In this document: positions 1-64,000 of the stretch, piece by piece
Position numbering within the stretch: the first letter of the stretch is position 1
How the letters are laid out: every line of letters begins with the position of its first letter
Assembly: GCA_003574845.1 (NCBI GenBank)
Contig: NDHY01000001.1
Coordinates: forward strand, 9,043 to 73,042
Direction: 5' to 3'
Length of the DNA stretch: 64,000 nucleotides
DNA from: a candidate division NPL-UPA2 bacterium Unc8
GTDB lineage: Bacteria > NPL-UPA2
Notes under the pieces: model-generated
What the model was told of the DNA's origin: nothing
Database searches by the model: none
Seen by the model: only the letters and a program-made list of their open reading frames with translations
Position numbers and translations under genes: made by a program

Positions 1-259
1 ACCAAAAACCTGTTTTTTGCTTGAATAACACCACCGTTTTCCATAAATCTGCTTCCTCAGAGTTCCCCTCTAAAATCAGGTGTAAATGGTCTGGCATGAA
101 GATATATACCCAATTCTTGCAGGCATATTTATTTTTTGCTTCTATCAGAATTTCTAAAAACTTCTCAACTATTATTCTCTCGGTGAAAAGAACTCTCTTT
201 TCCTCAATGCAGAAAGTAAAATTTACCCTCACTTTTCCCTTATAGGAATTTAGAGGCAA
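1..259 (-). mobile_element. REP-associated tyrosine (HUH/Y1) transposase, RAYT-like; 5' part only, runs off window edge
   Basis: Manual translation of the minus strand gives RKHRLPLNSYKGKVRVNFTFCIEEKRVLF...WVYIFMPDHLHLILEG...FKQKTGFW, with the HUH motif MPDHLH. No upstream in-frame ATG (TTG at 259 or a downstream GTG possible). Not in the ORF track. Confidence 0.85.
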
Positions 260-1383
260 TCTGTGCTTTCTTTCTCTCGCAGGCTGAAGCCTGCGGCTAC
301 CATTTCTACTTTCCTTAGAGCTTTAATAAATTTCTCATTCTGCTCTTCGGTCCCCACCGTTACCCGGATAAAGTTAGGCAGGTTATACATCCTCATTGAC
401 CGAACGATGATGCCTTCTTTAATCAACCTCTCTGTAGCTTTATCTGCATTCATCCCAACATCAACTAAAACAAAATTAGCCTGCGAGGGAACGTAAGTAA
501 TCTTCATTCGGGTGAATTCCTGATAAAGAAATTCCTTTCCTTCACTGTTTGCGCGGCGGCTTTTTCTAACATGCTCTTTATCTTCTAATGCTGCCCGGGC
601 AGCTACCTGAGCAAGAGAGTTGACATTAAACGGCTGGCGCACTCTGTTCATTTCCCCGATGAACTTCTCTCCCGCAATGCCATATCCTATTCTCAAGCCT
701 GCCAATCCATAGACCTTAGAAAAAGTGCGCAGTGTAATCACATTCCTTCCATTTTTTACATAGTCAATAGTCTCAGGAAAATCATTGCAGTCAACGTACT
801 CGTAGTAAGCCTCATCAAAAATGACGACTACGTTCTCAGGAAGCCTCTTCATAAATGAAGCAACCTTGTCTGCGTTAACCATCGTTCCTGTAGGATTATT
901 TGGGTTGGCAATAAAGATAAGCTTTGTCCGCTCATTTATTGCCTGAGACATTGCCTCAAGGTCATGAGTGTAATTCTTAAGCGGTACCGAGACGCACTTT
1001 CCACTCATTACAACTGCAGCCAGACGATAAATAATAAACCCCGGTTCAGCAAATACTACCTCTTCGTCTTCATTAAGGAAGGTCTCCGTAATTATTCTGA
1101 TAATCTCATCGGAGCCATTGCCAAGAATGACATTTTCTTTCCTTACTTTCAGGTGCTCTGCCAGTAGATTTTTTAGATAATGAGCACCCCCATCAGGGTA
1201 AAGGTTTATTTTGCCCAGTGCGCTTTTTATCGCCGCCACTGCCCGCAAGGATGGTCCCAGGGCATTCTCATTTGATGCCATTTTCACAGCCTTTATTCCC
1301 AGCTCCCTTTCCACTTCCTCTATTGGCTTGCCAGGCTCATAAGGCTCAATGTTTTTTACTTCCCTTCTAACCAACTCATCCAT
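250..1383 (-). CDS. hisC: Histidinol-phosphate aminotransferase
   Basis: YEPGKPIEE, ASNEN, NPNNPTG, DEAYYEY and LRTFSKVYGLAGLRIGY (PLP lysine) motifs. ATG at 1383 is preferred over GTG at 1404. Confidence 0.93.
   Translation of the reverse strand: MDELVRREVKNIEPYEPGKPIEEVERELGIKAVKMASNENALGPSLRAVAAIKSALGKINLYPDGGAHYLKNLLAEHLKVRKENVILGNGSDEIIRIITETFLNEDEEVVFAEPGFIIYRLAAVVMSGKCVSVPLKNYTHDLEAMSQAINERTKLIFIANPNNPTGTMVNADKVASFMKRLPENVVVIFDEAYYEYVDCNDFPETIDYVKNGRNVITLRTFSKVYGLAGLRIGYGIAGEKFIGEMNRVRQPFNVNSLAQVAARAALEDKEHVRKSRRANSEGKEFLYQEFTRMKITYVPSQANFVLVDVGMNADKATERLIKEGIIVRSMRMYNLPNFIRVTVGTEEQNEKFIKALRKVEMVAAGFSLREKESTDCL
278..300 (-). repeat. GTAG-tagged REP palindrome (GTAGCCGCAGGC-TTCA-GCCTGCG)
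   Basis: GTAG tag followed by a 7-bp hairpin, directly upstream of the RAYT-like frame and inside the hisC 3' end (encodes VAAGFSLR). Confidence 0.85.
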
Positions 1384-1422
1384 CTCATATAATCCTCTTA
1401 TCACATCACCATTTGCTATTTG

Positions 1423-1764
1423 TCATTTCTTTATGCCTCTGTGCCTCTGTGCCTCTGTGCCTTTGTGCCTTTGTTTCTTTGTACCTTTTTCTTTATGCTT
1501 GCTGACTATCTCTTGCTGGAGCGAGAGCGAGGCAGACATAATTTGTTGATAGATGCCTTTTACAAGTTCATCCGAAAGAGGTCCTTTGTTTTTTTTAAGC
1601 AGACGCTGGCAAATTTCTTTTTCTCTCCCTGGAACATAATACTTTTTCTTCTTTTTTAACTTGATTCTTCCGATTTCAACGGCGGCTTCAGTTCTCTTAT
1701 TGAGCAGCTCAAGAATCCTGGCATCTATCTTATCAATCTGGTTGCGGAGCTCTCCTAAATTCAT
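1423..1764 (-). CDS. Chorismate mutase (AroQ domain only) with repeat-encoded basic tail
   Basis: LRNQIDKIDARILELLNKR...IGRIK...PGRE pattern. The C-terminus KGTKKQRHKGTEAQRHRG is encoded by GGCACA(G/A)A 8-mers. Confidence 0.85.
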   Translation of the reverse strand: MNLGELRNQIDKIDARILELLNKRTEAAVEIGRIKLKKKKKYYVPGREKEICQRLLKKNKGPLSDELVKGIYQQIMSASLSLQQEIVSKHKEKGTKKQRHKGTEAQRHRGIKK

Positions 1765-2762
1765 TGGCGAAAATAATCTATCTTCATTGCCTTACGAACG
1801 TGCTTCATTGTTTTTCCTGCCTCATCTCTTCCCTTTTTTGTCCCCCGAAGAAGAATCTCTGTAATAAATTCAGGGCAACCTTCATATTTTTTTCTTTCCT
1901 CCCGGATTGGCTCAAGAAACTTATTAAGTGCAACGGCAAGTTTCTTTTTGCAAGTTACACAACCAAGCTTTCCCGTAAGGCAAGCCTCACGCGTCTCTTC
2001 TACAACCCCTCTATCGTCATTAAAAATGGCTGCATAGATATGGACGGGACAGTTATCTGGATGACCTTTGTCTCCAAGGTGAATCTTGGTTGGGTCAGTA
2101 AACATTCCGCGCACTTTTCTCTCCACCACAGAGGAAGAATCTGAAAGGTAGATGGCATTACCGAGAGACTTGCTCATCTTCGTCTGACCATCAATTCCAA
2201 TAAGCCTTCCAACCTCTCCGATCAGCGCCTTTGGCTCAATAAGAACAGAGCCGTAAAGGTTATTGAACTTGCGAACAATTTCTCTTGTCTGCTCAATGAT
2301 AGGCAACTGGTCTTCCCCTACCGGGACCAGATGAGCGCGAAAGATGGCAATGTCAGCCGCCTGGGAGACAGGATAACCAAGAAAACCATGCATTATGTTT
2401 TGTCCATACCGCTTCTCTTCTGCTTCCGCTTTTGTAGTAGGATTGCGCCGAAGACTTGCTACAGTCGTAAACATGGAGAAATACATCGTTAATTCAGAAA
2501 GCTCTGGAATCATTGACTGAACACAGATTGTAACTACCTCGGGGTCAATTCCACAGGATAGATAATCCATTGTTACCTCAATTATATCCTGACGAAGATT
2601 CTCAGGGTTATTAAAATTAGTAGTAAGTGCCTGAATGTCGGCAATGAGAATAAATTCTTCATATTTATGCTGTAGTTTCACCCGCTCAGAGAGCGAACCC
2701 ACAAAATGCCCCAGATGCAACTTTCCCGTCGGTCTATCCCCTGTCAGAATTCTCTTTTTCAT
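1761..2762 (-). CDS. trpS: Tryptophanyl-tRNA synthetase
   Basis: TGDRPTGKLHLGH, YPVSQAADI, VPVGEDQ and KMSKS motifs. Confidence 0.96.
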   Translation of the reverse strand: MKKRILTGDRPTGKLHLGHFVGSLSERVKLQHKYEEFILIADIQALTTNFNNPENLRQDIIEVTMDYLSCGIDPEVVTICVQSMIPELSELTMYFSMFTTVASLRRNPTTKAEAEEKRYGQNIMHGFLGYPVSQAADIAIFRAHLVPVGEDQLPIIEQTREIVRKFNNLYGSVLIEPKALIGEVGRLIGIDGQTKMSKSLGNAIYLSDSSSVVERKVRGMFTDPTKIHLGDKGHPDNCPVHIYAAIFNDDRGVVEETREACLTGKLGCVTCKKKLAVALNKFLEPIREERKKYEGCPEFITEILLRGTKKGRDEAGKTMKHVRKAMKIDYFRQ

Positions 2763-2767
2763 TTTTA

Positions 2768-2842
2768 CACCAGTTACAAATTACAAACTCCCTGCCTGCG
2801 GCAGGCAGGTAAATCCTACCCTGAACTTGATTCAGGGCTAAA
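2768..2842. repeat. 75-bp composite repeat (second copy 28280-28354) with two nested palindromes
   Basis: 74/75 identical to 28280-28354. Contains CCTGCCTGCGGCAGGCAGG and CCCTGAACTTGATTCAGGG. Confidence 0.9.
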
Positions 2843-2961
2843 ACCTGAATTCAGCTTTAGTTACCACTTTGTTCCCTGAACTAATTCTGCCATAAACCTT
2901 ATCTGAAAGGCAAGCAATTCCTTTCTTTTATAGAGGGGTCACCCCCTGACAGATGACTCCC

Positions 2962-2991
2962 TTGACAAGAGCCCTGGAAGAGTGGTAGAAT
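2962..2991 (+). promoter_or_regulatory. Putative sigma70 promoter of mcsA-mcsB-clpC
   Basis: TTGACA-N18-TAGAAT with an extended -10 TG, 45 nt upstream of the ATG. Confidence 0.65.
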
Positions 2992-3036
2992 TTTTTTAAG
3001 ATTCAACAATTAACTATTTTTCGGGTAATTTATAAT

Positions 3037-3555
3037 ATGAAATGTGAAGTCTGCGGCAAAAACACTGCCACCGTTCACTATACGGAGATAATTAACGAGG
3101 AGCTCAGAGAGATGCATCTATGCGAGTGGTGTGCTCAGCAAAAAGAGGCACTGGGCAAGCCTCATTTTTTCACTGCTGAGTTTCTCTCCGGGCTATTTGA
3201 CGCATCACAGGTCTTTACGGAAAAACAGACAGAAAAATGCGCTCAATGCGGGTTTGGCCATAGTAATTTCCAGAAACTTGGTCGGCTTGGCTGCAGCGAA
3301 TGCTACCAAACATTTAAGGAGCAGATAACCCCTCTTCTTAAGCGAGTACATGGTAGTAGCCAACATGTAGGAAATGTCCCTTCTGCACACAAGGGGATTA
3401 TCAATGTTAGAAAGGATTTAAGCAGGCTGCGCCAGGAGCTTAAGACAGCAATCAGTGAGGAAAAATTTGAAGAAGCAGCGCGGCTCAGAGACAAAATCAA
3501 AGAAATAGAAAAAAACATTACCGCAACAGAGAAGTCTGACAATGAATCTCAATGA
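3037..3555 (+). CDS. mcsA: Protein-arginine kinase activator McsA (CxxC motifs + UVR domain)
   Basis: CEVC, CEWC, CAQC and GRLGCSECY motifs, C-terminal EKFEEAARLRDKI; lies upstream of mcsB-clpC. Confidence 0.92.
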   Translation: MKCEVCGKNTATVHYTEIINEELREMHLCEWCAQQKEALGKPHFFTAEFLSGLFDASQVFTEKQTEKCAQCGFGHSNFQKLGRLGCSECYQTFKEQITPLLKRVHGSSQHVGNVPSAHKGIINVRKDLSRLRQELKTAISEEKFEEAARLRDKIKEIEKNITATEKSDNESQ

Positions 3556-4591
3556 TCTAATTACCCAGACCAGTGAGTGGCTAAAAGGAACCGGAGCTCA
3601 CTCAGATATTGTTATCTCCAGTCGCATTCGGCTGGCGCGCAACCTAATAGGAGCAACTTTTAACTCCAGAGCAAGTGAGGAAAAGAGAAACGAAATTATT
3701 TCTCTGCTGCGTCCGGTAATTAAAAGCACAGACTCACTTCGAAATTCTTTGTGGATAGACATTGACAAACTGAGCCGCCTTGATCTCCAGTTTCTCATTG
3801 AAAGACATCTCATAAGCCATGAGCTTGCCGGAGGAGAGGGAGCAAGAGCAGCTATTATCAGCGAAATGGAAACTATTAGCTTGATGATTAATGAAGAAGA
3901 CCACCTCAGGTTACAGACAATCCAATCGGGATTGGCGCTAATGGATGCATGGAGAATTGTTAATAAAGTTGAAGGTGAACTTGCTGACCGAATCGGATTT
4001 GCTTTCTCTCAGGAATTTGGCTACCTCACCGCCTGCCCGACAAATGTTGGAACCGGAATGCGCGCTTCAGTAATGCTTCATCTCCCCTCTCTTGTCATCA
4101 CGCGCCAGATTGAAAAAATATCTCAGGCAGTGGCAAAGATTGGCTTCGTAGTCCGCGGATTTTATGGCGAAGGGACCGAACCAATAGGAGATTATTTTCA
4201 GATATCTAATCAGGTTACATTGGGACAGTCGGAAGAAGAAATCATCAGTAATATTGAACAGATAATTCATCAGATCATCGGACACGAAGAAAATGCCCGC
4301 CAGTTCCTGCTTACCAGGAGAAAAAAGCAGATTGAGGACAGGGTATTCAGGGCATACGGAACGCTCGCTTATGCCCGTCGCATTGACTCAAATGAGGCGA
4401 TAAAGCTACTTTCAACTCTTCGCCTTGGAATTGAACTGGACTTTATAAAAAACCTTGACCATCACATACTAAATGAGTTACTTATTGCTATTCAGCCAGC
4501 CCATCTTCAGAAATTGAACGGGAAAGCATTAACAGCAGTAGAGCGGGACATAAAAAGAGCGGAACTGATTAGAAAAAAGATAAAAAAATAA
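3542..4591 (+). CDS. mcsB: Protein-arginine kinase McsB
   Basis: ISSRIRLARN, INEEDHLR and GYLTACPTNVGTGMRASVMLHLP motifs. Confidence 0.95.
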   Translation: MNLNDLITQTSEWLKGTGAHSDIVISSRIRLARNLIGATFNSRASEEKRNEIISLLRPVIKSTDSLRNSLWIDIDKLSRLDLQFLIERHLISHELAGGEGARAAIISEMETISLMINEEDHLRLQTIQSGLALMDAWRIVNKVEGELADRIGFAFSQEFGYLTACPTNVGTGMRASVMLHLPSLVITRQIEKISQAVAKIGFVVRGFYGEGTEPIGDYFQISNQVTLGQSEEEIISNIEQIIHQIIGHEENARQFLLTRRKKQIEDRVFRAYGTLAYARRIDSNEAIKLLSTLRLGIELDFIKNLDHHILNELLIAIQPAHLQKLNGKALTAVERDIKRAELIRKKIKK

Positions 4592-4606
4592 ATTTCAGGA
4601 GAAAAA

Positions 4607-7030
4607 ATGTTTGACAGATTTACAGGAAGAGCAAGGCAGGTTATTGTTTTAGGACGTCAGGAAGCGAGTAAATTGAACCATGACTATATTGGAACAGAAC
4701 ACATTTTACTTGGTCTGCTCAAGATGGGAGATGGGCTGGCTATTGATATTTTAAGGAGCCTTGAGATTGACCCTGCCTCCCTTGATAAGGAGGTAAGGCG
4801 CGCAATCCAGCCTGGCCCGTCAACAGTCACAATGGGGGATATCCCATTTACCCCAAGGGCAAAAGAGGTGTTGGAACTGGCAATGGAGGAGGCACAGAGT
4901 TTAGGGCACAATTACATTGGAACCGAGCACCTTCTCCTGGGATTGCTCAGAGAGAAAGATGGGATTGCCGCACGCGTTCTGTCAGAGGTGGGGACCGACA
5001 TAGATAAAGTAAGGCAGAAAATGATGGAGCTTTTGGGAGGAGCAGTGCCCACCAGAGGCAAAGCCCCTTCAGGGAAAAAGACCAGAACACCTGCCCTTGA
5101 TGCCTTTGGCTCTGATTTGACGGAGCTGGCAAGAGAGGAGAAATTAGACCCTGTCGTTGGGCGCAAAGATGAGATTGAAAGAATAATTCAGATATTATGT
5201 CGCCGCACCAAGAATAATCCTGTCCTCTTAGGCGAGGCTGGCGTTGGCAAGACGGCGATTGTAGAAGGACTCGCGCAAAAAATAGCCTCCGGCAACATCC
5301 CTGAAGTATTGATGAATAAGCGGATAGTTGCCATTGACCTGGCTTTGATGGTAGCAGGAACAAAATATCGCGGTCAATTTGAGGAGAGAATAAAGGCGAC
5401 AATGGATGAAATACGTCGTTCAAAGAATGTAATTATCCTGATTGATGAGGTTCATATATTGGTAGGAGCAGGAGCTGCCGAGGGAGCAATTGATGCTTCA
5501 AACATAATGAAGCCGGCGCTTGCACGCGGAGAAATGCAGTGTATCGGGGCAACTACCCTTGACGAATATCGAAAGTACATTGAAAAAGATAGTGCCCTGG
5601 AGAGAAGGTTTCAAACGATAATCGTTGATCCGCCAAGTGTCGCCGAAACGATAGAAATATTGGAAGGTCTTAGAAGTAAATACGAGGCGCATCATCACGT
5701 TAAAATTACCGATCGTGCCCTCGTCACTGCTACACGGCTCACTGACCGCTACGTCAGCGGGCGATTTCTTCCTGATAAGGCGATTGATGCCATTGATGAA
5801 GCAGGAGCAAGGGCAATGCTCTCAGCTACCACTACTCCTCCAAATCTGAAGAAGGTAGAGAGCAAAATAGAAGCCGCGCGTAAAGAGAAGGAGGCTGCAA
5901 TCAGGGCGCAGGAATTTGAGAGTGCCGCAATTTTTCGCGATCGTGAACGAAATCTTCAAAAGACACTTGAGGCAACTAAGGACAGGTGGAAGGAGAAATT
6001 AAAAAAGAAAGAGCCAATCGTTGATGAAGCCATTGTTACCCAGGTTGTTGCTAAGATAACCGGTATTCCTCTCTCTCAGCTCAAAGAGAGTGAGATGGAA
6101 AAATTACTTAGAATGGAGGAAGAGCTCCATAAAAGAGTAATTGGACAGGATGAAGCATTGGCAGCTCTAACCAGGGCAGTCAAACGCTCTCGCTCTGGCC
6201 TGAAGGACCCCAAGCGACCAATTGGCTCATTTGTCTTTCTTGGTCCCACCGGAGTGGGCAAAACCGAGCTTGCCAGAACACTTGCCGAGTTTCTGTTTGG
6301 CAATGAGGAGGCAATGATTCGATTAGATATGTCTGAATACATGGAGCGATTTGCCGTCTCACGGCTGGTTGGTGCTCCCCCGGGATATGTTGGCTATGAA
6401 GAAGGTGGGCAATTGACAGAAAAAGTGAGGCGCCGCCCTTATTCAGTAATTCTTCTTGACGAAATTGAGAAGGCTCATCCTGATGTATTTAACATCCTGC
6501 TCCAGGTGATGGAGGATGGAAGGATGACAGACAGCCTGGGCAGAACGGTTGATTTCAAGAATACGGTTCTTATTATGACATCAAACATAGGTACTCCTAA
6601 GTTAGGTAAGACAATGGGATTTAGCTCATCGGACGATGAAGAAGGCTCCTATGAGGCAATGAAGGGAGAGCTTCTGGGAGAGATGAAGAAGATGTTTCGG
6701 CCCGAGTTCTTGAATCGAGTTGACGAAACGATTGTCTTTCGCTCTCTAACCAGAGAAGAACTTGAGAAGATAGTAGAGCTAATGCTTGATGAGGTACGGG
6801 CGCGCCTACAGCAAGAAAAAGAAGTCAAGCTTACTCTTACTAAAGATGCAAAGAACTTTCTTATTGACAAGGGATACGACCCCACCTTTGGAGCAAGGCC
6901 GCTCAAACGAGCAATTCAGCGCTACGTTGAGGACCCTCTTGCTGAAGAAATGCTCAAGGGAAATCTTAAAAAAGGAAAAGCTATTTGTGCAAAGGTTGAA
7001 AAAGGGAAACTCTCTTTTAATTTTAACTGA
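4607..7030 (+). CDS. clpC: ATP-dependent Clp protease ATPase ClpC
   Basis: Clp N repeats ([10 protein letters not shown]), GEAGVGKT and GPTGVGKT Walker A motifs, UVR middle domain. Confidence 0.96.
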
Positions 7031-7034
7031 TGTG

Positions 7035-9293
7035 ATGCAAACATATCTCATTAATGCTCATTCCCGTGTCAATAAAGCAAGCATTATAGCTTTTACCCTA
7101 TTATTAGGAATAGTGCCTATAGCAAGTGCCGCAGTTGAAGGCAATATAGTAACCGCCATAGAAGTAAGAGGCAACGTTCGCGTAGCCACCCTCATTATCT
7201 TAGCTCAACTCAAGACAAAAGTGGGCGAAGAGCACTCTCCTGCCATAATTCGCGACGACATTAGAAGGCTCTTTGCGCTTGGCTATTTCAGAGACATAAA
7301 AATAGAGGAGCTTCCTTATGAAGAAGGAAGAAAAATCATCTTTATTGTTACTGAGAAACCAGCTATCAGAGAAATTAACCTGAAGGGGACAAAAGCGCTC
7401 AGGAAAGGCTCCGTAAGAGAGATTTTAACATTAAAGACCGGAGATATATTCAGCGAACGACTCTTGAAAGAAGATGTAGACAGAATTATTACTCTCTACC
7501 GTGAGAAGGGACACCACCTGGTGGAAGTCAAGACTGATGTGAGAAGAATAGCAGATGAGATTGTCGTTGACTTCATCATCAATGAGGGGGTAGCAGCGCG
7601 GGTCAGGAAAATTGAGATTAAAGGAAACGAGCTGGTCTCAGAAAGAAAGATTAAGAGGGTAATGGCAACGCGGGTTCACCGGTTCCTGCAGCCAGGTGTG
7701 TTTAGAGATGACCTGTTTAATGATGACTCCTTAAGAATTATTACCCTTTACAGGGACGAGGGGTTTCTGCAGGCAAGAATCGTTGACACCGAAATTCGTT
7801 TTGAGAATAAAGGAAGGTGGGCATACCTAACCATAGAGGTAGAGGAAGGCCACAGATTTAGCACCGGGGAGGTTGCTATTTATGGAAATCTCCTGTTCTC
7901 AGATGAAGAATTGATGGGCCTGCTTCAGTTGCGCACCAACGACACTTTTAGCCCGGCCGGGCTATCTCGGGACAGAGGAAGGATTGAGAGTCGTTATGCT
8001 GAACATGGTCATATATTTGCCAGGGCAGAAATAGAAATACGTCTGGATGAAGAAAGAAAAGAAGTAAATATCATATATCACATTACCGAAGGAGCTCTCA
8101 TCCACGTAGAAAAAATAGATATCAGGGGAAATAAGACCACAAGAGACGATGTCATAAGACGGGAATTAACCATTAAGCCCGGGGATGTATTTAATCGGCG
8201 TGAGGTTGAGCGCAGTCGCCTGAGAGTTCATGGCTTAGGCTTTTTCTATATGGTAAATTGGTGGACAACTGAGGGCAGCGCCACCGACAGAAAAAATCTC
8301 ATATTTGAAGTTGAAGAGAGAAAAACAGGAACTCTTCTCTTCGGCATTAGTTATGGGGGGGGCGGGCTTGGAGGAATGATCAGCGTATCGCAAGATAATT
8401 TTGACATTACCAATCCCCCCACCTTTACCGGTGGCGGTCAAAGGATGAAGTTAGAAGCAGACATTGGAAGAAAGCGAACTCGCTATAACCTGAGCTTCAC
8501 CGAGCCCTGGCTGTTTGACCGTCCGATGCTGTTCGGGTTTGACATTCATAGCGCTACGAGGGACTGGACATTTCACACAGAGGAGAGGGCAGGGTGGCAG
8601 TTGCGGCTTGGCCACTCTCTTGGAGAGTTCCTCTATGGAACAGTTGCCTATGAGCATGAGGATGTAACGATTGCTGATGTAAAAGCCGGAGCGCCGCCAC
8701 ACATTCTGGCGACAAAAGGAACATTCACTACCAATAGCTTAATTCTCGGGCTTGTTGATGACCAGAGAAACATGCCGGTTCACCCCACCAGTGGTCACCG
8801 CAGCAGCATCACCGCTGAGATTGCCGGAGGAATGCTTGGGGGTAATGTTGAATTTAATAAATATACTGGAGAGACAAGATGGTTTTTCACTCCTTTTGAG
8901 GAATTGGAGCGGCTTGTTCTTGACCTGAGACTCAGGGGCGGTTTTGTTACTGATGATGCTCCTTTTTTTGAACGTTTCTTTCTCGGGGGCGTTCATACTG
9001 TTCGCGGTTATCCTGAACGCGGCCTTGGTCCTGTGGACGGCACAGGAGAGCCATTGGGAGGGGATGAAATGCTTATCTTTAATGCTGAGCTTACATATCC
9101 GTTAGTTCGGGATATAAGGTTAGCTGCTTTTCTTGATGCCGGGTATCTCAGGGCAGAGAACCACGGCAGTTTCTCTGGCATAGGCATCGGAGTAGGGTTG
9201 GGGTTGAACACGCCAATTGGTCCGGTTCGCCTTGACTATGGATATTCAATTGAGCGCGAGAGAGGAGAACTGTATTTCACAATGGGATGGTAA
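7035..9293 (+). CDS. bamA: Outer membrane protein assembly factor BamA
   Basis: Signal peptide, POTRA repeats (IDIRGNKTTRDDVIRRE), VRGY and TPIGPVRLDYG motifs, terminal W. Start re-set from 6786 to the ATG just after the clpC stop. Confidence 0.9.
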   Translation: MQTYLINAHSRVNKASIIAFTLLLGIVPIASAAVEGNIVTAIEVRGNVRVATLIILAQLKTKVGEEHSPAIIRDDIRRLFALGYFRDIKIEELPYEEGRKIIFIVTEKPAIREINLKGTKALRKGSVREILTLKTGDIFSERLLKEDVDRIITLYREKGHHLVEVKTDVRRIADEIVVDFIINEGVAARVRKIEIKGNELVSERKIKRVMATRVHRFLQPGVFRDDLFNDDSLRIITLYRDEGFLQARIVDTEIRFENKGRWAYLTIEVEEGHRFSTGEVAIYGNLLFSDEELMGLLQLRTNDTFSPAGLSRDRGRIESRYAEHGHIFARAEIEIRLDEERKEVNIIYHITEGALIHVEKIDIRGNKTTRDDVIRRELTIKPGDVFNRREVERSRLRVHGLGFFYMVNWWTTEGSATDRKNLIFEVEERKTGTLLFGISYGGGGLGGMISVSQDNFDITNPPTFTGGGQRMKLEADIGRKRTRYNLSFTEPWLFDRPMLFGFDIHSATRDWTFHTEERAGWQLRLGHSLGEFLYGTVAYEHEDVTIADVKAGAPPHILATKGTFTTNSLILGLVDDQRNMPVHPTSGHRSSITAEIAGGMLGGNVEFNKYTGETRWFFTPFEELERLVLDLRLRGGFVTDDAPFFERFFLGGVHTVRGYPERGLGPVDGTGEPLGGDEMLIFNAELTYPLVRDIRLAAFLDAGYLRAENHGSFSGIGIGVGLGLNTPIGPVRLDYGYSIERERGELYFTMGW

Positions 9294-9300
9294 GAATAAA

Positions 9301-9540
9301 GGACAGAGGCACAGAGGCACAAAGGCACAAAGTGCGAAACTCTAAATACGAAACTCGAAACTCGAAACAAAATCAAAATTCAAAATTACAATGCAAAGCT
9401 TGTGCTGAATTTATTTCAGTATGCAAAATACAGTGATTGGTAATTGGTAATTGGTAATTGGGTCATTGAAAATTAATTGAAAATTAGAAATTGGAAATTG
9501 GAAATTGGAAGGCTGAAAGCTGAGAGCTGAGAGCTATTAG
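9301..9540. repeat. Modular 8-mer/7-mer tandem repeat spacer
   Basis: Successive blocks GGCACA(G/A)A, GAAACTC, TAATTGG, GAAATTG and GCTGA(A/G)A. Confidence 0.9.
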
Positions 9541-9554
9541 AAAGGGACAGAGTA

Positions 9555-10832
9555 ATGGAACAGCAGAGGACGATTAAAGAAGAGGTAAGTTATTCCGGGA
9601 TTGGGCTGCATACCAGGGCTAAATCCACCATTATCTTAAAGCCTGCTCCCCCGTTTAGTGGTGTCCAGTTAGTAAGAGTTGACCTTCCGCAAAAGCCGGT
9701 AATTAAGGCAGAAATTTCTTCGGTTACTTCTGCTCCACGACGCACAACGCTGCGGGCAGGTAACGCCGAGGTGCACACCGTAGAGCACCTTATGGCAGCC
9801 TTGATGGGGCTTGGCATAGACAACTTGACTGTTGAAGTCAATGCCAATGAGATTCCCGAGGTTGACGGAAGTGCTGCTCCATTTGTAGAGATGCTCATAA
9901 AAGCAGGAATCCAGGACCAGAAAGAAAAGAAGGTGCGCAAAACCTTCACCCGGTCAATCTCAATTTCAGAAGATGGCGCCTCCATTATTGTCATCCCTGC
10001 TGATGAGCTCAAAATCTCTTTCATACTTGATTATGACCACCCGTTCATCAAAACCCAGTTCGCCTCATTTTCAATTACTCGGGCAATCTTTGAAAAAGAA
10101 CTCTCTCCTGCAAGAACTTTTTGTATGGAGACTGAGATTGAAGAGCTCATGAAACAAGGATGCGGCAAGGGAGCGCATTATGGGAATACAGTTGTCATCG
10201 GAGAAAATAAGATTAAAAATGGGGAATTGAGATTTGCCAATGAGTTTGTGCGGCATAAAATATTAGACCTCATGGGAGATCTCCTTCTTGGTCAACCATT
10301 CAATGCTCATATTCTTGCCACCAGGTCAGGACATCGCCTGAATATCGCCTTGATGCAGAAGCTACAAAAGCATTTCGCTGAGGAGGATGCCCCTGATAAT
10401 CAGACATTAGACATAGAGAAGATTCAGGAGATACTTCCTCATCGACATCCCTTCCTTTTTGTTGACAAAATTATTAAGATAGTGGAGAACAAAACAATTG
10501 TTGGCATCAAAAACGTTACTTTTAATGAATCATTTTTTTCAGGGCATTTCCCCAATAAGCCAATTATGCCTGGAGTATTAATTGTTGAAGCAATGGCGCA
10601 GACAGCCGGTGTTCTAATGCTTAAGAAGTGGAAAGGCAGTGGAAAATTAGCCTATCTCGCTGCCATTGACAAAGTTAAGTTGCGTCACCCCGTCTTTCCA
10701 GGCGACCAATTGAGACTGGAGATTGAAGTCAAAAGAATTCGTCAGGAGGCAGGAAAGGTAGCTGCCATAGCCCGCGTTGATAATAGAATCGTCGCCGAGG
10801 CGGAGCTTCTGTTTTCCTTGTCACATGCCTAA
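9555..10832 (+). CDS. lpxC-fabZ: Bifunctional LpxC deacetylase / FabZ dehydratase
   Basis: [13 protein letters not shown] and [10 protein letters not shown] (LpxC); [11 protein letters not shown] and [20 protein letters not shown] (FabZ). Confidence 0.95.
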
Positions 10833-11619
10833 GTCAAAAATACATACATTAGCAATTGTTCACCCTAAAGCAAGACTGGCTCCCGATGTTGAGGTTGGGC
10901 CCGCCAGTTCAATTGGGAAAGGTGTCTCTATTGGCAGTGGCACTACTATTGCTGCCAACGTTTTCATCACTGGTGAAACCAAAATCGGCAAAAATAATAA
11001 AATATTCAGTGGAGCTGTCATTGGAACAGAGCCGCAAGATTTAAAATTTCATGGAGAGAAAACCTTCCTTGAAATCGGAGACAACAATACCATTCGTGAG
11101 CATGTTACCATTCATCGCGGCAGTGCCAGTGGCATAGGAAAAACAACAATCGGAAGTAACTGCTTTTTAATGGTCTCCTCTCACATTGCCCATGATTGCC
11201 ATATAGGAAACTCTGTTGGAATGACTAATTTAACCTCATTAGGAGGACATGTAACGATTGGAGATGAGGCATGGATAGGAGGAATGGTGGGTATTCATCA
11301 CTTTGTGACGGTGGGAAAATTGGCTTTCATTGGAGGTTATTCCAAGGTTGTCAAGGATGTGCCGCCATTTATGCTTGCCGATGGCCGCCCCACAAAGATA
11401 AGAGGGCTAAATATTGTTGGCTTAAAGAGAGCTAAATTCTCTGACGCCCAGATTTCAATCTTAAAAAAAGCTTACCAGTTACTCTATCGCTCAAAGCTCA
11501 ATATCTCCCAGGCGCTTGAGAGGATAGAGTGCGAGGTAGAGAAAACATCGGAGATTGTAGAACTTATTGGGTTTATTAAAGACACTCCGAATGGAAGAAT
11601 GGGCAGGTCAAGAGGGTAG
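10825..11619 (+). CDS. lpxA: UDP-N-acetylglucosamine acyltransferase
   Basis: Hexapeptide repeats, PQDLKF, HIAHDC and KDVPPF motifs; start moved to ATG 10825. Confidence 0.94.
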   Translation: MPKSKIHTLAIVHPKARLAPDVEVGPASSIGKGVSIGSGTTIAANVFITGETKIGKNNKIFSGAVIGTEPQDLKFHGEKTFLEIGDNNTIREHVTIHRGSASGIGKTTIGSNCFLMVSSHIAHDCHIGNSVGMTNLTSLGGHVTIGDEAWIGGMVGIHHFVTVGKLAFIGGYSKVVKDVPPFMLADGRPTKIRGLNIVGLKRAKFSDAQISILKKAYQLLYRSKLNISQALERIECEVEKTSEIVELIGFIKDTPNGRMGRSRG

Positions 11620-12422
11620 TGAAAAAAATTGGTTTAATTGCCGGTGGTGGAAAGCTTCCTCTTCTGCTAAGTAAAGAGGCAAATAAAAATGGGACGAAAA
11701 TATTTGCCGCAGCAATTAGTGAATATGCTTCGCCGCAGCTAAAAAATGAGGTTGAAGAGATAAAATGGCTGCGCGTTGGGGAATTTGAGCAAATAGCAGG
11801 TTTTTTCAAATCCTGTGGGATCTCGTTAGTAGCAATGATAGGAGTGGTCCCGCAAAGTCTTCTCCTGAATAGAGCGGACTTTGACGATAGGATTAACTCC
11901 CTCCTTTCTCAATTAGAGATAAAGCAGACCGAATCAGTGCTTGGCGCCATAGCAAGTGAATTATCCCGGGAAGGGATTGAGCTGATTGACAGCCGCAAAT
12001 ATCTCTCCGCATTTCTACCTCAACCAGGTGTCCTCACAAAGCGAAAACCAACCGAGAGAGAACTAAAAGACATTGAGCTTGGCCGCAAGATTTTGCGGGA
12101 AATCAGCCCGCTGGATATCGGGCAAACCATACTCATCAAAAATGGAATAATACTCTCCATTGAGGCAATTGAAGGAACCGATAGCTGTATTCATCGGGGA
12201 GCTATTCTGGCAAAGAGTGGAGCTGTCATCGTCAAAATGAGCAAGTCCCGGCAAGATATGCGATTTGATATTCCCGTAGTAGGCGCCAAAACGCTGACGC
12301 TAATGCGCAAGGTTAAAGCTGCCATCCTCGCAATAGAAAAGGAAAAAGTGATTGTTCTGGACAAAGAAAAAGCTGTTAAGATAGCCAATGAAGCAGGAAT
12401 TTCCATTGTTGTTTATGAATAA
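11619..12422 (+). CDS. lpxI: UDP-2,3-diacylglucosamine diphosphatase LpxI
   Basis: GLIAGGGKLP, DIGQT, EAIEGTD and QDMRFDIPVVG motifs; lpx operon context. Confidence 0.9.
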   Translation: MKKIGLIAGGGKLPLLLSKEANKNGTKIFAAAISEYASPQLKNEVEEIKWLRVGEFEQIAGFFKSCGISLVAMIGVVPQSLLLNRADFDDRINSLLSQLEIKQTESVLGAIASELSREGIELIDSRKYLSAFLPQPGVLTKRKPTERELKDIELGRKILREISPLDIGQTILIKNGIILSIEAIEGTDSCIHRGAILAKSGAVIVKMSKSRQDMRFDIPVVGAKTLTLMRKVKAAILAIEKEKVIVLDKEKAVKIANEAGISIVVYE

Positions 12423-12424
12423 AT

Positions 12425-13357
12425 ATGAAAAAGATTAAAGTTGCCGTTATTGGAGTGGGGCATCTTGGGAAGGAGCATGCCCGTATTTATGCCGCCAAAC
12501 AAGATGCAGAGCTATGCGGTGTCGTTGATATTGACATCCATAGGGCAAGAAAGATTGCAAATGCTCAGAACACTAATGCTTTCTCTTCCTGTGAGGCTCT
12601 CTATCAACAGGTAGAAGCGGTAAGCATTGCAGTTCCCACTCATCTTCATCATTTCATAGCTAGCGGCTTCCTGAAGCAGGGAATCAATGTCCTCGTGGAG
12701 AAGCCAATTACCCGCACCACGATGGAGGCTGACGAGTTGATTCGTCTTGCCCGGAAGAATAAAGTTATCCTCCAGGTTGGCCATTTAGAGAGGTACAATG
12801 GCGCCATTATGGAGCTGGAAAAATGGATCAAGTCTCCCCGCTTTATTGAAGCCCACCGCCTTGCCCCATACCAACCAAGAGGAACTGAAGTTGGCGTCGT
12901 GCTTGATTTAATGATTCACGATTTAGACATTATTCTTTATCTGGTCAACTCAACTCCAAAACGCATTGAGGCAATGGGGGTTACCGTGCTTTCTCAAGAT
13001 GAAGACATTGCCAATGCCAGAATTATCTTTAACAATGGGTGTGTTGCCAATATTACTTCCAGCCGTCTTAGTCAGGAAAGAATGCGCAAGCTCCGTATTT
13101 TTCAGGATGATTGTTATATCTCTTTAGATTACATTACCCAGAAGATAGACCTTTACCAGAAAAAAGGGAAGAGGATTGTTCATGAGGAAATTTCTCCTCC
13201 AAAACGAGAGCCACTTGCCCTGCAGCTTCACGATTTCCTGAGCTCTGTCCGCGATGGAAAGCCTGCCCGCATTTCAGGAGAAGATGGAAAAAAAAATCTT
13301 GCTCTCGCTCTTACCATTATCAGGAAAATTCACCGAAGCGCAAAAAAAATAGGTTAA
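12425..13357 (+). CDS. Gfo/Idh/MocA oxidoreductase (GnnA-like by context)
   Basis: VIGVGHLG, VLVEKP, VGHLERYN and DLMIHDLD motifs; between lpxI and lpxB. Confidence 0.85.
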   Translation: MKKIKVAVIGVGHLGKEHARIYAAKQDAELCGVVDIDIHRARKIANAQNTNAFSSCEALYQQVEAVSIAVPTHLHHFIASGFLKQGINVLVEKPITRTTMEADELIRLARKNKVILQVGHLERYNGAIMELEKWIKSPRFIEAHRLAPYQPRGTEVGVVLDLMIHDLDIILYLVNSTPKRIEAMGVTVLSQDEDIANARIIFNNGCVANITSSRLSQERMRKLRIFQDDCYISLDYITQKIDLYQKKGKRIVHEEISPPKREPLALQLHDFLSSVRDGKPARISGEDGKKNLALALTIIRKIHRSAKKIG

Positions 13358-13411
13358 TAGGCTGAAGGCTGGTGAATGGTGACGTGAATCTGACAACCTG
13401 AGTAGTTACAA

Positions 13412-14527
13412 ATGTTAAAGCTTTTGATTGTTGCAGGAGAGCCCTCCGGTGATATCCACGCCGCCAGCTTAATAACAGCACTGCGAAAACAATCTCCCAA
13501 CATTGAGCTCGTAGGCATGGGAGGGCCAAGAATGAGAGAAGCCGGAGCTAATATTCTCTTTGATATTACCGGCACCGACATAGTCGGTTTTACTGAAGCA
13601 TTAGTTCACATAAGGAGATTAAAGAGGCTCCTTCAGAGTCTTTCAGAGCTTATTGACATAGAGAAACCTGATGGAGTAATTCTCATTGATTACCCTGGCT
13701 TTAACCTCCGTCTCGCCGCCCGCGCTAAAAAAAGGGGAGTAAAAGTTATTTACTACATTAGTCCTCAGGTATGGGCATGGGGAAAAGGAAGGATTAAAGA
13801 AATCGCCAGATTGGTAGATAAAATGATTGTTATTCTTCCGTTTGAAGAGAAATTTTACTCTAATGAGAAAATCAGAGTAGAATTCGTAGGACACCCGATT
13901 CTTGACATAATAGAAACATTTTCTTCCGAAGGAATTGTGGGTGAGACAATTGCCATTCTTCCCGGTTCACGACAACAAGAAGTGCACAGACATCTCCCGC
14001 TTATGCTTGATGCAGCTTCTCTGATGCGCAAAGAACGCCCTGAGTTGCAGTTTGTCATACTTTTGCCTCCATCAATCTCTCCTTCAGTGATAACTGCAAT
14101 GTCAAACATAGGAGGAATCAGGATTATGGATTTAGCACAGGAAGCGCCTCAAAAAAAATACGAGGCAATGGCAGCCGCTCCCCTTCTTTTAATAGCTTCA
14201 GGGACAGCTACCCTTGAGGGAGCCTGTGTTGGCGCTCCAATGCTCATTATCTACAAAGTATCATTCCTTACCTGGTTATTGAGTAAAATGCTCCTCAAGA
14301 TTCCTTATATCGGACTGGTAAATGTGGTTGCCGGGAAGAAAGTTGCACCGGAATTTCTCCAGTTTAATGCCCGCCCGGAGAGAATTGCCAAAACTGCCCT
14401 TGACTTGCTGACCGATAAAGAAAAAATGAATGCAATGAGGAAAGAACTAAAGGAAGTAAAAACTAAGCTCGGCACCCCCGGCGCCAGCGAGCGGACCGCC
14501 AGCATCATTCTTAAAGAAGTAGGCTGA
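13412..14527 (+). CDS. lpxB: Lipid-A-disaccharide synthase
   Basis: AGEPSGD, IDYPGFN, SPQVWAW, LPGSR and ASGTATLE motifs. Confidence 0.95.
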   Translation: MLKLLIVAGEPSGDIHAASLITALRKQSPNIELVGMGGPRMREAGANILFDITGTDIVGFTEALVHIRRLKRLLQSLSELIDIEKPDGVILIDYPGFNLRLAARAKKRGVKVIYYISPQVWAWGKGRIKEIARLVDKMIVILPFEEKFYSNEKIRVEFVGHPILDIIETFSSEGIVGETIAILPGSRQQEVHRHLPLMLDAASLMRKERPELQFVILLPPSISPSVITAMSNIGGIRIMDLAQEAPQKKYEAMAAAPLLLIASGTATLEGACVGAPMLIIYKVSFLTWLLSKMLLKIPYIGLVNVVAGKKVAPEFLQFNARPERIAKTALDLLTDKEKMNAMRKELKEVKTKLGTPGASERTASIILKEVG

Positions 14528-14592
14528 AGGCTGAAGGCTGTTAGACTATTGACTATTGACTATTGACTATTGACCATAGACCAATGACTATT
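14521..14592. repeat. Heptamer arrays GGCTGAA and GACTATT
   Basis: Direct tandem units between lpxB and uppP, overlapping both gene ends. Confidence 0.85.
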
Positions 14593-15363
14593 ATTCAATC
14601 TATTCTTTTTGGTTTACTGCAGGGATTAACGGAGTTTCTGCCAATAAGCAGCTCCGGACACCTAACAGCGCTCTACCACTTTTTTGGAGTAGAAGAGCAC
14701 AGGCTGCTCTTTACCATATGCTTACACATTGGAACGCTTGTTGCCGTTTTTATCTTTTTCTGGGGCGATATTCTCTCATTATTTTCTACCCAGAAAAAAC
14801 TGGGCATTCTTATTATCATCGGCTCGGTGCCCACGGCAATAATGGCTTTCTTCCTCAGCGCTCTGGCAGAGAGATTATTCGCGGAAGTAAAGGTGGTGGG
14901 AGTAATGCTGATGATAACAGGAGTGTGGCTTGCTATTGGCAGCACTATGTCAAGCCGCCGCAATCTTGCCTCTTCGGCGAAGTCTACAAGCTTAAAGGTA
15001 TGGCAAGCACTTCTTATTGGAATCTCCCAGGGAGCGGCGCTTATTCCGGGTATATCCAGAAGTGGCGCCACAATTTCTACAGCGTTGCTTTGCGGAACGG
15101 AACGCGGATTATCCATCCGCTATTCATTCCTGCTCTCCATTCCCGCTATCCTGGGAGCATTTTTGTATCAATTGAAAGAAATAAACCAGGCTGCGATTTA
15201 TCCCGAATTTACCTTTTTTACTCTCCTTATTGGCGCAATTGCCGCCATGCTAACGGGGTTAGTTTCCCTGAGAGTTTTATCAAAGATTATCATTAAGGGG
15301 AAATTACACTATTTTACCCCTTACTGCCTCGCGGCGGGATTGTTTCTTTTTCTGGCCGGATAA
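14584..15363 (+). CDS. uppP: Undecaprenyl-diphosphate phosphatase
   Basis: [15 protein letters not shown] and [10 protein letters not shown] motifs; ATG 14584 preferred over the repeat-derived TTG at 14563. Confidence 0.95.
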
Positions 15364-17316
15364 GTGAGCAATTTGGTCGCGCAAAAGCGCCGCCTTTTCA
15401 AAGTCCAGCCGGCTGGCCGCTTCCAGCATCATTTCTTTAAGGTCAGAGGTGCGCAGGGAGCTTTTTGCAATATATCCTGCTCTGGGTTCTTTTAAAATAT
15501 TGCCTGCATAATCGGCGGCGCGGGAGTTGAGAGCTATCAGCTCTCTGACTGACCTTTTAATGGTGCGGGGGGTGATATCATTCTCCTCATTAAATTTTTT
15601 CTGGCGGCGACTGCGTCTTTCCATCTCTTTAATTGCCCGCTTCATTGAGCCGGTGATTGTATCGGCATACATTAGCACTTCACTATCTATATTGCGAGCC
15701 GCCCGTCCGGCAACCTGAATCAGGGATGTCTGGGAACGAAGAAATCCTTCCTTATCGGCATCAAGTATTGCCACCAGCGTTACTTCCGGGAGGTCAAGTC
15801 CTTCCCGCAAAAGATTAATTCCAACCAGGCAGTCAAACTTTCCTACCCGGAGGTCGCGCAGAATCTCAGCTCTTTCAAGTGTACCAATCTCTGAGTGAAG
15901 ATAGCGAACCTTTAGCCCCATATCATAAAGATACCCAGCAAGGTCTTCTGAGGTCCGCTTGGTAAGGGTTGTTACCAGTACTCGCTGTTTTTTACCCACT
16001 CTTTTTTTGATTTCACTGGCAAGGTCATCTACCTGCCCCGCAGTGGGGCGTACTGAAACCCGGGGGTCAACAATCCCGGTAGGACGAATAATCTGCTCAA
16101 TAACAGTATCTACTTTTTTCAGTTCATACGGTCCGGGAGTGGCTGAGACATAGATAGTGTTTTTTGCCCTTTTCTCAAATTCAGCAAAGTTCAGGGGGCG
16201 GTTGTCAAGCGCCGAGGGAAGCCTGAAGCCATGCTTGGTGAGAGTTTCCTTGCGCGAGCGGTCCCCATAATACATTCCCCGGATCTGAGGAATGGCAACA
16301 TGGCTTTCGTCAATAATTAATAGATAATCCCGTGGGAAATAATCTATCAGAGTATAAGGAGGCTCTCCAGCAAGCCGTCCAGAGAGATGGCGGGAATAGT
16401 TTTCTATCCCTTGACAGTAGCCGATTTCCTGCATCATCTCTATATCATATCTTGTCCTTGTTTCCAGTCGCTGCACCTCCAGGAGCTTGTTTTCCTTTCG
16501 CAGAACCGCCAGCCTCTCGGCAAGCTCCTGAGTGATAGAGCAAATTGCCTGCTCAACTCTAGAAGGAGAGCTCACAAAATGCTTGGCGGGATAGATTGCA
16601 ACTTTATCCCTCTCACGACTTATTGCAGTCGTCAGAGGATCAATTTCGGCTATTCTCCCTATTCGATCATCAGATAGCTCAATCCGCACTACTTTTTCTT
16701 CATAAGCAGGGAATATTTCCACGATTTCTCCCCTTACGCGAAATTTTCCCCGCTGAAGGTCAACATCGTTGCGCTCATACTGAAGCGTAACAAGACGGCG
16801 CAATATCACCTGACGTTCAATAGTCGCTCCTGCCTCAAGAAAAAGAAATAGCTCACGATGCTCTTCAGGAGAACCAAGTCCGTAAATTGAAGAAACGCTG
16901 GCGACGACAACTACATCATCGCGGGAAAGAAGGGAGCTTGTAGCCTTAAGGCGCAATCGGTCCAGCTCATCGTTAATAGAAGCATCTTTTTCTATATAAG
17001 TATCAGTCTGGGGAATGTAAGCCTCAGGCTGATAGTAATCATAGTAACTGACAAAATACTCCACCGCATTATGTGGAAAGAAAGCCTTGAACTCACTATA
17101 AAGCTGGGCGGCAAGAGTTTTATTTGGAGAAATAACAAGAGCCGACTTGCCAAAGTTAGCAATTACATTGGCAAGAGTGAAAGTCTTTCCCGAGCCGGTA
17201 ACTCCCAGGAGCACCTGATGTCTCTTCCCGGCAGCAAGACCGGCAGTAAGTTCGGCAATCGCCCGGGGCTGGTCACCCTGCGGCTTAAAATCGCTAATGA
17301 GCTCAAATTTAGCCAT
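15304..17316 (-). CDS. uvrB: Excinuclease ABC subunit B
   Basis: [22 protein letters not shown] and [10 protein letters not shown] motifs; overlaps uppP by 60 nt convergently. Confidence 0.97.
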
Positions 17317-17350
17317 TTGCCTTGCCCTGCCGTGATGAGCTATAAACTAC

Positions 17351-17379
17351 TTGCCATAATTTGAGAGTGGTATTATAAT
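17351..17379 (+). promoter_or_regulatory. Putative sigma70 promoter of lpxD
   Basis: TTGCCA-N17-TATAAT. Confidence 0.6.
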
Positions 17380-17479
17380 TATACAATAACTAATGCTTAA
17401 AGTCTTAACAATACTGCAGCAGTGATGCAGGAGACACTTCATTTACAATGATTAGGGGTAGTAGGGGAAAGGAAAAACT

Positions 17480-18529
17480 ATGTCAGTTACACTCAGTGAG
17501 ATAGGAAGGCTTATTGGTGGTGATGTAATTGGCGATGGGGATACGACAATTACAAATGTTGCCGGCATTGAAAAGGCAGGCACGGGAGATATAACATTCG
17601 TTGCCAATTCTCGTTGTCTTCCACTGCTGAAGACAACCGGCGCATCGGCTGTCATCGTTGGAAGGGGAGTAAGGAGCGATAAGGGCATACCTCTGATAGA
17701 AACAGATAATCCATACTTTGCTTTCGTAAAGGTGATGGAGCTCTTCGCCAGCAAAGACGATGACCTCTCCCCTTCACCAGGAATTCATGCCACTGTTGTT
17801 CTTGGTAAAAATGTTAAGATAGGAAATAAGGTATCTCTCCAGCCATATGTCGTTATTGATGATAATGTTGAGATTGGAGACAATGTTATTATTTATCCCA
17901 ATACATATATTGGAAAAAAGAGCCGCATTGGCGAGGAAACACTCATTTATTCCGGAGTAACGATAAGAGAAAAGACAGAAATTGGCAAAAGGACCATTAT
18001 TCATAGCGGCGTGGTCATTGGCGGCGATGGGCTTGGCTTTATTCCTGTGGGCAGGATTCACTACAAGATCCCTCACATAGGAACGGTAATTATCGGAGAT
18101 GATGTTGAAATTGGAGCAAATGTGACTATTGACAGAGCAACAATCGGGGAGACCATCATTGAAAAAGGGGTTAAGATTGATAATCTTGTTCAAATTGCCC
18201 ACAATGTCGTTGTTGGCGAGAACTCAATGATTGTGGCGCAGGCAGGAATATCAGGCAGCACCATTATTGGCAAAAGAGTTACTATGGCAGGACAATCCGG
18301 AACAATTGGTCATATTAAAATCGGAGATAACACCACAATTGCCTCACGAGCTGTGGTCACCAAAAGCCTCCCGCCAAATTCGTTTGTATCAGGAGTCCCT
18401 GCAAGACCACACCAGGAAGAGCAGAGGATAAAGGCAGCGAGGCAGCGTCTCCCGCAGTTGCGTCAGACGGTAAGAGAGCTCCTGAAAAGAGTAGAAAAAT
18501 TAGAGAACAAGCTATCCGCTAATGACTGA
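17480..18529 (+). CDS. lpxD: UDP-3-O-acylglucosamine N-acyltransferase
   Basis: DNPYFAF, hexapeptide repeats, VEIGANVTIDRA and KIDNLVQIAHNV motifs. Confidence 0.95.
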   Translation: MSVTLSEIGRLIGGDVIGDGDTTITNVAGIEKAGTGDITFVANSRCLPLLKTTGASAVIVGRGVRSDKGIPLIETDNPYFAFVKVMELFASKDDDLSPSPGIHATVVLGKNVKIGNKVSLQPYVVIDDNVEIGDNVIIYPNTYIGKKSRIGEETLIYSGVTIREKTEIGKRTIIHSGVVIGGDGLGFIPVGRIHYKIPHIGTVIIGDDVEIGANVTIDRATIGETIIEKGVKIDNLVQIAHNVVVGENSMIVAQAGISGSTIIGKRVTMAGQSGTIGHIKIGDNTTIASRAVVTKSLPPNSFVSGVPARPHQEEQRIKAARQRLPQLRQTVRELLKRVEKLENKLSAND

Positions 18530-19438
18530 AAGAGCTTTTGGCAAAATCTCAATGCTAAAGGTATTTTTCTCAAGCTTAAATAGCTCCCCATCAATATAGG
18601 CAAAAGGAAACTCTCCCCTGGAACTATTTTTTATTTTGACCTGGATTTTAGAGGCAGGAAAGAAATGAGCCTTACCGCGCTTTCTTAGCTTCCTGATTAC
18701 AATCGGAATAGATGGACGCGCCACATACTTTGCAAGCGAGATATCTTCAATCAGCACCATATTTAAAACTCCATCGGAGGCACTTCCATTTTCATTAAGG
18801 GGTAAGTATTTTCCTTCACCCTTTCCATTGTAGGTGTTAGCAAAAATCAGAGTGCCGCTAAAGGCATCTCCTTTATCTGTTTTGACATCAACATCAAAGG
18901 TGGATATTCCTCTCAGTGCTATAGCCAACGCAGGAAGCTTGTACCTGAACCATATATTGGGAAGACGGCAAAATGGCCATTGGCGCTGGCCAACGTCCGC
19001 AACCTCTCCTCCTACGCCAATACCAAAAACATTAAAAAAGAAGTGCTCTCCTGTCTTTCCGACATCAATAGATAGTTTTTTCCCTTCTAACAAAACCTTC
19101 AGAGCCTCTTGTGGATGGCGCGGGATCTTTAATGTCTGAAGCGCAAAATTGTTAGAGCTTCCAATGGGGAGGGCTCCCATCACGACTTGCCCTTCCTCTA
19201 AGGTGCCGGCGCTGAGAAGCCCGGTGCCAACGGCATTAACGGTTCCGTCTCCACCGCAAGCTATGACTTCCCTATGTTTCTTAACGGAGTTTCTGGCACA
19301 GTTTATCGCCTCAGCCACGGTTTCTGTTGTTACATATTCAAAAGAGACCTTCTTCTCTTTGAGTAAGGGCTCAATTTTACTCTTAAATATCTGATAACTC
19401 TTATTCAGGCAAGCATTCCTGTTAATGATAAAAAGCAT
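18512..19438 (-). CDS. Diacylglycerol kinase-family lipid kinase (YegS/DagK-like)
   Basis: ACGGDGTVNAV, LPIGSSNNFA and IDGE motifs. Confidence 0.88.
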   Translation of the reverse strand: MLFIINRNACLNKSYQIFKSKIEPLLKEKKVSFEYVTTETVAEAINCARNSVKKHREVIACGGDGTVNAVGTGLLSAGTLEEGQVVMGALPIGSSNNFALQTLKIPRHPQEALKVLLEGKKLSIDVGKTGEHFFFNVFGIGVGGEVADVGQRQWPFCRLPNIWFRYKLPALAIALRGISTFDVDVKTDKGDAFSGTLIFANTYNGKGEGKYLPLNENGSASDGVLNMVLIEDISLAKYVARPSIPIVIRKLRKRGKAHFFPASKIQVKIKNSSRGEFPFAYIDGELFKLEKNTFSIEILPKALSVISG

Positions 19439-19548
19439 TTCCTTGCTCCTTTCTTAGGGGTTGCCACTTCGTGCTTTTATTTACTAAATCATACAAAACT
19501 AAACTATGGCAAGCAATTTCTTATATCATACATAAGTAGCTTTATCCT

Positions 19549-19577
19549 TTGACAAGCATAAGGAGACATAGTAATCT
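19549..19577 (+). promoter_or_regulatory. Putative sigma70 promoter upstream of the epimerase-trxB-aspS run
   Basis: TTGACA-N17-TAATCT; repeat arrays begin 4 nt downstream. Confidence 0.55.
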
Positions 19578-19667
19578 AACAGGCACAAAGGCACAAAGAA
19601 AATCAAAAATCAAAAGTCAAAATTACAATGCAAAATTGAAAATTAGAAATTGGTAATTAGTCATAGC

Positions 19668-19828
19668 TGTCCAAATTAGCCGTCATTACCCGGTTTAACC
19701 GGGTAATCCAGTTTTTTGCATCGACGATAGATTACATCTGGATTGCCCGATCAAGTCGGGCAATGACAGGATTGAAAATTTGATCTCAAACAGCTGTTAT
19801 CGTCGTAAAAGACTTGCTAATTTGGACA
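19668..19828. mobile_element. MITE-like element: 13-bp terminal inverted repeats enclosing an inverted GTCATT-REP doublet
   Basis: TGTCCAAATTAGC (19668-19680) and GCTAATTTGGACA (19816-19828). Inner arms GTCATTACCCGG-TTTAA-CCGGGTAATCCAG (19682-19711) and CTGGATTGCCCGA-TCAAG-TCGGGCAATGAC (19738-19767). Confidence 0.8.
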
Positions 19829-19893
19829 TGTGTGGTGATTAGTGATTAGTAATTAGTGATTGGTGACCAGTGACCAGTTACCATTTACCATTT

Positions 19894-19972
19894 ACCATTC
19901 ACCAGTTACCAACAAAGTAGCGGTGCGACCCCGATTTGCATCGGGGCATGCTTATCGATGATTGTTTCTGAA
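19894..19972. repeat. 79-bp dispersed repeat (second copy 42389-42467; shorter variant near 22018-22064)
   Basis: 78/79 identical. Contains GTAGCGGTGCGA and the hairpin CCCCGAT-TTGC-ATCGGGG-CATG. Confidence 0.9.
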
Positions 19973-20034
19973 GGCAGAATTTAGGTGTTAGCCCTGAATC
20001 AAGTTCAGGGTAGAGTTTAGGGAGCAAGATACCG

Positions 20035-21006
20035 ATGATTAAAAGAGATGTGCCCACTAATACCCAAGATCTAACACCTAAGACCTTATTAGTTACCGGT
20101 GGAGCAGGATTTATTGGCTCCCGGGTTGCTGCCAGTTTTGCAAATGAAGGGTATAGAGTTGTAATTGTTGATGACCTCTCAACCGGCAAAAGGGAAAATA
20201 TTCCCCGGGGAATAAAATTTTATCACCTTGACATATGCAATAATGTAGAGTTAGAGAAGGTATTCAGTAAGGAGAAGCCGCAGTATGTCAGCCATCACGC
20301 AGCCCAGATAAATGTGCGAAGGTCTGTGTCAGACCCCTGCTTTGATGCTCAAATCAACATATTAGGAATGATAAATGTGCTGGAAAATTGCCGACGCCAC
20401 AACGCTCGCAGAATAGTTTTTGCCTCTTCAGGAGGAGTGCTTTATGGAGAGGGGGAGGACCTTCCGTTTGACGAAAAATCTCCCCTTCAGCCCTTCTCTC
20501 CCTACGGGGCAAGTAAATGCAGCGGAGAGCATTATCTTCATTGTTATGCCCAACTCTATGATCTTGAGTTTATCTCGCTGAGGTACAGCAACGTCTACGG
20601 CCCCGGACAGGACCCATCAGGAGAAGCAGGAGTTATTGCCATCTTTATCCTAACAATGCTAAAAGGAACTTTGCCAACTATCTTTGGCGACGGAGAACAG
20701 CTCCGCGACTACGTTTATATTGACGATATTGTTATGGCAAATAAGCTGGCACTAAAAAAAGGAGGCAGGAGCGCTTTTAATATTGGAACCGGGCGGCCTA
20801 CTTCGGTCAATGAATTGTTTAGAATGATTGCCAGAGAAATAGGATTTCCCAATAAGCCGATTTATGCTCCCTGCCGGCAGGGAGAAATATTAAAAAACTG
20901 TCTTGACATCGCAAGAGCCGAAGTCCTTCTTGACTGGAAGCCAACAATTCAACTGGAAGAAGGGATAAAAAAAACAATAGCTTCTTTTAAAAAAAAATAT
21001 GTATGA
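20035..21006 (+). CDS. NAD-dependent epimerase/dehydratase (UDP-glucose 4-epimerase-like)
   Basis: VTGGAGFIGS, YGASK, NVYGPGQ and GEAGVIAIF motifs. Confidence 0.88.
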   Translation: MIKRDVPTNTQDLTPKTLLVTGGAGFIGSRVAASFANEGYRVVIVDDLSTGKRENIPRGIKFYHLDICNNVELEKVFSKEKPQYVSHHAAQINVRRSVSDPCFDAQINILGMINVLENCRRHNARRIVFASSGGVLYGEGEDLPFDEKSPLQPFSPYGASKCSGEHYLHCYAQLYDLEFISLRYSNVYGPGQDPSGEAGVIAIFILTMLKGTLPTIFGDGEQLRDYVYIDDIVMANKLALKKGGRSAFNIGTGRPTSVNELFRMIAREIGFPNKPIYAPCRQGEILKNCLDIARAEVLLDWKPTIQLEEGIKKTIASFKKKYV

Positions 21007-21946
21007 CATTATTATTATTGGTGGAGGACCAGCGGGATTAACCGCCGGGATTTATGCTTCCCGTTTTATGTTACGTGTTTTATTAATCGCTGAGATAATT
21101 GGCGGCCAGGCAGCATCAACTGACCTTGTTGAGAACTACCCGGGATTTCCCGAAGGAATATCCGGACCAGAGCTTACTGAAAAGATGCTCAGACAGGCCA
21201 GAAGATTTGGGGTGGATGTAATCCATGAAAGAGTTGTTGAGCTAAAAAATGCCGCCTCAAACCCAAAGATAGTGAAAACAGAAACCGGAAAGCATGAAGC
21301 GGCGGCAATTATTGTTGCCACTGGCGGAGAGCCACAGAAACTGAAAATTGCAGGCGAGAGGAGACTTTCAGGAAAAGGCGTTTCTTACTGTGTTAGCTGC
21401 GACGGCCCGCTATTTCGCAACAAGGAAGTCATCGTCGTTGGTGGTGGTGATAGAGCCATCAGCGGGGCTCTCTTTCTAAGCCAATTAGCCAAAAAAGTTA
21501 CCCTGATACACAGGAGGGAAGGCTTAAGAGCAGCCGAAATCCTTGAAAAACGCGCTCTTGTTAACAAAAAAATAGAGTTCATCCGCTCCGCAGCGGCAAC
21601 CGAGGTCATAGGGAGTGGAACAGTGGAAAAAGTAAAGATAAAAAATGTGCGTTCAGGGGAAGAAAAATATATTTCTGCTCAGGGCATATTCATCCTCATT
21701 GGCACCAAACCCAATACGAACTTCCTGCGGGAGACTATCTCTTGCAGTAAAGATGGATACATTGTTACAAATGAAGACCTGATGGCCTCAGAAAGTGGAG
21801 TCTATGCTTGTGGAGACTGTCGCCAGGGGTCACTACATCAAATAGTAGCTGCTGCTGCCGAGGGAACAATTGCTGCCTCTGCCGCATACAAATACATGAG
21901 TAAAGAAAGGCACACAGGCACAGAGGCACAAAGAAATAAGTCGTAA
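20999..21946 (+). CDS. trxB: Thioredoxin reductase
   Basis: GGGPAGLTA, VENYPGF, GVSYCVSCDG and VVGGGD motifs; repeat-encoded tail HTGTEAQRNKS. Confidence 0.92.
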   Translation: MYDIIIIGGGPAGLTAGIYASRFMLRVLLIAEIIGGQAASTDLVENYPGFPEGISGPELTEKMLRQARRFGVDVIHERVVELKNAASNPKIVKTETGKHEAAAIIVATGGEPQKLKIAGERRLSGKGVSYCVSCDGPLFRNKEVIVVGGGDRAISGALFLSQLAKKVTLIHRREGLRAAEILEKRALVNKKIEFIRSAAATEVIGSGTVEKVKIKNVRSGEEKYISAQGIFILIGTKPNTNFLRETISCSKDGYIVTNEDLMASESGVYACGDCRQGSLHQIVAAAAEGTIAASAAYKYMSKERHTGTEAQRNKS

Positions 21947-22058
21947 GTAGTAAGTGGTAAGCAGAGAGAGATGAAATTGGAAATTGGTAACCATTGACCA
22001 TAGACCATAGACCATTTACCATTCACCAGTTACCAACAAGGTAGCGGTGCGATTTCCG
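21908..22058. repeat. Modular repeat spacer trxB-aspS
   Basis: Blocks GGCACAGA, GTAAGT(A/G), GAAATTG and GACCAT(A/T). Confidence 0.85.
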
Positions 22059-23363
22059 ATGATTAAAAGAATATTGGCTATAGAAGTAAAGGAATATATT
22101 GGGAAAGAAGTTCTGCTTCAAGGCTGGGTGCACAGAATAAGGCAGTTAGGGCAGGTTTCTTTCATCATCCTTCGCGACCGCTCAGGGATAGTGCAAACAG
22201 TAGCCGAGGAAGGAGTAGTCGCCTTTCCCGGGCTTTCCAACGAATCTATCGTTATAATTAGAGGAAAGGTATCTGCTGATGCTCGTGCCCCGGGGGGGGT
22301 TGAGGTTCGCGTTAGAGACATTGACATTCTCAGCCAGGCGCTTGACACACCTCCAATTGAAATAAATAAAAAAATTGACCTTCTAAAGACAAATCTTGAT
22401 ACGCTCCTCACTTTCCGCGCCGTCTGTCTAAGGAATCCTGACATCTTATCAATATTTAAGGTTCAAGCCGAACTTATAAGAGCATTTCGTCAGTTCTTAA
22501 TACAGGAGAACTTTACTGAAATCCATACCCCCAAGATTGTCGCTACTGGCACAGAGGGAGGGGCAGAGCTTTTTTCGGTGCGCTATTTTGAACAGAATGT
22601 CTACCTTGCCCAGAGTCCCCAGTTCTACAAGCAGATAATGGTAGGAAGCGGACTTGAGAGAGTATTTGAGGTTGGGCATGCTTACCGCGCCGAAGACCAT
22701 AACACTACCAGGCACCTGAATGAATATGTCAGCCTTGACCTGGAGATGGGATTCATAGAGAATGAGCAAGATGTCATTGAATTGCAAAAAAAACTAATTC
22801 AGTTTATGTTCACCGAGGTTAGTTCAAATTGTGCCGCGGAGTTGAAGTTGTATAAGGTAAAGACGCCGCAGTTTAAAGACATTCCGCAACTTACTCTCAT
22901 TGAAGCAAAGGAAATACTGCGCTCAAAGTGCAACAAAGACCTCAAGGAAGCGCCAGACTTAGACCCTGAAGGAGAACGGCTTCTTTGCCAATACATAAAG
23001 AAGAATACTGGCGAAGGGCTTGTCTATATTACAAGTTATCCAATCTCAAAGCGCCCGTTTTATACGATGCCAAGAGAAGATAACCCTGAGGTAAGTCGCA
23101 GCTTTGACCTTCTCTACGATGGAGAAGAAATCACAACTGGCGGGCAGCGCATTCATAATTACGGGCAATTGATTAAAAAAATGAAAGAAGCCGGGCTTAA
23201 TGAAAAAGACTTTGATTTTTACTTGCAAGCCTTTAAATATGGCATGCCTCCTCACGGAGGGCTGGCAATCGGAACTGAAAGAATTACCAAGCAGTTACTC
23301 GGGTTAGGGAATATCAGAGAGGCAAGTCTCTTTCCACGTGATAGAACGCGAGTTGCACCTTGA
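22059..23363 (+). CDS. aspS: Aspartate-tRNA(Asp/Asn) ligase, short non-discriminating/archaeal type
   Basis: About 435 aa with no GAD insertion; LAQSPQFYKQ, YRAE..HNTTRHLNE and GMPPHGG motifs. Start could be GTG 22047. Confidence 0.9.
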   Translation: MIKRILAIEVKEYIGKEVLLQGWVHRIRQLGQVSFIILRDRSGIVQTVAEEGVVAFPGLSNESIVIIRGKVSADARAPGGVEVRVRDIDILSQALDTPPIEINKKIDLLKTNLDTLLTFRAVCLRNPDILSIFKVQAELIRAFRQFLIQENFTEIHTPKIVATGTEGGAELFSVRYFEQNVYLAQSPQFYKQIMVGSGLERVFEVGHAYRAEDHNTTRHLNEYVSLDLEMGFIENEQDVIELQKKLIQFMFTEVSSNCAAELKLYKVKTPQFKDIPQLTLIEAKEILRSKCNKDLKEAPDLDPEGERLLCQYIKKNTGEGLVYITSYPISKRPFYTMPREDNPEVSRSFDLLYDGEEITTGGQRIHNYGQLIKKMKEAGLNEKDFDFYLQAFKYGMPPHGGLAIGTERITKQLLGLGNIREASLFPRDRTRVAP

Positions 23364-23371
23364 ACATTCAT

Positions 23372-23444
23372 AGCCCACGAGAGGGATTGAACCTCCGACC
23401 TGAGCTTTACGAAAGCCCTGCTCTACCAGCTGAGCTACGTGGGC
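23372..23444 (-). tRNA. tRNA-Thr(CGT), no encoded CCA
   Basis: GCCCACG acceptor stem, AGCTCAGCTGGTAGAGC D arm, anticodon loop TT-CGT-AA, GGTTCAATCC T arm. Confidence 0.95.
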
Positions 23445-23451
23445 AGAGTGA

Positions 23452-23524
23452 TGCCGAGACCCGGAATTGAACCGGGGACGCCGGGATTTTCAGTCCCGCG
23501 CTCTACCGACTGAGCTATCTCGGC
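23452..23524 (-). tRNA. tRNA-Phe(GAA), no encoded CCA
   Basis: GCCGAGA acceptor stem, CT-GAA-AA loop, GGTTCAATTCC T arm. Confidence 0.96.
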
Positions 23525-23535
23525 TGGCGTGAGAA

Positions 23536-23564
23536 AGATTATTATAAACAGTTCTATAAGTCAA
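23536..23564 (-). promoter_or_regulatory. Putative promoter of tRNA-Phe/Thr
   Basis: TTGACT-N17-TAATCT on the minus strand, just upstream of tRNA-Phe. Confidence 0.55.
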
Positions 23565-23586
23565 GTATTTTTGAGCGAGGGATAGG

Positions 23587-24024
23587 ATGGAAGTGCTAAT
23601 CAAGAATCTGCAAAGAGCAATAAAAATAGAAAAAAGCATAATTGAAAAGGCAGCAAGGAAAGCATTGAGCTGCGAGAAGAGACAGGGGGCTAAGGTGAGT
23701 ATAGCTCTTGTGAATGATGACCGGATGAGGAGGCTTAACAAAAGATATCGTTCAATTGATGAAACTACCGATGTCCTTGCCTTTGCAATGAGCGAAGGGG
23801 ACGCTGTCGGGCGCAATCCTGAGCTTCTTGGAGATGTAGTCATCTCACTCCCCCAGGTGTTAAAGCAGGCAAAAAAACTCAAAATTTCTTTTGATGAAGA
23901 GGTAAGTCGCCTGCTTATTCATGGCATCCTTCATCTATTGGGATACGATGACCAGAGTGCTCCTCAAAAGAAAAAGATGGAAGAAAGACAAGAAGCAATA
24001 TTAAAGGAGTTAAAAAAGATATGA
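23587..24024 (+). CDS. ybeY: rRNA maturation RNase YbeY
   Basis: TDVLAF, LGDVVIS and HGILHLLGYD motifs (the last conserved His appears as Asp). Confidence 0.92.
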   Translation: MEVLIKNLQRAIKIEKSIIEKAARKALSCEKRQGAKVSIALVNDDRMRRLNKRYRSIDETTDVLAFAMSEGDAVGRNPELLGDVVISLPQVLKQAKKLKISFDEEVSRLLIHGILHLLGYDDQSAPQKKKMEERQEAILKELKKI

Positions 24025-24704
24025 AGAGAATTTTTACAAAACTGAGGAGAAGTTTTTTTGCCGGACTTCTAATCATACTCCCGGTTACCATCACAATGGT
24101 AATACTTAATTTTCTCTACCGGTTGATTATCATCCCCATTACGTACAGGATAAGACCCCTTATCTTCTTTATATCTCCAGAAGGAATTGATGAGATTTTA
24201 AGAAGATACATCTATCTCTGGGATATTTTTTCTATTCTGCTTCTGGTCTTTGGTATTGCCCTCGTTGGAGTTATTGCTCGCAGCAGCATTATAGCACGCT
24301 GGCTAATCAGATCCGGCGAGAGGTTTCTTGCCCGACTACCCTTAATTAACAAGATTTATAGTGCCATCCAGCAAATAAGCCAGGCAATCTTAGGAGAAAA
24401 AAAGTCAAGTTTTAAGAAGGCGGTTCTTCTTGAATACCCAAGGAAAGGACTTTGGTGCATTGGGCTTGTTTCCAACGATATTATCAGCGGGGAAGTCCAA
24501 AAAAAAACAGAGAAAAAGATGATTAGTGTCTTCCTGCCCACTACTCCCAATCCTACCTCCGGGCTTTATGTCCTTATGCCCGAGGAAGATACAATTCCCT
24601 TAAAAATGAGCATTGACGAGGCGCTGACAATGATTGTCTCGGTAGGAGTGGTTACTCCCCCTGATGATGAGGAAACTGGAAAAAGACCGTGGAGGCCTGA
24701 ATAA
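24021..24704 (+). CDS. DUF502-like membrane protein
   Basis: FFAGLLIILPVTIT, LEYPRKG and FLPTTPNPTSG motifs. Confidence 0.88.
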   Translation: MKRIFTKLRRSFFAGLLIILPVTITMVILNFLYRLIIIPITYRIRPLIFFISPEGIDEILRRYIYLWDIFSILLLVFGIALVGVIARSSIIARWLIRSGERFLARLPLINKIYSAIQQISQAILGEKKSSFKKAVLLEYPRKGLWCIGLVSNDIISGEVQKKTEKKMISVFLPTTPNPTSGLYVLMPEEDTIPLKMSIDEALTMIVSVGVVTPPDDEETGKRPWRPE

Positions 24705-26038
24705 TGCATGCTACAGAAGAAAAGACCATGGTAATTAAAAGCTATCTTTCCCGCGGCGAGAAGAATAAATTAATGCAATTCGCGCAGGACAATCATCCTG
24801 CTGACATGGCTACTATCCAGGAGCATCTTGAGAGAGAAGAAAGAAGCCATTTCTTTTCTATTATCAGTCCTGAGAGAGCTGCCCTTATTCTGCCGGAAAT
24901 GGAACCGATATTGAGGAAAGAACTATTGTGGGAAATGGAAGAAACGACCATCTCCCGCATCTTAGAGAAAATGTCCTCTCATGACGCAACCGATATCTTA
25001 GAAGAACTTCCTGAGAAGTGGAGGCAGCAACTACTTGACCTTATGAAGCAGGAGAAGGCTGAAGACATTGATGAACTGTTAGGATACAAAGAAAATACAG
25101 CAGGAAGAATAATGATTCCTGAGTTCTTCTCCCTTAATTCAGAGATGCGCGTTGCTGAAGCAATAGATGAACTGCGGAAAACAAATATCCATGATATTCC
25201 CTATGTATACATTACCAACGACGGCTATCTTATCGGAGTCCTCTCGCTAAGAAACTTGATTGCCGCTGCTCCAGACACTAAGCTAAGTAAGATTGCTAAT
25301 AAAGATATTGTGCGTGTAACAGTTGAAGTTGACCAGGAAGAGGTAGCAAATCTGGTGAGAAAATACGACCTCCGGGCAATCCCTGTCGTTGACCTGACAA
25401 ACAAACTGGTTGGAATAGTAACAATTGATGACATATTGGATATTGTCACAGAGGAGGCAAGCAAAGACATCTATTATATGGCAGGGATAAAGGAGGATGG
25501 CTTGCTTCACCACTCTATCTCCACTGCTACTCGCCTTCGGCTTCCCTGGCTTGTTATTTGTCTCATTGGTGGAATGGTTGCTGCAGGGGTAATTGGAGCC
25601 TTTGAAGAAACTCTTGCCGCTGTAGCTATACTCGTTGCCTTTATGCCGGTGATTATGGCTATGGGAGGTAACATAGGAACGCAATCTTCAACGATTGTTA
25701 CCAGAGGATTAGCTACCGGCAGCATTGACACAAGAGGCGCCTGGAAGCTTCTGTGGCGAGAGCTGCGCATTGGATTATCAATAGGAGCTATCTGTGGAGT
25801 TGTTGTCGGAGTGATTGCTCAAATATGGAAAGGAACTCCGCATCTGGGGATAGTAGTAGGAGCTTCAATGGCCGCAACCATTGTGGTGGCCGCCATTTTA
25901 GGAGCATTTTTTCCTATTTTTTTTCAACGCATCGGGGTGGACCCGGCAATAGCTTCCGGCCCTGCAATTACCACCATCAAGGACATTACCGGACTCCTTA
26001 TCTACTTCGGCATAGCTACCCTGATTATAGGACCCTAA
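24704..26038 (+). CDS. mgtE: Magnesium transporter MgtE
   Basis: HPAD, TAGRIM, CBS pair, RLPWL, MGGNIGTQ and DPAIASGP motifs. Confidence 0.95.
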   Translation: MHATEEKTMVIKSYLSRGEKNKLMQFAQDNHPADMATIQEHLEREERSHFFSIISPERAALILPEMEPILRKELLWEMEETTISRILEKMSSHDATDILEELPEKWRQQLLDLMKQEKAEDIDELLGYKENTAGRIMIPEFFSLNSEMRVAEAIDELRKTNIHDIPYVYITNDGYLIGVLSLRNLIAAAPDTKLSKIANKDIVRVTVEVDQEEVANLVRKYDLRAIPVVDLTNKLVGIVTIDDILDIVTEEASKDIYYMAGIKEDGLLHHSISTATRLRLPWLVICLIGGMVAAGVIGAFEETLAAVAILVAFMPVIMAMGGNIGTQSSTIVTRGLATGSIDTRGAWKLLWRELRIGLSIGAICGVVVGVIAQIWKGTPHLGIVVGASMAATIVVAAILGAFFPIFFQRIGVDPAIASGPAITTIKDITGLLIYFGIATLIIGP

Positions 26039-26053
26039 GAACGTAAATTAGAG

Positions 26054-26827
26054 ATGGCTGTACGGGAAACTGAAGCAATCGTCATTCGGGTGAGAAAATG
26101 GGGAGAATCCAACTTGATAGTTACATTCTATGGACGCTCTTGTGGAAAGATTACTGCCATTGCCTGGAGAGCAAGAAAACAAGGTAGCCCCTTTAACATC
26201 AACCTGGAATTGTTTACCTATCTGCATTTAACCTATTACGATAAAGAACCGCCCCGCGAGTTAGGGATAATTAATCAAACAAGTGTAATAAAACCATTTT
26301 ATGAACTGCGAGGAAATATCTTAAAGTTATCAGTCGCATCTTACCTGACAGAACTTGTTGATATGGGAGTGAAAGGGAAAGAAAGGAATGAATCTCTATT
26401 CGAGCTGTTGCTTGCAACTTTGCACTCACTTCAGAACGGTTGCGACCCTGAGCTTCTCATCTCATTTTTTGAGCTCCACCTGCTGGGGATTCTCGGATAT
26501 AGACTCCGCCTTAACACCTGCACCTCCTGCCAGAAGGAGTTCATCCCCGACTACTCCAATACCAGAAAAAGACTGGAAATTGACCTCGATTGTGGAGGTA
26601 TTTCCTGCACCTCCTGCCTAAAGAATAACGGTGCCCCTATTTCCTATGGTATCATCGCAGTAATGAGATATTTAGAAAGAACAGAGATAGGGAGAGTTGG
26701 GAATCTGCGGATTTCTCAGGCAATGCGAGAGGAGTTGAGAAAAGCGATGAGCTTTTATGTCTTTCATCTTCTTGGCAAAAAGCCAAAATCTGCCGATATA
26801 CTCAAAAAAGCAATACAGAATGCTTGA
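26054..26827 (+). CDS. recO: DNA repair protein RecO
   Basis: TEAIVIR..WGESNLIV, FFELHLL..LGY and Zn finger CTSC/CTSC. Confidence 0.9.
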   Translation: MAVRETEAIVIRVRKWGESNLIVTFYGRSCGKITAIAWRARKQGSPFNINLELFTYLHLTYYDKEPPRELGIINQTSVIKPFYELRGNILKLSVASYLTELVDMGVKGKERNESLFELLLATLHSLQNGCDPELLISFFELHLLGILGYRLRLNTCTSCQKEFIPDYSNTRKRLEIDLDCGGISCTSCLKNNGAPISYGIIAVMRYLERTEIGRVGNLRISQAMREELRKAMSFYVFHLLGKKPKSADILKKAIQNA

Positions 26828-26834
26828 TTTTCTT

Positions 26835-26908
<74 letters not shown>

Positions 26909-26912
26909 TTAA

Positions 26913-27105
26913 TGGAACCAGAACACCAGTTACTCACAGGGATCAGGGGTCAGGGGTCAGGAGTCAGAACCATTGGGTCATTGAAAATTAATTGAAAATT
27001 AGAAATTGAAAATTGAAAATTGAAAATTGAAAATTAGCTTTAGGCTGTCATTTTACACTTTGTGCCTTTGTGCCTTTGTGCCTCTCTCTACTCTCTACTT
27101 ACGAC
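26913..27105. repeat. Modular repeat spacer after tRNA-Arg
   Basis: Blocks GGGGTCA, GAAAATT and TTTGTGCC; 26972-27008 is identical to 9457-9493. Confidence 0.88.
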
Positions 27106-28251
27106 TTTTTCCAATTGCTTCATAACATGCTCTCTGATCTTCCGGGCGGAGGGAAGCTTGCTTACTACTTCCCCGTTCTTTATCAGTGACTTAAGTAGGT
27201 AGTAGTATCTGCCGCCACATCTACATTTTGTTTTTTCTCTACCCATAGGAATTATTATTGTTTTGTGGCAACTCTCGCAGCGCAAAACTTCCTTTGCCCC
27301 GGATTCTTTGCCCCGCTTGGAGACAGGTTCTCCCTCAATTTCAACTATGTCAAGGGAAAAGTTAATTGTGGGAGCATTACTGAGCGCTGTTCCTATTCCA
27401 TAGGCATCTACCAAAGGATTAAGCCGCTCAATCTCATCTTCGTCAATTCCCCCGCTGACAAAGAGCTTAACATTAGAAAATCCTCTTAAATCAAGCTCCC
27501 ATCTTACTTCCCCTAAGATTTGCTTCATATCGCCTCTTCTTGAGATAGGAGTATCCAGTCGCACGGCAAACAATTTTTTCCCTGCTGCGCGAGCGATGCG
27601 AATCGCCTCAAATTTTTCGTCAGCGAAGGTATCAATAATGGCTACTCTTTTTACTTCAGACGGAGCGGTGCGATCAAGAAGCTTAAATGCTTCAGTTACA
27701 TCTCCCGTCAGCAGAACCAGAGAATGAGGCATTGTTCCAACTGGAACCTCGCCAATGAGTTCAGCGCTTTTGATGCCTGCCACCCCATCACAGCCGCCAA
27801 TAAAGGCGCTTCGTTCAATCATTGGAGCAATTGCCGGGTGCATTCTGCGCGCTCCAAAGCTGATTATCTGCCTTCCTCCTGCTGCCTTTCTACAACGAGC
27901 GGCTTTAGTAGCAATCCCGGAGGCCTGACATAGAAATCCAAGGAGCGGGGTCTCTGCCACAGCAAACTCAAGGTAGCTTCCTTCTATAAGAAGAACTGGC
28001 GTCATCGCTTCAAAAATTGTGCCCTCCTCCATACTGCTGACACTTATCTTCAGCCCTTCTAAAAAATGCGCAGCTTCTTCAATCCCTGCCAACACCGCCC
28101 ACTGCCACTCTAATGGAAGAGAATTGGTTCTAATTTCTGCTTTGATATGTTTGTCAAGCTTTGCTGACTTAAGAGCTGCTATTGCCCGTGAGAAATACAC
28201 ATCAGAAGTCTTTCCTTTTTTAATCTCACTCTCTGTCGCAATATGAAACAT
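27088..28251 (-). CDS. pncB: Nicotinate phosphoribosyltransferase
   Basis: SDVYF, SFGARRMHP, GTMPHS, VRLDTP and VSGG motifs; C-terminal Zn ribbon. Confidence 0.9.
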   Translation of the reverse strand: MFHIATESEIKKGKTSDVYFSRAIAALKSAKLDKHIKAEIRTNSLPLEWQWAVLAGIEEAAHFLEGLKISVSSMEEGTIFEAMTPVLLIEGSYLEFAVAETPLLGFLCQASGIATKAARCRKAAGGRQIISFGARRMHPAIAPMIERSAFIGGCDGVAGIKSAELIGEVPVGTMPHSLVLLTGDVTEAFKLLDRTAPSEVKRVAIIDTFADEKFEAIRIARAAGKKLFAVRLDTPISRRGDMKQILGEVRWELDLRGFSNVKLFVSGGIDEDEIERLNPLVDAYGIGTALSNAPTINFSLDIVEIEGEPVSKRGKESGAKEVLRCESCHKTIIIPMGREKTKCRCGGRYYYLLKSLIKNGEVVSKLPSARKIREHVMKQLEKVVSRE

Positions 28252-28279
28252 CGCTTCTAATCCTGGCTCAAAAATAGAG

Positions 28280-28560
28280 CACCAGTTACAAATTGCAAAC
28301 TCCCTGCCTGCGGCAGGCAGGTAAATCCTACCCTGAACTTGATTCAGGGCTAAACCCTAAACTACTTACTACCTACTACCCACCACTTACCACTTACCAC
28401 TTACCAATTACCAATTACCAATTTCCAATTACCAATTACCAATTTTCAATTTCTAATTTCCATTTTCATCTCTCTCTACTTACCACTTACTACTTACGAC
28501 TTATTTCTCTGTGCCTCTGTGCCTCTGTGCCTCTGTGCCTTTGTGCCTTTGTGCCTTTTT
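28280..28560. repeat. Composite repeat spacer pheT-pncB
   Basis: 75-bp repeat copy followed by C(C/T)ACTTA, CCAATT(A/T) and TGTGCCT(C/T) arrays. Confidence 0.9.
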
Positions 28561-30260
28561 AAAAGCGCAGGAGGCTGAGTTATCTCAAAGACGGAGACAG
28601 GCATTTTTATTGACCATCTTGAGAGAACTTCAGGGAATATCTCTCCAATGATTCCTTTCTTGCTTCCGGCGATTTCAATGGCGCCGCATCTTCCCTTAAT
28701 AAATGAATTATGGTTTATCTCACGCAGTTCATAGGGAATGGAGAGCTCCTCCATAAGAGAACGCAGTGCGCGGTGAGCGTCATTAAAAGTGATCCCCGGA
28801 CCGGAAAGAAGAGCAGCAATATGAATTTCCTCGTTTACCCCGTTAGAAAGTCCCGTTCTAATGGAGTCGTGATTGCTTTTTCCCCTGGTCTCTCTTATAA
28901 CGACTTCTCCCACTTCAAAAATGCGATGTGGATAAGGAGTGGACGAACTCTCCATCTCTACCTTGAGAAGTGACGGAATAAGCCAGTGACGCACTCCTGA
29001 ATAGCTTTCACTCATTACATTCTCCACCTCTACATAGGGGTATTCTTTCTCTAACATACAATGGGAAGAAAAACTGGTATTGACGAGCATATTGGAAATA
29101 ATTTCCTGAAATCCCATCCCAACAAAGATGTTCCCCACTCTGTCTGCCGCCTCCTCTTCGGGAAGGATGTTTCCAATGGTAAAATCAGATAAGGAAAGAG
29201 GCGAAAAGTTATCATAGCCTCTTGCCAGCGCCAGGTCCTCTATCACATCATATTGATGCATAACGTCACTGCGGTAATAAGGAGCGAGGATTTTAAAGGT
29301 ATCTCCGCTTTTCTCAAATTCATATCCAAACCGCAACAGCGCATCTGATATTTCCTCAGCATCAATTTCAATGCCCAGCATTTTTTTTGCTTCTGCAACC
29401 CTTAGCATCAATGGCTTGCTCATGAGTTGAGCAGGAACAGGCTGACTTCTGCCAACAGGAGTCTGATATGGATAGGAAGCCTCTATCCTCTCAATCATTG
29501 CTCCGCGAAAGGAAAGGGCAGCAGCTAAGACATTCAGAGAGAGAATGACTGCTTTCTGCTCCGTTCCGGTAGCCTCAATAAAAAGATAATCCATTCCTAC
29601 CTTTACCTCGCCTGTGCGCTTTGAATTTATTATTGGAGGAAAGGAGAGGATTTTATCTTCAGCATCAATGAATAGTGGATATTTTGCTGCGCCAAGAAGC
29701 GTGTTTCCATACTCAACCCCTTTGGGATGGCGCTTGAGAATCTCCTCAAGTGTCATCTCTGTCTCTGACCCAAGCGGAGTAAATTGATGTGATTCAGGAG
29801 AAAAGGCTCCGTACCTTACCGGGAACTTAATTGTGGTAGCATCGTAGATTCCAATCCCTACTTTGCGGCGTCTCCTTCCAATAGTATCCCCTAATTTTTC
29901 CTGAATCCTTATCAATGAGTCAAGACCATCCTCGTTAAGAGTGCACCCGTGAGCGAGGAAAGCACCGGCAAATGGTCGGACCTTCTCTACTGAGGGAAGT
30001 ATTTCAAGTTTATAACCAGGTTGCTTGTGCAAAAAATCGGAAGTGAAGTGCTTTTTTTGAGAAAAAGAGAGAAGTTGTCGGGCAATCCCTTCAAGGGTAA
30101 AGAGATCGGGTCTATTGGTATCAGCAATGTCAATTTTGAGAAAAAGCTCATCCTCCCCTTTAATTTCTCCCTTAATAAGAAGAAGAGCCTTCTCCATTGT
30201 CAGTCCGCTGCTTTTCAAATGCTTGAGGAATTCTTTCTTATTTACATCAATTGTTGGCAT
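28494..30260 (-). CDS. pheT: Phenylalanyl-tRNA synthetase beta subunit, short archaeal/eukaryotic type
   Basis: NRPDL, QEKL..TIGRRR, SFPPIINS, YRSDVMH..DVIED and IFEVGEVV motifs; 588 aa without the B2 and B8 domains. Confidence 0.9.
   Translation of the reverse strand: MPTIDVNKKEFLKHLKSSGLTMEKALLLIKGEIKGEDELFLKIDIADTNRPDLFTLEGIARQLLSFSQKKHFTSDFLHKQPGYKLEILPSVEKVRPFAGAFLAHGCTLNEDGLDSLIRIQEKLGDTIGRRRRKVGIGIYDATTIKFPVRYGAFSPESHQFTPLGSETEMTLEEILKRHPKGVEYGNTLLGAAKYPLFIDAEDKILSFPPIINSKRTGEVKVGMDYLFIEATGTEQKAVILSLNVLAAALSFRGAMIERIEASYPYQTPVGRSQPVPAQLMSKPLMLRVAEAKKMLGIEIDAEEISDALLRFGYEFEKSGDTFKILAPYYRSDVMHQYDVIEDLALARGYDNFSPLSLSDFTIGNILPEEEAADRVGNIFVGMGFQEIISNMLVNTSFSSHCMLEKEYPYVEVENVMSESYSGVRHWLIPSLLKVEMESSSTPYPHRIFEVGEVVIRETRGKSNHDSIRTGLSNGVNEEIHIAALLSGPGITFNDAHRALRSLMEELSIPYELREINHNSFIKGRCGAIEIAGSKKGIIGEIFPEVLSRWSIKMPVSVFEITQPPALLKRHKGTKAQRHRGTEAQRNKS
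28834..28867. repeat. ACCCCGTTAGAA...TTCTAACGGGGT palindromic element inside pheT (second copy 48946-48982)
   Basis: 10/12 stem match; translated in frame as SIRTGLSNGVN. Confidence 0.8.
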
Positions 30261-30301
30261 CTTATTCTACAGCTCCAGCGGTAAAGAATAGAAAAGTTCG
30301 T

Positions 30302-30865
30302 CTATGAGAGAGCTACAATGCTAATGAGCAGTACAAAAACTACTATCAGGAAAACACACACAACGGCAGGAGTCAGAAGAGTTGCTATTGCTTTTCTCTG
30401 CGAGAAAACATAGGTTTCTCTGATGCCAATCGTAAAAAGCCCAACTGCCCAGAGGAAGAAAAATAATCTCGCAAGAAAAAAGAAAGAGGAAGCTATCCCG
30501 GGCTCAAGGTAACTTAGAAGAAGGGCAACAGGAGTCATTAACCAATATGGAATTAAGGAAAAGCAACCTATCGCATAGAGAAAGCTGCCTTTCCCTATGC
30601 CTCCATAGAAATTAGCAACTATGCTCAATATCCCGCAGATGACGAAAAGAAGCAAGAGCGGAAACGCTGCTCTAAAGATTAGAATTACAATAAATAGTGA
30701 TGGAGTGATATTCCATGGGAAGATGAGCAACCATCCAATACTACTGCTAATGACGGAAATAATAACAACAAAGAAAGCAAGATTAAAGCGTCTGTCGAGA
30801 GAAACTTTTCCAATGACAGCTGCCGGATTGGCAAAAAGACCATAAATTATATCTATTCCGCTCAC
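30302..30865 (-). CDS. Yip1-like membrane protein
   Basis: About five hydrophobic segments, N-terminal YGLFANP; GTG start after an AAGG Shine-Dalgarno. Confidence 0.65.
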   Translation of the reverse strand: MSGIDIIYGLFANPAAVIGKVSLDRRFNLAFFVVIISVISSSIGWLLIFPWNITPSLFIVILIFRAAFPLLLLFVICGILSIVANFYGGIGKGSFLYAIGCFSLIPYWLMTPVALLLSYLEPGIASSFFFLARLFFFLWAVGLFTIGIRETYVFSQRKAIATLLTPAVVCVFLIVVFVLLISIVALS

Positions 30866-30881
30866 AAGAGGCGCTTCCTTA

Positions 30882-31823
30882 TCAAATTCCTAAGGGAAAA
30901 TGGTAAATAAATTTTACGGGCAGGTGAGAGTCTTCAATCTGCCTGAGAAGCCTGGAAACTCCACCTCCTCCTGAGGCCCCGGGGAACATCCTTTCCCAAA
31001 AAGGGCGCTCTTTCTCAATAATTACGGGTTCACCTTTAAGCCCCGCTTTTTCCATTGCTACATCTATCGCTTCATTAAAACCACCGAGCCTATCAACAAA
31101 ACCAAGCCTCATTGCTTCTGTGCCTGTGAAAATTCTGCCATCGGCTATTTCTTTTACTCTGTCAATGTCAATGTCTCTTCCCGCAGCAACAGCATTCACG
31201 AATTGAAGATGCAGCTCATCAACCAACGCCTGGAGGAGTTCTCTCTCTTCCTCGGACATCTCACGCCAGGCAGAAAGAATGTCTTTGTGTTCACCGCTTT
31301 TGATAACCTCCATTCCTATGCCATGTTCCTGCATCAACCGATGAAAATTTATATTGCCCACAGCAACGCCGATGCTCCCGGTGATCGTGCCTGGATTTGC
31401 CATGATATAACAGGCGGCGGCGGAGATATAGAGTCCGCCTGAGGTAGCAATGTCTCCCATAGAGATAATTATTGGCTTCTTCTCTCTTGCTTCAAGGATT
31501 GCAGCATAGAGCTCCTGGACTGCTCCAATGGAACCTCCGGGAGAGTCCACCCTGATAACGATTGCTTTAACACGGCGGTCTCTGAGGAGTTCTCCAATCC
31601 TATTCACATAATAGCCAGCACCTCGTACCGTTTTAAACATTCCTTCTGAAGCATCGATAAAGATAGGACCATGAATCCTTACCACGCCTATTCCTTCCCG
31701 GGCAATCACAGCTGGACGCCAGGAAATCTCCTCTTCTTGAGCACGAAAAATAAGAGAAATACCCGCAATTAGAGATAGAGCAAGAAAAACAAGCAACACA
31801 ATACTTATTAGCCGAGAACGCAT
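30882..31823 (-). CDS. sppA: Signal peptide peptidase SppA
   Basis: RVDSPGGS, ATSGGLY, TGSIGV, KSGEHKD and ADGRIFTG motifs. Confidence 0.93.
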   Translation of the reverse strand: MRSRLISIVLLVFLALSLIAGISLIFRAQEEEISWRPAVIAREGIGVVRIHGPIFIDASEGMFKTVRGAGYYVNRIGELLRDRRVKAIVIRVDSPGGSIGAVQELYAAILEAREKKPIIISMGDIATSGGLYISAAACYIMANPGTITGSIGVAVGNINFHRLMQEHGIGMEVIKSGEHKDILSAWREMSEEERELLQALVDELHLQFVNAVAAGRDIDIDRVKEIADGRIFTGTEAMRLGFVDRLGGFNEAIDVAMEKAGLKGEPVIIEKERPFWERMFPGASGGGGVSRLLRQIEDSHLPVKFIYHFPLGI

Positions 31824-31849
31824 TTTAGTTTACCTCCTTCATCAAAATA

Positions 31850-31972
31850 GAGCACCAGTGCAACAGTCACAATTTACCAGTCACTAATTACCAATTACCA
31901 ATTACCAATTTCTTCTCTCTCTACTTACCACTTACCACTTACTTCTTTATGCCTTTGTGCCTCTGTGCCTTG
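31850..31972. repeat. Modular repeat spacer upstream of sppA
   Basis: Blocks CCAATTA, CCACTTA and TGTGCCT(C/T). Confidence 0.85.
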
Positions 31973-31983
31973 CTTATCATCCA

Positions 31984-32373
31984 CTACTCCAATTCAGAAG
32001 ATTTCCATGCCGGCTTGAAAGGCTTGGTAGTGTCTTTAATAGTCAGAGACCAGGTTAAGCCGCCCTCTTGAGAGTTTTTACCCCACAGCAAAAAGAAAAT
32101 CTCATTTCCAAACCAGAACCACATTGGATAGGAAAGCACATAAAAAATACCTATCCAGGGATTTACCGCAACTGCAAAATTCCCTCCCATGCCCCAGGGC
32201 TGGATAGCCCCGGTAGCTGAAAGAATGATATTCACGAAGAATATCAAGAGGAGAATATGCCTGAAGAAGAAATGGGAATCGGGATGGCTCTCAACAAGTT
32301 TTTTTGCGTAAATATATCCCCAAACAATTCCGAGGAGCAAAAGCAAGGGGGCATCAAATACAGGAATGTTCAT
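31984..32373 (-). CDS. Hypothetical membrane protein
   Basis: Hydrophobic ORF coupled (TAATG overlap) to the upstream epimerase, with a GGGGGT Shine-Dalgarno. Confidence 0.75.
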   Translation of the reverse strand: MNIPVFDAPLLLLLGIVWGYIYAKKLVESHPDSHFFFRHILLLIFFVNIILSATGAIQPWGMGGNFAVAVNPWIGIFYVLSYPMWFWFGNEIFFLLWGKNSQEGGLTWSLTIKDTTKPFKPAWKSSELE

Positions 32374-33443
32374 TATAACCACCCCCTTTCTCTGCAATCG
32401 CCAATGTGGCGAAAAATCCCACTGCGTGGGTCCTGGAACTTGAATTTAAAGCCAAGGTCTTTGATTTTCTGATTGGAGAACCAGTGATTGTGAGCAATAT
32501 ACTCTACCATTGGAAGCTCCTGCTTTGGTCTTGTGCCCATCGCACGTGCCTGTTTATCTTGCCTCCTGGCAAAGGCAACGGCGATACGGCAAAAAATTAA
32601 ATAAACCGGCCACCATACCGGGATTCTGATTTCTCTCAATCCTAATGTCTTAGCAAGAAATGTCATTAGCTCGACTTGAGTAATGCAATCACTGAGCACA
32701 TTGTAGCTTTCTCCAATGCATTCCTCCCGTTCAGCGACGAAAAGAGCGGCTCTAACCATATCTGTAACATAAACTGACGGATACATTAAAGTGTGCTTCT
32801 TGGGATACCATACTATATTCGGTACTATACCATATTTTTCAAGGGTGTGAAAGACATGCTGAACGCCATAGTGCTGCCCTAGACCGTACATTGGGCCAGG
32901 ACGGACAATCGTTACAGGAAATCCATTTTCTTTATAGAGTTTTTGTAGAATTTTTTCTTGCTCCGCTTTTGACTTACAATAGTCGTTTGGAGGGTCAAAT
33001 GGATGGTCCTCAGTAATCGCCTTTCCCTTCGGCTCCGCAAAGACACCACAGGTGCTCCAGTGAATAAACCTCTTCACACCTTTTTTCATAGCCACATCAA
33101 GAAGATTCTTGAGCCCCTCCACGTTCACTTTGTAGAGGATATCCCATGGAGCAAAGTAATCATAGAGTGATGCAGTATGAAAGACTGCATCGTAGATGTA
33201 TTCAAAGAGAGGCTCCAGGCTTTCCTTTTTGGTAAGGTTAGCGGGGATAAATTTTACCCCTTTCTTATCAACTGCTCCCTGGTAATAGAGAGGATGAAGC
33301 GCTCCTTCCTCCAAGTACTGATCCCTATGTTCATCACGTTTCAGGTCAGTGGCAATAACATCCCAGCCTTCCTGCTTAAGTAAGTTAACCATATATCCAC
33401 CACAAAACCCACATGCCCCTGTCACCAATGCTAACTTTGCCAT
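32373..33443 (-). CDS. Extended SDR NAD-dependent epimerase/dehydratase
   Basis: VTGACGFCG, YCKSK and RPGPMYG motifs. Confidence 0.85.
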   Translation of the reverse strand: MAKLALVTGACGFCGGYMVNLLKQEGWDVIATDLKRDEHRDQYLEEGALHPLYYQGAVDKKGVKFIPANLTKKESLEPLFEYIYDAVFHTASLYDYFAPWDILYKVNVEGLKNLLDVAMKKGVKRFIHWSTCGVFAEPKGKAITEDHPFDPPNDYCKSKAEQEKILQKLYKENGFPVTIVRPGPMYGLGQHYGVQHVFHTLEKYGIVPNIVWYPKKHTLMYPSVYVTDMVRAALFVAEREECIGESYNVLSDCITQVELMTFLAKTLGLREIRIPVWWPVYLIFCRIAVAFARRQDKQARAMGTRPKQELPMVEYIAHNHWFSNQKIKDLGFKFKFQDPRSGIFRHIGDCRERGWL

Positions 33444-33539
33444 TTTGTCCCTCTGTGCCTCTTTAATAGCTTTCAGCCTTCAGCATTCAGCATTCAGCCT
33501 TATGTTTTTATCATACTTTGTGCCTTTGTGCCTTACTTA

Positions 33540-34379
33540 TCATCCACTACTCCAATTCAGGAGATTTTTTAAGATGGCGTAGGAAAAAACAGGCCCGTCT
33601 TTGCAGGCATACAAATTATCCACATTACACCTGCCGCATTTTCCTATGCCGCATTTCATCCTATTCTCAATAGTTGTAAATATCTGCTCGTCCGAGAAAC
33701 CTAACTTTAACAGGTTTGCAATCACGAATTTAATCATTATTGGCGGTCCACAGGTTACGGCAATGGCATTCTTCGGCGAAGGATGAACCTTCAAGAGATT
33801 GTCCGGGACAAACCCAACAAACTCTTTCCATCCATCTTCTTTTTTATCAATGGAGAGATGGACATTTAAATGTTTAAGCTTTTTTAGTTCCAATAATTCC
33901 TTTCTGAAACAGAGGTCGGAGACCGCGCGAGCGCCATAGATGAGCGTGAGTTTTCCGTATTGCTTTCTTCTGTTCAGAACATAGTTTATGACTGGACGAA
34001 GCGGTGCCTGGCCAATGCCGCCACCTATTAATATTATATCTTTTCCTTTCCAATCATCAACGGGGAAGCCATTCCCATAGGGGCCTCTCACGGTTGCGGC
34101 ATCACCCACCTCGCATTCATGTAGTCCTGATGTAACCTTTCCCATCTTCATAACGCTGAACTGAAGATAATCATCATTTGCCAGAGAGTTGATTGAAATC
34201 ATAGACTCTCCTTTTCCGAGAATACCCAACATTGCGCACTGCCCTGGTTGGTAGGTAAAATTTTTTGAAACAGAGCTCTCTTGAAATGCTATCCTGAATG
34301 TTTTTATTGCCCGCTCTCCTACGGTTTCATCCCTGATGTCGGTGATAACAGCTAAATAGGGTATGTATGGATTCTCCAT
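33540..34379 (-). CDS. FAD/NAD(P)-binding 2Fe-2S oxidoreductase (FlxA/AsrB-like)
   Basis: RGPYGNGF, GGGIGQAP, CGPPIM and MKCGIGKCGRC motifs. Confidence 0.9.
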   Translation of the reverse strand: MENPYIPYLAVITDIRDETVGERAIKTFRIAFQESSVSKNFTYQPGQCAMLGILGKGESMISINSLANDDYLQFSVMKMGKVTSGLHECEVGDAATVRGPYGNGFPVDDWKGKDIILIGGGIGQAPLRPVINYVLNRRKQYGKLTLIYGARAVSDLCFRKELLELKKLKHLNVHLSIDKKEDGWKEFVGFVPDNLLKVHPSPKNAIAVTCGPPIMIKFVIANLLKLGFSDEQIFTTIENRMKCGIGKCGRCNVDNLYACKDGPVFSYAILKNLLNWSSG

Positions 34380-35401
34380 TAGATTTTTCCTATCTCCGTG
34401 AGTATATCAATGAGGTCCAGGTTGGCAGGACAATATCTCGTGCACCGCCCACATCCCACACAGGCGGTAATCTTAAAACTGTCAGGGTAATATTTGTACT
34501 TGTGATAAAGCCGATTCTTAAACCTTTCAACTCTGGTGGGCCTGGGATTTTCTCCCGAGGCATGCAAAGTGTATTCCCTGAACATACATGAGTCCCACAT
34601 CCTGACTCTCCTGCCTTTCCCATCGGTTACTTCATCCTGCATGTCAAAACAGTGGCAGGTCGGGCAGAGGTATGTGCATATCCCACATCCAAGACATCTC
34701 AAAGAAGTCTCTTCCCAGAACTTGTGTTCTTTGAGGTCGCCCATTTTTTTCTGCAACTCATCACAGCTCATTACCTTCCTTTTGAGCTTGCTCTCTACCT
34801 TTTTAGATAAGGAGTTTTTTTCTTTGGTATCAGAGTCCAAAGCAAGCGCAAAGAGCTTACGATTCTTATTAAGCAGTTTTCCCCCTTTGTCTGTAAGCAC
34901 TTCAAGATAGTATCTGTCACCAAGGTCTGTAAGTAACATATCCAGCCCCTCTTTTGATGAAGGTCCTCCATTCAGGGACGTACAGAAGCAATTGCTGGCT
35001 GGCTCATAGCAAGAGAGCCCCACCAGTACCGTGCGCGCTCGCCGCTCTAAGTAATAGGGGTCCTGGTAATCCCATCCAAAGATGTGGTCAACTATCTTAA
35101 AAGCTCGCCCATCACAAGGGCGAATGCCAAAGATGACCGTTTCTTTTTCCTGAGGCGGGAGCTCAATCCCCCCGGAGACCTCACTACCAGTAAACTTAAA
35201 CAGAGTCTCAGTCTGGGGGAAAAGTATCCCTTTTGGAGGAACGGTGGAGTTGGAAAAGTTCCATAAGGCATCTCCCGGGTTGGCAACTAACTGATATGAG
35301 ATAATAGAATCTTTTTCCACCGGGGCAAAAAGTGATTGCTTTTCAATAAGTGCCACGAGAAAATCATCCGCTTCGTTCCTGGGTAAGCTGAAGGCTGTCA
35401 T
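34379..35401 (-). CDS. 4Fe-4S dicluster protein (FlxB/AsrA-like)
   Basis: GIRPCD, CFCTS, CLGCGICTYLCPTCHCF and CVGCGRCTRYCP motifs. Confidence 0.9.
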   Translation of the reverse strand: MTAFSLPRNEADDFLVALIEKQSLFAPVEKDSIISYQLVANPGDALWNFSNSTVPPKGILFPQTETLFKFTGSEVSGGIELPPQEKETVIFGIRPCDGRAFKIVDHIFGWDYQDPYYLERRARTVLVGLSCYEPASNCFCTSLNGGPSSKEGLDMLLTDLGDRYYLEVLTDKGGKLLNKNRKLFALALDSDTKEKNSLSKKVESKLKRKVMSCDELQKKMGDLKEHKFWEETSLRCLGCGICTYLCPTCHCFDMQDEVTDGKGRRVRMWDSCMFREYTLHASGENPRPTRVERFKNRLYHKYKYYPDSFKITACVGCGRCTRYCPANLDLIDILTEIGKI

Positions 35402-36375
35402 AATATGAAGTCCTCGCTGTCCTCCGGCTTGAACTGGGACAGGAGAGATTTCTCCTCTATATCAATGCCAGGCTCATAAGCAAAGAGCTCCCGAACATCT
35501 TTTTCTAACTTCCTGTTCAGCTCTCCCACAGGTATGCCCATCGGGCAGGCTCTCTCGCATTCCCCACAGCCGATGCACCTTCCAGTTAGGTGAAATGTTC
35601 TCAAAAGTTGAAATACGGTGTTCTCGGAGAGGTTTACGGAGCGCCTAATCCATTGTGGGGATAATTTATCAAGGATACAGCTATCACAGTAGCAAAGAGG
35701 GCAGATATTCCTGCAGGCATAACACCTGATGCACCGGGCAAATTTATCTCCCCAGTATGTCCACTTCTCATTGGGCGACTTTTCCTCAAACGTAGAGATA
35801 CCCTGGTAATCCTTTGTCTTTTTCTGCTTCTCTTCTCCGAGAAGCACATCGTATATCAATGGATTTGGATACTCGCATAAAGAACACTTCTTAAGTAGAA
35901 TATCTTCTTTAGGAATCTCCTGGCTTTTCCCGTCAACTTTCAGGCTCAATTTCTCTCCTTCCTCTACCGCCTCCACCTTAATTGCCTGAGGGAATTTTGC
36001 CTCTAATTTACTAATATCAATGACTCCTCCGCAGGGCACTCCTAAAATCACCAACTCGTCCCGGGATATGCCTCTTTCAGCGATGAGCTGAATAACTGCT
36101 CTTGAGTCACACCCCTTTACAAACAGAGCAATTTTGCGTTTATCAAGCGCCGCTGCCTTTGGCAGAGGGAGTTTTTCCTGTAAAGTAAGATAGATTGTTA
36201 AGTTGTTGGCGCACAACGGAGAAAAGATAAGCCTTTCTGTATCTTCGGCGGTCCGGGCAAAGAACGGAGAAACTCTGAAGCCATAGCCCGGAGTCCACCC
36301 AAGCACATACTTGACATCGTCGCGGGCAACCGCTTTTCTTGCCCCATCCTTTATTATCTTTTGAATGTTCCTCAC
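35398..36375 (-). CDS. 4Fe-4S protein (FlxC/FdhB-like)
   Basis: KGCDSR, CIRCYACRNICPLCYC and CIGCGECERACP motifs. Confidence 0.88.
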   Translation of the reverse strand: MRNIQKIIKDGARKAVARDDVKYVLGWTPGYGFRVSPFFARTAEDTERLIFSPLCANNLTIYLTLQEKLPLPKAAALDKRKIALFVKGCDSRAVIQLIAERGISRDELVILGVPCGGVIDISKLEAKFPQAIKVEAVEEGEKLSLKVDGKSQEIPKEDILLKKCSLCEYPNPLIYDVLLGEEKQKKTKDYQGISTFEEKSPNEKWTYWGDKFARCIRCYACRNICPLCYCDSCILDKLSPQWIRRSVNLSENTVFQLLRTFHLTGRCIGCGECERACPMGIPVGELNRKLEKDVRELFAYEPGIDIEEKSLLSQFKPEDSEDFIL

Positions 36376-36794
36376 ACTTCTCTCTTCAGCTGCTTCATTT
36401 GGCCTATCTTTCTAATGTCTTCAGTTACCTCGGCGATCACATTTTTGAATTTTTCTCCTTCGGAGGCGGAGACCCAGCTTACTCTAAATCTCTCGGGCTC
36501 TATTCCAATGTACTCCATCAACTTTTTTATAAGAGTAAATCTTCTCCTGGCAATGTAGTTACCTTCCATGTAGTGACATTCTCCCGGATGGCATCCGGAG
36601 ATAAGTACCCCATCTGCGCCCTGTTGAAGTGCATTTATAACAAAGCTCGGGTTCATCCTCCCGCTGCACATAACCCTGATAACCTTTACATTCGGAGGGT
36701 AGGAAATTCTTGCCGTTCCCGCTAAGTCAGCTCCTGCATAGGAGCACCAGTTACAAAGAAATGCAACTATGTTTGGTTCAAAGTTTTCGCTCAT
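36372..36794 (-). CDS. mvhD: MvhD/FlxD 2Fe-2S subunit
   Basis: FLCNWCSYAGADLAG, RVMCSGR, GCHPGECHY and WVSASEG motifs. Confidence 0.93.
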   Translation of the reverse strand: MSENFEPNIVAFLCNWCSYAGADLAGTARISYPPNVKVIRVMCSGRMNPSFVINALQQGADGVLISGCHPGECHYMEGNYIARRRFTLIKKLMEYIGIEPERFRVSWVSASEGEKFKNVIAEVTEDIRKIGQMKQLKREV

Positions 36795-36798
36795 ACCC

Positions 36799-38775
36799 CT
36801 ACTCTACTCCAAGCGCAGTAATTTGAGAGAGAATCTGCTCATCCGTAAATGACCTCTGCTGAATGGCACCTGAAAGACAGCTTGCAACACAGGCACCGCA
36901 GCCCTTACAAAGTACATCATTCACGAACGCTACTTCCACGGGGTATCCATCCCGAGTTATCTCTTTCAATTCAATAGCATCGTATGGGCAGGTAGTTATG
37001 CAGATTCCACATCCTCTGCAGATATTTTCATCAACAAAAGAGATTATTGGATCTATCTTCACTTTTCCGGTTGCAAGCGGCACAATGGCTTTTGCAGCGG
37101 CTCCACTTGCCTGGGCAACTGAGTCGGGGATATCCTTTGGTCCCTGGCAGCAGCCGGCCAGATACACTCCAGCAGTGGCCGTGTCCATCGGGCGCAGCTT
37201 GGGATGTGCTTCTAAAAAGAACCTGTCTGATGACTGAGAAAGCCTGAGCGCATTTTTTAGTTCACCTACATCTCTTTGCACCAGACCTGTGGATAGGACC
37301 ACCAGATCCGTCTCTACCTCCAATGCTTCACCCAGTAGGGTGTCCTCAGCTCGGACGATGAGCTTTTCCCCTCTACGATAGACCTCGGATGCATTTCCCC
37401 GCCTGTAGATGATGCCTTCCTTCTTCACACGGTCATAGAACTCTTCAAATCCTTTGCCAAAGGCTCTTACATCTATGTAGAAAACGGTGATGTTGGCATT
37501 CGGGAGTTTCTCTCTCACAAGATGTGCCTGCTTGGCAGTGTACATACAGCAGACCCGGGAACAGTATTCATTTCCAAGCTCCTTGTCCCTGGAGCCGACG
37601 CATTGAATGAAGACAACATCCTCAGGCTCTTTCCCGCCTATTTTTATCTTTCCAAATGTGGGACCGCTGGCTGAAGAAAGTCTCTCAAATTCCAGTCCCG
37701 TAATAACATTTGAGTAGGCATCGTAGCCATATTCAGGCTTTTCTTTCGCCGGGAAAACATCAAAGCCCGTAGCTACAACAATAGTACCTATCTCAAGCTC
37801 AATGATTTCTTCTTTCTGTTCAAAGTCAATTGCCTCTGGACCGCATGCGGCTTTGCACGCAGGAGATTTCCCGCACTTTCCTTTTCTCAGAAAGAGACAT
37901 TTCTCGGAGTCTATGGTGTAGACAAGTGGCACTGCCTGGGGAAAGGGAACATATATCGCTCCGCGCTTGCCCATCCCTGCCTCAAACTCACTGGCAATTC
38001 TCCCCTTAAGCAAACAAGCCTCCGCGCAAGCCCCGCAGCCATTGCATTTGTTAATATTGACATAGCGCGGCTTCTTTCTTACCTTCACCTTGAAGTTGCC
38101 GATAAAGCCATCTACACTGATGACTTCGCAGTAAGTTAAGAGCTCAATATTTGGATGTCGGTATACATCCACCATCTTCGGAGTCAGGATACAGGCAGAG
38201 CAGTCCAGGGTGGGAAAAGTCTTATCAAGTTGAGCCATATGTCCGCCAATACTCGGATCTTTCTCTACTAAATAAACACCGAATCCGGCATCGGCAATAT
38301 CCAGAGATGACTGGATGCCGGATATGCCCCCTCCTATCACCAGCGCTTTTGGAATTACATCTACTTCTTTTTCACTTAGTGGTTCAAGCAGTGATGCCTT
38401 GGCTACTGAAGCTGAGATTAGCGCCGCTGCCTTTCGGGTAGCTTTATCCTTTTCTTTGTGCACCCATGAGCACTGCTCTCTTATATTGGCCATCTCCAGG
38501 CAGTATGGGTTTAGTTCGGCTTCCTCGCATGTGCCCCTGAAGGTTTGCTCGTGCATCCTCGGAGAGCAGGCAGCAATCACAACTTTTTCCAGTCCTAATT
38601 CTTTGATGTCCTTTTTTATAAGCTCCTGCCCGGGGTCAGAACAGAGGTAAGTATAATCTTTAGCAGCAGCCACTCCCGGGAGTCCGCTGGCAAGCTTGCA
38701 TACTTTCTCTATGTCCACCGTGGCGGAAATATTTACCCCGCAGTGGCACACATAAACTCCTATTTTTTTTCTCAT
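36799..38775 (-). CDS. hdrA: Heterodisulfide reductase subunit A-like flavoprotein
   Basis: GVYVCHCG, AACSP, NIREQCSWVH, LDKTFPTLDCSAC, CSRVCC and GPKDIP motifs. Confidence 0.94.
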   Translation of the reverse strand: MRKKIGVYVCHCGVNISATVDIEKVCKLASGLPGVAAAKDYTYLCSDPGQELIKKDIKELGLEKVVIAACSPRMHEQTFRGTCEEAELNPYCLEMANIREQCSWVHKEKDKATRKAAALISASVAKASLLEPLSEKEVDVIPKALVIGGGISGIQSSLDIADAGFGVYLVEKDPSIGGHMAQLDKTFPTLDCSACILTPKMVDVYRHPNIELLTYCEVISVDGFIGNFKVKVRKKPRYVNINKCNGCGACAEACLLKGRIASEFEAGMGKRGAIYVPFPQAVPLVYTIDSEKCLFLRKGKCGKSPACKAACGPEAIDFEQKEEIIELEIGTIVVATGFDVFPAKEKPEYGYDAYSNVITGLEFERLSSASGPTFGKIKIGGKEPEDVVFIQCVGSRDKELGNEYCSRVCCMYTAKQAHLVREKLPNANITVFYIDVRAFGKGFEEFYDRVKKEGIIYRRGNASEVYRRGEKLIVRAEDTLLGEALEVETDLVVLSTGLVQRDVGELKNALRLSQSSDRFFLEAHPKLRPMDTATAGVYLAGCCQGPKDIPDSVAQASGAAAKAIVPLATGKVKIDPIISFVDENICRGCGICITTCPYDAIELKEITRDGYPVEVAFVNDVLCKGCGACVASCLSGAIQQRSFTDEQILSQITALGVE

Positions 38776-38776
38776 A

Positions 38777-39751
38777 TTAGCTCTTTGTCTCTTTCACTTT
38801 ATCCTTCAGCGTCGGTATAACCTTAAAAAGGTCACCAACGATGCCGTAGTCCGCTACACTAAAGATAGGTGCTCCGGCATCCTTGTTGATGGCTACTACG
38901 AGTCCGGCGCTTCGCATACCGGAGACATGCTGGAAGCTGCCACTGATGCCAATGGCAAAGTATAGCTTTGGCTTAACTGTTTTTCCGGATTGACCTACCT
39001 GGCGCTCTTTTGGAAGCCACCCTGAGTCAATTACAGGGCGAGAACCAGCAACGACACCACCAACGGTCTCAGCAAATTCATTGATCAGAGGGATGTTCTT
39101 TTCCTCTTTGATGCCGCGGCCGATGGCAACGACGGTGTCAGCCTGGGTAATGTCTACATCACCCACAGCCGCCTCTACGTACTCAAGAAATTTTTTCTCT
39201 TCTATTTCTTCAGTCAAGGGAAAGGCGACAGAAACTACTTCACCCTTTAATGTTCCTTCTTCAGGAGAAAAAATTCCCTGCCTGACCGTGGCAATGTATC
39301 CCTGGCTTTTACAGAAAGAAACCTTTGCATTTATTTTACCGCCATACATCTCGCGAGTGGCGAACAAATTCCCATCTTCTATTGTTAGGTCTGTGCAATC
39401 CGTAATTAGAGGCATGTCCAGCTCTATAGCCAGCCGCGGGGCAAGGTCCATCCCGAAGCCAGTGTGACCAATTAATATCAAGCCCGGGGTATGCTCAGTA
39501 ATTAGGGGAAGAAGTACCTCTAAATAGGTGCTTGAATTAAAATTCTTCAGTTTCTTATCTTCAACAACCAGGACTCGGTTAGCATAAGCAGAGAGCAGTT
39601 TTGTGAAGTCTCCCACCGTCTTACCCAGTAGTACTACATCCAGCTCAGCAGAGGTGGCTCCTGCCAGCTCTTTACCCTTGGTGAGCATCTCCAGAGTAAT
39701 ATCCCTGAGCTTACTTTTCCTGTGTTCAGCCAAAACAAAAATTTTTTCTAT
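38777..39751 (-). CDS. etfA: Electron transfer flavoprotein alpha subunit
   Basis: GSRPVID, QVGQSGKTVKP and GISGSFQH motifs. The N-terminus (M)EKIFVLAEH implies an ATA start at 39751. Confidence 0.92.
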   Translation of the reverse strand: MEKIFVLAEHRKSKLRDITLEMLTKGKELAGATSAELDVVLLGKTVGDFTKLLSAYANRVLVVEDKKLKNFNSSTYLEVLLPLITEHTPGLILIGHTGFGMDLAPRLAIELDMPLITDCTDLTIEDGNLFATREMYGGKINAKVSFCKSQGYIATVRQGIFSPEEGTLKGEVVSVAFPLTEEIEEKKFLEYVEAAVGDVDITQADTVVAIGRGIKEEKNIPLINEFAETVGGVVAGSRPVIDSGWLPKERQVGQSGKTVKPKLYFAIGISGSFQHVSGMRSAGLVVAINKDAGAPIFSVADYGIVGDLFKVIPTLKDKVKETKS

Positions 39752-39806
39752 TTTAAATTACCCCCTTCTAAAATACAGTCTATAGACTGTAGACTATTAG
39801 TAGCCT

Positions 39807-40598
39807 TCAGCCTAACAGTCCTTTGCTTTTTAGGATTTCAGCAAGCTTACCAGATGCCTCCTCAACCGTGCCCGTCAGCATCTCGGCTACCTCACCTACC
39901 TCCGGGATGAACAACTCTTCAATCCTTGTTTTAGATCCGGCTTCTCCCACATCACGAGCAGATAAACCAGTGTCTGACAACCCGAGAACCTTTATCTCTT
40001 TCTTCATTGCATCCCTGATGCCCCTGATGGAGGCGTACCTGGGCTCATTAATTCCTGTCTGGATACTAAGAACCGCCGGTAATTTAATCTCAAGTGCTTC
40101 TCCTTCACCACCTTCTAACTCCCGAGTTACCTTTGCTACTTTATCTTTAATTTCAATGCTGGTTACCAGAGTCGCATGGGGAACCTTTAGCATACTGGCA
40201 AGCATCACTCCTATCTGACCATATCCATTATCACTACTCTGCACCCCGGTCAGCAGAAGGTCAAACTTCATATCCTTGATTACTTCACGAAGGATTCTGG
40301 CAATAGCATAGCCATCTGAGCCATTAAAGGCTTCATCGCTCAGCCGAACTGCAGAATCTGCCCCCTTTGCCAGGCAATGCCTCAGCGTCTCATTGGCAGC
40401 CTCAGACCCAACCATTATTATTATTACTGAGCCACCAAACTTCTCTTTAAGAAGAATGGCCTCTTCAACTGCGTAGTTATCCCACTCATTGATGTCAAAT
40501 ACCAACCGCTCCTCTTTAATACTCCTCCCACCTTCAGCGATGGTAAGCTCTGCCTCAGTTGTCTCGGGAACTCGTTTAACGCAAACAATCATATCCAT
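39807..40598 (-). CDS. etfB: Electron transfer flavoprotein beta subunit
   Basis: VCVKRVP, INEWDNYAVEEA and INEPRY motifs; GGAGGT Shine-Dalgarno. Confidence 0.94.
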   Translation of the reverse strand: MDMIVCVKRVPETTEAELTIAEGGRSIKEERLVFDINEWDNYAVEEAILLKEKFGGSVIIIMVGSEAANETLRHCLAKGADSAVRLSDEAFNGSDGYAIARILREVIKDMKFDLLLTGVQSSDNGYGQIGVMLASMLKVPHATLVTSIEIKDKVAKVTRELEGGEGEALEIKLPAVLSIQTGINEPRYASIRGIRDAMKKEIKVLGLSDTGLSARDVGEAGSKTRIEELFIPEVGEVAEMLTGTVEEASGKLAEILKSKGLLG

Positions 40599-40618
40599 GA
40601 TTACCACCTCCTATTACA

Positions 40619-40790
40619 AAACCCTAAACTCTAAACCCTAAACTCTAAACCCTAAATCCTACCCTGAACTTGATTCAGGGCTAAATAAATTCAAATGTTC
40701 CAAATCCAAATAACCAAAACTACGTCTTGAATTTCGGTCATTTGAGTTTTGAGTTTGTTTCGAGTTTCGAGTTTCGTATTTAGAGTTTAG
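40619..40790. mobile_element. Composite MITE-like element with inverted AAAC(C/T)CT / TTTAG(A/G)G heptamer arms, copy 1
   Basis: Core 40652-40760 is 108/109 identical to 57406-57514. Confidence 0.85.
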
Positions 40791-40795
40791 GCTTC

Positions 40796-40913
40796 TCTGT
40801 GCCTTTGTGCCTTTGTGCCTCTGTGCCTCTGTGCCTCTGTGCCTCTGTGCCTTTCCCGATCCCCGATCCCCGACCCCTGATCCCTGACCCCTGATCCCTG
40901 ATCCCCGACCCCT
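40796..40913. repeat. TGTGCCT(C/T) 8-mer array followed by CCC(C/T)GA(T/C) 7-mer array
   Basis: About 7 and 8 tandem units, directly after the stop of the Fe-S oxidoreductase gene. Confidence 0.9.
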
Positions 40914-40914
40914 A

Positions 40915-42042
40915 TCAGATAGCGCATACCGCCAATTCTACAATATCCATAACCTGAATGGTTTCTTCGTTTCCGGTGGTTTTAGTTGCATCCTCAAGCG
41001 TCAGGAGGCAGAAAGGACAGGAAGTTGCCAGAACCTGAACGTTCATACTGACCGCTTCTTTGACCCGCATCTCTGCCAGGCGCACACCTCGGGCTTCAGA
41101 CTCCATCCACATCCTTCCGCCGCCTCCCTCACAACAGAGGCTTCTCTCTCTGGATCTATCAAATTCTACAAACTTTACTCCAGGGATGCTTGTGAGAATC
41201 TTCCGCGGCTCATCATAGACATTGTTCTGCTTACCCAGGAAGCATGGGTCATGATAGGTGACAACCTTTTCTACCTCTACGGAAAAAGTAAGCTTTTTAT
41301 CCTCAATCAATTTGGCAATAAGCTGAGGATGGGACTGAACCTCAAAATCTACTCCTGTATATTCATTCTTGAAGGAATTGTAGCAATGAGGGGAAATGGT
41401 AAGAATTTGATTTATCTGATGCTTCTTAAAAAGTTCTGAGTTGTCTTCCATCAATATCTCAAACAGGCCCTCTTCTCCTACTCTTTTGCCCTCGCTTCCG
41501 CAGCAGTTCTCTTCATTTCCTAATACCCCGAAGTTAACTTTTGCGCTTTTGAGGATTTTAACTAATGCTTTTGCCACTTCCTGAACTCTCGGGTCAAAGG
41601 AGGCGGTGCAACAAACTGAGAGGAGAAGTTCTGCCTCATCACCATCAGATAAGTTCTTAATATCGGTACCCTCGGTCCACTCAGACCTTTTCTCCCTGAT
41701 TTTTCCCCATGGGTTTCCGTGTTTAAGTGTACTTTCCAGCGCATCCCTGAGCGCTGGTTGCAGGCGGCCTTCCTCAACCATAGCGCCGCGCATGCCCATA
41801 ATTAGGTCAGCAGGCTTTACTCCTTTCGGGCAGAGAATGTTGCAGGTTGAGCAGGTGGTGCAATCCCACAATCTCTTCTTCTCATAGTCTTCTGACTCTC
41901 TCTGAATAATGGTTTTATGCACCATCTGTCTGACATTCAAATGTGCCCTCAGAGATACAGGACACCCTCCCGTGCACTTACCGCATTGCACACACCCCAA
42001 AAGAGAATACTTGTGAATAAAATCTTGATTTAATGTTTCCAT
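40915..42042 (-). CDS. HdrD/GlpC-like Fe-S oxidoreductase (2x4Fe-4S + 2 CCG domains)
   Basis: CVQCGKCTGGCP, CTTCSTCNILCP, ENCCG, YHDPCFL, CCEGGGG and CPFC motifs. Confidence 0.9.
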   Translation of the reverse strand: METLNQDFIHKYSLLGCVQCGKCTGGCPVSLRAHLNVRQMVHKTIIQRESEDYEKKRLWDCTTCSTCNILCPKGVKPADLIMGMRGAMVEEGRLQPALRDALESTLKHGNPWGKIREKRSEWTEGTDIKNLSDGDEAELLLSVCCTASFDPRVQEVAKALVKILKSAKVNFGVLGNEENCCGSEGKRVGEEGLFEILMEDNSELFKKHQINQILTISPHCYNSFKNEYTGVDFEVQSHPQLIAKLIEDKKLTFSVEVEKVVTYHDPCFLGKQNNVYDEPRKILTSIPGVKFVEFDRSRERSLCCEGGGGRMWMESEARGVRLAEMRVKEAVSMNVQVLATSCPFCLLTLEDATKTTGNEETIQVMDIVELAVCAI

Positions 42043-42230
42043 TTTTAACTCTCTTAGGTTTTGAATTTTGCTCTGTTTTGATTACTTAAATTTTTTACTT
42101 TGTGTAGTATTTGAGGCATTAAATCACATTTTCTAACGGGTGGCAAGTTTTTCGGTAGTTTTTTAAGGAAATGAGGAGCAAAGTGACGAATTTTCTTGCA
42201 AGCACAGTTTATTTATGGTAAGTAATAAAA

Positions 42231-42307
42231 GGGTTCAGGGTTCAGGGTTCAGGGTTCAGGGTTCAGGGTTCAGGGTTCAGGGTTCAGGGTTCAGGGTTCA
42301 GGGTTCA
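42231..42307 (+). repeat. Perfect (GGGTTCA)11 tandem array
   Basis: 77 nt, 11 identical units, followed by CTG(A/G)CT(C/T), GAC(C/T)ATT and GCTGAA(A/G) arrays up to about 42495. Confidence 0.97.
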
Positions 42308-42501
42308 AGATTCTGACTCCTGGCTCCTGAATTCTGGCTCCTGACTTCTGGCTTCTGACCCTCATTCACCATAGACCATTGACTATTGACCATTCACCAG
42401 TTACCAACAGAGTAGCGGTGCGACCCCGATTTGCATCGGGGCATGCTTATCGATGATTGTTTCTGAAAGCTGAAGGCTGAAGGCTGAAAGCTGTTAATAA
42501 A

Positions 42502-45500
42502 ATGATTCATTCTCCGTTTGTTCATCTTCACAACCATACCGAGTACAGCCTTCTGGATGGAGCATGCCGTATCTCTGAACTCGTCGCAAGGGCAGTCTCG
42601 GAGAGGATGCCTGCTCTGGCAATCACCGATCATGGAAATCTCTTTGGTGCAATCAAATTTTACCAGGAAGCAATGAAGGCAGGAGTAAAGCCAATAATTG
42701 GTTGTGAGGTTTATGTTGCTCCCAAGACAAGATTTGAGAAAACGGCATCTGGAGCAAGCACCGCAGCGCACCACCTCACACTTTTAGCTCGCAATGAGGA
42801 AGGCTACCGAAATCTGATAAAACTGACTACAGCAGGCTACCTTGAAGGTTTTTACTACCGCCCACGTGTTGATAAGCAGCTTCTTATCAAACATTGCGAA
42901 GGACTAATTGCTCTCAGTGGCTGTTTAAAGGGGGAGATTCCTCAGCTTATTGAGGATAATCAAGTAAAAGAAGCCAGAGAGGTCGCCGGCCAGTATCAGG
43001 AATTGTTCGGAAGAGAGAATTTTTTCCTGGAGATTGGAAGACAGAATATAGAGGGGCAGGTGAGAGTCAACGTCGGGCTTCTGGAGATAGGACAGCGCCT
43101 CTCAATTCCAATTGTAGCAACCAATGACTGTCACTACTTAGATAGGAATGACGCCGAAATACAGGATATCCTTATCTGTATTCAGACTGGAAAGACAATT
43201 TCCGACCCGGGACGGATGAAGTTCTCAACAGATGAGTTTTACTTCCGTTCTGCTGAGGAAATGAAGGCTCTCTTTAATGAGCTCCCCCAGGCGGTCTCAG
43301 CTACGATAGAAATTGCTGAACGTTGTAATTTAGAGCTTTTTTTTGGCAAAAGCAGATTTCCTCATTTCAAGCCTCCTCCCCCTTTTACGCTTAACAGTTA
43401 TCTGAAGAAACTTTGCCATGAGGGACTGGCGGTGCGTTACCCCGAGGGTGGAACTGCGGTTGAGGAGAGGCTTCAGCATGAGCTTGAGGTCATTGAAAAG
43501 GCAGGATACGCGAGTTACTTTCTTATTATATGGGACCTCATTCGCCATGCCCGCAAAAAAGGAATCTCAGTTGGGCCGGGCCGCGGCTCCGCAGGAGGAA
43601 GTCTCATTGCTTACCTCCTGAACATAACAGAAGTTGACCCATTGCTGCACAGTCTTCTTTTTGAACGATTTTTGAATCGTGGCCGCATCAAGCCTCCAGA
43701 TATAGATATTGATTTTGACTATGAGAAGAGAGGTGAGGTTATTGATTATCTGGTAGAAAAATATGGTGACGACAGAGTAGCCCAAATTATCACATTTGGG
43801 ACAATGGCAGCAAAAGCTGCGGTGAGAGATGTTGGAAGAGTGCTTAATATGCCCTATGGCGAGGTGGACAAGATTGCAAGGCTCATCCCCAACGAGCTAA
43901 ATATTACTCTTGCTCAGGCTCAGGAAAAGGAGCCCGAACTTAAAAATCTTGTTGACAATGACGAGCAGGTAGCGCGTCTGATTACTCTTGCCCGTAAAAT
44001 GGAAGGATTTGTGCGACATGCCTCTACTCATGCTGCGGGAGTCGTCATCTCTGAGGAGCCATTGACCAATCTCGTGCCTCTTTTCAAAGCAACAAATAAT
44101 GAGGTAACGACACAATATGATATGAACTCTCTCCTTGAGATTGGGCTCTTGAAATTAGACATCCTCGGATTGAGGACTCTCACGGTAATCAATGACACCT
44201 TCCGTCTCATCAGAGAGACACGAGAAGACGAGCTCGCGCTTCCGCAGATTCCGCTTGACGATAAGAAAACTTTTCAGTTGCTTTCTACAGCCAGGTCGCT
44301 TGGAGTCTTCCAATTAGAGAGCTCCGGGATGCAAGACCTCCTTAAGCGACTTTCCCCAACTAAATTTGATGATATTATTGCCACCATCGGGCTTCACCGG
44401 CCAGGACCGCTTGGTGGGGGAATGATTGATGAATTTATAAGCGGGAAAAAAGGAGTATCTGTAATACGCTACGACCACCCAGCATTGAAACCTATCTTAA
44501 AGGACACCTATGGGGTTATCCTCTATCAGGAGCAGATAATGGGCATTGTCAGTAAACTTGCCGGGTTTACCCTTGAGCAGTCTGACATTCTCCAGCGAGC
44601 AATCAGCAAGAAAATACCGCAAGTTATGGACGAGCAGCGCCAGGCATTCGTTGCAGGGGCGACAGAAAATAAAGTTGAAAAGCGGGTAGCTGAGAAGGTG
44701 TTTGACCTCATCTCCCGATTTGCAGGATATGGATTTAACAAGGCACATGCAACCGCCTATGCCTTGATTGCCTACCAGACGGCATACTTAAAAGCCAACT
44801 ATCCTGTAGAGTTTATGACTGCACTTCTAACCTCAGAAATGGGGAATACGGACAAAATTACCACCTACATTGACGAATGTCGGAGGATGGGAATAAAGGT
44901 TCTTCCGCCTGATGTCAATGAAAGCCAGTTGCAGTTTACAGTAACCAGAGGTGACATTCGCTGTGGTCTGGCGACGGTAAAAAATGTTGGCCGCGGGGCA
45001 ATCCGGTCCATTATCAATGCGAGAGAAAGAAAAGGTAAATTCACCTCACTTCATCAATTTTACAATGAGGTTGACCTTAGATTAGTCAATAAACGAGTTG
45101 TTGAAAGCCTTATCAAGTGCGGCTCATTTGATTCGTTAGGAATATATCGCTCCCGCCTTCTTGCCTCTCTCGGTCAAGCAATAGCATTGGCACAGAATGA
45201 ACAGAGGGCAAGAGAGAAAGGGCAGATGCCACTTTTCTCTACTGAAGAAGGGTCAATAGGTAGTTCTGAGGCATTTCCGGAAATTCCGGAGTGGCCTGAG
45301 GAAAAGCTACTCTCTATGGAAAAGGAGATACTTGGACTCTATGTCACTTCTCATCCGCTGGCAAGATACGATAGCCTTATTAAAAGATATACAACCATGA
45401 CAGGAGCCAACCCTGCCAGTGGCAGGGAAGTAATCATCGGAGGAATAATCGTTAACTTAAAGAAGGTAACAACAAAGAAAAATGGGCAAATGGCAATTTT

Positions 45501-45918
45501 TAATCTTGAAAGCACCAATGGGACAATGCGGGTAGTAGTTTTTCCATTAGCATTTGAGAGATTCTCCTCCTTGATTGTGCCGGATGAGATGGTCTTCGTC
45601 AAAGGGAAAATTGACGCCCGGGAAGAACAGCCTCAGATTAATGCCGATGAGATTATTCCCATCTCAACTGCTGATGAGATGCTGGCAAGGTCTGCTCACA
45701 TAAGATTATGTGAGAGCACATCAAGTGAGGAGCTCCTTGAAGCTCTCAAAGAGATACTGCTTCTCCATTTCGGGGACTGTCCTCTTTATTTACACTTAAT
45801 TACAGAGAATAAAAAAGAAGTGGTGGTTCTTGCTGCCAGCAGATGTAAGCCAACACAGGAGCTGATTACTGAAGTGGAAAAGCTGATTGGGAAAGAAGCG
45901 CTCACATTTAGCACCTGA
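42502..45918 (+). CDS. dnaE: DNA polymerase III alpha subunit
   Basis: FVHLHNHTEYSLLDG, GPGRGSA, PDIDIDF and YGFNKAHA motifs. Confidence 0.97.
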   Translation: MIHSPFVHLHNHTEYSLLDGACRISELVARAVSERMPALAITDHGNLFGAIKFYQEAMKAGVKPIIGCEVYVAPKTRFEKTASGASTAAHHLTLLARNEEGYRNLIKLTTAGYLEGFYYRPRVDKQLLIKHCEGLIALSGCLKGEIPQLIEDNQVKEAREVAGQYQELFGRENFFLEIGRQNIEGQVRVNVGLLEIGQRLSIPIVATNDCHYLDRNDAEIQDILICIQTGKTISDPGRMKFSTDEFYFRSAEEMKALFNELPQAVSATIEIAERCNLELFFGKSRFPHFKPPPPFTLNSYLKKLCHEGLAVRYPEGGTAVEERLQHELEVIEKAGYASYFLIIWDLIRHARKKGISVGPGRGSAGGSLIAYLLNITEVDPLLHSLLFERFLNRGRIKPPDIDIDFDYEKRGEVIDYLVEKYGDDRVAQIITFGTMAAKAAVRDVGRVLNMPYGEVDKIARLIPNELNITLAQAQEKEPELKNLVDNDEQVARLITLARKMEGFVRHASTHAAGVVISEEPLTNLVPLFKATNNEVTTQYDMNSLLEIGLLKLDILGLRTLTVINDTFRLIRETREDELALPQIPLDDKKTFQLLSTARSLGVFQLESSGMQDLLKRLSPTKFDDIIATIGLHRPGPLGGGMIDEFISGKKGVSVIRYDHPALKPILKDTYGVILYQEQIMGIVSKLAGFTLEQSDILQRAISKKIPQVMDEQRQAFVAGATENKVEKRVAEKVFDLISRFAGYGFNKAHATAYALIAYQTAYLKANYPVEFMTALLTSEMGNTDKITTYIDECRRMGIKVLPPDVNESQLQFTVTRGDIRCGLATVKNVGRGAIRSIINARERKGKFTSLHQFYNEVDLRLVNKRVVESLIKCGSFDSLGIYRSRLLASLGQAIALAQNEQRAREKGQMPLFSTEEGSIGSSEAFPEIPEWPEEKLLSMEKEILGLYVTSHPLARYDSLIKRYTTMTGANPASGREVIIGGIIVNLKKVTTKKNGQMAIFNLESTNGTMRVVVFPLAFERFSSLIVPDEMVFVKGKIDAREEQPQINADEIIPISTADEMLARSAHIRLCESTSSEELLEALKEILLLHFGDCPLYLHLITENKKEVVVLAASRCKPTQELITEVEKLIGKEALTFST

Positions 45919-45922
45919 GACG

Positions 45923-46000
45923 GAAATAAGTCGTAAGTAGTAAGTAGAGAGAGATGAAATTGGAAAGCTGAGAGCTGACAGCTGAATGCTGAAAGCTATT
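45923..46000. repeat. Modular repeat spacer after dnaE
   Basis: GAAATAAGTCGTAAGTAGTAAGT block, also at the trxB and pheT ends, followed by GCTGA(N)A heptamers. Confidence 0.85.
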
Positions 46001-46011
46001 AAAGAGGCACT

Positions 46012-47109
46012 ATGAATATTAATGCTTTATTAAAAGTGATGGTAGAGAAAGAAACATCTGACCTTCATCTAAAGGCTGGCTCCCGGCCAACTCTGCGAAT
46101 TGATGGAAAGCTGCTTCCCATTGACGTTCCTCCATTGTCTGTCAGCGAGATGGAAGAGATAACCTCAACTATCCTGAATGAGAAGCAAAAAAAGGAGTTC
46201 TTTTCCAAAAAGGAGATTGATATCGCTTACTCAGCGCCAAAGTTGGGCCGTTTCCGCACAAATATTTTCTTTCAGCGGGGGAGTATTTCCATCGCGATGC
46301 GTCGGGTGAAGACAGAGCTTCCCACTTTTGATAATCTCCATCTCCCGCCGGTTTTTGAAAAGATATCTGCCATCAAAAAGGGATTTGTTCTCATTACGGG
46401 CCCAACCTCCAGCGGAAAATCAACTACTCAGGCAGCAATAATTGGGTATCTAAACTCTCATTATCGCTGTCGCATTATAACAATTGAGGACCCGATTGAG
46501 TTCCTTCACAGAGACAATAAAAGTATGATCAGCCAACGAGAAGTAGGAATTGACACTGAATCTTTCACTGCGGCGATGCGCCATGCAGTTCGCCAGGACC
46601 CTGATGTAATCCTGATTGGGGAAATGCGCGATCCAGAAACCTTTTCAATAGCAATGACCGCTTCTGAGACGGGGCATTTAGTGGTAAGCACTCTTCATAC
46701 CGCAGATGTAGCACAATCTCTGATGCGACTTTTTGACTTTTTCCCTCCCTCGCAACATGAACAGGTCAGGTCCCTTCTGGCAATGAACTTAAAGGCCCTC
46801 ACCTGTCAACAGTTGGTGAATAGAGCTGATGGAAAAGGGCTTGTTCCAGCAGTTGAGGTGATGATTACTACCCCACCGGCTATCAAGCTTATTCGAGAAA
46901 ATCGGTTTGAGAAGATTCCTCTTGTGATTCAGAGTGGGGAGCACGAGGGGATGCAAACTTTTAATCAATCGTTACTAAAGCTGGTCAAGAGTAAGATGAT
47001 CACTGAAGCAGAGGCGATGGCAAAGTCCCCAAATCCAGATGCTCTGAAGATGAACATTAAAGGCATCTATCTGGATGAGGAAAGAAAGATAATCGATGAT
47101 TTGACATAA
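46012..47109 (+). CDS. PilT/PilU-family type IV pilus retraction ATPase
   Basis: SDLHL, GPTSSGKST, TIEDPIE, RQDPDVILIGEMRD and GMQTF motifs. Confidence 0.92.
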   Translation: MNINALLKVMVEKETSDLHLKAGSRPTLRIDGKLLPIDVPPLSVSEMEEITSTILNEKQKKEFFSKKEIDIAYSAPKLGRFRTNIFFQRGSISIAMRRVKTELPTFDNLHLPPVFEKISAIKKGFVLITGPTSSGKSTTQAAIIGYLNSHYRCRIITIEDPIEFLHRDNKSMISQREVGIDTESFTAAMRHAVRQDPDVILIGEMRDPETFSIAMTASETGHLVVSTLHTADVAQSLMRLFDFFPPSQHEQVRSLLAMNLKALTCQQLVNRADGKGLVPAVEVMITTPPAIKLIRENRFEKIPLVIQSGEHEGMQTFNQSLLKLVKSKMITEAEAMAKSPNPDALKMNIKGIYLDEERKIIDDLT

Positions 47110-47121
47110 AAGGAGAGAAAA

Positions 47122-47703
47122 ATGAGAGATAGAAAGTTAGAAGAAAGAATTAAACTTCTTAAGGAATTTATTAATGAATGGGTAAAGTTCCGTAGCTTTC
47201 TGAAAATCGGCGTAGCAGGAAAAGCCTCACCTGAGAGAGAAGAAGAATTTATGAAGCTCAAGAGTCTGATTGCGCGCAAATATCAATATCTAACAAGCCT
47301 TATGGGTGAAAGCTTTTCTGCTGATGAGAAACTGATGAATATCGTCTCCCGCGTTACCTCGCTCAAGCAAGTAGCAGAAATAGCGCCTGAGGTCGGACAG
47401 CGCGGTATTGAAGACGAATGGCATTCCTCATTCATTCGCCTTAATGGGAATCTTGGCGAGATGGAAGGTGAACGGGCAAAGTTGGCAAAGGTTTCTCGGA
47501 TAGGCATTGCCCTGAGTCGGATGTGTCCCCCGATGGGAAGATTTTTGAAATCTCTTGGAAAGGCAGTTCTTATCTTCCTGACGATTGCAGTTATCCTGTT
47601 TGTTGGAAGCTATTTCCTCGACAGAGAAGGAAGAGAGACTTTCTCTGACTGGACACGAGATAGAGCAACGGACGTTTCTGATTTTTTTCGGCAGACTTTT
47701 TGA
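47122..47703 (+). CDS. Hypothetical protein with a C-terminal TM helix
   Basis: AGGAG Shine-Dalgarno; operon-like spacing. Confidence 0.75.
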   Translation: MRDRKLEERIKLLKEFINEWVKFRSFLKIGVAGKASPEREEEFMKLKSLIARKYQYLTSLMGESFSADEKLMNIVSRVTSLKQVAEIAPEVGQRGIEDEWHSSFIRLNGNLGEMEGERAKLAKVSRIGIALSRMCPPMGRFLKSLGKAVLIFLTIAVILFVGSYFLDREGRETFSDWTRDRATDVSDFFRQTF

Positions 47704-48032
47704 CAGAGAGACTGACAGGAAAAACCATGGAACCCTTACCAATTAAATCTGTATTAAGTGAGGTCTGGAAGAATTTAAAAATCAAGGACAAGTTAGAAGT
47801 AGCAGGAATCTGGGAGAATTGGGCGGAGTTGGCAGGAGAAGAGACCGCCGCCCATACCAAACCATCGGCACTAACTCAGGAGGGCAGGCTTTTTGTAAAT
47901 GTGGTTAGTCCAACATGGGCTGACCACTTAAATCGGTTTAAAAAGGACGAAATACTTGAAAAAATTAACGGCTTTTTAGGGAAAAAGGTGGTCAGAGAGA
48001 TATTTTTTTCCATTGGAAGCTTTGAAGAATAA
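47700..48032 (+). CDS. DUF721/DciA-family protein
   Basis: W..LAGE..AAHTKP...LFVNV.SPTWA pattern; start may be ATG 47727. Confidence 0.8.
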   Translation: MTERLTGKTMEPLPIKSVLSEVWKNLKIKDKLEVAGIWENWAELAGEETAAHTKPSALTQEGRLFVNVVSPTWADHLNRFKKDEILEKINGFLGKKVVREIFFSIGSFEE

Positions 48033-48053
48033 TGTCAAATCAGCTGTCAGCCT

Positions 48054-48935
48054 TCAGCCTTTGTGCCTGTGTGCCTTTTTCTTTATTATGTAGGTAAGAA
48101 GTTTGTAAATTAGCTTTGCGGCAAGAAAATCAGGAGCAATATTTTCCGGGAGGGGAGCAAGCTCTACTACATCAAAACCAACCACGTTTCTCCTTTGGGC
48201 TAAATATCCAAAGAACTTCATCGCCTGAGTCCAGCTAACTCCTCCAGGCTCCGGATTGCCCACCGACGGCATAATGGACGGGTCAAGGAAGTCCAGGTCA
48301 ATCGTCAAATACACATTTTCTGACAGGGTAGAGATAATCTTATCCGCCACGCGTTTCTCGCCGATGTTTTTTCCTGCGTAAAAGACATTTAATCTCTCAG
48401 TTTGACTAATGTAGTCGGCATCTTCTCTTCGCAGGCTTCTTACTCCAAGGAGCGTCAACGGGGCAAAATCCAGGATTCTTTTTCCTACACAGGCATGGGA
48501 ATGTCTTGAGCCCCCGTATTCTTCGCGCAGGTCGGCATGAGCATCGAGTTGCAGGATAGAGAGGTCTCGATACTCTTCGTTAAATGCCTTTACCATGCCA
48601 ATACTCAGCGAGTGCTCTCCCCCAATCATCACGATAAATTTACCATCGTCTAATAATTTGCGCCCCCGGGCATAAACTCTATCAATTATCTCTTCAGGTG
48701 ATAGCCCATTGCCGCTTACCTTTTTTGCAGTGTGAATGCCAACCCTATAAGCTTCAAATCCTGTCTCCTCCTCATAAAGCTCAAGCTGGCGAGATGCTCT
48801 AATGATAGCTTTAGCGCCTTTTGCTGTTCCTTTCCTGTAAGTTACTGTTCCTTCATAAGATACAGGAAGGATAATCACCCGGGAGGCATCATATCCTGAG
48901 AACTTCTCCTCTAAATCTGCAAAATTAATTCTCAT
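48054..48935 (-). CDS. speB: Agmatinase
   Basis: GGEHS, DAHAD, DLDFLDP and PEPGG motifs; the 18-codon upstream extension in the ORF track is mostly repeat-derived. Confidence 0.92.
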   Translation of the reverse strand: MRINFADLEEKFSGYDASRVIILPVSYEGTVTYRKGTAKGAKAIIRASRQLELYEEETGFEAYRVGIHTAKKVSGNGLSPEEIIDRVYARGRKLLDDGKFIVMIGGEHSLSIGMVKAFNEEYRDLSILQLDAHADLREEYGGSRHSHACVGKRILDFAPLTLLGVRSLRREDADYISQTERLNVFYAGKNIGEKRVADKIISTLSENVYLTIDLDFLDPSIMPSVGNPEPGGVSWTQAMKFFGYLAQRRNVVGFDVVELAPLPENIAPDFLAAKLIYKLLTYIIKKKAHRHKG

Positions 48936-48945
48936 CACGACCCTA

Positions 48946-48982
48946 TTTACCCCATTAGAAAGCTCCGTCTTTCTAACGGGGT
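48946..48982. repeat. Palindromic element at the ychF stop
   Basis: ACCCCATTAGAAAG-CTCCGT-CTTTCTAACGGGGT, 13/14 stem match. Confidence 0.85.
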
Positions 48983-50079
48983 TTACCAAAGCGAAAATGA
49001 ATCACATCTTCATCCTGAACTACATACTGCGGGCCTTCTATCCTGAGAAGACCATTATCTCTTGCTGCTACTGTTGAGCCTGACTCTACCAGATTAGCAA
49101 AAGATATTACTTCAGCACGCATGAAGTTAGCTTCCATATCTGAGTGCACCTTGCCAGCAGCCACGACTGCCACTGTTCCCATCGGAATTGCCCATGCTCT
49201 TACTTTGCCTGCGGTAGCAGTATAAAAGGTAATCAGGTTGAGGAGAGAGTAGCTGGCACGAATTAACTCATCAAGTCCCCGAGATGAGAGCCCCATCTCT
49301 TTTCTCCACCTCCCAGCCTCCTCCGCGCTCAACTCCGCAAGCTCTGCTTCCAACTTAGCAGGGAGAAAAATAGCCATGGCACCCTCTTCAGAAGCTATTC
49401 TTCTGACTCCCTCCCGATGGTCATTAGCTTTTTCATCTTCACTTTCATTAACATTTGCCAGATAAAGGACCGGTTTTGCGCTTAGGAGGTTTAGTATTAC
49501 TGATAGAGAATAAAGCTCTGGATTTTCTTCCTTAATTTGGCGTGGCGATCTTCCCTCTTCTAATGTAGATTTGATTTCCATTAACAACTCTTCTTCCTTC
49601 TCTACCTCTTTCTTTCTCTCCTTGAGCATCTGCCTTACCTTCTGCAGGCGAGCCTCAACAAGGACAAGGTCAGCAAGGACAAGCTCCAGATTGACAGTTT
49701 CAATGTCTCTGACAGCATTGAGACTTCCATTTAGGTGTGAGACATTAGCATCAGAGAAACAGCGCACGACGTGAATTAAAAGATTGACTTTCCTGATATA
49801 GTCAAGGAATTGATTCCCTAATCCCTCTCCCCTGCTGGCACCTCGTGCCAACCCGGCAATATCAAAAAATTTCACCGTAGTGGGTGTAATATCGTCCGTG
49901 CCCGTCACTTCAGCCAGTGTTTTTAACTTTTCATCGGGCACAGCAACCACACTTATGTGCGGTTGAATGGTAGAAAAAGGGTAGTTGGAGATTTTTGCCA
50001 GCGAGCGCTGAGTGATGGAATTAAAGAGCGTAGACTTGCCCACATTTGGAAGTCCAATGATACCACAGGCAAGACTCAC
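48973..50079 (-). CDS. ychF: Redox-regulated ATPase YchF
   Basis: GLPNVGKSTLFN, DIAGL, GEGLGNQFL motifs and TGS domain. Confidence 0.94.
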   Translation of the reverse strand: MSLACGIIGLPNVGKSTLFNSITQRSLAKISNYPFSTIQPHISVVAVPDEKLKTLAEVTGTDDITPTTVKFFDIAGLARGASRGEGLGNQFLDYIRKVNLLIHVVRCFSDANVSHLNGSLNAVRDIETVNLELVLADLVLVEARLQKVRQMLKERKKEVEKEEELLMEIKSTLEEGRSPRQIKEENPELYSLSVILNLLSAKPVLYLANVNESEDEKANDHREGVRRIASEEGAMAIFLPAKLEAELAELSAEEAGRWRKEMGLSSRGLDELIRASYSLLNLITFYTATAGKVRAWAIPMGTVAVVAAGKVHSDMEANFMRAEVISFANLVESGSTVAARDNGLLRIEGPQYVVQDEDVIHFRFGKPR

Positions 50080-50094
50080 AAGATAACCCTCATC

Positions 50095-52105
50095 TTAAAA
50101 CATTGGCGCACAGAGAAGAGACACCGTGGCCATCAGCTTGATCAGGATGTTCAAGGAAGGCCCGGAGGTGTCCTTGAACGGATCGCCGACCGTGTCCCCG
50201 ACCACCGCCGCTTTGTGCTGCTGCGATCCCTTACCGCCGAGGTGTCCCGACTCGATATACTTCTTGGCGTTGTCCCAGGCCCCGCCGGCATTGGCCATAG
50301 TAACCGCCAGCAGAAAGCCGCAGCTGAGGGCGCCAATCAACAGCCCTCCCAGTGCCTCGGGGCCGAGGAAAGGAATCATTCCCACTGCAACAGGAACGAC
50401 GATCGCCATCAGACTGGGGAGGATCATTTCTTTCAGCGCTGCCTTGGTGGTAATATCAACGCACCGGGCATAATCCGGTTTGGCTTCGCCGGTCATGATC
50501 CCCTTTATCTCATGCCACTGGCGGCGTACCTCATTGACCACCAGCATAGCTGCCCGGCCCACGGCATTCATGGTCAGCGCGCTGAAGAGGAAAACCAGCA
50601 GACAACCTATCAGTATGCCGCAGATGACCCTCGGATCAAGCAAGCTCATTGTCAAGGGCTGGCCCAAAACCTCCATTCGACCACCGAAGGCGGCGGTGAG
50701 ACCAAGGGCAGTGAGGGCGGCCGAGCCAATGGCAAAACCCTTGCCCGTAGCCGCAGTAGTATTCCCCATAGCGTCTAGAGCATCCGTTTTCTCCCTTACC
50801 TCCGCTGGCAGATGGGCCTGTTCGGCAATGCCACCGGCATTATCGGCCACCGGCCCGTAGGCATCCGTGGCCAGTGTGATCCCCAGCGTAGAGAGCATAC
50901 CCACCGCTGTGATGGCTACCCCGTAAAGACCAGCAAATTCATAAGCGACCAGAACGGCAATCACCACGAATACGACCGGGGCTACCGTGCTCAGCATTCC
51001 GGTGGAAAACCCGCGGATAATAAGGGTGCCCGTTCCAGTCTGAGAAGCTTCCGAAACGGACCTGGTCGGCTTGTAACTGTAAGAGGTGTAGTATTCGATG
51101 CTCAGCCCGATCAGGATACCCGCTACCAGTCCGGCAAGGATGGAGTAGAATATGCCGATATCCAGATTCATGAAACGGACGGCTAAATAGGAAGCGATGG
51201 CAACCAGTATCGAAGACACCCAGATGCCGCGGCGCAACGCCATGAGCAGGGCTTCCATCTTAAGTTGCTCCCCGACTCGGACAAAAAAGGTCCCGATGAT
51301 CGAGCAAATGATCCCGGTTCCAGCAATTACGAACGGCAGCAAAGCCAGATGAGAATCAAAGGCTATCCCAGCAGCGATAGCTACTGTGAACGTAGCGACG
51401 ATAGCGCTGACATAGGACTCGAAGAGGTCGGCACCCATACCGGCGATATCGCCCACATTATCACCTACATTATCGGCGATCACCGCCGGATTCCTGGGGT
51501 CGTCCTCGGGAATTCCCGCCTCCACCTTGCCCACCAGGTCAGAGCCGACATCGGCGGCTTTGGTGAAAATCCCACCGCCGACCCTGGCAAACAAGGCGAT
51601 GGAGGAGGCTCCGGCACTAAATCCAACGATGATGTCAACGATACCGGCCCCCCAGCCCTGGAAGACGAAGTAAATGACGCTCAGTCCGACCAGCCCCAGG
51701 GAAACGACGCATATCCCCATCACCGTCCCGCTGTTGAAGGCAATGCGGAGCCCGCTATTCAGGCTCCTCATGACTCCGGCGACGGTACGGCAATTCGCCT
51801 TCAGTCCGACCCTCATCCCGATATACCCGGCACCCGCAGAGCAGAAAGTTCCCACCAGGTAGGCGATAGCCACCAGTCCGCGCGGTTCGAGGAAAACCCC
51901 CAGGATGATAGCCACGATCACCACGAACCAGGCCAGGGTCTTATATTGCCGATAGAGGAAAGCCAGGGCTCCTTCCTCGATGGCTGCTGAGATTTCCCGA
52001 ACCACTTTCAGGTCCCCGATCTCTCTTTAACAAGGTGTAGATTAGATAAAGCGCAAAAATAATCCCCACTCCCCCAGCTATCAATGCCATCAAAACAAAA
52101 TCCAT
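50095..52105 (-). pseudogene. hppA: Membrane-bound K+-dependent (Na+/H+) pyrophosphatase, frameshifted near codon 33
   Basis: DVGSDLVGKVE, DNVGDNVGD and GNTTAA motifs. ATG 52105 (GAGGAGG Shine-Dalgarno) encodes TM1 but is 1 nt out of frame with the 636-codon body at 52005. Could be a sequence error. Confidence 0.85.
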
Positions 52106-52142
52106 CCTTCCTCCTCACAGCCTATAAACTATTAGTAGCCTA

Positions 52143-52709
52143 TCAGCCTAACCTATTGTATTTATTCATTGCCTTGTTCACTCCTTCTCTCAAGACAAAC
52201 TCAACCGCCTCAGTTCCTTTAACAACCATCTCTTCTGCAACCGGCTGCTCCTCAGGAGTAAATTCTGCAAGAACGTACTCAGTTAAAACGTTGCTTCTTC
52301 CTTTACCTTTGACTCCAATTCGGAGCCGCTGAAAATTTTTTGTGCCCAGACAATGAATGATTGAATTTATCCCCTGATGTCCACCTGCTCCTCCTTGACA
52401 ACGGATGCGAATCCTTCCAAGTTCTAAATCAGCATCGTCATAAATAATGAGCAGATTTTCTGACGGGATATGGTAGTGATGAAGAAAAGAGTTAACAGCT
52501 ATTCCACTACGATTAATATAAGTAGTTGGCTTTGCCAGAATTACCTCTTCCTTATCCACCGTCCTGCGACCATAAAGAGAAAAATGTCCTTTCTCGCAAA
52601 ACTCAGCATGAATGAGATAGGCAAGTCTTTCAACCACTTTAAAGCCAATGTTATGTCGCATATCCTGGTATTCTTCACCGGGGTTTCCCAGCCCAACGAC
52701 TATCTTCAC
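52143..52709 (-). CDS. pth: Peptidyl-tRNA hydrolase
   Basis: VGLGNPG, RHNIGF, KPTTY and RLRIG motifs. Confidence 0.94.
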   Translation of the reverse strand: MKIVVGLGNPGEEYQDMRHNIGFKVVERLAYLIHAEFCEKGHFSLYGRRTVDKEEVILAKPTTYINRSGIAVNSFLHHYHIPSENLLIIYDDADLELGRIRIRCQGGAGGHQGINSIIHCLGTKNFQRLRIGVKGKGRSNVLTEYVLAEFTPEEQPVAEEMVVKGTEAVEFVLREGVNKAMNKYNRLG

Positions 52710-53359
52710 TGCTTTACTTCCTCTTTCCTTTTTTCTTCTTTTTCCCCTTCTACTACCTCTTCTTTTTCCTCTTCTACTACCTCTTCCTCCTCCGGTAATA
52801 CTTCTTCTTTGATAACAGTTGGTGGAACAATAGAGATTACAGTCTTCTCAGAGTTCGTCACAATTTTCCCGCCTTCCCCAATAGTGAGGTCACGCACATG
52901 GAGCGCATCACCAATATTTAATGAAGAGACATCAATTTCTATTTTCTCTGGAATATCCTTCGGGAGACATTCAACCTCCACCTCCCAGAGCATATGTTCT
53001 AACACCCCACCTATTTTTACGCCAGGTGCTTCACCAGTTAAAGCGATAGGAACAGAAACAATTAACTTCTTTCCCTGTTGGATGCGATAGAAATCAACAT
53101 GCAAGAGCCTACCTGTTACCGGATGACGCTGTACTTCTTTTACCAGAACCATTATCTCCGCATTATTGAGCTTCAGGTTAACAACATTGTGCTTCTGCCT
53201 TATTATCACCTTACAATCCTGCAGTGATAAATCAATAGGCAAGAGAGCTTCTCCCCCCCCATAAAGGATAGCAGGGAGCCTTCCTGCGTGGAACATCCTT
53301 CGAGATGCCTTCTTGCCAGTTTTTTTTCTCAACCCTGCCTCAAGGTAGATTTTTTCCAT
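52706..53359 (-). CDS. rplY: 50S ribosomal protein L25 (CTC type)
   Basis: PAILYG, QRHPV, HVDF and GVKIGGVL motifs; acidic tail. Confidence 0.93.
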   Translation of the reverse strand: MEKIYLEAGLRKKTGKKASRRMFHAGRLPAILYGGGEALLPIDLSLQDCKVIIRQKHNVVNLKLNNAEIMVLVKEVQRHPVTGRLLHVDFYRIQQGKKLIVSVPIALTGEAPGVKIGGVLEHMLWEVEVECLPKDIPEKIEIDVSSLNIGDALHVRDLTIGEGGKIVTNSEKTVISIVPPTVIKEEVLPEEEEVVEEEKEEVVEGEKEEKRKEEVKQ

Positions 53360-53404
53360 CCAGTCCTCCTACAAACTACTTACTACTTACTACCTACTCA
53401 TTTT

Positions 53405-54346
53405 TTATACAAACAATGAACTTACTGAGGTTTCCTTGTGAATCCGCTTAATTGCCTCTCCAAGTAGTTTTGCTACCGATAAAACCTTGATTTTATCGCA
53501 ATCGCCTGAGGCGGCAAATGGTATAGTATTGGTTACTACTACTTCTTGAATTGGAGATTTCCGAAGCTCCTCCACAGCCGATCCCGAAAATACCGGGTGC
53601 GTACAACTCACATAAATATTTTTTGCTCCTCGTTCATTCAATATCCGCGCGGACTCAAGGACACTTCCACCAGTATCAATCATATCGTCAACAAGAACAG
53701 CATTTTTTTTCCTGACAGACCCTATCACATTAAAAACTTTTGCAACGCCTGCCTCTAACCTCCTTTTGTCAACTATTGCCAGTGGAGCTTCAAGCCGCTT
53801 GGCAAACGCTGCTGCTCTCTCCACTGCCCCTGGATCGGGAGCAACAACAACCATATCCTCAATTTTCTTCTTCTTAAAGTAGCTAATCAAAGTAGGAGCG
53901 GCAAAGAGATGGTCTACGGGAATATCAAAAAATCCCTGAATCTGACCTGCGTGCAAGTCCATTACTAATACCCGATGCACCCCAGCGGTGGTAATCAGAT
54001 TAGCTATCAACTTTGCTGTGATTGGAACGCGGGGTCTAACTTTTCTGTCCTGGCGAGCATAGCCGTAGTAAGGGATAACCGCGGTCACCCGCCGCGCCGA
54101 AGCGCGGCGCAGCGCATCAATCATAATCAAGAGCTCCATAAGATTGTCATTCACTGGCGGACATGTTGACTGAATAATGAATACATCCGTTCCCCGGATA
54201 TTCTCTTCTATCTCTACTCTTATCTCCTTATCCAAAAATGTTCCAACCTCTGCTTTCATTAGAGATGTTTTTAAGTACCGAGCTATCCCCTCAGCAAGCG
54301 GCCGATTAGAGTTCCCGCTAAAAAGCCTTAGTGAACCAGCAATCAT
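53405..54346 (-). CDS. prs: Ribose-phosphate pyrophosphokinase
   Basis: YYGYARQDRK, DLHAGQIQGFFD and DDMIDTGG motifs. Confidence 0.96.
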   Translation of the reverse strand: MIAGSLRLFSGNSNRPLAEGIARYLKTSLMKAEVGTFLDKEIRVEIEENIRGTDVFIIQSTCPPVNDNLMELLIMIDALRRASARRVTAVIPYYGYARQDRKVRPRVPITAKLIANLITTAGVHRVLVMDLHAGQIQGFFDIPVDHLFAAPTLISYFKKKKIEDMVVVAPDPGAVERAAAFAKRLEAPLAIVDKRRLEAGVAKVFNVIGSVRKKNAVLVDDMIDTGGSVLESARILNERGAKNIYVSCTHPVFSGSAVEELRKSPIQEVVVTNTIPFAASGDCDKIKVLSVAKLLGEAIKRIHKETSVSSLFV

Positions 54347-54352
54347 AAGTTT

Positions 54353-57082
54353 TCACCCTCCACAACATCGCTTGTACTTCCTGCCACTTCCACACGGGCA
54401 GGGCTCATTCCTTCCAACCTTCCGACTATCGCGTTTATAGGTGGCTACTTCCTGTGACAGTGGCTGCCCAGGAATAGAATCCCGGAGTGGAACATCGGGG
54501 CGAAGGAGCCTATGTGGACCCTTCAGAAAAACACTTTGCATCTGCCCTGCTTTCGGAATCAACCTCACCTGAAAAAGATAACGGATTGTATCTGCATCCG
54601 TTCTCTCAATGAGATCCTTAAACATAGAATGCGATTCAATTTTATACTCTACCAGAGGATCTCTTTCCCCATAACCACGGTAATATATCCCTTCCCTCAA
54701 ATGATCCAGTTCATAAAGGTGGTCTTTCCATTTACTGTCAGTCATCTGGAGGAAGACCATTCGCTCCAACTCCCTTAACTCAGCACTACCAATGTCTCCT
54801 TCTCTCGTTTTGTACATCTCAAAGGCTTTCCTGATGATTATTTCGCGTAACTCTTCCAGCTTCATTTCTTTTACATCTACTTCATTAAGAGATGAGCGGA
54901 ACATCTGATTCACTTCACCAATCAGCCCTTTAACATCCCACTCCTCAGAATCCATGTCAGGATTCATACGCTCATCTAACATTCTATTAATAAATTCTGT
55001 GAGCATATGGTGTATCTCATCGCTGATATCTTCTTCCTCAAGCATCATTTTCCTGTTTTCATATATTACCTGGCGCTGGGTGTTCATCACATCATCAAAT
55101 TCTAACAGGCGTTTGCGGATATCAAAATTCTGGGCTTCAACCCCCCGCTGTGCTCTCTCTATCGTACGGGTTAACAACCCGTGCTCTAATGGCTGCCCCC
55201 GTTCCCAGCCCATTTTATCCATAATAAAGGATACTCTCTCTGAGGCAAACATTCGCATTAGATTGTCCTCTAATGAGAGGTAGAATCTGGAAGAGCCCGG
55301 GTCTCCTTGTCTCCCCGCCCGTCCACGCAACTGGTTGTCGATTCTACGTGCCTCATGACGCTCCGTACCCAGAACGTGGAGCCCTCCTAAGGCAACAACC
55401 TTCTCGTGCTCGGCGGTAATTTCTCTTTCAATTTCAGCAAGGACCTCCTGAAGTCTTTCTCTACTCACCTTATTATAGTCCATTCCAGCATTCTTAAGCC
55501 GTGCCTTTGCTAAAAATTGTGGATTGCCGCCTAATAAAATATCGGTCCCGCGTCCTGCCATATTGGTGGCAATCGTTACGGCACCAATCCTTCCTGCCTG
55601 AGCAATTATCTCTGCCTCCTGTTCATGATAGCGAGCGTTGAGGACATTGTGGGGGACTCCTCGCTTAAATAGCATGCGGGAGAGGACCTCGGACTTTTCA
55701 ATGGAAATTGTTCCTACCAATACAGGTCGGCCCTGCTGGTGGAGCCCGGTTATCTCTTCTACCACTGCCTCAAGCTTCTCATCAAGGGTCTTGTAGATTA
55801 CATCAGAATAATTCGTGCGAATAAGTGACCTATTGGGAAGAATAATAACAACACCTAATCTGTATATTTTGTGAAATTCCGCCGCTTCGGTTTCGGCGGT
55901 TCCTGTCATCCCGGCCAACTTATCATAGAGTCGAAAATAGTTCTGTAGAGTGATGGTAGCTAATGTTTGATTCTCTCGTTCAACCTTAATTCCTTCTTTT
56001 GCTTCAATCGCTTGATGCTGTCCATCTGACCAGCGCCTTCCCGGCATCAGCCTCCCGGTAAATTCATCAACAATAATGACCTGTCCATCCTTGAGCATAT
56101 AGTCAACATCGCGCTTGAAAAGACTATGAGCTTTCATCGCCTGGGTAAGATGATGAACCATCCCAATTTCAGCGAGGTCTTCAAAGAGATTTGGCTGTTC
56201 TAATTTTTTCTGGCATCTTGCCATCCCTTCTTCAGTTAGTTCAACAGAGCGATGCTTTTCATCCACAAGATAGTCGCAACCCACGCCTAACTCTATTCCA
56301 TTATTCTTGGCATCAATCCTTTCTGCCTCAGTAACGAACTTAGCTCTGAGCTGCCGTACTACCCTATCTGCGGTGCGGTATATATCCGTTGCCGCTTCAG
56401 CGGGCCCGGAGATAATCAAAGGAGTGCGCGCTTCATCAATCAATATGTTATCTACTTCATCAACAATTGCATAGTAGAAACCACGCTGCATCACATCCTC
56501 TTTACGAATTACCATGTTATCTCTTAAATAATCAAAGCCAAATTCATTGTTTGTGCCATAGGTAATATCACACCTGTAGGCATCGTGCCTCTCCTGAGAA
56601 GCCATATCATGCTGGAGTACACCAACCCTAAGTCCCAATGATTCGTAAATTGGCCCCATCCAGTCCCGATCACGCCGGGCAAGATAATCATTGACAGTAA
56701 TCAGGTGACATCCTTTTCCCGTCAATGCATTGAGATAAAGAGGCATTGTCGCTACCAGAGTTTTACCTTCACCGGTAGCCATTTCTGCAATCTTGCCCTG
56801 ATGAAGGACCTGTGCTCCCATTAACTGCACGTCAAAGGGTCTCATCCCCACGGTGCGCTTAGCAGCCTCCCTGACAACGGCAAACGCATCAACGAGAATA
56901 TCGTTCAGACTCTCGCCATCAGAAAGTCTTTGCTTGAAAATATCGGTCTTCTCACGCAGTTCGGCATCAGACAGTTTAATGAGTTGGGATTCAAGAAGGT
57001 TGATTGCCTCCACAGTTGGCTGCAATCTCTTTAGCGCTCTCTCATTACTTGACCCAAATATTCTGGCAAGAAAATTAAACAC
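54353..57082 (-). CDS. secA: Preprotein translocase SecA
   Basis: MATGEGKT, DEVD, NMAGRGTDI and SEC-C (CPCGSGRKYKRCC) motifs; GTG 57082 is the likely start. Confidence 0.96.
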   Translation of the reverse strand: MFNFLARIFGSSNERALKRLQPTVEAINLLESQLIKLSDAELREKTDIFKQRLSDGESLNDILVDAFAVVREAAKRTVGMRPFDVQLMGAQVLHQGKIAEMATGEGKTLVATMPLYLNALTGKGCHLITVNDYLARRDRDWMGPIYESLGLRVGVLQHDMASQERHDAYRCDITYGTNNEFGFDYLRDNMVIRKEDVMQRGFYYAIVDEVDNILIDEARTPLIISGPAEAATDIYRTADRVVRQLRAKFVTEAERIDAKNNGIELGVGCDYLVDEKHRSVELTEEGMARCQKKLEQPNLFEDLAEIGMVHHLTQAMKAHSLFKRDVDYMLKDGQVIIVDEFTGRLMPGRRWSDGQHQAIEAKEGIKVERENQTLATITLQNYFRLYDKLAGMTGTAETEAAEFHKIYRLGVVIILPNRSLIRTNYSDVIYKTLDEKLEAVVEEITGLHQQGRPVLVGTISIEKSEVLSRMLFKRGVPHNVLNARYHEQEAEIIAQAGRIGAVTIATNMAGRGTDILLGGNPQFLAKARLKNAGMDYNKVSRERLQEVLAEIEREITAEHEKVVALGGLHVLGTERHEARRIDNQLRGRAGRQGDPGSSRFYLSLEDNLMRMFASERVSFIMDKMGWERGQPLEHGLLTRTIERAQRGVEAQNFDIRKRLLEFDDVMNTQRQVIYENRKMMLEEEDISDEIHHMLTEFINRMLDERMNPDMDSEEWDVKGLIGEVNQMFRSSLNEVDVKEMKLEELREIIIRKAFEMYKTREGDIGSAELRELERMVFLQMTDSKWKDHLYELDHLREGIYYRGYGERDPLVEYKIESHSMFKDLIERTDADTIRYLFQVRLIPKAGQMQSVFLKGPHRLLRPDVPLRDSIPGQPLSQEVATYKRDSRKVGRNEPCPCGSGRKYKRCCGG

Positions 57083-57393
57083 AAAATATGCCCTTCTAAA
57101 AAATGCAAAAATCAAACAAAAGATTCACAGCTCACGAAACGTTGAAATTAGAAATTTGGCTTTCATGCTTTTATGTTGTTCTTCCCAATTTCCAGTTTCC
57201 AATTTCATCTCTCTCTACCCTCTACTCTCTACTCTCTACCCACTCATTTTGAATTACCTCTATTTTACTATAAAAACCTTGAAGCCTGCAAGAAAAATTC
57301 TGCTTCAACATTTCAACTTTTCAACTCCTATCCTGACTTATATTAGCAAGGCACAGAGGCACAAAGTTTACTCCTATCAGCCGCTCGGTAAAC

Positions 57394-57551
57394 AAATTCT
57401 AAACTCTAAATCCTACCCTGAACTTGATTCAGGGCTAAATAAATTCAAATGTTCCAAATCCAAATAACCAAAACTACGTCTTGAATTTCGGTAATTTGAG
57501 TTTTGAGTTTGTTTAGAGTTTAGAGTTTAGGGTTTCGTATTTAGGGTTTCG
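57394..57551. mobile_element. Composite MITE-like element, copy 2
   Basis: Core 57406-57514 matches 40652-40760; the right arm supplies the gmk stop codon. Confidence 0.85.
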
Positions 57552-58176
57552 CACTTTGTTTCTTTGTTTCTTCGTTTCTTTGTTTCTTTGTTTCTTCGTT
57601 TCTTCGTTTCTTTGTTTCTTTGTTTCTTCGTGCCTGAGATGTGATGATTGAACACACATCTGATACTGCCTGTGACAGATCATAATTAACTATTCTGTGG
57701 TCATATGCTTGAAGCATCTCCATCTCAAGTCTGGCATGCGAAAGTCTTCTTTTAATCTCTTCTTCCAATTCACCTCTCTTAATCAAGCGAGACCTGAGAA
57801 CTTCAAATGATGGAGGAAGCAGAAATATAAGGCATGCAGAGTCGCTTTTCTTTTTTATCTGTTGTGCACCCTGAATGTCAATATCAAGAAGGACATTCTT
57901 CCCTGAGCTGAGCTGAGCATCAATAAATTTTTGCGAAGTTCCATAGAGATTTCCATAAACCTCAGTCCATTCAATAAACTCTTCTCTCTTGATTTTTTTC
58001 TTAAATTCTTCCCTTGAAATGAAAAAGTAGTCCTTCCCTTCCACCTCTCCCGGACGTGGGCTGCGGGAGGTAGATGAGATGGAATAAGCAAGTTGAGGTA
58101 ATCTCTTCAGGACAGCTCGGCAGATAGTTGTTTTTCCGCCTCCTGAAGGTGAAGATAGCACAAAGAGAAGGCTCAT
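57541..58176 (-). CDS. gmk: Guanylate kinase with repeat-encoded tail
   Basis: SPSGGGKTT, TSRSPRPGE..GKDYFF and YGT motifs; tail from GAAAC(A/G)AA 8-mers at 57554-57630. Confidence 0.94.
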   Translation of the reverse strand: MSLLFVLSSPSGGGKTTICRAVLKRLPQLAYSISSTSRSPRPGEVEGKDYFFISREEFKKKIKREEFIEWTEVYGNLYGTSQKFIDAQLSSGKNVLLDIDIQGAQQIKKKSDSACLIFLLPPSFEVLRSRLIKRGELEEEIKRRLSHARLEMEMLQAYDHRIVNYDLSQAVSDVCSIITSQARRNKETKKRRNEETKKQRNEETKKQSAKP

Positions 58177-58179
58177 TTT

Positions 58180-58899
58180 TTATTCACTCCTGGCAACTGT
58201 CAATACATTGACCCCTTGCGCTCCTGCGGTTAGGAGAGCTCTTGCGCATTCATCTGCAGTTGCCCCTGTGGTAAAAACATCATCAATGAGAAGGATGTTT
58301 TTGTTGATAACTCCATTATTCCGTGCTACCTTGAAAAGTCCTTTGACGTTTTTTAGCCTCTCCTGGTGGGATAACTGGGTTTGGGAAGGGGCGTTTCTGG
58401 TGCGATGCAGGCTTGTGGAAATTGGAATTCCAATCTCTTTACTCACGACAGCAGCTAATAGCTGTGCCTGGTTGAAACCCCTTTCTCTGTATCTTCTCTT
58501 GTCAAGGGGGACGGGCACGAGAAGCTCAGCTTTACTTAAATCCTGCTTATAGCAAGCCAGGTCAATAAGAAACTTTCCCAGAGGACGGGCGAGATAAGTT
58601 TTTTTATTGTATTTGAGCAAGTGAATACATTCTTTTAATACCCCATCGTAAATTCCTGCTGAGCGAGCTTTCTTAAAATAATGTTTTTTTTCTTTACAGG
58701 ACATGCAAGGCGAAATAGCTGATTTTTTTCCGCAGCAGGAGCAGATGTCTTCCTTAATAATTAATCTAATTTTCCCCAGACACTCAGCGCAAAGGTACTG
58801 CCTTCCTAAGCGGACTTCTAACCCTTTATGACAAACGGCGCAGCTAAAAGGAAATATAAGATCAGATAATCCATTAAGAAGGAGGGAAAATTTATTCAT
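58180..58899 (-). CDS. comF: ComF-family phosphoribosyltransferase
   Basis: Double Zn ribbon, PVPL..R..ERGFNQ and LIDDVFTTGAT motifs. Confidence 0.9.
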   Translation of the reverse strand: MNKFSLLLNGLSDLIFPFSCAVCHKGLEVRLGRQYLCAECLGKIRLIIKEDICSCCGKKSAISPCMSCKEKKHYFKKARSAGIYDGVLKECIHLLKYNKKTYLARPLGKFLIDLACYKQDLSKAELLVPVPLDKRRYRERGFNQAQLLAAVVSKEIGIPISTSLHRTRNAPSQTQLSHQERLKNVKGLFKVARNNGVINKNILLIDDVFTTGATADECARALLTAGAQGVNVLTVARSE

Positions 58900-59037
58900 A
58901 TACCCTGAACTTATTATAAAGAGCAGATAGTGTCAAGAAGAACCAAGATGATAATTACTTCTTGACATATACACTCTCCTCATATAATTAGTAATCTCTG
59001 AAAGAGAAAAAAGTAAACGGGGTAAACCGAGAGGTTA

Positions 59038-60000
59038 ATGAAAATGTCTGTTCAACAGTGCCTCATTACGGGAGGAGCGGGGTTTATTGGCTCTCATTTA
59101 GCTGAGACGCTGATAAAAATGGGAGAGGGTGTTGTTGTTATTGATGACCTTTCTACAGGGAGATGGGAGAATATATCTCATTTAAAAGGGAAGAAGGGCT
59201 TTCGATTTGTCAGGGAAAGTATTTTAAATAAAGCAGTATTAAAAAAATTAATAGAAGGCTGTAATGTCATCTATCATCTTGCGGCAGCGGTGGGCGTAAA
59301 ATTCATCATTGATAATCCTCTGAAATCAATGGAAATAAACATCAAAGGAACGGAAAATGTTGCCGAACTCGCCAGCAAAGAGAAAAAGAAGGTTTTGTTT
59401 ACTTCCACTTCAGAAATATATGGGAAGAAGGAACGCAGGCGTCTAAAGGAAGATGATGACCGAATTCTCGGAACGACAAAAATTGCAAGATGGAGCTATT
59501 CCTGCACCAAAGCGGCTGATGAATTTCTCTTACTGGCTTACCACCGCCAGAAGGGACTACCAGTGGTCATTATGCGACTCTTCAATACCTGTGGTCCTCG
59601 CCAGGTGGGAGATTATGGAATGGTCATTCCCCGCCTTAGGAAACAGGCACTCTCCGGAGATCCAATGACCGTCTATGGAGATGGAAAACAAACCAGAAGC
59701 TTTACTTACATTACTGATGTAATAGAGGCAATGATTGCCCTGATGAATCATCCCTGGGCAGTGGGGGAGATATTTAATGTAGGGAGTGAGGAGGGGATTA
59801 CCATTCTAACGTTGGCAAAGAAAATAAAGGCACTGAGCAAAAGTAAATCTAAGATTGTTCTCATTCCTTATGAGGAAGCCTATGAAAAAGGATTTGAGGA
59901 TATGCGGCACAGGATTCCTGACCTTAGCAAAATTCGCAAGTTTATCAATTATGCACCAAAAGTTAATCTTGATGAGATGTTGAGAAGGATTGTGTCTTGA
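59038..60000 (+). CDS. NAD-dependent nucleoside-diphosphate-sugar epimerase/dehydratase
   Basis: TGGAGFIGSH, HLAAAVGV, STSEIYG and RWSYSCTK motifs. Confidence 0.88.
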   Translation: MKMSVQQCLITGGAGFIGSHLAETLIKMGEGVVVIDDLSTGRWENISHLKGKKGFRFVRESILNKAVLKKLIEGCNVIYHLAAAVGVKFIIDNPLKSMEINIKGTENVAELASKEKKKVLFTSTSEIYGKKERRRLKEDDDRILGTTKIARWSYSCTKAADEFLLLAYHRQKGLPVVIMRLFNTCGPRQVGDYGMVIPRLRKQALSGDPMTVYGDGKQTRSFTYITDVIEAMIALMNHPWAVGEIFNVGSEEGITILTLAKKIKALSKSKSKIVLIPYEEAYEKGFEDMRHRIPDLSKIRKFINYAPKVNLDEMLRRIVS

Positions 60001-60620
60001 TGGCTAAGTTAAATTTAGGGGTGCTTCTCTCTGGTAATGGAAGGACGCTGCAAAATATCATTAACCGAATTAAGAAGGGCGAGCTTCCCGCGCAGGTCAG
60101 GGTAGTTGTCAGCAGCCGTGAGGATGCCGGTGGGGTTGTAATAGCAAAGAAAGAAGGGATAGATGTTTTTGTCGTCTCTCCGCAGCAGCTCAGGGGAGAT
60201 ACATTCAGTGAGAAAATAGCCAGTATACTGTCAAAGTATGAAATAGACCTTGTTATAATGGCGGGGTTTCTTCATTTCTTCAAGATATCTGAAAAATACC
60301 AGGGCAAAGTGCTTAACATTCACCCTGCTCTTATCCCATCATTCTGTGGAAAAGGCTACTATGGTCACTATGTCCATGAGGCAGTCCTCAAATCTGGCGT
60401 TAAAATATCAGGTTGCACCGTTCATTTTGCCGACAACACCTATGATAATGGGCCAATTATTCTTCAGAAGACTGTTCCTGTTATGGATGATGATACCCCT
60501 CAAACTCTGGCGGAGAGAGTATTCACCGCAGAATGCGAGGCATACCCTGAAGCAATTCAACTGTTTGCCAGAGGAAGGCTAAAAATAGTAGGAGGAAAGA
60601 CCCTAATTTTGGAAGAGTAA
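60000..60620 (+). CDS. purN: Phosphoribosylglycinamide formyltransferase
   Basis: LSGNGRTL, LNIHPALIPSF and GCTVHF...YDNGPII motifs. Confidence 0.94.
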   Translation: MAKLNLGVLLSGNGRTLQNIINRIKKGELPAQVRVVVSSREDAGGVVIAKKEGIDVFVVSPQQLRGDTFSEKIASILSKYEIDLVIMAGFLHFFKISEKYQGKVLNIHPALIPSFCGKGYYGHYVHEAVLKSGVKISGCTVHFADNTYDNGPIILQKTVPVMDDDTPQTLAERVFTAECEAYPEAIQLFARGRLKIVGGKTLILEE

Positions 60621-60651
60621 GGCACAAAGTGTGAAAAGGCACAGAAAGAAA

Positions 60652-61953
60652 ATGAATCTTTTGAGTGAAATTGAGAGAGTTTTCCCGCCGAGAGTCATCA
60701 GTCTTCTTCGCCGCATTGGCGAGATTGCCGAAGATAGAGGACAAAATGTATATCTTGTAGGTGGAGTGGTGCGGGACATCTTTCTCGGAGTGAAGAATTT
60801 AGACATTGACATCAGCATTGAAGGAGAAGGAATAGAATTCGCTCGCGAACTGGCCCGACAACTCACAGGATGGGTAAAAGCAGAAACAAGATTTGGAACG
60901 GCGATAGTTACTTTTCGCGGCCTCCCGAAAGTAGATGTGGCTACCTGTCGCCGGGAATACTATCATTCCCCCGGCGCATTACCTGAGGTCATCAGTTCCT
61001 CCATAAAGAATGATTTATATCGGCGCGATTTCACTATCAATGCAATGGCAGTAAAGCTTAACCCTGCCAGAATTGGAGAATTAGTTGATTTTTTCGGGGG
61101 AAGAAGCGACTTAAAAAAAGGTGTTGTGCGTAGTCTTCATAACAGGAGCTTTCTTGACGACCCTACCAGAATCTTCAGGGCGGTGCGATTTGCCGTCAGG
61201 TATAACTTCTGTATTGAAACGGACACTGAGAGTCTGATAAAAGAGGCGACGGGGCGGGTAATCTTTGATGAGATAACGATTGAGAGAGTAAGAGATGAAC
61301 TTGTTCATATCTTCAACGAGGAGTCCGTGCAGCAAGCCATCAAAAAGATGGCTGAGTTGCATGAGCTAAAATTTATTCACCCCGGGATAAAGCTTAATCC
61401 CGAAACGGAGACGTTTCTTGGTGAACTTGAGGAGGTTATTTCCTGGTTTCAGAGTTCATTCCCGGGGGAAAAAATTAAGAAGTGGCTTAGCTATTTCATT
61501 GCTCTTCTTGACGAGCTAACCATTGATGAGGCAAAGATTACTTTGAAACGATTCCACTTTAGTGAAAAACAAACAAAAGAGGCGGTGAGAATGAAAAAAA
61601 GTGCCTCAGGAAGGCTTGCGGCACTGGGAAGAAAGGAATCAAAGCCCAGCGAGATTTATCGGCAGTTAAGAGGACTATCCGTTGAATTACTACTCTTTCT
61701 TATGGCAAAAGCTCGTGGTACTGCCCGTCAGAGAATTTTACTTTACTTAACAAAACTCCGCCATGTGAGATTGACGATAAGTGGGGAGGACTTGAGGAAA
61801 GCTGGTCTTTCGCCAGGACCTGAATTTGCAACAATCCTTAATAATATGCTCTTAACTAAGCTGGACGGCTGTCTTGAAACCAGAGAAGATGAACTAATAT
61901 ATGTAAATTCTTATCTTAAAGAGCAGCGTTTGAAACTATCTAAGCTTGTGTAG
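60652..61953 (+). CDS. Class II tRNA nucleotidyltransferase (CCA- or A-adding)
   Basis: GGVVRD..DIDI, DLYRRDFTINAMA and DDPTRIFRAVRF motifs. Confidence 0.9.
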   Translation: MNLLSEIERVFPPRVISLLRRIGEIAEDRGQNVYLVGGVVRDIFLGVKNLDIDISIEGEGIEFARELARQLTGWVKAETRFGTAIVTFRGLPKVDVATCRREYYHSPGALPEVISSSIKNDLYRRDFTINAMAVKLNPARIGELVDFFGGRSDLKKGVVRSLHNRSFLDDPTRIFRAVRFAVRYNFCIETDTESLIKEATGRVIFDEITIERVRDELVHIFNEESVQQAIKKMAELHELKFIHPGIKLNPETETFLGELEEVISWFQSSFPGEKIKKWLSYFIALLDELTIDEAKITLKRFHFSEKQTKEAVRMKKSASGRLAALGRKESKPSEIYRQLRGLSVELLLFLMAKARGTARQRILLYLTKLRHVRLTISGEDLRKAGLSPGPEFATILNNMLLTKLDGCLETREDELIYVNSYLKEQRLKLSKLV

Positions 61954-62724
61954 TCGCTTGAGCTTACGAGGAGTAAATAGTTCATTTCCCAACCCCTGGT
62001 CAAAGGTGACCTCAGTGATGCGTATTTCTATTTCTCTTTCTCTCCTGAGGTCAGATATTGCACTTACCCGTGGAAGCCAATATCCATCTGTTTTTTCCCA
62101 CTCATCCATTTTCGCCACTCTTTGCAGCTTACCCTCTCTATCATATTGCTCAATCATCACAGGATAAAACTCATCTTTTCTTATCCACACTCTCAGTACG
62201 GGATAGTCTGTCTCAATACTCTCCTTGATTTTGAGTTTAAGGATGTAGTGAACAAGCCCCTGGAGCTTCTCGCTTCCAAGAAGCGTAGGCTCATAGTCGT
62301 CAATGTGAATGATTAGCGCCTCCATGTCAGCTGGCGTGAAGCCGGTGCCAAGAAAGTCAGCGTCTCCCTCCATCTCTTCTAAGGAAATTCTTTCTGCCTC
62401 CCTCCAGATAGGAAGGTATACATATCTCACATTATTCGGCAGAGTGAGAATTGCCGTTCTTCTCAGGCGGTCGGGATAAAGAAACATAAGGACTCCTTTT
62501 TCTCCTTTCTGCCATATTCTCACTATTCTTTTTCTCTCTCGCTTTCCTTCCTCATTGATGATTAACTCGGCAACAATTTCTCTGTCTGCAGGGGCATTGA
62601 CTATGTCATCACTCTTTATTAAAATCTCCCGGGCAGTGAGTTCTTCGCTGTTCCCGGCTAAAGACAATCCAATAATCAGCCCTGCAATTCCTACCGCTAT
62701 GAATAGATTTTTTGCTTTCATCAT
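61936..62724 (-). CDS. LolA-like outer-membrane lipoprotein-sorting family protein
   Basis: Signal peptide, FLYP, YVYLP, FLGTGFT..D and YDREGKL motifs; start 62724 or 62721. Confidence 0.75.
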   Translation of the reverse strand: MMKAKNLFIAVGIAGLIIGLSLAGNSEELTAREILIKSDDIVNAPADREIVAELIINEEGKRERKRIVRIWQKGEKGVLMFLYPDRLRRTAILTLPNNVRYVYLPIWREAERISLEEMEGDADFLGTGFTPADMEALIIHIDDYEPTLLGSEKLQGLVHYILKLKIKESIETDYPVLRVWIRKDEFYPVMIEQYDREGKLQRVAKMDEWEKTDGYWLPRVSAISDLRREREIEIRITEVTFDQGLGNELFTPRKLKRLHKLR

Positions 62725-62786
62725 TAGCCGAACTCTACCATTTGCCTGCAAGGGCTGTCAATCTACAAATATCAAGGACATTACTC

Positions 62787-62847
62787 TTGACAGGGAGTAG
62801 AGAAAAGTGCTAAATTCTTATACAAGAAAGGTTGCTCGGCAACCTTT
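62787..62847 (+). promoter_or_regulatory. Putative promoter followed by a perfect 9-bp inverted repeat
   Basis: TTGACA-N18-TAAATT (62787-62816); AAAGGTTGC-TCG-GCAACCTTT (62827-62847). Confidence 0.55.
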
Positions 62848-62899
62848 AACGAAATTCATCTATTAATTAATTGTTATATTGAAAGACAATTTAAAAATT

Positions 62900-63277
62900 T
62901 GTCATTCCCCGGCTTGACCGGGGAATCCAGAAAAGAATGGAGAAAAATTATTACGTTTACATTTTAGCAAGTAAGCGAAATGGGACGTTATACATTGGAA
63001 TAAGCTCTGATTTAATAAAACGAACCTGGGAACATAAGAATAAAATTGTTGAAGGTTTTACACAAAAATACAATGTTGATAAACTTGTATACTATGAACA
63101 ATACCAAAACCCAGAGAATGCAATAAGACGAGAGAAAAGATTAAAGAAATATAACCGCAAATGAAAATTAGATCTGATAGAAAAATTCAATCCCAATTGG
63201 GAAGATTTATACGATGATATTTCTGGATTGTCCGATCGAGCATGCCCTCTGACTCGATCAGGGGTCGGACAATGACA
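62900..63277. mobile_element. GIY-YIG gene bracketed by inverted GTCATT-type REP palindromes
   Basis: Left arm TGTCATTCCCCGG-CTTGA-CCGGGGAATCCAG; right arm CTGGATTGTCCGA...TCGGACAATGACA with a 24-nt nested insert. Confidence 0.8.
62937..63275 (+). pseudogene. GIY-YIG nuclease with an internal TGA
   Basis: YYVYILASKRNGTLYIG and AIRREKRLK motifs; TGA at 63162-63164, then KLDLIEKFNPNWEDLY continues in frame. Confidence 0.85.
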
Positions 63278-63291
63278 TAAAGAATAAAAAC

Positions 63292-63348
63292 ATATAACAA
63301 TTCGCTCCAGCGAACGGCTACCGCCGTCGCTGAGCTTGGCCGTTAGCC
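63292..63348 (+). other. attC-like integron cassette recombination site
   Basis: ATATAAC...GTTAGCC cores; inner CTC(C)AGCGA/TCGCTGAG stem with one extrahelical base; 57 bp. Confidence 0.75.
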
Positions 63349-63371
63349 TATGTAGAAGGGGAGGTGATACT

Positions 63372-63557
63372 ATGCATTCAGCAAAAGAGCAGATGAGCAA
63401 AATCATTCATGAACAGCCTGATGATAGCTCCTACGACGAAGTGCTTCGTGAGTTAGCTTTTGCTCGAATGGTTGAGCGTGGTATAGAGGACTCTGATGCA
63501 AAGAGGACAATCAGCAATGTCGAAATGAAACATAGGATTAGAACATGGGGGAAATAA
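63372..63557 (+). CDS. Small putative antitoxin (partner of a RelE/ParE toxin)
   Basis: GGAGGT Shine-Dalgarno; MHSAKEQ...QPDDSSYDEVLREL...; overlaps the toxin start. Confidence 0.75.
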   Translation: MHSAKEQMSKIIHEQPDDSSYDEVLRELAFARMVERGIEDSDAKRTISNVEMKHRIRTWGK

Positions 63558-63643
63558 ACTGGACTGAGGAAGCGGAACGATGGCTCAAGGATATCCACGG
63601 CTACATAGCTCAGGATAGCCCAGAATCAGCGGTTTATTGCTAA
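63545..63643 (+). pseudogene. Truncated RelE/ParE-family toxin
   Basis: MGEINWTEEAERWLKDIHGYIAQDSPESA is a typical ParE N-terminus; it stops after 32 aa. Confidence 0.75.
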
Positions 63644-63659
63644 AAATATCATTAGCTAA

Positions 63660-63932
63660 GGGGTCGTATCAAAATAATGTTAACCATTTGCCAGAGGTGA
63701 TTTTGGAGCGAGACAAGGAATGAAGAGTGAAACGTAGCCAAAGCGCTACGGAAGCGATGAGTAACGCAGTCGCAGCCCAAAAGCGACCTGGCCCTTCGGG
63801 GAGTCCCGTCTTTGGGCCATTGCGGCGTTGCTCCTCGGTTATGTGCCACAGCGGGCACACTGCCCTCGTCGCACCTTGCACTGACCTCAAATCTGGGACT
63901 CCAAATAGTCAAGATTATTCTGATACGACCCC
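63660..63932. mobile_element. 273-bp MITE with ~31-bp imperfect TIRs and TAA target duplication
   Basis: GGGGTCGTATCAAAATAATGTTAACCATTTG versus the reverse complement of the right end GGGGTCGTATCAGAATAATCTTGACTATTTG (27/31); TAA on both flanks. Confidence 0.85.
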
Positions 63933-63989
63933 TAACACCTGACCGCTATTCCGCTGGCGCTTTTTGGCGGGTGAGTTCTATCGTTAGCA
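63933..63989 (+). other. Second, degenerate attC-like site interrupted by the MITE
   Basis: Removing the MITE restores GCTAAC...CACC(TGA)CCGC...GCGGGTG...GTTAGC. Confidence 0.6.
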
Positions 63990-64000
63990 TAAAAATTAAA

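Follow-up and report, generated by a model that had tools for sequence, protein, structure and literature searches.

Near the start of the window, by which is meant the whole stretch of 64,000 nucleotides analysed here, two short palindromes interrupt an array of heptamer repeats, and the initial annotation took them for ultra-short mobile hairpins. The question raised by this locus is whether each copy of such a hairpin arrived by a jump of its own or whether the hairpins were multiplied together with the repeats around them. Around 2791..2837 the window reads ...acaaactc-CCTGCCTGCGGCAGGCAGG-taaatc-cta-CCCTGAACTTGATTCAGGG-cta-aaacc..., and the two palindromes are called B and A, respectively, below.

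Hairpin A and palindrome B in the window

The copies of A and B in the window are as follows.

2791..2809, plus strand: palindrome B (CCTGCCTGCGGCAGGCAGG), two 9-nt arms around one G
2816..2840, plus strand: CTA, hairpin A (CCCTGAACTTGATTCAGGG), CTA; A itself at 2819-2837
19989..20013, minus strand: CTA, hairpin A, CTA, without B; A at 19992-20010, flanking units CTAAACT and CTAACAC
28303..28321, plus strand: palindrome B, second copy in the window
28328..28352, plus strand: CTA, hairpin A, CTA; A at 28331-28349
40659..40683, plus strand: CTA, hairpin A, CTA; A at 40662-40680, at the 3' end of a five-unit CTAAANN array
57413..57437, plus strand: CTA, hairpin A, CTA; A at 57416-57434, followed by module M (described below)

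Hairpin A is 19 nt long, with a 7-bp stem (CCCTGAA/TTCAGGG) and the loop CTTGA, and is followed by CTA-AAAC at the 2819 copy. B at 2791..2809 splits a heptamer between C and TAAATC, and nine bases (TAAATC-CTA) separate it from A. Removal of B (19 nt) and of A with one CTA (22 nt) returns the flanks to one heptamer register, which bears out the earlier description of two palindromes within an array of reconstructable register. The CCCTGAA hairpin had also been said to occur five times in the window, each time between CTA and CTA, and this is exact at all five sites; the flanks further agree with the statement that the 40662 and 57416 copies are without B.

In total, six matches to A were found in the window (five exact and one site with three mismatches, at 39020 on the minus strand) against 0.03 expected, and none of 100 shuffled windows reached six. 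B was matched at 2791 and 28303, with 0.01 expected. The predicted folds of A and B are as drawn, with -15.4 kcal/mol as single-stranded DNA (z -5.08, 0 of 200 shuffles as good) and a z of -3.92 for the predicted fold of the RNA of the other strand. The observation of A and B is confirmed as real and far beyond chance. Tandem arrays of 7- and 8-nt units are densely packed in the window, with 92 listed. The three-mismatch site at 39020 lies within a gene, is conserved letter for letter in the sister species and was rejected as unrelated to A. The stem CCCTGAA is one mismatch away from the unit CCCTAAA, a likeness that was likewise set aside, at an estimated one in five or so by chance.

Copies and flanks across the genome

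The genome searched, with a rated completeness of 94.7%, comprises 24 contigs and 996,215 bases. The initial annotation had proposed that all genome copies be collected with their flanks, and the collection yielded 14 exact A copies, none with one or two mismatches, and near-invariant immediate flanks. All 14 are intergenic by a crude ORF call. On the 5' side, TAAA at -9 to -6 and CTA at -3 to -1 are present in 14 of 14 copies; on the 3' side, C at +1 and A at +4 are present in all 14, and CTA at +1 to +3 in 13 (CAA in the other). The context consensus is TAAAN(C/T)-CTA-[A]-C(T/A)A-AA inside CTAAANN heptamer arrays, with at least 9 nt on both sides common to every copy. A always follows the CTA of a CTAAANN unit, and a fresh CTAAANN unit follows A. 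The nearest spacing between two A copies is of the order of kilobases, and head-to-head pairs never occur. B is present genome-wide in four exact copies and one with a single mismatch, each 9 or 16 nt upstream of A, and one shortened form of B (three mismatches) stands without A.

A lies within 60 nt of 11 of the 37 CTAAANN arrays of at least two units and of 2 of the 8 arrays of at least three units, which indicates that it is not an obligatory part of these arrays. Both neighbouring genes were called for 13 copies; 10 of these have A 20-301 nt upstream of a start codon, on the opposite strand, and 3 have it at convergent gene ends. The five copies between same-direction genes have one common orientation.

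Beyond the immediate flanks, longer sequences are held in common by groups of copies, one of which is module M.

40681..40769, plus strand: module M, right flank common over at least 88 nt to 5 of the 14 A copies

M is carried by the copies at 40662, 57416, C7:7903, C18:34958 and C22:17943, and the length of this common right flank indicates that the 40662 and 57416 copies and the three others are duplicates of a longer block. A left flank of 40-45 nt that includes B is common to three A copies, and two more A copies have B. The left and right flank groups cross-combine, with one A copy having both B and M. The 19992 copy had been regarded as an independent event; however, about 60 nt of its left flank are in common with a copy on contig C14, with a one-heptamer offset. 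Of the 12 tandem occurrences of the unit CTAAAAC, 9 are within 40 nt of A, versus 10 of 30 for CTAAACT, which indicates that neighbouring heptamers travel with A.

The 28331 locus has a paralogue on contig C12 with matching left and right modules (41 bases identical on the right-hand side), the middle of which consists only of (CTAAACC)n, without B and A. Since the array length differs too, it is an approximate rather than an exact empty site. The existence of arrays with the same outer modules and no hairpins indicates that A and B are extra to the array. The flanking CTA had been interpreted as a 3-bp duplication. This interpretation was not upheld, as such a repeat arises whenever the right-hand array starts at a unit boundary, an estimated 1 in 7 cases or so; in addition, tagged relatives of A usually end in CTA on the 3' side (see below).

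Strains and related species

A scan of metagenome contigs for CTA-A-CTA recovered nine contigs of the same organism, 99.3-100% identical, which cover 5 of the 14 loci, all of them filled, and no new sites of A. At one locus (C2:17455), two near-identical strains (L157 and L160) differ over about 15 nt immediately 3' of A, and the differing patch matches the flank of the A locus at C1:151267, which looks like gene conversion between A copies. At least half of the sampled words of the window were found in each of five public sequencing runs. For four of these, the short-read contigs break off at 28325 and begin at about 20026-20037, immediately next to the hairpins; therefore, filled and empty states are unreadable in these four runs.

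The only other genome of the same genus is that of a sister species (G001), with about 85-92% nucleotide identity between genes. Apart from the in-gene site, no match to A within three mismatches was found in it, which is weak evidence of absence since this assembly is 76% complete and consists of 330 contigs that are often broken at repeats. The orthologous gaps are assembled at four loci (28331, 19992, 40662 and C1:151267) and hold a wholesale different mosaic or none. Other arrays occupy the gaps at 28331, 19992 and C1:151267, and around 40662 the orthologous genes abut, about 20 nt apart, without the mosaic that separates them here.

40617..40914, no strand: intergenic mosaic of about 298 nt (heptamer arrays, A, M and an octamer array), absent in the sister species

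This mosaic separates two genes of the same strand and lies between the stop of the first and the ribosome-binding site of the second. Synteny is broken in the sister species at C4:20554, and its contig ends at C2:17455. The wholesale differences at the four assembled gaps indicate that between species the intergenic mosaics are replaced in their entirety; at no site was the hairpin the sole difference. The expectation of filled and empty alleles was not borne out, as no filled/empty pair was present among the strains, the assembled runs and the sister species. The 14 identical copies and the lack of any in the sister species support a recent multiplication of A.

B was found in exact form in three relatives without A (two copies in G001, four in G002 and one in G007), with other flanks, which indicates that A and B are separate elements. 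B is older than A and a separate palindromic repeat of the same order of bacteria. CTA-flanked A was not found in other genomes of the phylum. One of these (G012) contains 24 copies with one to three mismatches to A; the four copies examined are all tagged (three GTCA and one GTCG), and two of the four lie beside an inverted partner hairpin.

Relation of A to tagged REPs

Tagged REPs are described as having a CGTC, TGTC or CCTC tag, an 8-9-bp stem starting A-T, a 4-5-nt loop and a short tail (PMC3733652). They are mostly head-to-head dimers, were known from five phyla and had no known transposase (Di Nocera, De Gregorio & Rocco 2013, PMC3733652), and a subset of them comprises the Neisseria dRS3/NTS and the "Ssn-related motifs" (SRMs) (PMC3733652; Chenal et al. 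2025, PMC11893778). Ssn proteins are small GIY-YIG nucleases that bind these motifs as single-stranded DNA and cut a few bases upstream (PMC11893778); for SsnA, the cytosine after the palindrome is reported to be most important for binding and the three bases before it for cutting (PMC11893778).

The 19-nt core of A is identical in tagged copies of many phyla. In addition, A has a 5-nt loop, the CTTGA of which is common to two canonical tagged copies in this genome, and like the tagged REPs it is intergenic and dispersed, with a cytosine after the palindrome. However, the tag (CGTC/TGTC/CCTC) is present in 0 of the 14 A copies, whose 5' flanks read (C/T)CTA. The stem of A has 7 bp and the A preceding it faces C, in contrast to the 8-9-bp stem from A-T of tagged REPs, and A is never paired, whereas tagged REPs are mostly head-to-head dimers. 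A lies always inside heptamer arrays between CTA and CTA, as do 0 of 129 copies elsewhere among the matches listed, and its 3' tail is CTA rather than CCA in 13 of 14 copies, with C after the palindrome in 14 of 14. Since the tag, the stem start and the dimer habit are not found in A, it is not assigned to the tagged REPs; with the tag in none of the 14 copies, it is the identity of the core that points to a descent from them. A is best seen as a REP-type palindromic unit and a putative tagless offshoot of the (C/T)GTC-tagged REPs, one in which the core, the loop and the C after them would have been kept, with a 3' CTA that matches the usual CT(N) tail, and which stands without GTC and the closing T. 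What is unusual is the tagless form, the single fixed register in heptamer arrays and the host genome of about 1 Mb.

The published degenerate SRM pattern fits 0 of the 14 A copies and 0 of the 129 cross-phylum copies among the matches listed, tagged ones included, which indicates that it is too narrow for this stem type. In this genome the pattern is matched at seven sites, four of which are perfect hairpins, versus 0-8 sites in 20 mononucleotide shuffles.

The 19-nt core in other phyla

The exact 19-mer of A occurs at no fewer than 120 loci in one-genome-per-species contigs of many phyla, and a hand estimate of the chance expectation in 596 Gb is about 4. Among the matches listed, the groups with the core include Bacteroidota, Treponema, Sulfurimonas, Nitrospirota, Melainabacteria, Dehalococcoidia, Patescibacteria, Armatimonadota and others. 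Of the 129 copies with full flanks among the matches listed, 83 have GTCA directly 5' of the core (44 CGTCA and 30 TGTCA), 77 of these 83 have TC on its 3' side, and 89 of the 129 have the extra closing A-T pair; CTA on both sides is present in none of the 129 outside this genome. The tagged copies have T-CT(N) on the 3' side, and many cross-phylum copies adjoin an inverted partner hairpin whose stem differs by paired changes (again among the matches listed).

The untagged core was also observed inside the loop of another REP of the same superfamily in other phyla (L009, L014, L032, L080, L083, L091 and L108). These nested copies amount to at least 7 of the 45 untagged copies among the matches listed, which suggests that the core can be inserted as a unit even when bare. 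The 2013 paper on tagged REPs does not use the term "nested" (PMC3733652).

Tagged hairpins with the core were seen beyond the five phyla of 2013, among the matches listed, in Elusimicrobia, Dependentiae, Melainabacteria and Armatimonadota as well as in Dehalococcoidia, Nitrospirota, Patescibacteria, Tectimicrobiota and others. One locus (L017) was considered as a heptamer-embedded copy on account of its heptamer-like flanks and was rejected, as the copy lies inside a coding region. A search of the window against Rfam returned no family at gathering score except three tRNAs, and 20 cross-phylum loci gave only weak matches (E 0.009-0.9, far below gathering scores). No match was found for 15-mers of the hairpin family as literature text, and a term search of a genome paper on a serpentinite-spring candidate phylum (PMC6305446), which is not claimed to describe this genome, gave no mention of repeats, palindromes, heptamers, intergenic sequence, hairpins or transposase.

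RAYT-like genes and the ssn-like gene

This genome contains six RAYT-like genes and an ssn-like gene. The window starts within one of the RAYT-like genes.

1..259, minus strand: RAYT-like Y1 transposase gene that extends beyond the window (genome C1:8855-9301); six such genes are present genome-wide
278..301, minus strand: GTAG-tagged REP adjoining this gene

A second, different GTAG-type hairpin lies on the other side of this gene, outside the window. The other five RAYT-like genes are at C1:2484-3218, C20:38057-38719, C12:164011-164949, C12:65779-66630 and C18:97175-98095. The best NCBIfam match of all six is the REP-associated tyrosine transposase; one of them exceeds the cut-off, and two reach 79.2 of 80 bits. 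Four of the six have their own matching repeats or hairpins on both flanks, and A flanks none of the six. Three RAYT-like genes encode a C-terminal helix-turn-helix, one of them DnaA-like. In REP/BIME and REPIN-RAYT systems, GTAG-tagged REPs are described (Bertels & Rainey 2011, PMC3116915). The likeness to these systems lies in short extragenic palindromes that are mixed with other short motifs in mosaics, and in the presence of RAYT-like genes; however, A has no GTAG tag (its bottom strand reads (T)TTAG), forms no doublet and has no RAYT-like gene alongside.

Canonical tagged hairpins number about eight in this genome, four of which fit the published pattern and two of which have the loop CTTGA of A. 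Those in the window, together with the ssn-like gene, are as follows.

19681..19710, plus strand: canonical tagged REP with CGTC, a 9-bp stem starting AT, loop TTTAA and tail CCA
19739..19769, minus strand: canonical TGTC-tagged REP with loop CTTGA, as in A; inverted partner
62900..62930, plus strand: canonical tagged REP, 6 nt upstream of the start codon of the ssn-like gene; fits the published SRM pattern
62937..63164, plus strand: ssn-like gene for a small GIY-YIG nuclease, 75 codons
63224..63276, minus strand: tagged REP on the downstream side of the ssn-like gene; its loop contains a second hairpin

The tagged REP at 19681..19710 is absent at the orthologous site of the sister species. 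The CGTC/TGTC-tagged pair is enclosed by a palindromic element of about 160 nt (19669-19831) with the ends TGTCCAAATTAGC and GCTAATTTGGACA, which is also absent at this site of the sister species. The ssn-like gene is flanked on both sides by canonical tagged hairpins and not by A. Relatives have open frames of 98 aa and a conserved Trp at the position where the gene found here ends in a TGA; this gene is therefore probably broken (a pseudogene). In a relative (G002), an ssn-like gene is flanked by hairpins of the same CTGAA stem type, one of which ends in CTA.

Comparison with other repeat systems

The embedding of A in heptamers resembles descriptions of Nostoc punctiforme. Elhai et al. are said to have described there, in 2008, the small dispersed repeats SDR1-8, hairpin units of about 20-27 nt that are often embedded in heptamer tandem repeats. 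These SDRs reportedly are inserted at precise positions, are sometimes nested and were proposed to be the smallest mobile elements, and SDR1-8 are said to be confined to a subgroup of cyanobacteria. By these descriptions, A is alike in its length of 19 nt (22 with CTA) and in its precise point after the CTA of a CTAAANN unit, and the nested core copies in other phyla recall nested SDRs, whereas the phylum is different, the genome is of about 1 Mb and the core of A belongs to the tagged-REP family. Passages on these Nostoc repeats are also contained in PMC3116915 and PMC4390886.

Heptamer arrays are described as cyanobacterial STRR and as the TAACTGA repeats of Beggiatoaceae (PMC4679880). They are similar to those found here in that head-to-tail 7-nt units fill intergenic gaps; however, these descriptions concern arrays and not hairpins embedded at a fixed register.

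A further comparison is with prokaryotic MITEs, which have inverted ends and a short flanking direct repeat, as A has 7-bp inverted ends and, in 13 of 14 copies, CTA on both sides. However, 19 nt is far below MITE size. We know of no matching autonomous element. Empty sites of the MITE type were represented by an approximate paralogous one (on C12), with no orthologous one among the sister-species loci checked.

Origin and spread of the hairpins

The reading favoured here, with a probability of roughly 0.55, is that the hairpins entered the arrays once or a few times and then multiplied with the mosaic, recently in this lineage. B would have entered a heptamer array at C|TAAATC and A at CTA|AAAN, each once or a few times. 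The copies would then have been multiplied and reshuffled together with neighbouring heptamers and modules through segmental duplication, unequal exchange and gene conversion among arrays; the multiplication would have taken place recently, in this lineage. An original insertion into a pre-existing array is favoured because the register is restored on removal, for which the estimated chance is about 1 in 7 per hairpin; we infer this insertion, as well as the enzyme involved and any present function of A. Directly shown are the sequence of A, its copy number and fixed flanks, the longer flanks in common, the family relationship of the core and its absence from the sister species. Block copying and array exchange explain the present spread at least as well as repeated jumps of 19-22 nt do. 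The following counts against this reading. Removal of 19 nt (B) and of 22 nt (A with CTA) restores the register exactly, as it would after a hairpin-sized insertion, and recombination was seen directly in one strain-level patch only. Finally, the complete identity of the 14 copies is as compatible with active transposition or strong selection as it is with concerted evolution.

Transposition of A (with 7-bp inverted ends and a duplicated CTA) and of B (without duplication), each alone, into the heptamer arrays, as is said of the Nostoc small dispersed repeats, with the fixed flanks as a matter of target choice, is unlikely. The driver would be a resident single-strand enzyme, either a RAYT-like Y1 transposase or an Ssn-like nuclease. 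Consistent with such transposition are the register restored on removal, arrays both with and without A, the independent distribution of A and B among species, at least six different right-hand contexts and several left-hand ones, the 14 identical copies with none in the sister species, the six RAYT-like genes in about 1 Mb and the nested cores of other phyla (at least 7 of 45 untagged copies among the matches listed). However, no filled/empty pair was found at the five strain-level loci or in the sister species (six loci checked, four assembled across the gap), at least five copies plainly arose by duplication of a block of at least 110 nt, A is not found beside any RAYT-like gene, A has neither GTAG nor the CGTC tag, and the ssn-like gene has a premature stop. 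What stands of the original proposal of ultra-short mobile hairpins is that they are extra to the array, in register, separable and recently multiplied; that each copy is an independent 19-22-nt jump is not supported. In a related and rather improbable account, the bare core would be the moving unit, which, being tagless, would escape cutting by Ssn, keep the base needed for binding and be homed to CTA|A of telomere-like arrays. That the enzyme was one of the six RAYT-like proteins, or Ssn before its gene broke, and that the nested copies arose by the same process, is a comparably speculative part of this account.

The copy number of A might also be due to function rather than to mobility, with A a selected cis-element that is bound by a protein (for example, an Ssn-type or other binder of single-stranded DNA) or acts in the RNA upstream of genes. 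Such an element would agree with the lack of any change in the 266 nt (14 x 19) of A next to variable heptamers, and with the position of 10 of 13 copies upstream of an opposite-strand start codon (by 20-301 nt), with one orientation in same-direction pairs (5 of 5); the cytosine key for SsnA binding (PMC11893778) is present in 14 of 14 copies, with the three upstream bases that govern cleavage changed. This explanation is nevertheless quite unlikely, as A is absent at the orthologous gaps of the sister species although the neighbouring genes are conserved and lies also at convergent gene ends (3 of 13); it has no U-run and is therefore not a terminator, and no Rfam family was found at gathering score at the window sites. 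An assembly artefact or a chance similarity has practically no probability left. The short-read contigs of four public runs that end at the hairpins indicate that the repeats trouble assemblers; however, nine contigs from three separate metagenome assemblies contain the same CTA-A-CTA unit at five loci with 99.3-100% identity, and the chance expectation in the window is 0.03.

Taken alone, the finding extends known repeat biology modestly. Few bacterial repeats are as widespread as tagged REP hairpins, and their partner nuclease Ssn was described in 2025 (PMC11893778). A lineage with a tagless core in 14 perfect copies and one register is a natural experiment that separates the role of the core from that of the tag, and A provides short, testable substrates in the form of CTA- versus GTC-flanked oligonucleotides to be used with Ssn and RAYT-like proteins. 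If true, a moving bare core would be one of the smallest mobile DNAs known and would tie together REPs without a transposase, the Nostoc SDRs and the STRR arrays.

Other repeats in the mosaics

STRR-like satellite DNA of a genome of about 1 Mb takes up and carries other repeat families. At one locus (L203), a tagged REP cluster follows a CTAAANN array, and in the sister species a larger MITE with the inverted ends ACCCAAGTTTGACA lies in a heptamer array between TCTA and TCTA (L204, G001:C38:2750-3200); the arrays thus seem to collect other repeats. A third fixed module of this genome is built on the hairpin CCCCGATGCAAATCGGGG, with 12 exact copies and one with a single mismatch genome-wide (for example, at 19929-19946 of the window). 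Each copy lies within about 70 nt of conserved sequence, mostly between a CAGCNTT array and a GGT(A/C)AAT array.

Follow-up and report, generated by a model that had tools for sequence, protein, structure and literature searches.

A conserved CATG-tagged micro-hairpin as loop cargo of Ssn-related motifs, with a putative relative amplified in a candidate division NPL-UPA2 bacterium

The nearest precedent for a small unit lodged at an exact site within a short repeat appears to be the SDR families. As reportedly described by Elhai and colleagues in 2008, the SDRs of the Nostocaceae are 21-27 nt long and form hairpins with compensatory changes, with nesting and with tandem heptamer arrays nearby. 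SDR5 sits between bases 3 and 4 of HIP1, and SDRs were not found outside the Nostocaceae (PMC5861425, PMC4390886). Short hairpin repeats of another kind, the Ssn-related motifs (SRM/NTS), were described in 2025 together with the SsnA GIY-YIG ssDNA nucleases (Chenal et al. 2025, PMC11893778). According to that paper, SsnA binds the hairpin as ssDNA and cuts a few bases upstream of it and not in the loop, the identity of the loop is dispensable and loop extensions are tolerated, the published family, Neisseria NTS included, is of the short form, and Ssn nucleases are proposed as programmable ssDNA tools with a replaceable or extendable loop (PMC11893778).

The window analysed here is a stretch of 64,000 nt from the genome of the candidate division NPL-UPA2 bacterium Unc8 (G000; 996 kb in 24 contigs, 94.7% complete), which forms with 12 other genomes a phylum set of 13; all genomes compared were drafts and MAGs. 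The best relatives of its DnaE are 49-59% identical and bear mixed labels. The original prediction held that CATG-tagged micro-hairpins occupy a constant site inside REP hairpins of this window. The strings quoted at 19929-19950, 42424-42445 and 63241-63264 are all present, and the members consist of CATG plus a hairpin, 22-25 nt in all, with a fixed junction after a loop ending in ...AG and before the 3' arm and with a duplication at no site; the stems vary among members, the CATG tag and the site being constant (Table 1). Homologous hairpins without the cargo also exist, as had been proposed, for example the G001 hairpin with a TCGAG loop and the SRM doublets of G061 described below.

Table 1 Features of the window related to the CATG micro-hairpins and their hosts.
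Feature	Coordinates	Strand	Description
19929-type cargo, copy 1	19929..19950	-	Minus-strand read CATG + CCCCGAT-GCAA-ATCGGGG; 7-bp hairpin by folding
Copy 1, host 5' frame and arm	19917..19928	+	GTAGC-GGTGCGA, GTAG-type hairpin core
Copy 1, host 3' part	19951..19972	+	Loop CTTA, degenerate arm TCGATG, conserved tail ATTGTTTCTGAA; then heptamer arrays
19929-type cargo, copy 2	42424..42445	-	22-mer identical to copy 1; 56 nt upstream of dnaE-like start at 42502
Copy 2, host 5' frame and arm	42412..42423	+	GTAGCGGTGCGA
Empty-like 19929-type host core	22041..22064	+	GTAGCGGTGCGA-TTTCCGATGATT; overlaps the beginning of the following gene (ATG at 22059)
63241-type cargo	63241..63264	+	CATGCCCTCTGACTCGATCAGGGG between TCGAG and TCGGAC; CATG + CCCTCTGA-CTCGA-TCAGGGG
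Long SRM	63225..63276	+	GGATT-GTCCGA-TCGAG-(cargo)-TCGGAC-AATGAC; 65.3 bits, E 2e-16 (long-SRM model); empty homologue in G001
Short SRM upstream of ssnA-like gene	62901..62928	-	Plus-strand text GTCATTCCCCGGCTTGACCGGGGAATCC; 34.4 bits, exact 24-position deletion relative to the long form
ssnA-like single-domain GIY-YIG gene	62937..63275	+	In-frame TGA at 63162-63164 where W is expected; frame ends within the long SRM
Short (empty) SRM paralogue	19740..19767	+	GGATTGCCCGA-TCAAG-TCGGGCAATGAC; 34.5 bits (long-SRM model)
Short SRM	19682..19709	-	Inverted doublet with 19740-19767; 26.9 bits (long-SRM model)

The hairpin that holds the 63241 cargo has the frame GTCATT...AATCC(AG), as in SRM/NTS. 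With the published SRM search sequence, which calls for 5' GTCWY, palindromic arms, a short loop and 3' RNCY, the window gives a match at 62900-62930; three strings of NTS type match in other parts of G000, and one of these is the Neisseria consensus itself. The matches total seven, against two in a reversed control. The GTCATT/AATCC frame is shared by the repeats at 19682-19709 and 19740-19767 and by the arms of 63225-63276, all of which depart from the published expression at its narrower arm positions. Between the SRMs at 62901-62928 and 63225-63276 lies the ssnA-like gene, whose GIY-YIG domain scored 53.6 bits and whose protein is 112 aa long with the TGA read through; it gave weak matches only, to the solved UPF0213 proteins 1zg2 and 1ywl. 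Judged from the frame, the match to the published expression and the GIY-YIG gene between two SRMs, the 63241 host is an SRM beside an ssnA-like gene and not a RAYT-type REP.

The resemblance to the published system, as given in the main text, extends to the GTCATT...AATCC(AG) hosts, to two SRMs around a single-domain GIY-YIG gene of about 95 aa, to inverted doublets and to 60-90 copies in some genomes; the published search, however, allowed a loop of 0-5 nt and the cargo forms found here are longer, so that SRM censuses made in this way miss the long forms (PMC11893778). With the REP/REPIN-RAYT systems the repeats have in common that short hairpins multiply in inverted doublets and are associated with a nuclease or transposase gene which they flank, and the 19929-type host shares a GTAG 5' of the hairpin; the 63241 host differs in being tied to a GIY-YIG and not a Y1 gene, and a loop cargo is foreign to the REP model (Bertels and Rainey 2011, PMC3116915). 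G000 also contains a classical GGTAGC REP/REPIN family, adjoining a Y1 gene at the start of the window.

SRM hairpins that are otherwise identical either contain the cargo as an exact unit or lack it altogether. G001, a congener with genes 85-92% identical, carries a decayed copy of the GIY-YIG gene ending in ...gatatttctgggTTGTCCGATCGAG^TCGGACAA, also given as ...TTGTCCGATCGAG^TCGGACAA (^ marks the junction); compared with the window, the arms and the rare TCGAG loop of the empty hairpin are identical and 24 bases are absent. The proposal that removal of the insert restores the host held at 63241, where it gives GTCCGA-TCGAG-TCGGAC, exactly the empty hairpin of G001, and only in part at 19929 and 42424, where the 3' arm is the degenerate TCGATG. 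The G001 copy lies in a non-syntenic place, in a decayed gene with a 134-nt internal deletion, and is therefore a homologous site, not proven orthologous. In G061, the doublet GTCATTGTCCGGCTTGACCGGACAATCC-AGGATAGGGTAT-GGATTCCCCGATCAAG^TCGTGGAATGAC was found both empty and filled with CATGCCCTCTGACTTGATCAGGGGG, the two forms sharing the left SRM, the 12-nt spacer and the diagnostic imperfect right arm TCGTGG; the empty doublet was present at all four loci inspected and at least about 20 times among the matches listed. Duplications and direct repeats were absent from the junctions of filled SRMs. A covariance model of the long form was made with 67 distinct long SRMs, among the matches listed, from genomes other than G000; aligned to it, the three short SRMs of the window showed one clean deletion of 24-25 model positions.

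Empty SRMs with a TYRAG loop and filled ones (TYRAG + CATG) numbered 2 versus 1 in G000, 72 versus 4 in G006, 64 versus 3 in G008, 5 versus 1 in G012 and 1 versus 1 in G009, the last with another inner hairpin. The filled copies of a genome belong to few arm types (3 of 3 in G008 share CCGCA, and G061 has two contexts), so that few insertion events are required. Comparison of 61800-64000 with contigs from four public runs revealed no joint skipping the cargo and no evidence of polymorphism, and contigs from two DNA runs cross 63225-63276 unchanged. The contigs of an RNA library end within the cargo of the 63225-63276 region, which gives no evidence of transcription. Each change between empty and filled SRMs may, from the sequences, be a gain or a loss.

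The inner stem of the long form was examined in pair tables of 63 distinct long SRMs among the matches listed (49 distinct inner sequences, 22 distinct 5' arms), read from both ends. Pair 1 was C-G in 48 and T-A in 9, pair 4 was T·G in 50, T-A in 6 and C-G in 6, pair 6 was G-C in 30, T-A in 16, A-T in 5 and C-G in 5, and pair 7 was A-T in 33 and G-C in 19. In alignment A1, preselected for hairpins and thus biased toward pairing but not toward compensatory change, 89.3% of the cells were paired and 59 cells were changed on both sides, a covariation reached by none of 500 shuffles and far above that of all slid controls. Outside pair 4, the pair tables contain, by hand count, 14 cells with G·T and 4 with A·C, an excess indicating that it is the GGATT strand that folds; this is the strand opposite to that cut by SsnA. 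The predicted fold stacks the inner hairpin on the outer stem and leaves a one-sided bulge of 8-9 nt formed by the old loop and CATG. The compensatory stem changes and the kept T·G pair show the cargo to be structurally constrained and folded on the GGATT strand; together with the outer arms it is predicted to form a two-tier hairpin.

A search of genome_contigs with the exact 63241-type 24-mer (two degenerate positions) yielded 86 copies at 79 loci in 12 assemblies, 51 of these loci coming from a single assembly, PGYF01; viral contigs yielded no match to this 24-mer. The conservation of the target expected by the original prediction was confirmed, with AAG preceding the cargo in 77 of 81 readable copies and TCAAG in 74 of 81. 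Both flanks were readable in 74 copies, of which 41 lie directly in a GGATT...AATGAC frame, and many of the remaining ones lie in a second-level hairpin that is itself within an SRM, a triple nesting seen at PGYF01 loci. An open search in which only GGATT-N5-6-TCAAGCATG...AATGAC was fixed returned at least 121 loci; the 121 long-SRM loci among the matches listed comprise 86 distinct sequences, 63 to 67 of them with an inner hairpin and about 10 looking like chance (about 15 by hand estimate). The collection patterns demanded CATG and these counts cover CATG-tagged cargo only; nested hairpins without CATG also occur. Among the matches listed, the hairpin loci carry, among others, the labels Nitrospirota, Thermodesulfovibrionia, Nitrospinota, Omnitrophota and Schekmanbacteria, and further Actinomycetota, Thermodesulfobacteriota, WOR-3, Gammaproteobacteria and several Patescibacteria groups, these being the depositors' MAG labels on records some of which may duplicate G-numbered genomes.

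Among the matches listed, the long SRM is mostly the right-hand member of an inverted doublet, or else the 3' flank of the gene. The C-terminus of ssnA was found upstream of the long SRM at none of the 121 listed loci, which are mostly gene-less doublets. No GTCATT/AATCC hairpins were detected within 110 nt on either side of the three ORFs that fitted a GIY-YIG-like N-terminal pattern, among eight regions of G062, G063 and G065; these ORFs are consequently uninformative on long versus short ends. CATG is not a general hairpin tag in G000, where six distinct perfect hairpins follow CATG against a mean of 13.75 per 4-mer, with no enrichment beyond the two elements. The loose pattern CATGCCC..GGG, suggested earlier as a check, gave five matches at three loci of the window against 1.24 expected, a number reached by 3 of 100 shuffles and not significant, whereas exact repetition was clear (12 copies of the 22-mer in the genome). 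In an Rfam search of the window, three tRNAs alone reached the gathering score, and no family was assigned to the cargo.

The second type of cargo is represented in the window by the copies at 19929 and 42424. On the plus strand, 19929-19946 reads CCCCGATTTGCATCGGGG, a perfect hairpin CCCCGAT-TTGC-ATCGGGG, and CATG occupies 19947-19950. In the 996-kb genome there are 12 exact copies of the 22-mer and one more with a single mismatch, 13 in all, with a 14th broken by a contig end; the 22-mer was found neither in the backwards control nor in the 12 other genomes of the phylum. Twelve of the 13 copies share the core GCGGTGCGA ^ hairpin-CATG ^ CTTA-TCG(CAC/ATG)-ATTGTTTC(TGAA), amid variable heptamer arrays. 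GTAG is present in the hosts of 10 of the 13 copies, in nine as GTAGC before the arm, and the 3' arm is the matching TCGCAC in seven and TCGATG in four, both window copies included. In the 13th copy, on contig C15, an identical 28-nt unit with GTAG in front lies between the complementary arms GCCTCA/TGAGGC, so that the same unit is found in two hairpins with differing complementary arms, the other pair being GTGCGA/TCGCAC.

Read in the CATG sense, the junctions of the 19929-type are ...ATAAG^CATGCCCC...GGGG^TCG. The 10-mer AAGCATGCCC and the terminal GGGG^T, with a flush 3' end, are common to the 19929-type and the 63241-type; the 19929-type copies lack both the GGATT/AATGAC frames and the T·G pair, and those of the window scored 10.7 bits (E about 1) against the long-SRM model, the match being confined to model positions 9-43. 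For eight of the 13 copies a co-directional ORF begins just downstream, and one of the eight overlaps the predicted start.

Three empty-like cores (22041-22064 of the window, C7 and C21) read GGTGCGA-TTT(TT)C-CGAYGATT. Clean excision would not leave this sequence, the junction differing by one indel and two substitutions; an equally good alignment assigns CCGAT, the 5' arm of the insert, to the host and leaves 24 other bases extra. The earlier description of 22041-22064 as a related locus without the insert was right in that the segment is absent, but the junction is unclean, with GCGGTGCGA-TTTC-CGATGATT in place of the GCGGTGCGA-CTTAT-CGATGATT of a clean removal. An empty GTGCGA-CTTA-TCGCAC hairpin was not detected in G000, and the search for a clean empty site of the 19929-type element returned none. 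Two candidate empty sites were discarded as uninformative: the G001 counterpart of 19600-20034, which contains wholly different repeats, and the region around the C15 copy, which is not syntenic.

Five metagenome contigs, from the same strain or a close one, also contain the exact 22-mer, and at two loci the close-strain contigs contain a filled core where G000 has an empty-like core plus extra heptamers, or other repeats. What varies between strains is the whole module with its heptamer arrays, not the 22-mer alone. The exact 22-mer with CATG had no match in genome_contigs. The bare 18-mer hairpin was rejected as a marker: it occurs at more than 115 loci, mostly unrelated terminators and Streptomyces contig-end repeats, and so the hairpin alone is not diagnostic. 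We read the 19929/42424 family as a probable lineage-specific relative of the cargo architecture, amplified to 13 copies.

Our literature search returned no description of a CATG-hairpin cargo, and the main text of the SRM paper neither uses the words 'nested' or 'inserted' nor mentions a conserved CATG-plus-hairpin cargo with a constant place in the loop (PMC11893778). What is new is the conserved CATG-hairpin cargo in Ssn-related loops and its putative relative amplified in G000, the host system being already known. Like the SDRs, the cargo is small (22-25 nt), occupies one exact site in another repeat and takes part in triple nesting (PGYF01); unlike them, it is lodged in SRM and GTAG-type hairpins of lineages outside the cyanobacteria, and the genomes concerned bear labels other than Nostocaceae, the comparison being one of description.

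Taken together, we consider it probable, with moderate confidence, that the CATG micro-hairpin of 22-25 nt is a discrete cargo carried in the loops of small hairpin repeats, with the SRM as its main host, and that it enters rarely and then spreads with the host unit. Entry would be a rare event on single strands, taking place where the loop and stem of an extruded SRM hairpin meet; at this fixed junction the cargo follows the last loop base (...AAG) and directly precedes the 3' arm. Spread would be mainly by hitchhiking on the amplification of the host, both as the ssnA unit and as gene-less doublets. Ssn would tolerate the cargo, the identity and extension of the loop presumably being irrelevant to cleavage; since SsnA is reported in the main text to tolerate loop extensions and to cut outside the loop, the cargo should not disable its host (PMC11893778). 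The original prediction had envisaged a free parasite of REPs, a view opposed by the finding that most copies travel with the host unit and by the long-term compensatory change of the inner stem, both of which fit a constrained component better.

A more far-reaching proposal, in which the CATG hairpin would itself be mobile and, at about 24 nt, one of the smallest such units known, that inserts at the loop/3'-arm junction of extruded SRM- or REP-like hairpins by means of a host single-strand enzyme (Ssn or Y1) and crosses phylum boundaries as a parasite of a parasite, seems to us doubtful.

It is rather unlikely that the direction was the reverse, the long two-tier hairpin being the original functional form, for instance a site bound by a protein or the specific right terminus of the ssnA unit, and the short SRMs its deletion derivatives, with no insertion at all. 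Such an origin would agree with the position of the long form as 3' flank and of the short form as 5' flank of the ssnA-like gene in the window, with the right-hand place of most long forms in inverted doublets among the matches listed, with the constraint on the inner stem and with the internal deletion in the gene that holds the empty G001 copy. The short forms nevertheless outnumber the long ones, by 72 to 4 in G006 and 64 to 3 in G008, the published family as presented in the main text is short, Neisseria NTS included (PMC11893778), and the cargo is not surrounded by direct repeats that would favour its exact deletion.

The mechanism named in the original prediction, mobilisation by an HUH transposase, would make the cargo a non-autonomous element of 22-24 nt moved in trans by a Y1 enzyme of the IS200/IS605 or RAYT type and placed 3' of YRAG in hairpin loops without duplication. 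Elements of the IS200/IS605 group act on ssDNA hairpins and insert 3' of a short conserved sequence without duplication, and the position of the cargo right after (C/T)AAG in 77 of 81 copies, with no duplication, is of this kind; GTAG also stands 5' of the 19929-type hairpin, as in RAYT REPs. These elements, however, possess two subterminal hairpins that differ from each other, and they either encode TnpA or rely on it; the ends of IS608 combine two subterminal hairpins with offset cleavage sites, whereas the cargo is a single hairpin flush with one end. The 1-Mb genome of G000 has six Y1_Tnp genes, one of them at the start of the window, but they are flanked by GGTAGC-CGCAGG REPs and private inverted repeats, and the linked HUH gene with the same terminal hairpin that had been anticipated was not found, none of the six having the CATG hairpin in the 220 nt inspected on each side. 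Y1_Tnp was detected in five of five other cargo-bearing genomes but also in 6 of 14 control genomes, so that its co-occurrence with the cargo says little; because both Y1 genes and ssnA-like sequences are present in all five, the comparison has no discriminating power. Considering as well that copies spread mainly with host units and that the inner stem diverged by compensatory change across lineages, we regard this mechanism as quite improbable.

Action of the cargo as RNA, with a CAUG bulge and a G·U hairpin serving as a transcribed signal for processing, stability or regulation and the 19929-type placed in 5' leaders, is very improbable in our judgement. In its favour, both the T·G (G·U) pair and the surplus of G·T over A·C show strand specificity, the strand concerned being the sense strand of the ssnA-like gene, and the location of 8 of the 13 19929-type copies (one overlapping a predicted start) is compatible with leaders; against this, ssDNA also tolerates G·T, most long SRMs among the matches listed are in gene-less doublets and no Rfam family reached the gathering score. 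Chance resemblance or an assembly artefact, which the loose pattern in the window could have suggested, is refuted by the 13 near-identical copies in G000, the 86 copies of the 63241-type in 12 assemblies and the contigs of independent runs that span 63225-63276 unchanged.

As a probable loop cargo that travels with its host, the CATG micro-hairpin lies at exactly the loop site proposed for replacement or extension in Ssn tools, and is a natural, conserved and constrained occupant of it. SRM censuses with a loop of 0-5 nt omit this whole class of sites, and the cargo offers a way to test directly which features are recognised by Ssn or a partner protein. The cargo would also be a second case, outside the cyanobacteria, of tiny repeats at an exact position inside other repeats, and it reopens the question of how such units move.

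The intergenic DNA of the window is dense with tandem heptamer and octamer arrays built from many different units, and its hairpin cores are placed at the junctions between one array and the next. These arrays are similar to the STRR repeats of cyanobacteria; their host here is a non-cyanobacterial genome of 1 Mb. Hairpins of a third family, CCCTGAA-TCAAG/CTTGA-TTCAGGG, occur 14 times in this genome (G000), embedded in CTAAAxC heptamer arrays with CTA on both sides (CTA...CTA); together with CTA the hairpin again measures 22 nt. This family is similar to the CATG cargo's inner hairpin, but it has no CATG. Several genes start with ATGATTAAAAG (MIKR...) immediately after repeat cores, and the core resembling an empty 19929-type host overlaps one such start.

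Repeat and gene features (window coordinates unless a contig or locus is given)
Feature	Position	Remark
Tandem arrays	1429-57628	30 listed, e.g. 19835-19911, 42230-42399
Third hairpin family	2819-2837, 19992-20010, 28331-28349, 40662-40680, 57416-57434
ATGATTAAAAG-type gene starts	22059, 20035; G000:C20
Empty-like core	22041-22064
Nested hairpins without CATG in SRMs	L241, about 1390-1435; L247/L266	congener (G001:C40); SRM-rich genome (G008)
18-mer CCCCGATTTGCATCGGGG in GGATTCT-type hairpins	L005, L053, L065, L067, L073, L074 and related loci	DAOUGB01
Y1_Tnp gene	1-232 (-)	extends upstream in G000:C1
ssnA-like GIY-YIG gene	62937-63275	in-frame TGA, 63162-63164
NTS string CGTCATTCCCGCGAACGCGGGAATCCAG	G000:C1:109872-109899	outside the window

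Ssn-related motif (SRM) hairpins, the host type of the CATG cargo at 63241, also occur with other nested hairpins that lack this tag, exemplified by GTCATTCTCC-TCCTCCGACTTGATCGGAGGA-TCGACCGGAGAATCC and GTCATTCCCG-CCCCGTATCAAGTACGGGG-TAAATTGCAA-CGGGAATCC. Nesting is triple in the assembly PGYF01 (loci L296-L370), where a second hairpin, CCCCGCA-TCAAG-...-TGCGGGG, is placed after the CTTGA loop of the SRM and itself holds the CATG cargo, many of these units being followed by partial tandem copies of ...GGGGGTCGTGGAATGAC. In DAOUGB01, another metagenome-assembled genome, the 18-mer CCCCGATTTGCATCGGGG, the same as in the 19929-type cargo, makes up the interior of GGATTCT...AGAATGAC hairpins that have no CATG.

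The Y1_Tnp (RAYT-like) gene of the window, one of six Y1_Tnp genes in G000, is flanked by GGTAGC-CGCAGG...CCTGCG REPs; a REPIN-like doublet family of the genome pairs GGTAGC-CGCAGGC-TTCA-GCCTGCG with CGCAACC-TAAA-GGTTGCG-GCTACC. The ssnA-like gene has an in-frame TGA where relatives would carry W, and beyond this codon the frame goes on across the C-terminal motif and enters the long SRM; the gene is either a pseudogene or subject to readthrough. Stops are also present in many ssnA-like copies of other genomes. Elsewhere in G000, which belongs to a distant small phylum, a string agrees in full with the Neisseria NTS consensus and precedes a 19929-type copy by 64 nt.

Follow-up and report, generated by a model that had tools for sequence, protein, structure and literature searches.

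The block at 62901-63276 of the window, by which we mean the whole 64,000-nucleotide stretch of candidate division NPL-UPA2 bacterium Unc8 DNA that was analysed, is very probably a decayed member of the Ssn/NTS system, with an ssn gene for a small GIY-YIG nuclease lying between two cognate inverted hairpins. The kind of system is already known, and this specific copy is new. As described by Chenal et al. (2025, Nat Commun, PMC11893778), the NTS, CGTCATTCCCGCGMAVGCGGGAATCYRG, is an extended version of the dRS3 repeat of Neisseria, and the SRM is its degenerate form. SsnA and three homologues are single-domain GIY-YIG proteins of about 95 aa in the cd10448 clade. Ssn binding is limited to the single-stranded hairpin and to the GTCATT...AATCCAG strand, which is cut hydrolytically a few nt to the 5' side. 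SsnA lowers transformation of N. meningitidis by NTS-carrying DNA, and this is the one function shown for it. At least one SRM is found near the gene in 71% of ssnA homologues, with SRMs on both sides in 42%, and pathogenic Neisseria carry hundreds of hairpins. The Discussion of the paper likens NTS-ssnA-NTS to an insertion sequence, to IS200/IS605 and to REP/RAYT, for which Nunvar 2010 and Ton-Hoang 2012 are cited. The question whether Ssn units are, or have been, mobile elements is left by the same work (PMC11893778).

The initial annotation of this DNA had suggested that small GIY-YIG nucleases play a RAYT-like role for hairpins with a GTC tag. The partnership itself stands, since this clade is the protein partner of such hairpins and has already been published as such (PMC11893778), but the step from partner to mobiliser is not supported, as what has been demonstrated is hydrolysis of single-stranded DNA and an influence on transformation. 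Our literature search found no paper joining GIY-YIG with 'repetitive extragenic palindromic', and no later work on SsnA beyond PMC11893778.

A broken ssn gene between inverted hairpins

The layout proposed in the initial annotation could be read directly from the DNA (Table 1). The left arm ends 6 nt before the ATG, with only AAAAGA between 62930 and 62937. The frame enters the right arm and stops inside it, at the TGA of AATGAC, after an internal TGA has interrupted it. The unit, which had been put at ~380 bp, measures 376 bp from hairpin to hairpin, and the gene-less doublet at 19682-19767 was confirmed as an inverted pair. The interruption of the gene had only been hinted at, in the words 'repaired protein'.

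Table 1. Features of the unit, of its surroundings and of the gene-less hairpin pair; positions are those of the window unless prefixed with C1.
Feature	Position	Strand	Details
Left NTS/SRM hairpin	62901-62930	+ (sense strand)	GTCATT-CCCCGG-CTTGA-CCGGGG-AATCCAG; perfect 9-bp stem, 5-nt loop
ssn (GIY-YIG) frame to premature stop	62937-63164	+	75 codons, then TGA
Nonsense codon TGA replacing Trp76	63162-63164	+	From the alignment of homologues
Remaining ssn frame (KLDLIEKFNPNWEDLYDDISGL...) and hairpin-encoded tail	63165-63274	+	Ends with TGA at 63272-63274 within AATGAC
Right NTS-class hairpin	63223-63276	- (sense strand)	Perfect 9-bp stem, 29-nt loop, nested small palindrome
Outer 11-nt perfect inverted repeat, left arm AATTGTTATAT	62869-62879		Pairs with 63292-63302; contains GTTATAT resembling an integron core site (R')
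Conserved ~85-nt module upstream of the unit	62788-62876	+	Hairpin AAAGGTTGC/GCAACCTTT; end is TTAATTGTTA
attC-like imperfect palindrome 1 (ATATAAC...GCCGTTAGCC)	63292-63348	+	15 nt past the right arm; R''/R' pairing; model R1 58.6 bits (in training set)
attC-like site 2	63930-63991	+	R''/R' pairing, model
attC-like sites 3 and 4, beyond the window	C1:73470-73535, C1:74136-74193	Same orientation	
Gene-less NTS-class hairpin pair	19682-19711 and 19738-19767	+ and -	26-nt spacer

Both arms of the unit are built as GTCATT, stem and AATCCAG, and folding of the arm regions as DNA gave z-scores of -4.7 and -3.1. The left arm (62900-62930) fits the published degenerate SRM motif, and its 30-mer is found again in other genomes, such as G018. 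Owing to its loop of 29 nt, the right arm falls outside the strict form of the published SRM pattern. This long-loop form of the right hairpin also occurs in G006, G009 and G012 and in the tails of P0007, P0001 and P0003. The strict pattern is likewise missed by both arms of the gene-less pair, and a solo hairpin at C1:109872-109899 matches the Neisseria NTS consensus exactly. The tag of the arms is (C/T)GTC and not the GTAG tetranucleotide of REPs. When the window was searched for GTCATTVCCCG with at most one mismatch, six matches were obtained against 1.69 expected, a number reached in one of 100 shuffles. Four of them are the arms of the unit and of the 19682-19767 pair, and the other two (31699 and 59623) are absent from the hairpins of the stem scan.

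GIY-YIG is the only Pfam domain of the window protein (PF01541, residues 4-78, 53 bits, E 3.7e-14), which contains neither an HUH motif nor a Y1_Tnp domain. Database relatives reached E <= 1e-5 for 7994 of the 8000 candidates scored. NCBIfam gave nothing above cut-off (TIGR01453, 17 bits against 56), and the only Rfam match was a sub-threshold one to group I introns (22.6 against 50 bits). The structures of UPF0213 proteins, a subfamily distinct from the window ssn, are weak matches over the whole domain (PDB 1ZG2, E 5.6e-4; 1YWL, E 7.1e-3). Read through its internal TGA, the frame encodes a 95-aa core followed by the hairpin-encoded tail, a single-domain GIY-YIG protein within the range of ~90-105 aa.

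The residue replaced by the internal TGA, Trp76, is invariant in all 26 aligned close homologues and is W in 158 of 161 HSPs. The TGA is found unchanged in contigs of four sequencing runs from two studies, dated 2017-2024. Such a TGG-to-TGA change would truncate the protein to 75 aa and remove the C-terminal segment with six invariant residues (W76, K77, E82, N85, P86 and W88). Judged from this predicted loss, the ssn gene of the window is most likely dead. In the homologue alignment, Y6/Y8 and Y19 are invariant and E66 is nearly so; all are present in the window copy ahead of the stop, and by their positions they would correspond to the catalytic Y6, Y17 and E64 of N. meningitidis SsnA. With the GIY, YIG and Glu positions kept in the 75-aa product, some residual activity is conceivable. 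A second decayed ssn copy is found in G001, a genome of the same genus, where it lies at an unrelated site, carries an internal deletion of ~134 nt and has lost the AATGAC end.

The TGA might instead be no defect at all, either because a Trp-tRNA reads through UGA and supplies a trickle of full-length enzyme or because the 75-aa product is functional. The location of the TGA at a Trp codon, its stability across contigs of runs from 2017-2024, and the presence of the catalytic residues upstream of it would suit such a reading. However, the six invariant residues lie behind the TGA, and TGA acts as a stop elsewhere in the genome, where neighbouring ORFs are whole under table 11. Internal stops occur in four of 160 other ssn loci, three of them at Trp codons, and the three that were read are TAG rather than TGA; ordinary G-to-A decay therefore accounts for the pattern. 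A designed leaky UGA at W76 was ruled out on this ground, and a functional TGA in any form is extremely unlikely.

In PMC11893778, the criterion for the family is placement in CDD cd10448 or similarity to N. meningitidis SsnA at E < 1e-10. Membership of the window copy in the Ssn/NTS system is based on the Pfam domain, the catalytic positions and the build of the hairpins, from which the cd10448 placement is predicted. The unit shares with the published system a single-domain GIY-YIG protein and inverted GTCATT-stem-loop-stem-AATCCAG hairpins on both sides of the gene, the right one lying outside the strict SRM pattern. It differs in its broken gene: the intact reading frame of the Ssn family is absent, and the copy is filed as a pseudogene member because of the nonsense TGA at the invariant Trp76. 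Further differences are the eight hairpins of this genome against the hundreds of pathogenic Neisseria, and the translated 3' hairpin with its stop codon, the 29-nt right loop and the attC-like row. Term searches of the main text of PMC11893778 returned none of the last three.

Hairpins and ssn genes across genomes

The arrangement was examined at 80 loci from species-representative genomes of many phyla, at 53-75% protein identity. A sense hairpin is found within 150 nt upstream of the gene at 49 of 75 loci, and an antisense hairpin downstream at 58 of 76. The controls in the wrong orientation gave 9/75 upstream and 14/76 downstream, and the background of hairpins more than 300 nt from the gene is 0.10 per kb. 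Of 71 homologous loci, 37 have hairpins on both sides and 63 on one or both. The enrichment of this GIY-YIG clade between inverted arms, which the initial annotation had proposed to examine across genomes, is supported by these counts. The 37 units measured are 351-470 bp long. The spacing is tight both upstream and downstream. Of the 49 loci with an upstream hairpin, 40 have the nearest one ending 1-24 nt ahead of codon 1. The downstream hairpin includes the stop codon at 10 of 76 loci, and at 29 more it begins no more than 10 nt past the stop. The closest intact relatives are 104-105 aa long, and their last residues, ISGL(S/P)DQVGQ, are translated from the right hairpin, in which the TGA of AATGAC serves as stop codon. 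Since the 3' hairpin is coding and supplies the stop codon, gene and repeat cannot drift apart.

The assembly from which the window comes is ~1 Mb in size and 94.7% complete, with a single ssn copy and eight hairpins of the class. The published SRM pattern has seven matches in this genome, against a mean of 2.45 in 20 shuffles. In 41 relatives, hairpins were counted as GTCATT-N12-19-AATCCAG and ssn was searched with the 75-aa product at E <= 1e-8. The gene was found in 7 of the 11 relatives with at least five hairpins and in 4 of the 30 with fewer, a comparison between genomes that are not independent because they are related to one another. Co-variation of the gene with the copy number of the repeats, also raised in the initial annotation, is positive by these counts but loose. 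With the 75-aa query, ssn was not found in G006, which has 104 hairpins, many of them in tight pairs, and is 84% complete, nor in G016 (24 hairpins, 100% complete), G034 (10) or G012 (5); a single query of this kind can miss divergent ssn genes. Conversely, G002 has ssn and no hairpin of the GTCATT-N12-19-AATCCAG pattern. A positive and loose association of ssn with hairpins is also reported in PMC11893778.

Around the gene-less pair of the window lies a perfect outer inverted repeat of 13 nt (19668-19680/19816-19828). The arms of the pair resemble the left and right arm types of the unit, with compensatory changes in the stems. Pairs with gaps of up to 120 nt are found among the 160 ssn loci in both arrangements, 30 of them +/- and 35 -/+. 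Origin of the window pair from an ssn unit by internal deletion was considered and rejected, as its spacer is no more ssn-like than shuffled sequence (1458 of 2000 shuffles score as well against the unit) and no ssn remnants were found in the spacers of the 30 +/- pairs. The pair may be a derivative, a landing site or a plain repeat pair. A 10-nt direct repeat near it, ATTGAAAATT, was given no weight because it lies in low-complexity repeat DNA.

An attC-like row and a family of transposed elements

Four attC-like sites of 57-66 nt (C1:72334-74193) follow one another in a single orientation at a spacing of 0.47-0.66 kb, and the unit is first in this row. In their consensus fold, TAAC is paired with GTTA, and changes on both sides are seen in five pairs. 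The sites were called with a model built from eight local sites and with R''/R' boxes judged by eye. The row contains an aspartyl-protease-like ORF, an antitoxin/ParE toxin pair (Pfam) in the cassette after next, and an NYN-domain gene. On the other side of the unit lies the conserved upstream module. A promoter scan found in it a promoter-like site at 62787-62816 (TTGACA, 18 nt, TAAATT with TG; 10 of 12 matches), through which the module may drive transcription into the unit. The module recurs in G002 and G004 at 80-85% identity, with the similarity in the alignment ending at GTTA, and attC-like sites do not follow it in either genome.

The 11-nt outer inverted repeat of the unit falls on GTTATAT upstream and on ATATAAC, its exact complement, downstream. 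This placement is as expected for a cassette that lies between the halves of its recombination site, and the repeat is better explained by the core-like GTTA that ends the upstream module together with the TAAC of the attC-like site. An outer inverted repeat as the general end of such units was ruled out, because one of at least 9 nt was found in only 1 of 37 other units, against 1.8% in controls.

The row is comparable to CALINs and integron cassettes in its four TAAC...GTTA palindromes of one orientation, each preceded by a small gene or by a toxin-antitoxin pair. It differs from them in that the sites were recognised by eye and with a local model and that no integron integrase was found in the assembly. 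The hits of TIGR02249 were two Xer-like recombinases encoded on other contigs, with at most 81 bits where the cut-off is 265. A chromosomal integron with a GIY-YIG cassette has been reported (PMC10609294). At one other locus, L137, a second ssn unit starts ~27 nt after an attC-like site. This is the only one of 160 other ssn loci with such sites nearby, a count that says little because the local model is narrow. The chances that the window unit lies in an integron-type cassette row are about even. It would then have arrived as cargo of other mobile DNA, first in an attC-like row by toxin-antitoxin cassettes, and to this arrival as cargo we give half of our credence.

Four of the fetched loci come from one draft genome, G041, in which the unit has been transposed. 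G041 contains 11 dispersed ssn copies with 92-100% identity, and all of them are open. Each element is 461-650 bp long, has ssn as its only ORF and is bounded by 17-bp terminal inverted repeats, which lie 36 and 70 nt outside the hairpins and have ends of the CATAAGCGCT type. Target duplications are exact over 11 bp in six elements, in G/C-rich DNA, and extend over 11-12 bp with one mismatch in four; one element has none. That the unit moves follows from these 11 intact copies with their terminal inverted repeats and 11-bp target duplications. Gene-less elements of 198-225 bp in the same genome carry a hairpin pair and have the initial 10 nt of the ends in common with the ssn elements; an exact 11-bp duplication was seen at two of three. 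Solo ends of the G041 type, six in number, lead into short repeats without hairpins, which share only ~60-270 nt and the same 10-nt termini. The use of ends other than the hairpins, and the sharing of these ends by hairpin-free elements, favour spread in G041 by a trans-acting transposase for which ssn would be cargo, although Ssn may still have a role. A parent insertion sequence was sought for these elements, and no inverted pair of IS size with G041 ends was found at up to three mismatches; in a draft genome this does not establish absence.

Mobility of the unit

Homology of the window unit to other contigs has sharp limits. None of its 103 DNA matches extends to the left of 62885 or to the right of 63284, and 56 of them start at 62885-62904. 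Homology between unrelated contigs thus ends at the hairpins, which fixes the unit as what has moved between genomes. In its present genome there is no sign of activity, as ssn is single-copy and the hairpins number eight. No direct repeat of at least 7 nt, and with it no target duplication, was found within 130 nt on each side of the unit. The term 'autonomous', used for this candidate element in the initial annotation, is not supported for the window copy in view of this lack of a flanking repeat, the broken gene, the low copy numbers and the position in a row of attC-like sites. At another locus, L003, a direct repeat of 11 nt next to the unit was rejected as a target duplication, because it turned out to be a linker that occurs three times between arms. 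Joints that skip the unit were absent from the contigs of four runs, two of them RNA libraries; as contigs drop rare variants, this is no evidence against excision. Contigs from RNA libraries do not show transcription.

An intact Ssn would be expected to bind the hairpin as single-stranded DNA and to hydrolyse the strand a few nt 5' of it. At the left hairpin, the cut would fall a few nt to its 5' side and thus outside the unit. With inverted arms, two cuts are predicted, one per strand, just outside the two ends of the unit. IS200/IS605 elements are similarly compact and have subterminal hairpins that are read on single-stranded DNA. However, both of their hairpins act on one strand and no target is duplicated, unlike the arrangement here, where the inverted arms place the predicted cuts on opposite strands. 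RAYTs are HUH Y1 transposases that act with GTAG-tagged REPs through a covalent Tyr intermediate. The REP/RAYT arrangement resembles the present one in a small gene flanked by inverted hairpins that are scattered in the genome, in the recognition of the hairpin as single-stranded DNA, and in a short tag beside the stem. The differences lie in the enzyme, a GIY-YIG hydrolase here instead of an HUH/Tyr enzyme with a covalent intermediate, and in the tag, GTC instead of GTAG. GIY-YIG homing endonucleases such as I-TevI, an established class, have the same catalytic domain and a similarly selfish-looking spread across phyla. They differ in having a separate DNA-binding domain, in cutting double-stranded DNA, and in being encoded in introns or by free-standing genes.

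The hairpin-ssn-hairpin block may be immobile by itself and carried as a passenger, by a cassette here and by a MITE-like element in G041, while being kept because it serves the host or the element, for example by restricting single-stranded DNA that comes in. For SsnA, the one function shown is to restrict single-stranded DNA in transformation (PMC11893778). The position of the unit between a GTTATAT core-like site and an attC-like site with the complementary ATATAAC, followed by three more sites, agrees with carriage of this kind, as do the second unit at L137 and the terminal inverted repeats and 11-bp target duplications of the G041 elements. On the other hand, attC-like sites were found with the narrow model at only one of the 160 other loci, the assembly yielded no integrase, and the role of a passenger leaves the exact end of the cross-contig homology at the hairpins unexplained. 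Taken together, we regard carriage as a passenger as neither more nor less probable than its opposite. Ssn might instead mobilise its own hairpin-bounded unit together with gene-less hairpins and pairs, as a RAYT or the IS200 TnpA serves REPs, with the window holding a recently inactivated copy and a non-autonomous pair. In favour of this, homology to some 100 unrelated contigs breaks off at the hairpins, cutting is predicted just outside each end, close relatives at 55-75% identity occur in many phyla, and decayed copies occupy different sites in two genomes of one genus. The co-occurrence of hairpins and ssn in the 41 relatives points the same way, and so does G041, where 10 of 11 dispersed intact copies with ssn as sole ORF have a target duplication, gene-less relatives carry the hairpin pair, and no IS-sized pair was found. 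However, GIY-YIG enzymes are DNA hydrolases, for which we know of no covalent intermediate or strand transfer. The duplicated unit of G041 ends at 17-bp repeats outside the hairpins, and NTS-free short repeats share its 10-nt termini, as though a transposase had acted in trans. No target duplication was found at the window unit, the outer inverted repeat is not general, gene-less pairs have no ssn remnants in their spacers, and ssn was not found in the hairpin-rich G006 and G016. An autonomous element of this type is unlikely.

A spread resembling homing has also been considered, in which Ssn nicks single-stranded DNA at hairpins and repair from a filled copy converts a gene-less pair through the homology of the arms, or the reverse. 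GIY-YIG enzymes that home are known, the arms of the window pair resemble the two arm types of the unit with compensatory stem changes, and pairs are common beside units, with 30 in the +/- arrangement among 160 loci. At L003, a gene-less pair beside the unit has the same left arm, followed by the same initial 7 nt of leader. However, -/+ pairs are as common, the spacers of pairs carry no ssn sequence, and filled and empty versions of one site were not found. In addition, the left-to-left arm identity (26/30, by eye) barely exceeds the 80% complementarity between the pair's own arms. Conversion by this route is distinctly improbable. More generally, it is doubtful that the block is a selfish mobile module whose nuclease drives the spread of itself and of gene-less pairs, be it by nicking and copy-repair or by a novel transposition chemistry. 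If it were, the block would lodge readily in frequently single-stranded DNA such as integron cassettes and MITEs, and the G041 family would give the first case of an insertion-sequence-like element with a GIY-YIG nuclease as its only product.

The window itself adds one more Ssn/NTS unit, a broken one, and is of little consequence in that respect. The coding 3' hairpin that supplies the stop codon in this subfamily may be of interest to those who work on Ssn, as may the end of cross-contig homology at the hairpins and the carriage of the units as cargo. Ssn units appear here as cargo of two kinds of mobile DNA, the attC-like cassette row and the terminal-repeat element of G041 with its 11 intact copies. 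The G041 family is the best material for testing whether Ssn units are or were mobile, the question that comes from PMC11893778.

Multiplied, decayed and mosaic nuclease units

The gene for the single-domain GIY-YIG nuclease (ssn) is multiplied in the draft genome G041. Eleven intact copies, at loci L185-L195, are present, each in its own element of 461-650 bp with 17-bp terminal inverted repeats. Ten of the 11 elements lie between target duplications of 11-12 bp, and the duplicated sites are G/C-rich, GGGGGGAGGGG being one example. Relatives of these elements that lack the gene (loci L180-L182) are 198-225 bp long and contain a hairpin pair.

Units of other forms are found at three further loci (see the table). 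A decayed unit in L173, from a genome of the same genus (G001), lies at a site unrelated to that of the window. Its ssn gene retains Trp76 and has lost approximately 134 nt to deletion; its left hairpin is elaborated, and the AATGAC on the right is missing. After the unit comes a run of tandem repeats, each some 95 nt long. At the mosaic locus L003, three junctions between an antisense and a sense arm are each formed by one 11-nt linker, CCAGGTCTTTT. Here a gene-less pair adjoins the ssn unit; the two have the same left arm, and the initial 7 nt of the unit's leader recur in the pair. In L146, the unit and a half-hairpin on its left are bracketed by a 10-nt direct repeat, GTAGTGCGTA, which may be a target duplication beside the apparent end of a tRNA gene.

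Hairpin mosaics and arrays

Larger mosaic intergenic repeats enclose hairpins at two places in the source genome. One module, GGCACAAAGAAAATCAAAAATCAAAAGTCAAAATTACAATGCAAAATT..., stands before the gene-less pair and again before a solo hairpin, and another hairpin, GGTGCGACCCCGATTTGCATCGGGGCATG, comes after each of them. This arrangement is reminiscent of the Neisseria NIMEs or the enterobacterial BIMEs. Elsewhere in the assembly, a half-hairpin (TGTCATTCCGGCTTAACAC / TGTTATTCCGGCTTAAGAT) is repeated five times in tandem, immediately upstream of a canonical hairpin.

G006, a genome of the same order that is 84% complete, carries about 104 hairpins. Many of them belong to one identical inverted pair, its arms only 3 nt apart, which recurs across contigs. 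A search of this 84% complete genome with the 75-aa window product did not find ssn. In G040, six 28-nt hairpins form a tandem array in one orientation, spaced mostly by 38 nt with one gap of 79 nt.

Locations of units, repeats and palindromes
Feature	Location	Remark
Decayed ssn unit	L173 (G001:C40) 2132-2360
Mosaic ssn locus	L003 1880-2500
Bracketed ssn unit	L146 1417-1845
Mosaic intergenic repeats	window 19560-19680; C1:109790-109870
Half-hairpin array	G000:C12:3664-3760	reverse strand
Tight inverted hairpin pair, examples	G006 C1:2750-2812; C4:9780-9842
Tandem hairpin array	G040:C6:231424-231682
MITE-like repeat	window 63656-63937
Further copies, source assembly	G000:C19:49071-49350; C6:7696-7976	95-96% identity
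Short ORF	window 63545-63643	apparently cut off
attC-like palindrome row	window 63292-63991 and beyond (C1:72334-74193)	small genes precede sites
attC-like palindromes, further places in source assembly	C12:123196-124189; C3:16994-17060
Conserved module	window 62788-62876	promoter-like site and hairpin

DNA on either side of the window unit

On the 3' side lies a MITE-like repeat, about 280 bp long and bounded by terminal inverted repeats of some 35 nt; it is also present in G008 and G012 at 84-91% identity. The short ORF just before it had no match in a Pfam search. The same region belongs to a row of imperfect palindromes resembling attC, and the small genes preceding such sites include an antitoxin/ParE pair. 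No integron integrase was found in the assembly holding these rows; a comparable row occurs in G001 (L174).

The conserved module on the 5' side recurs at 80-85% identity in G004 and at three places in G002. When it is aligned with three of these copies, the likeness stops at ...TTAATTGTTA, and the DNA beyond differs in each. The module may serve as a promoter cassette, encode a small RNA or act as a recombination site.
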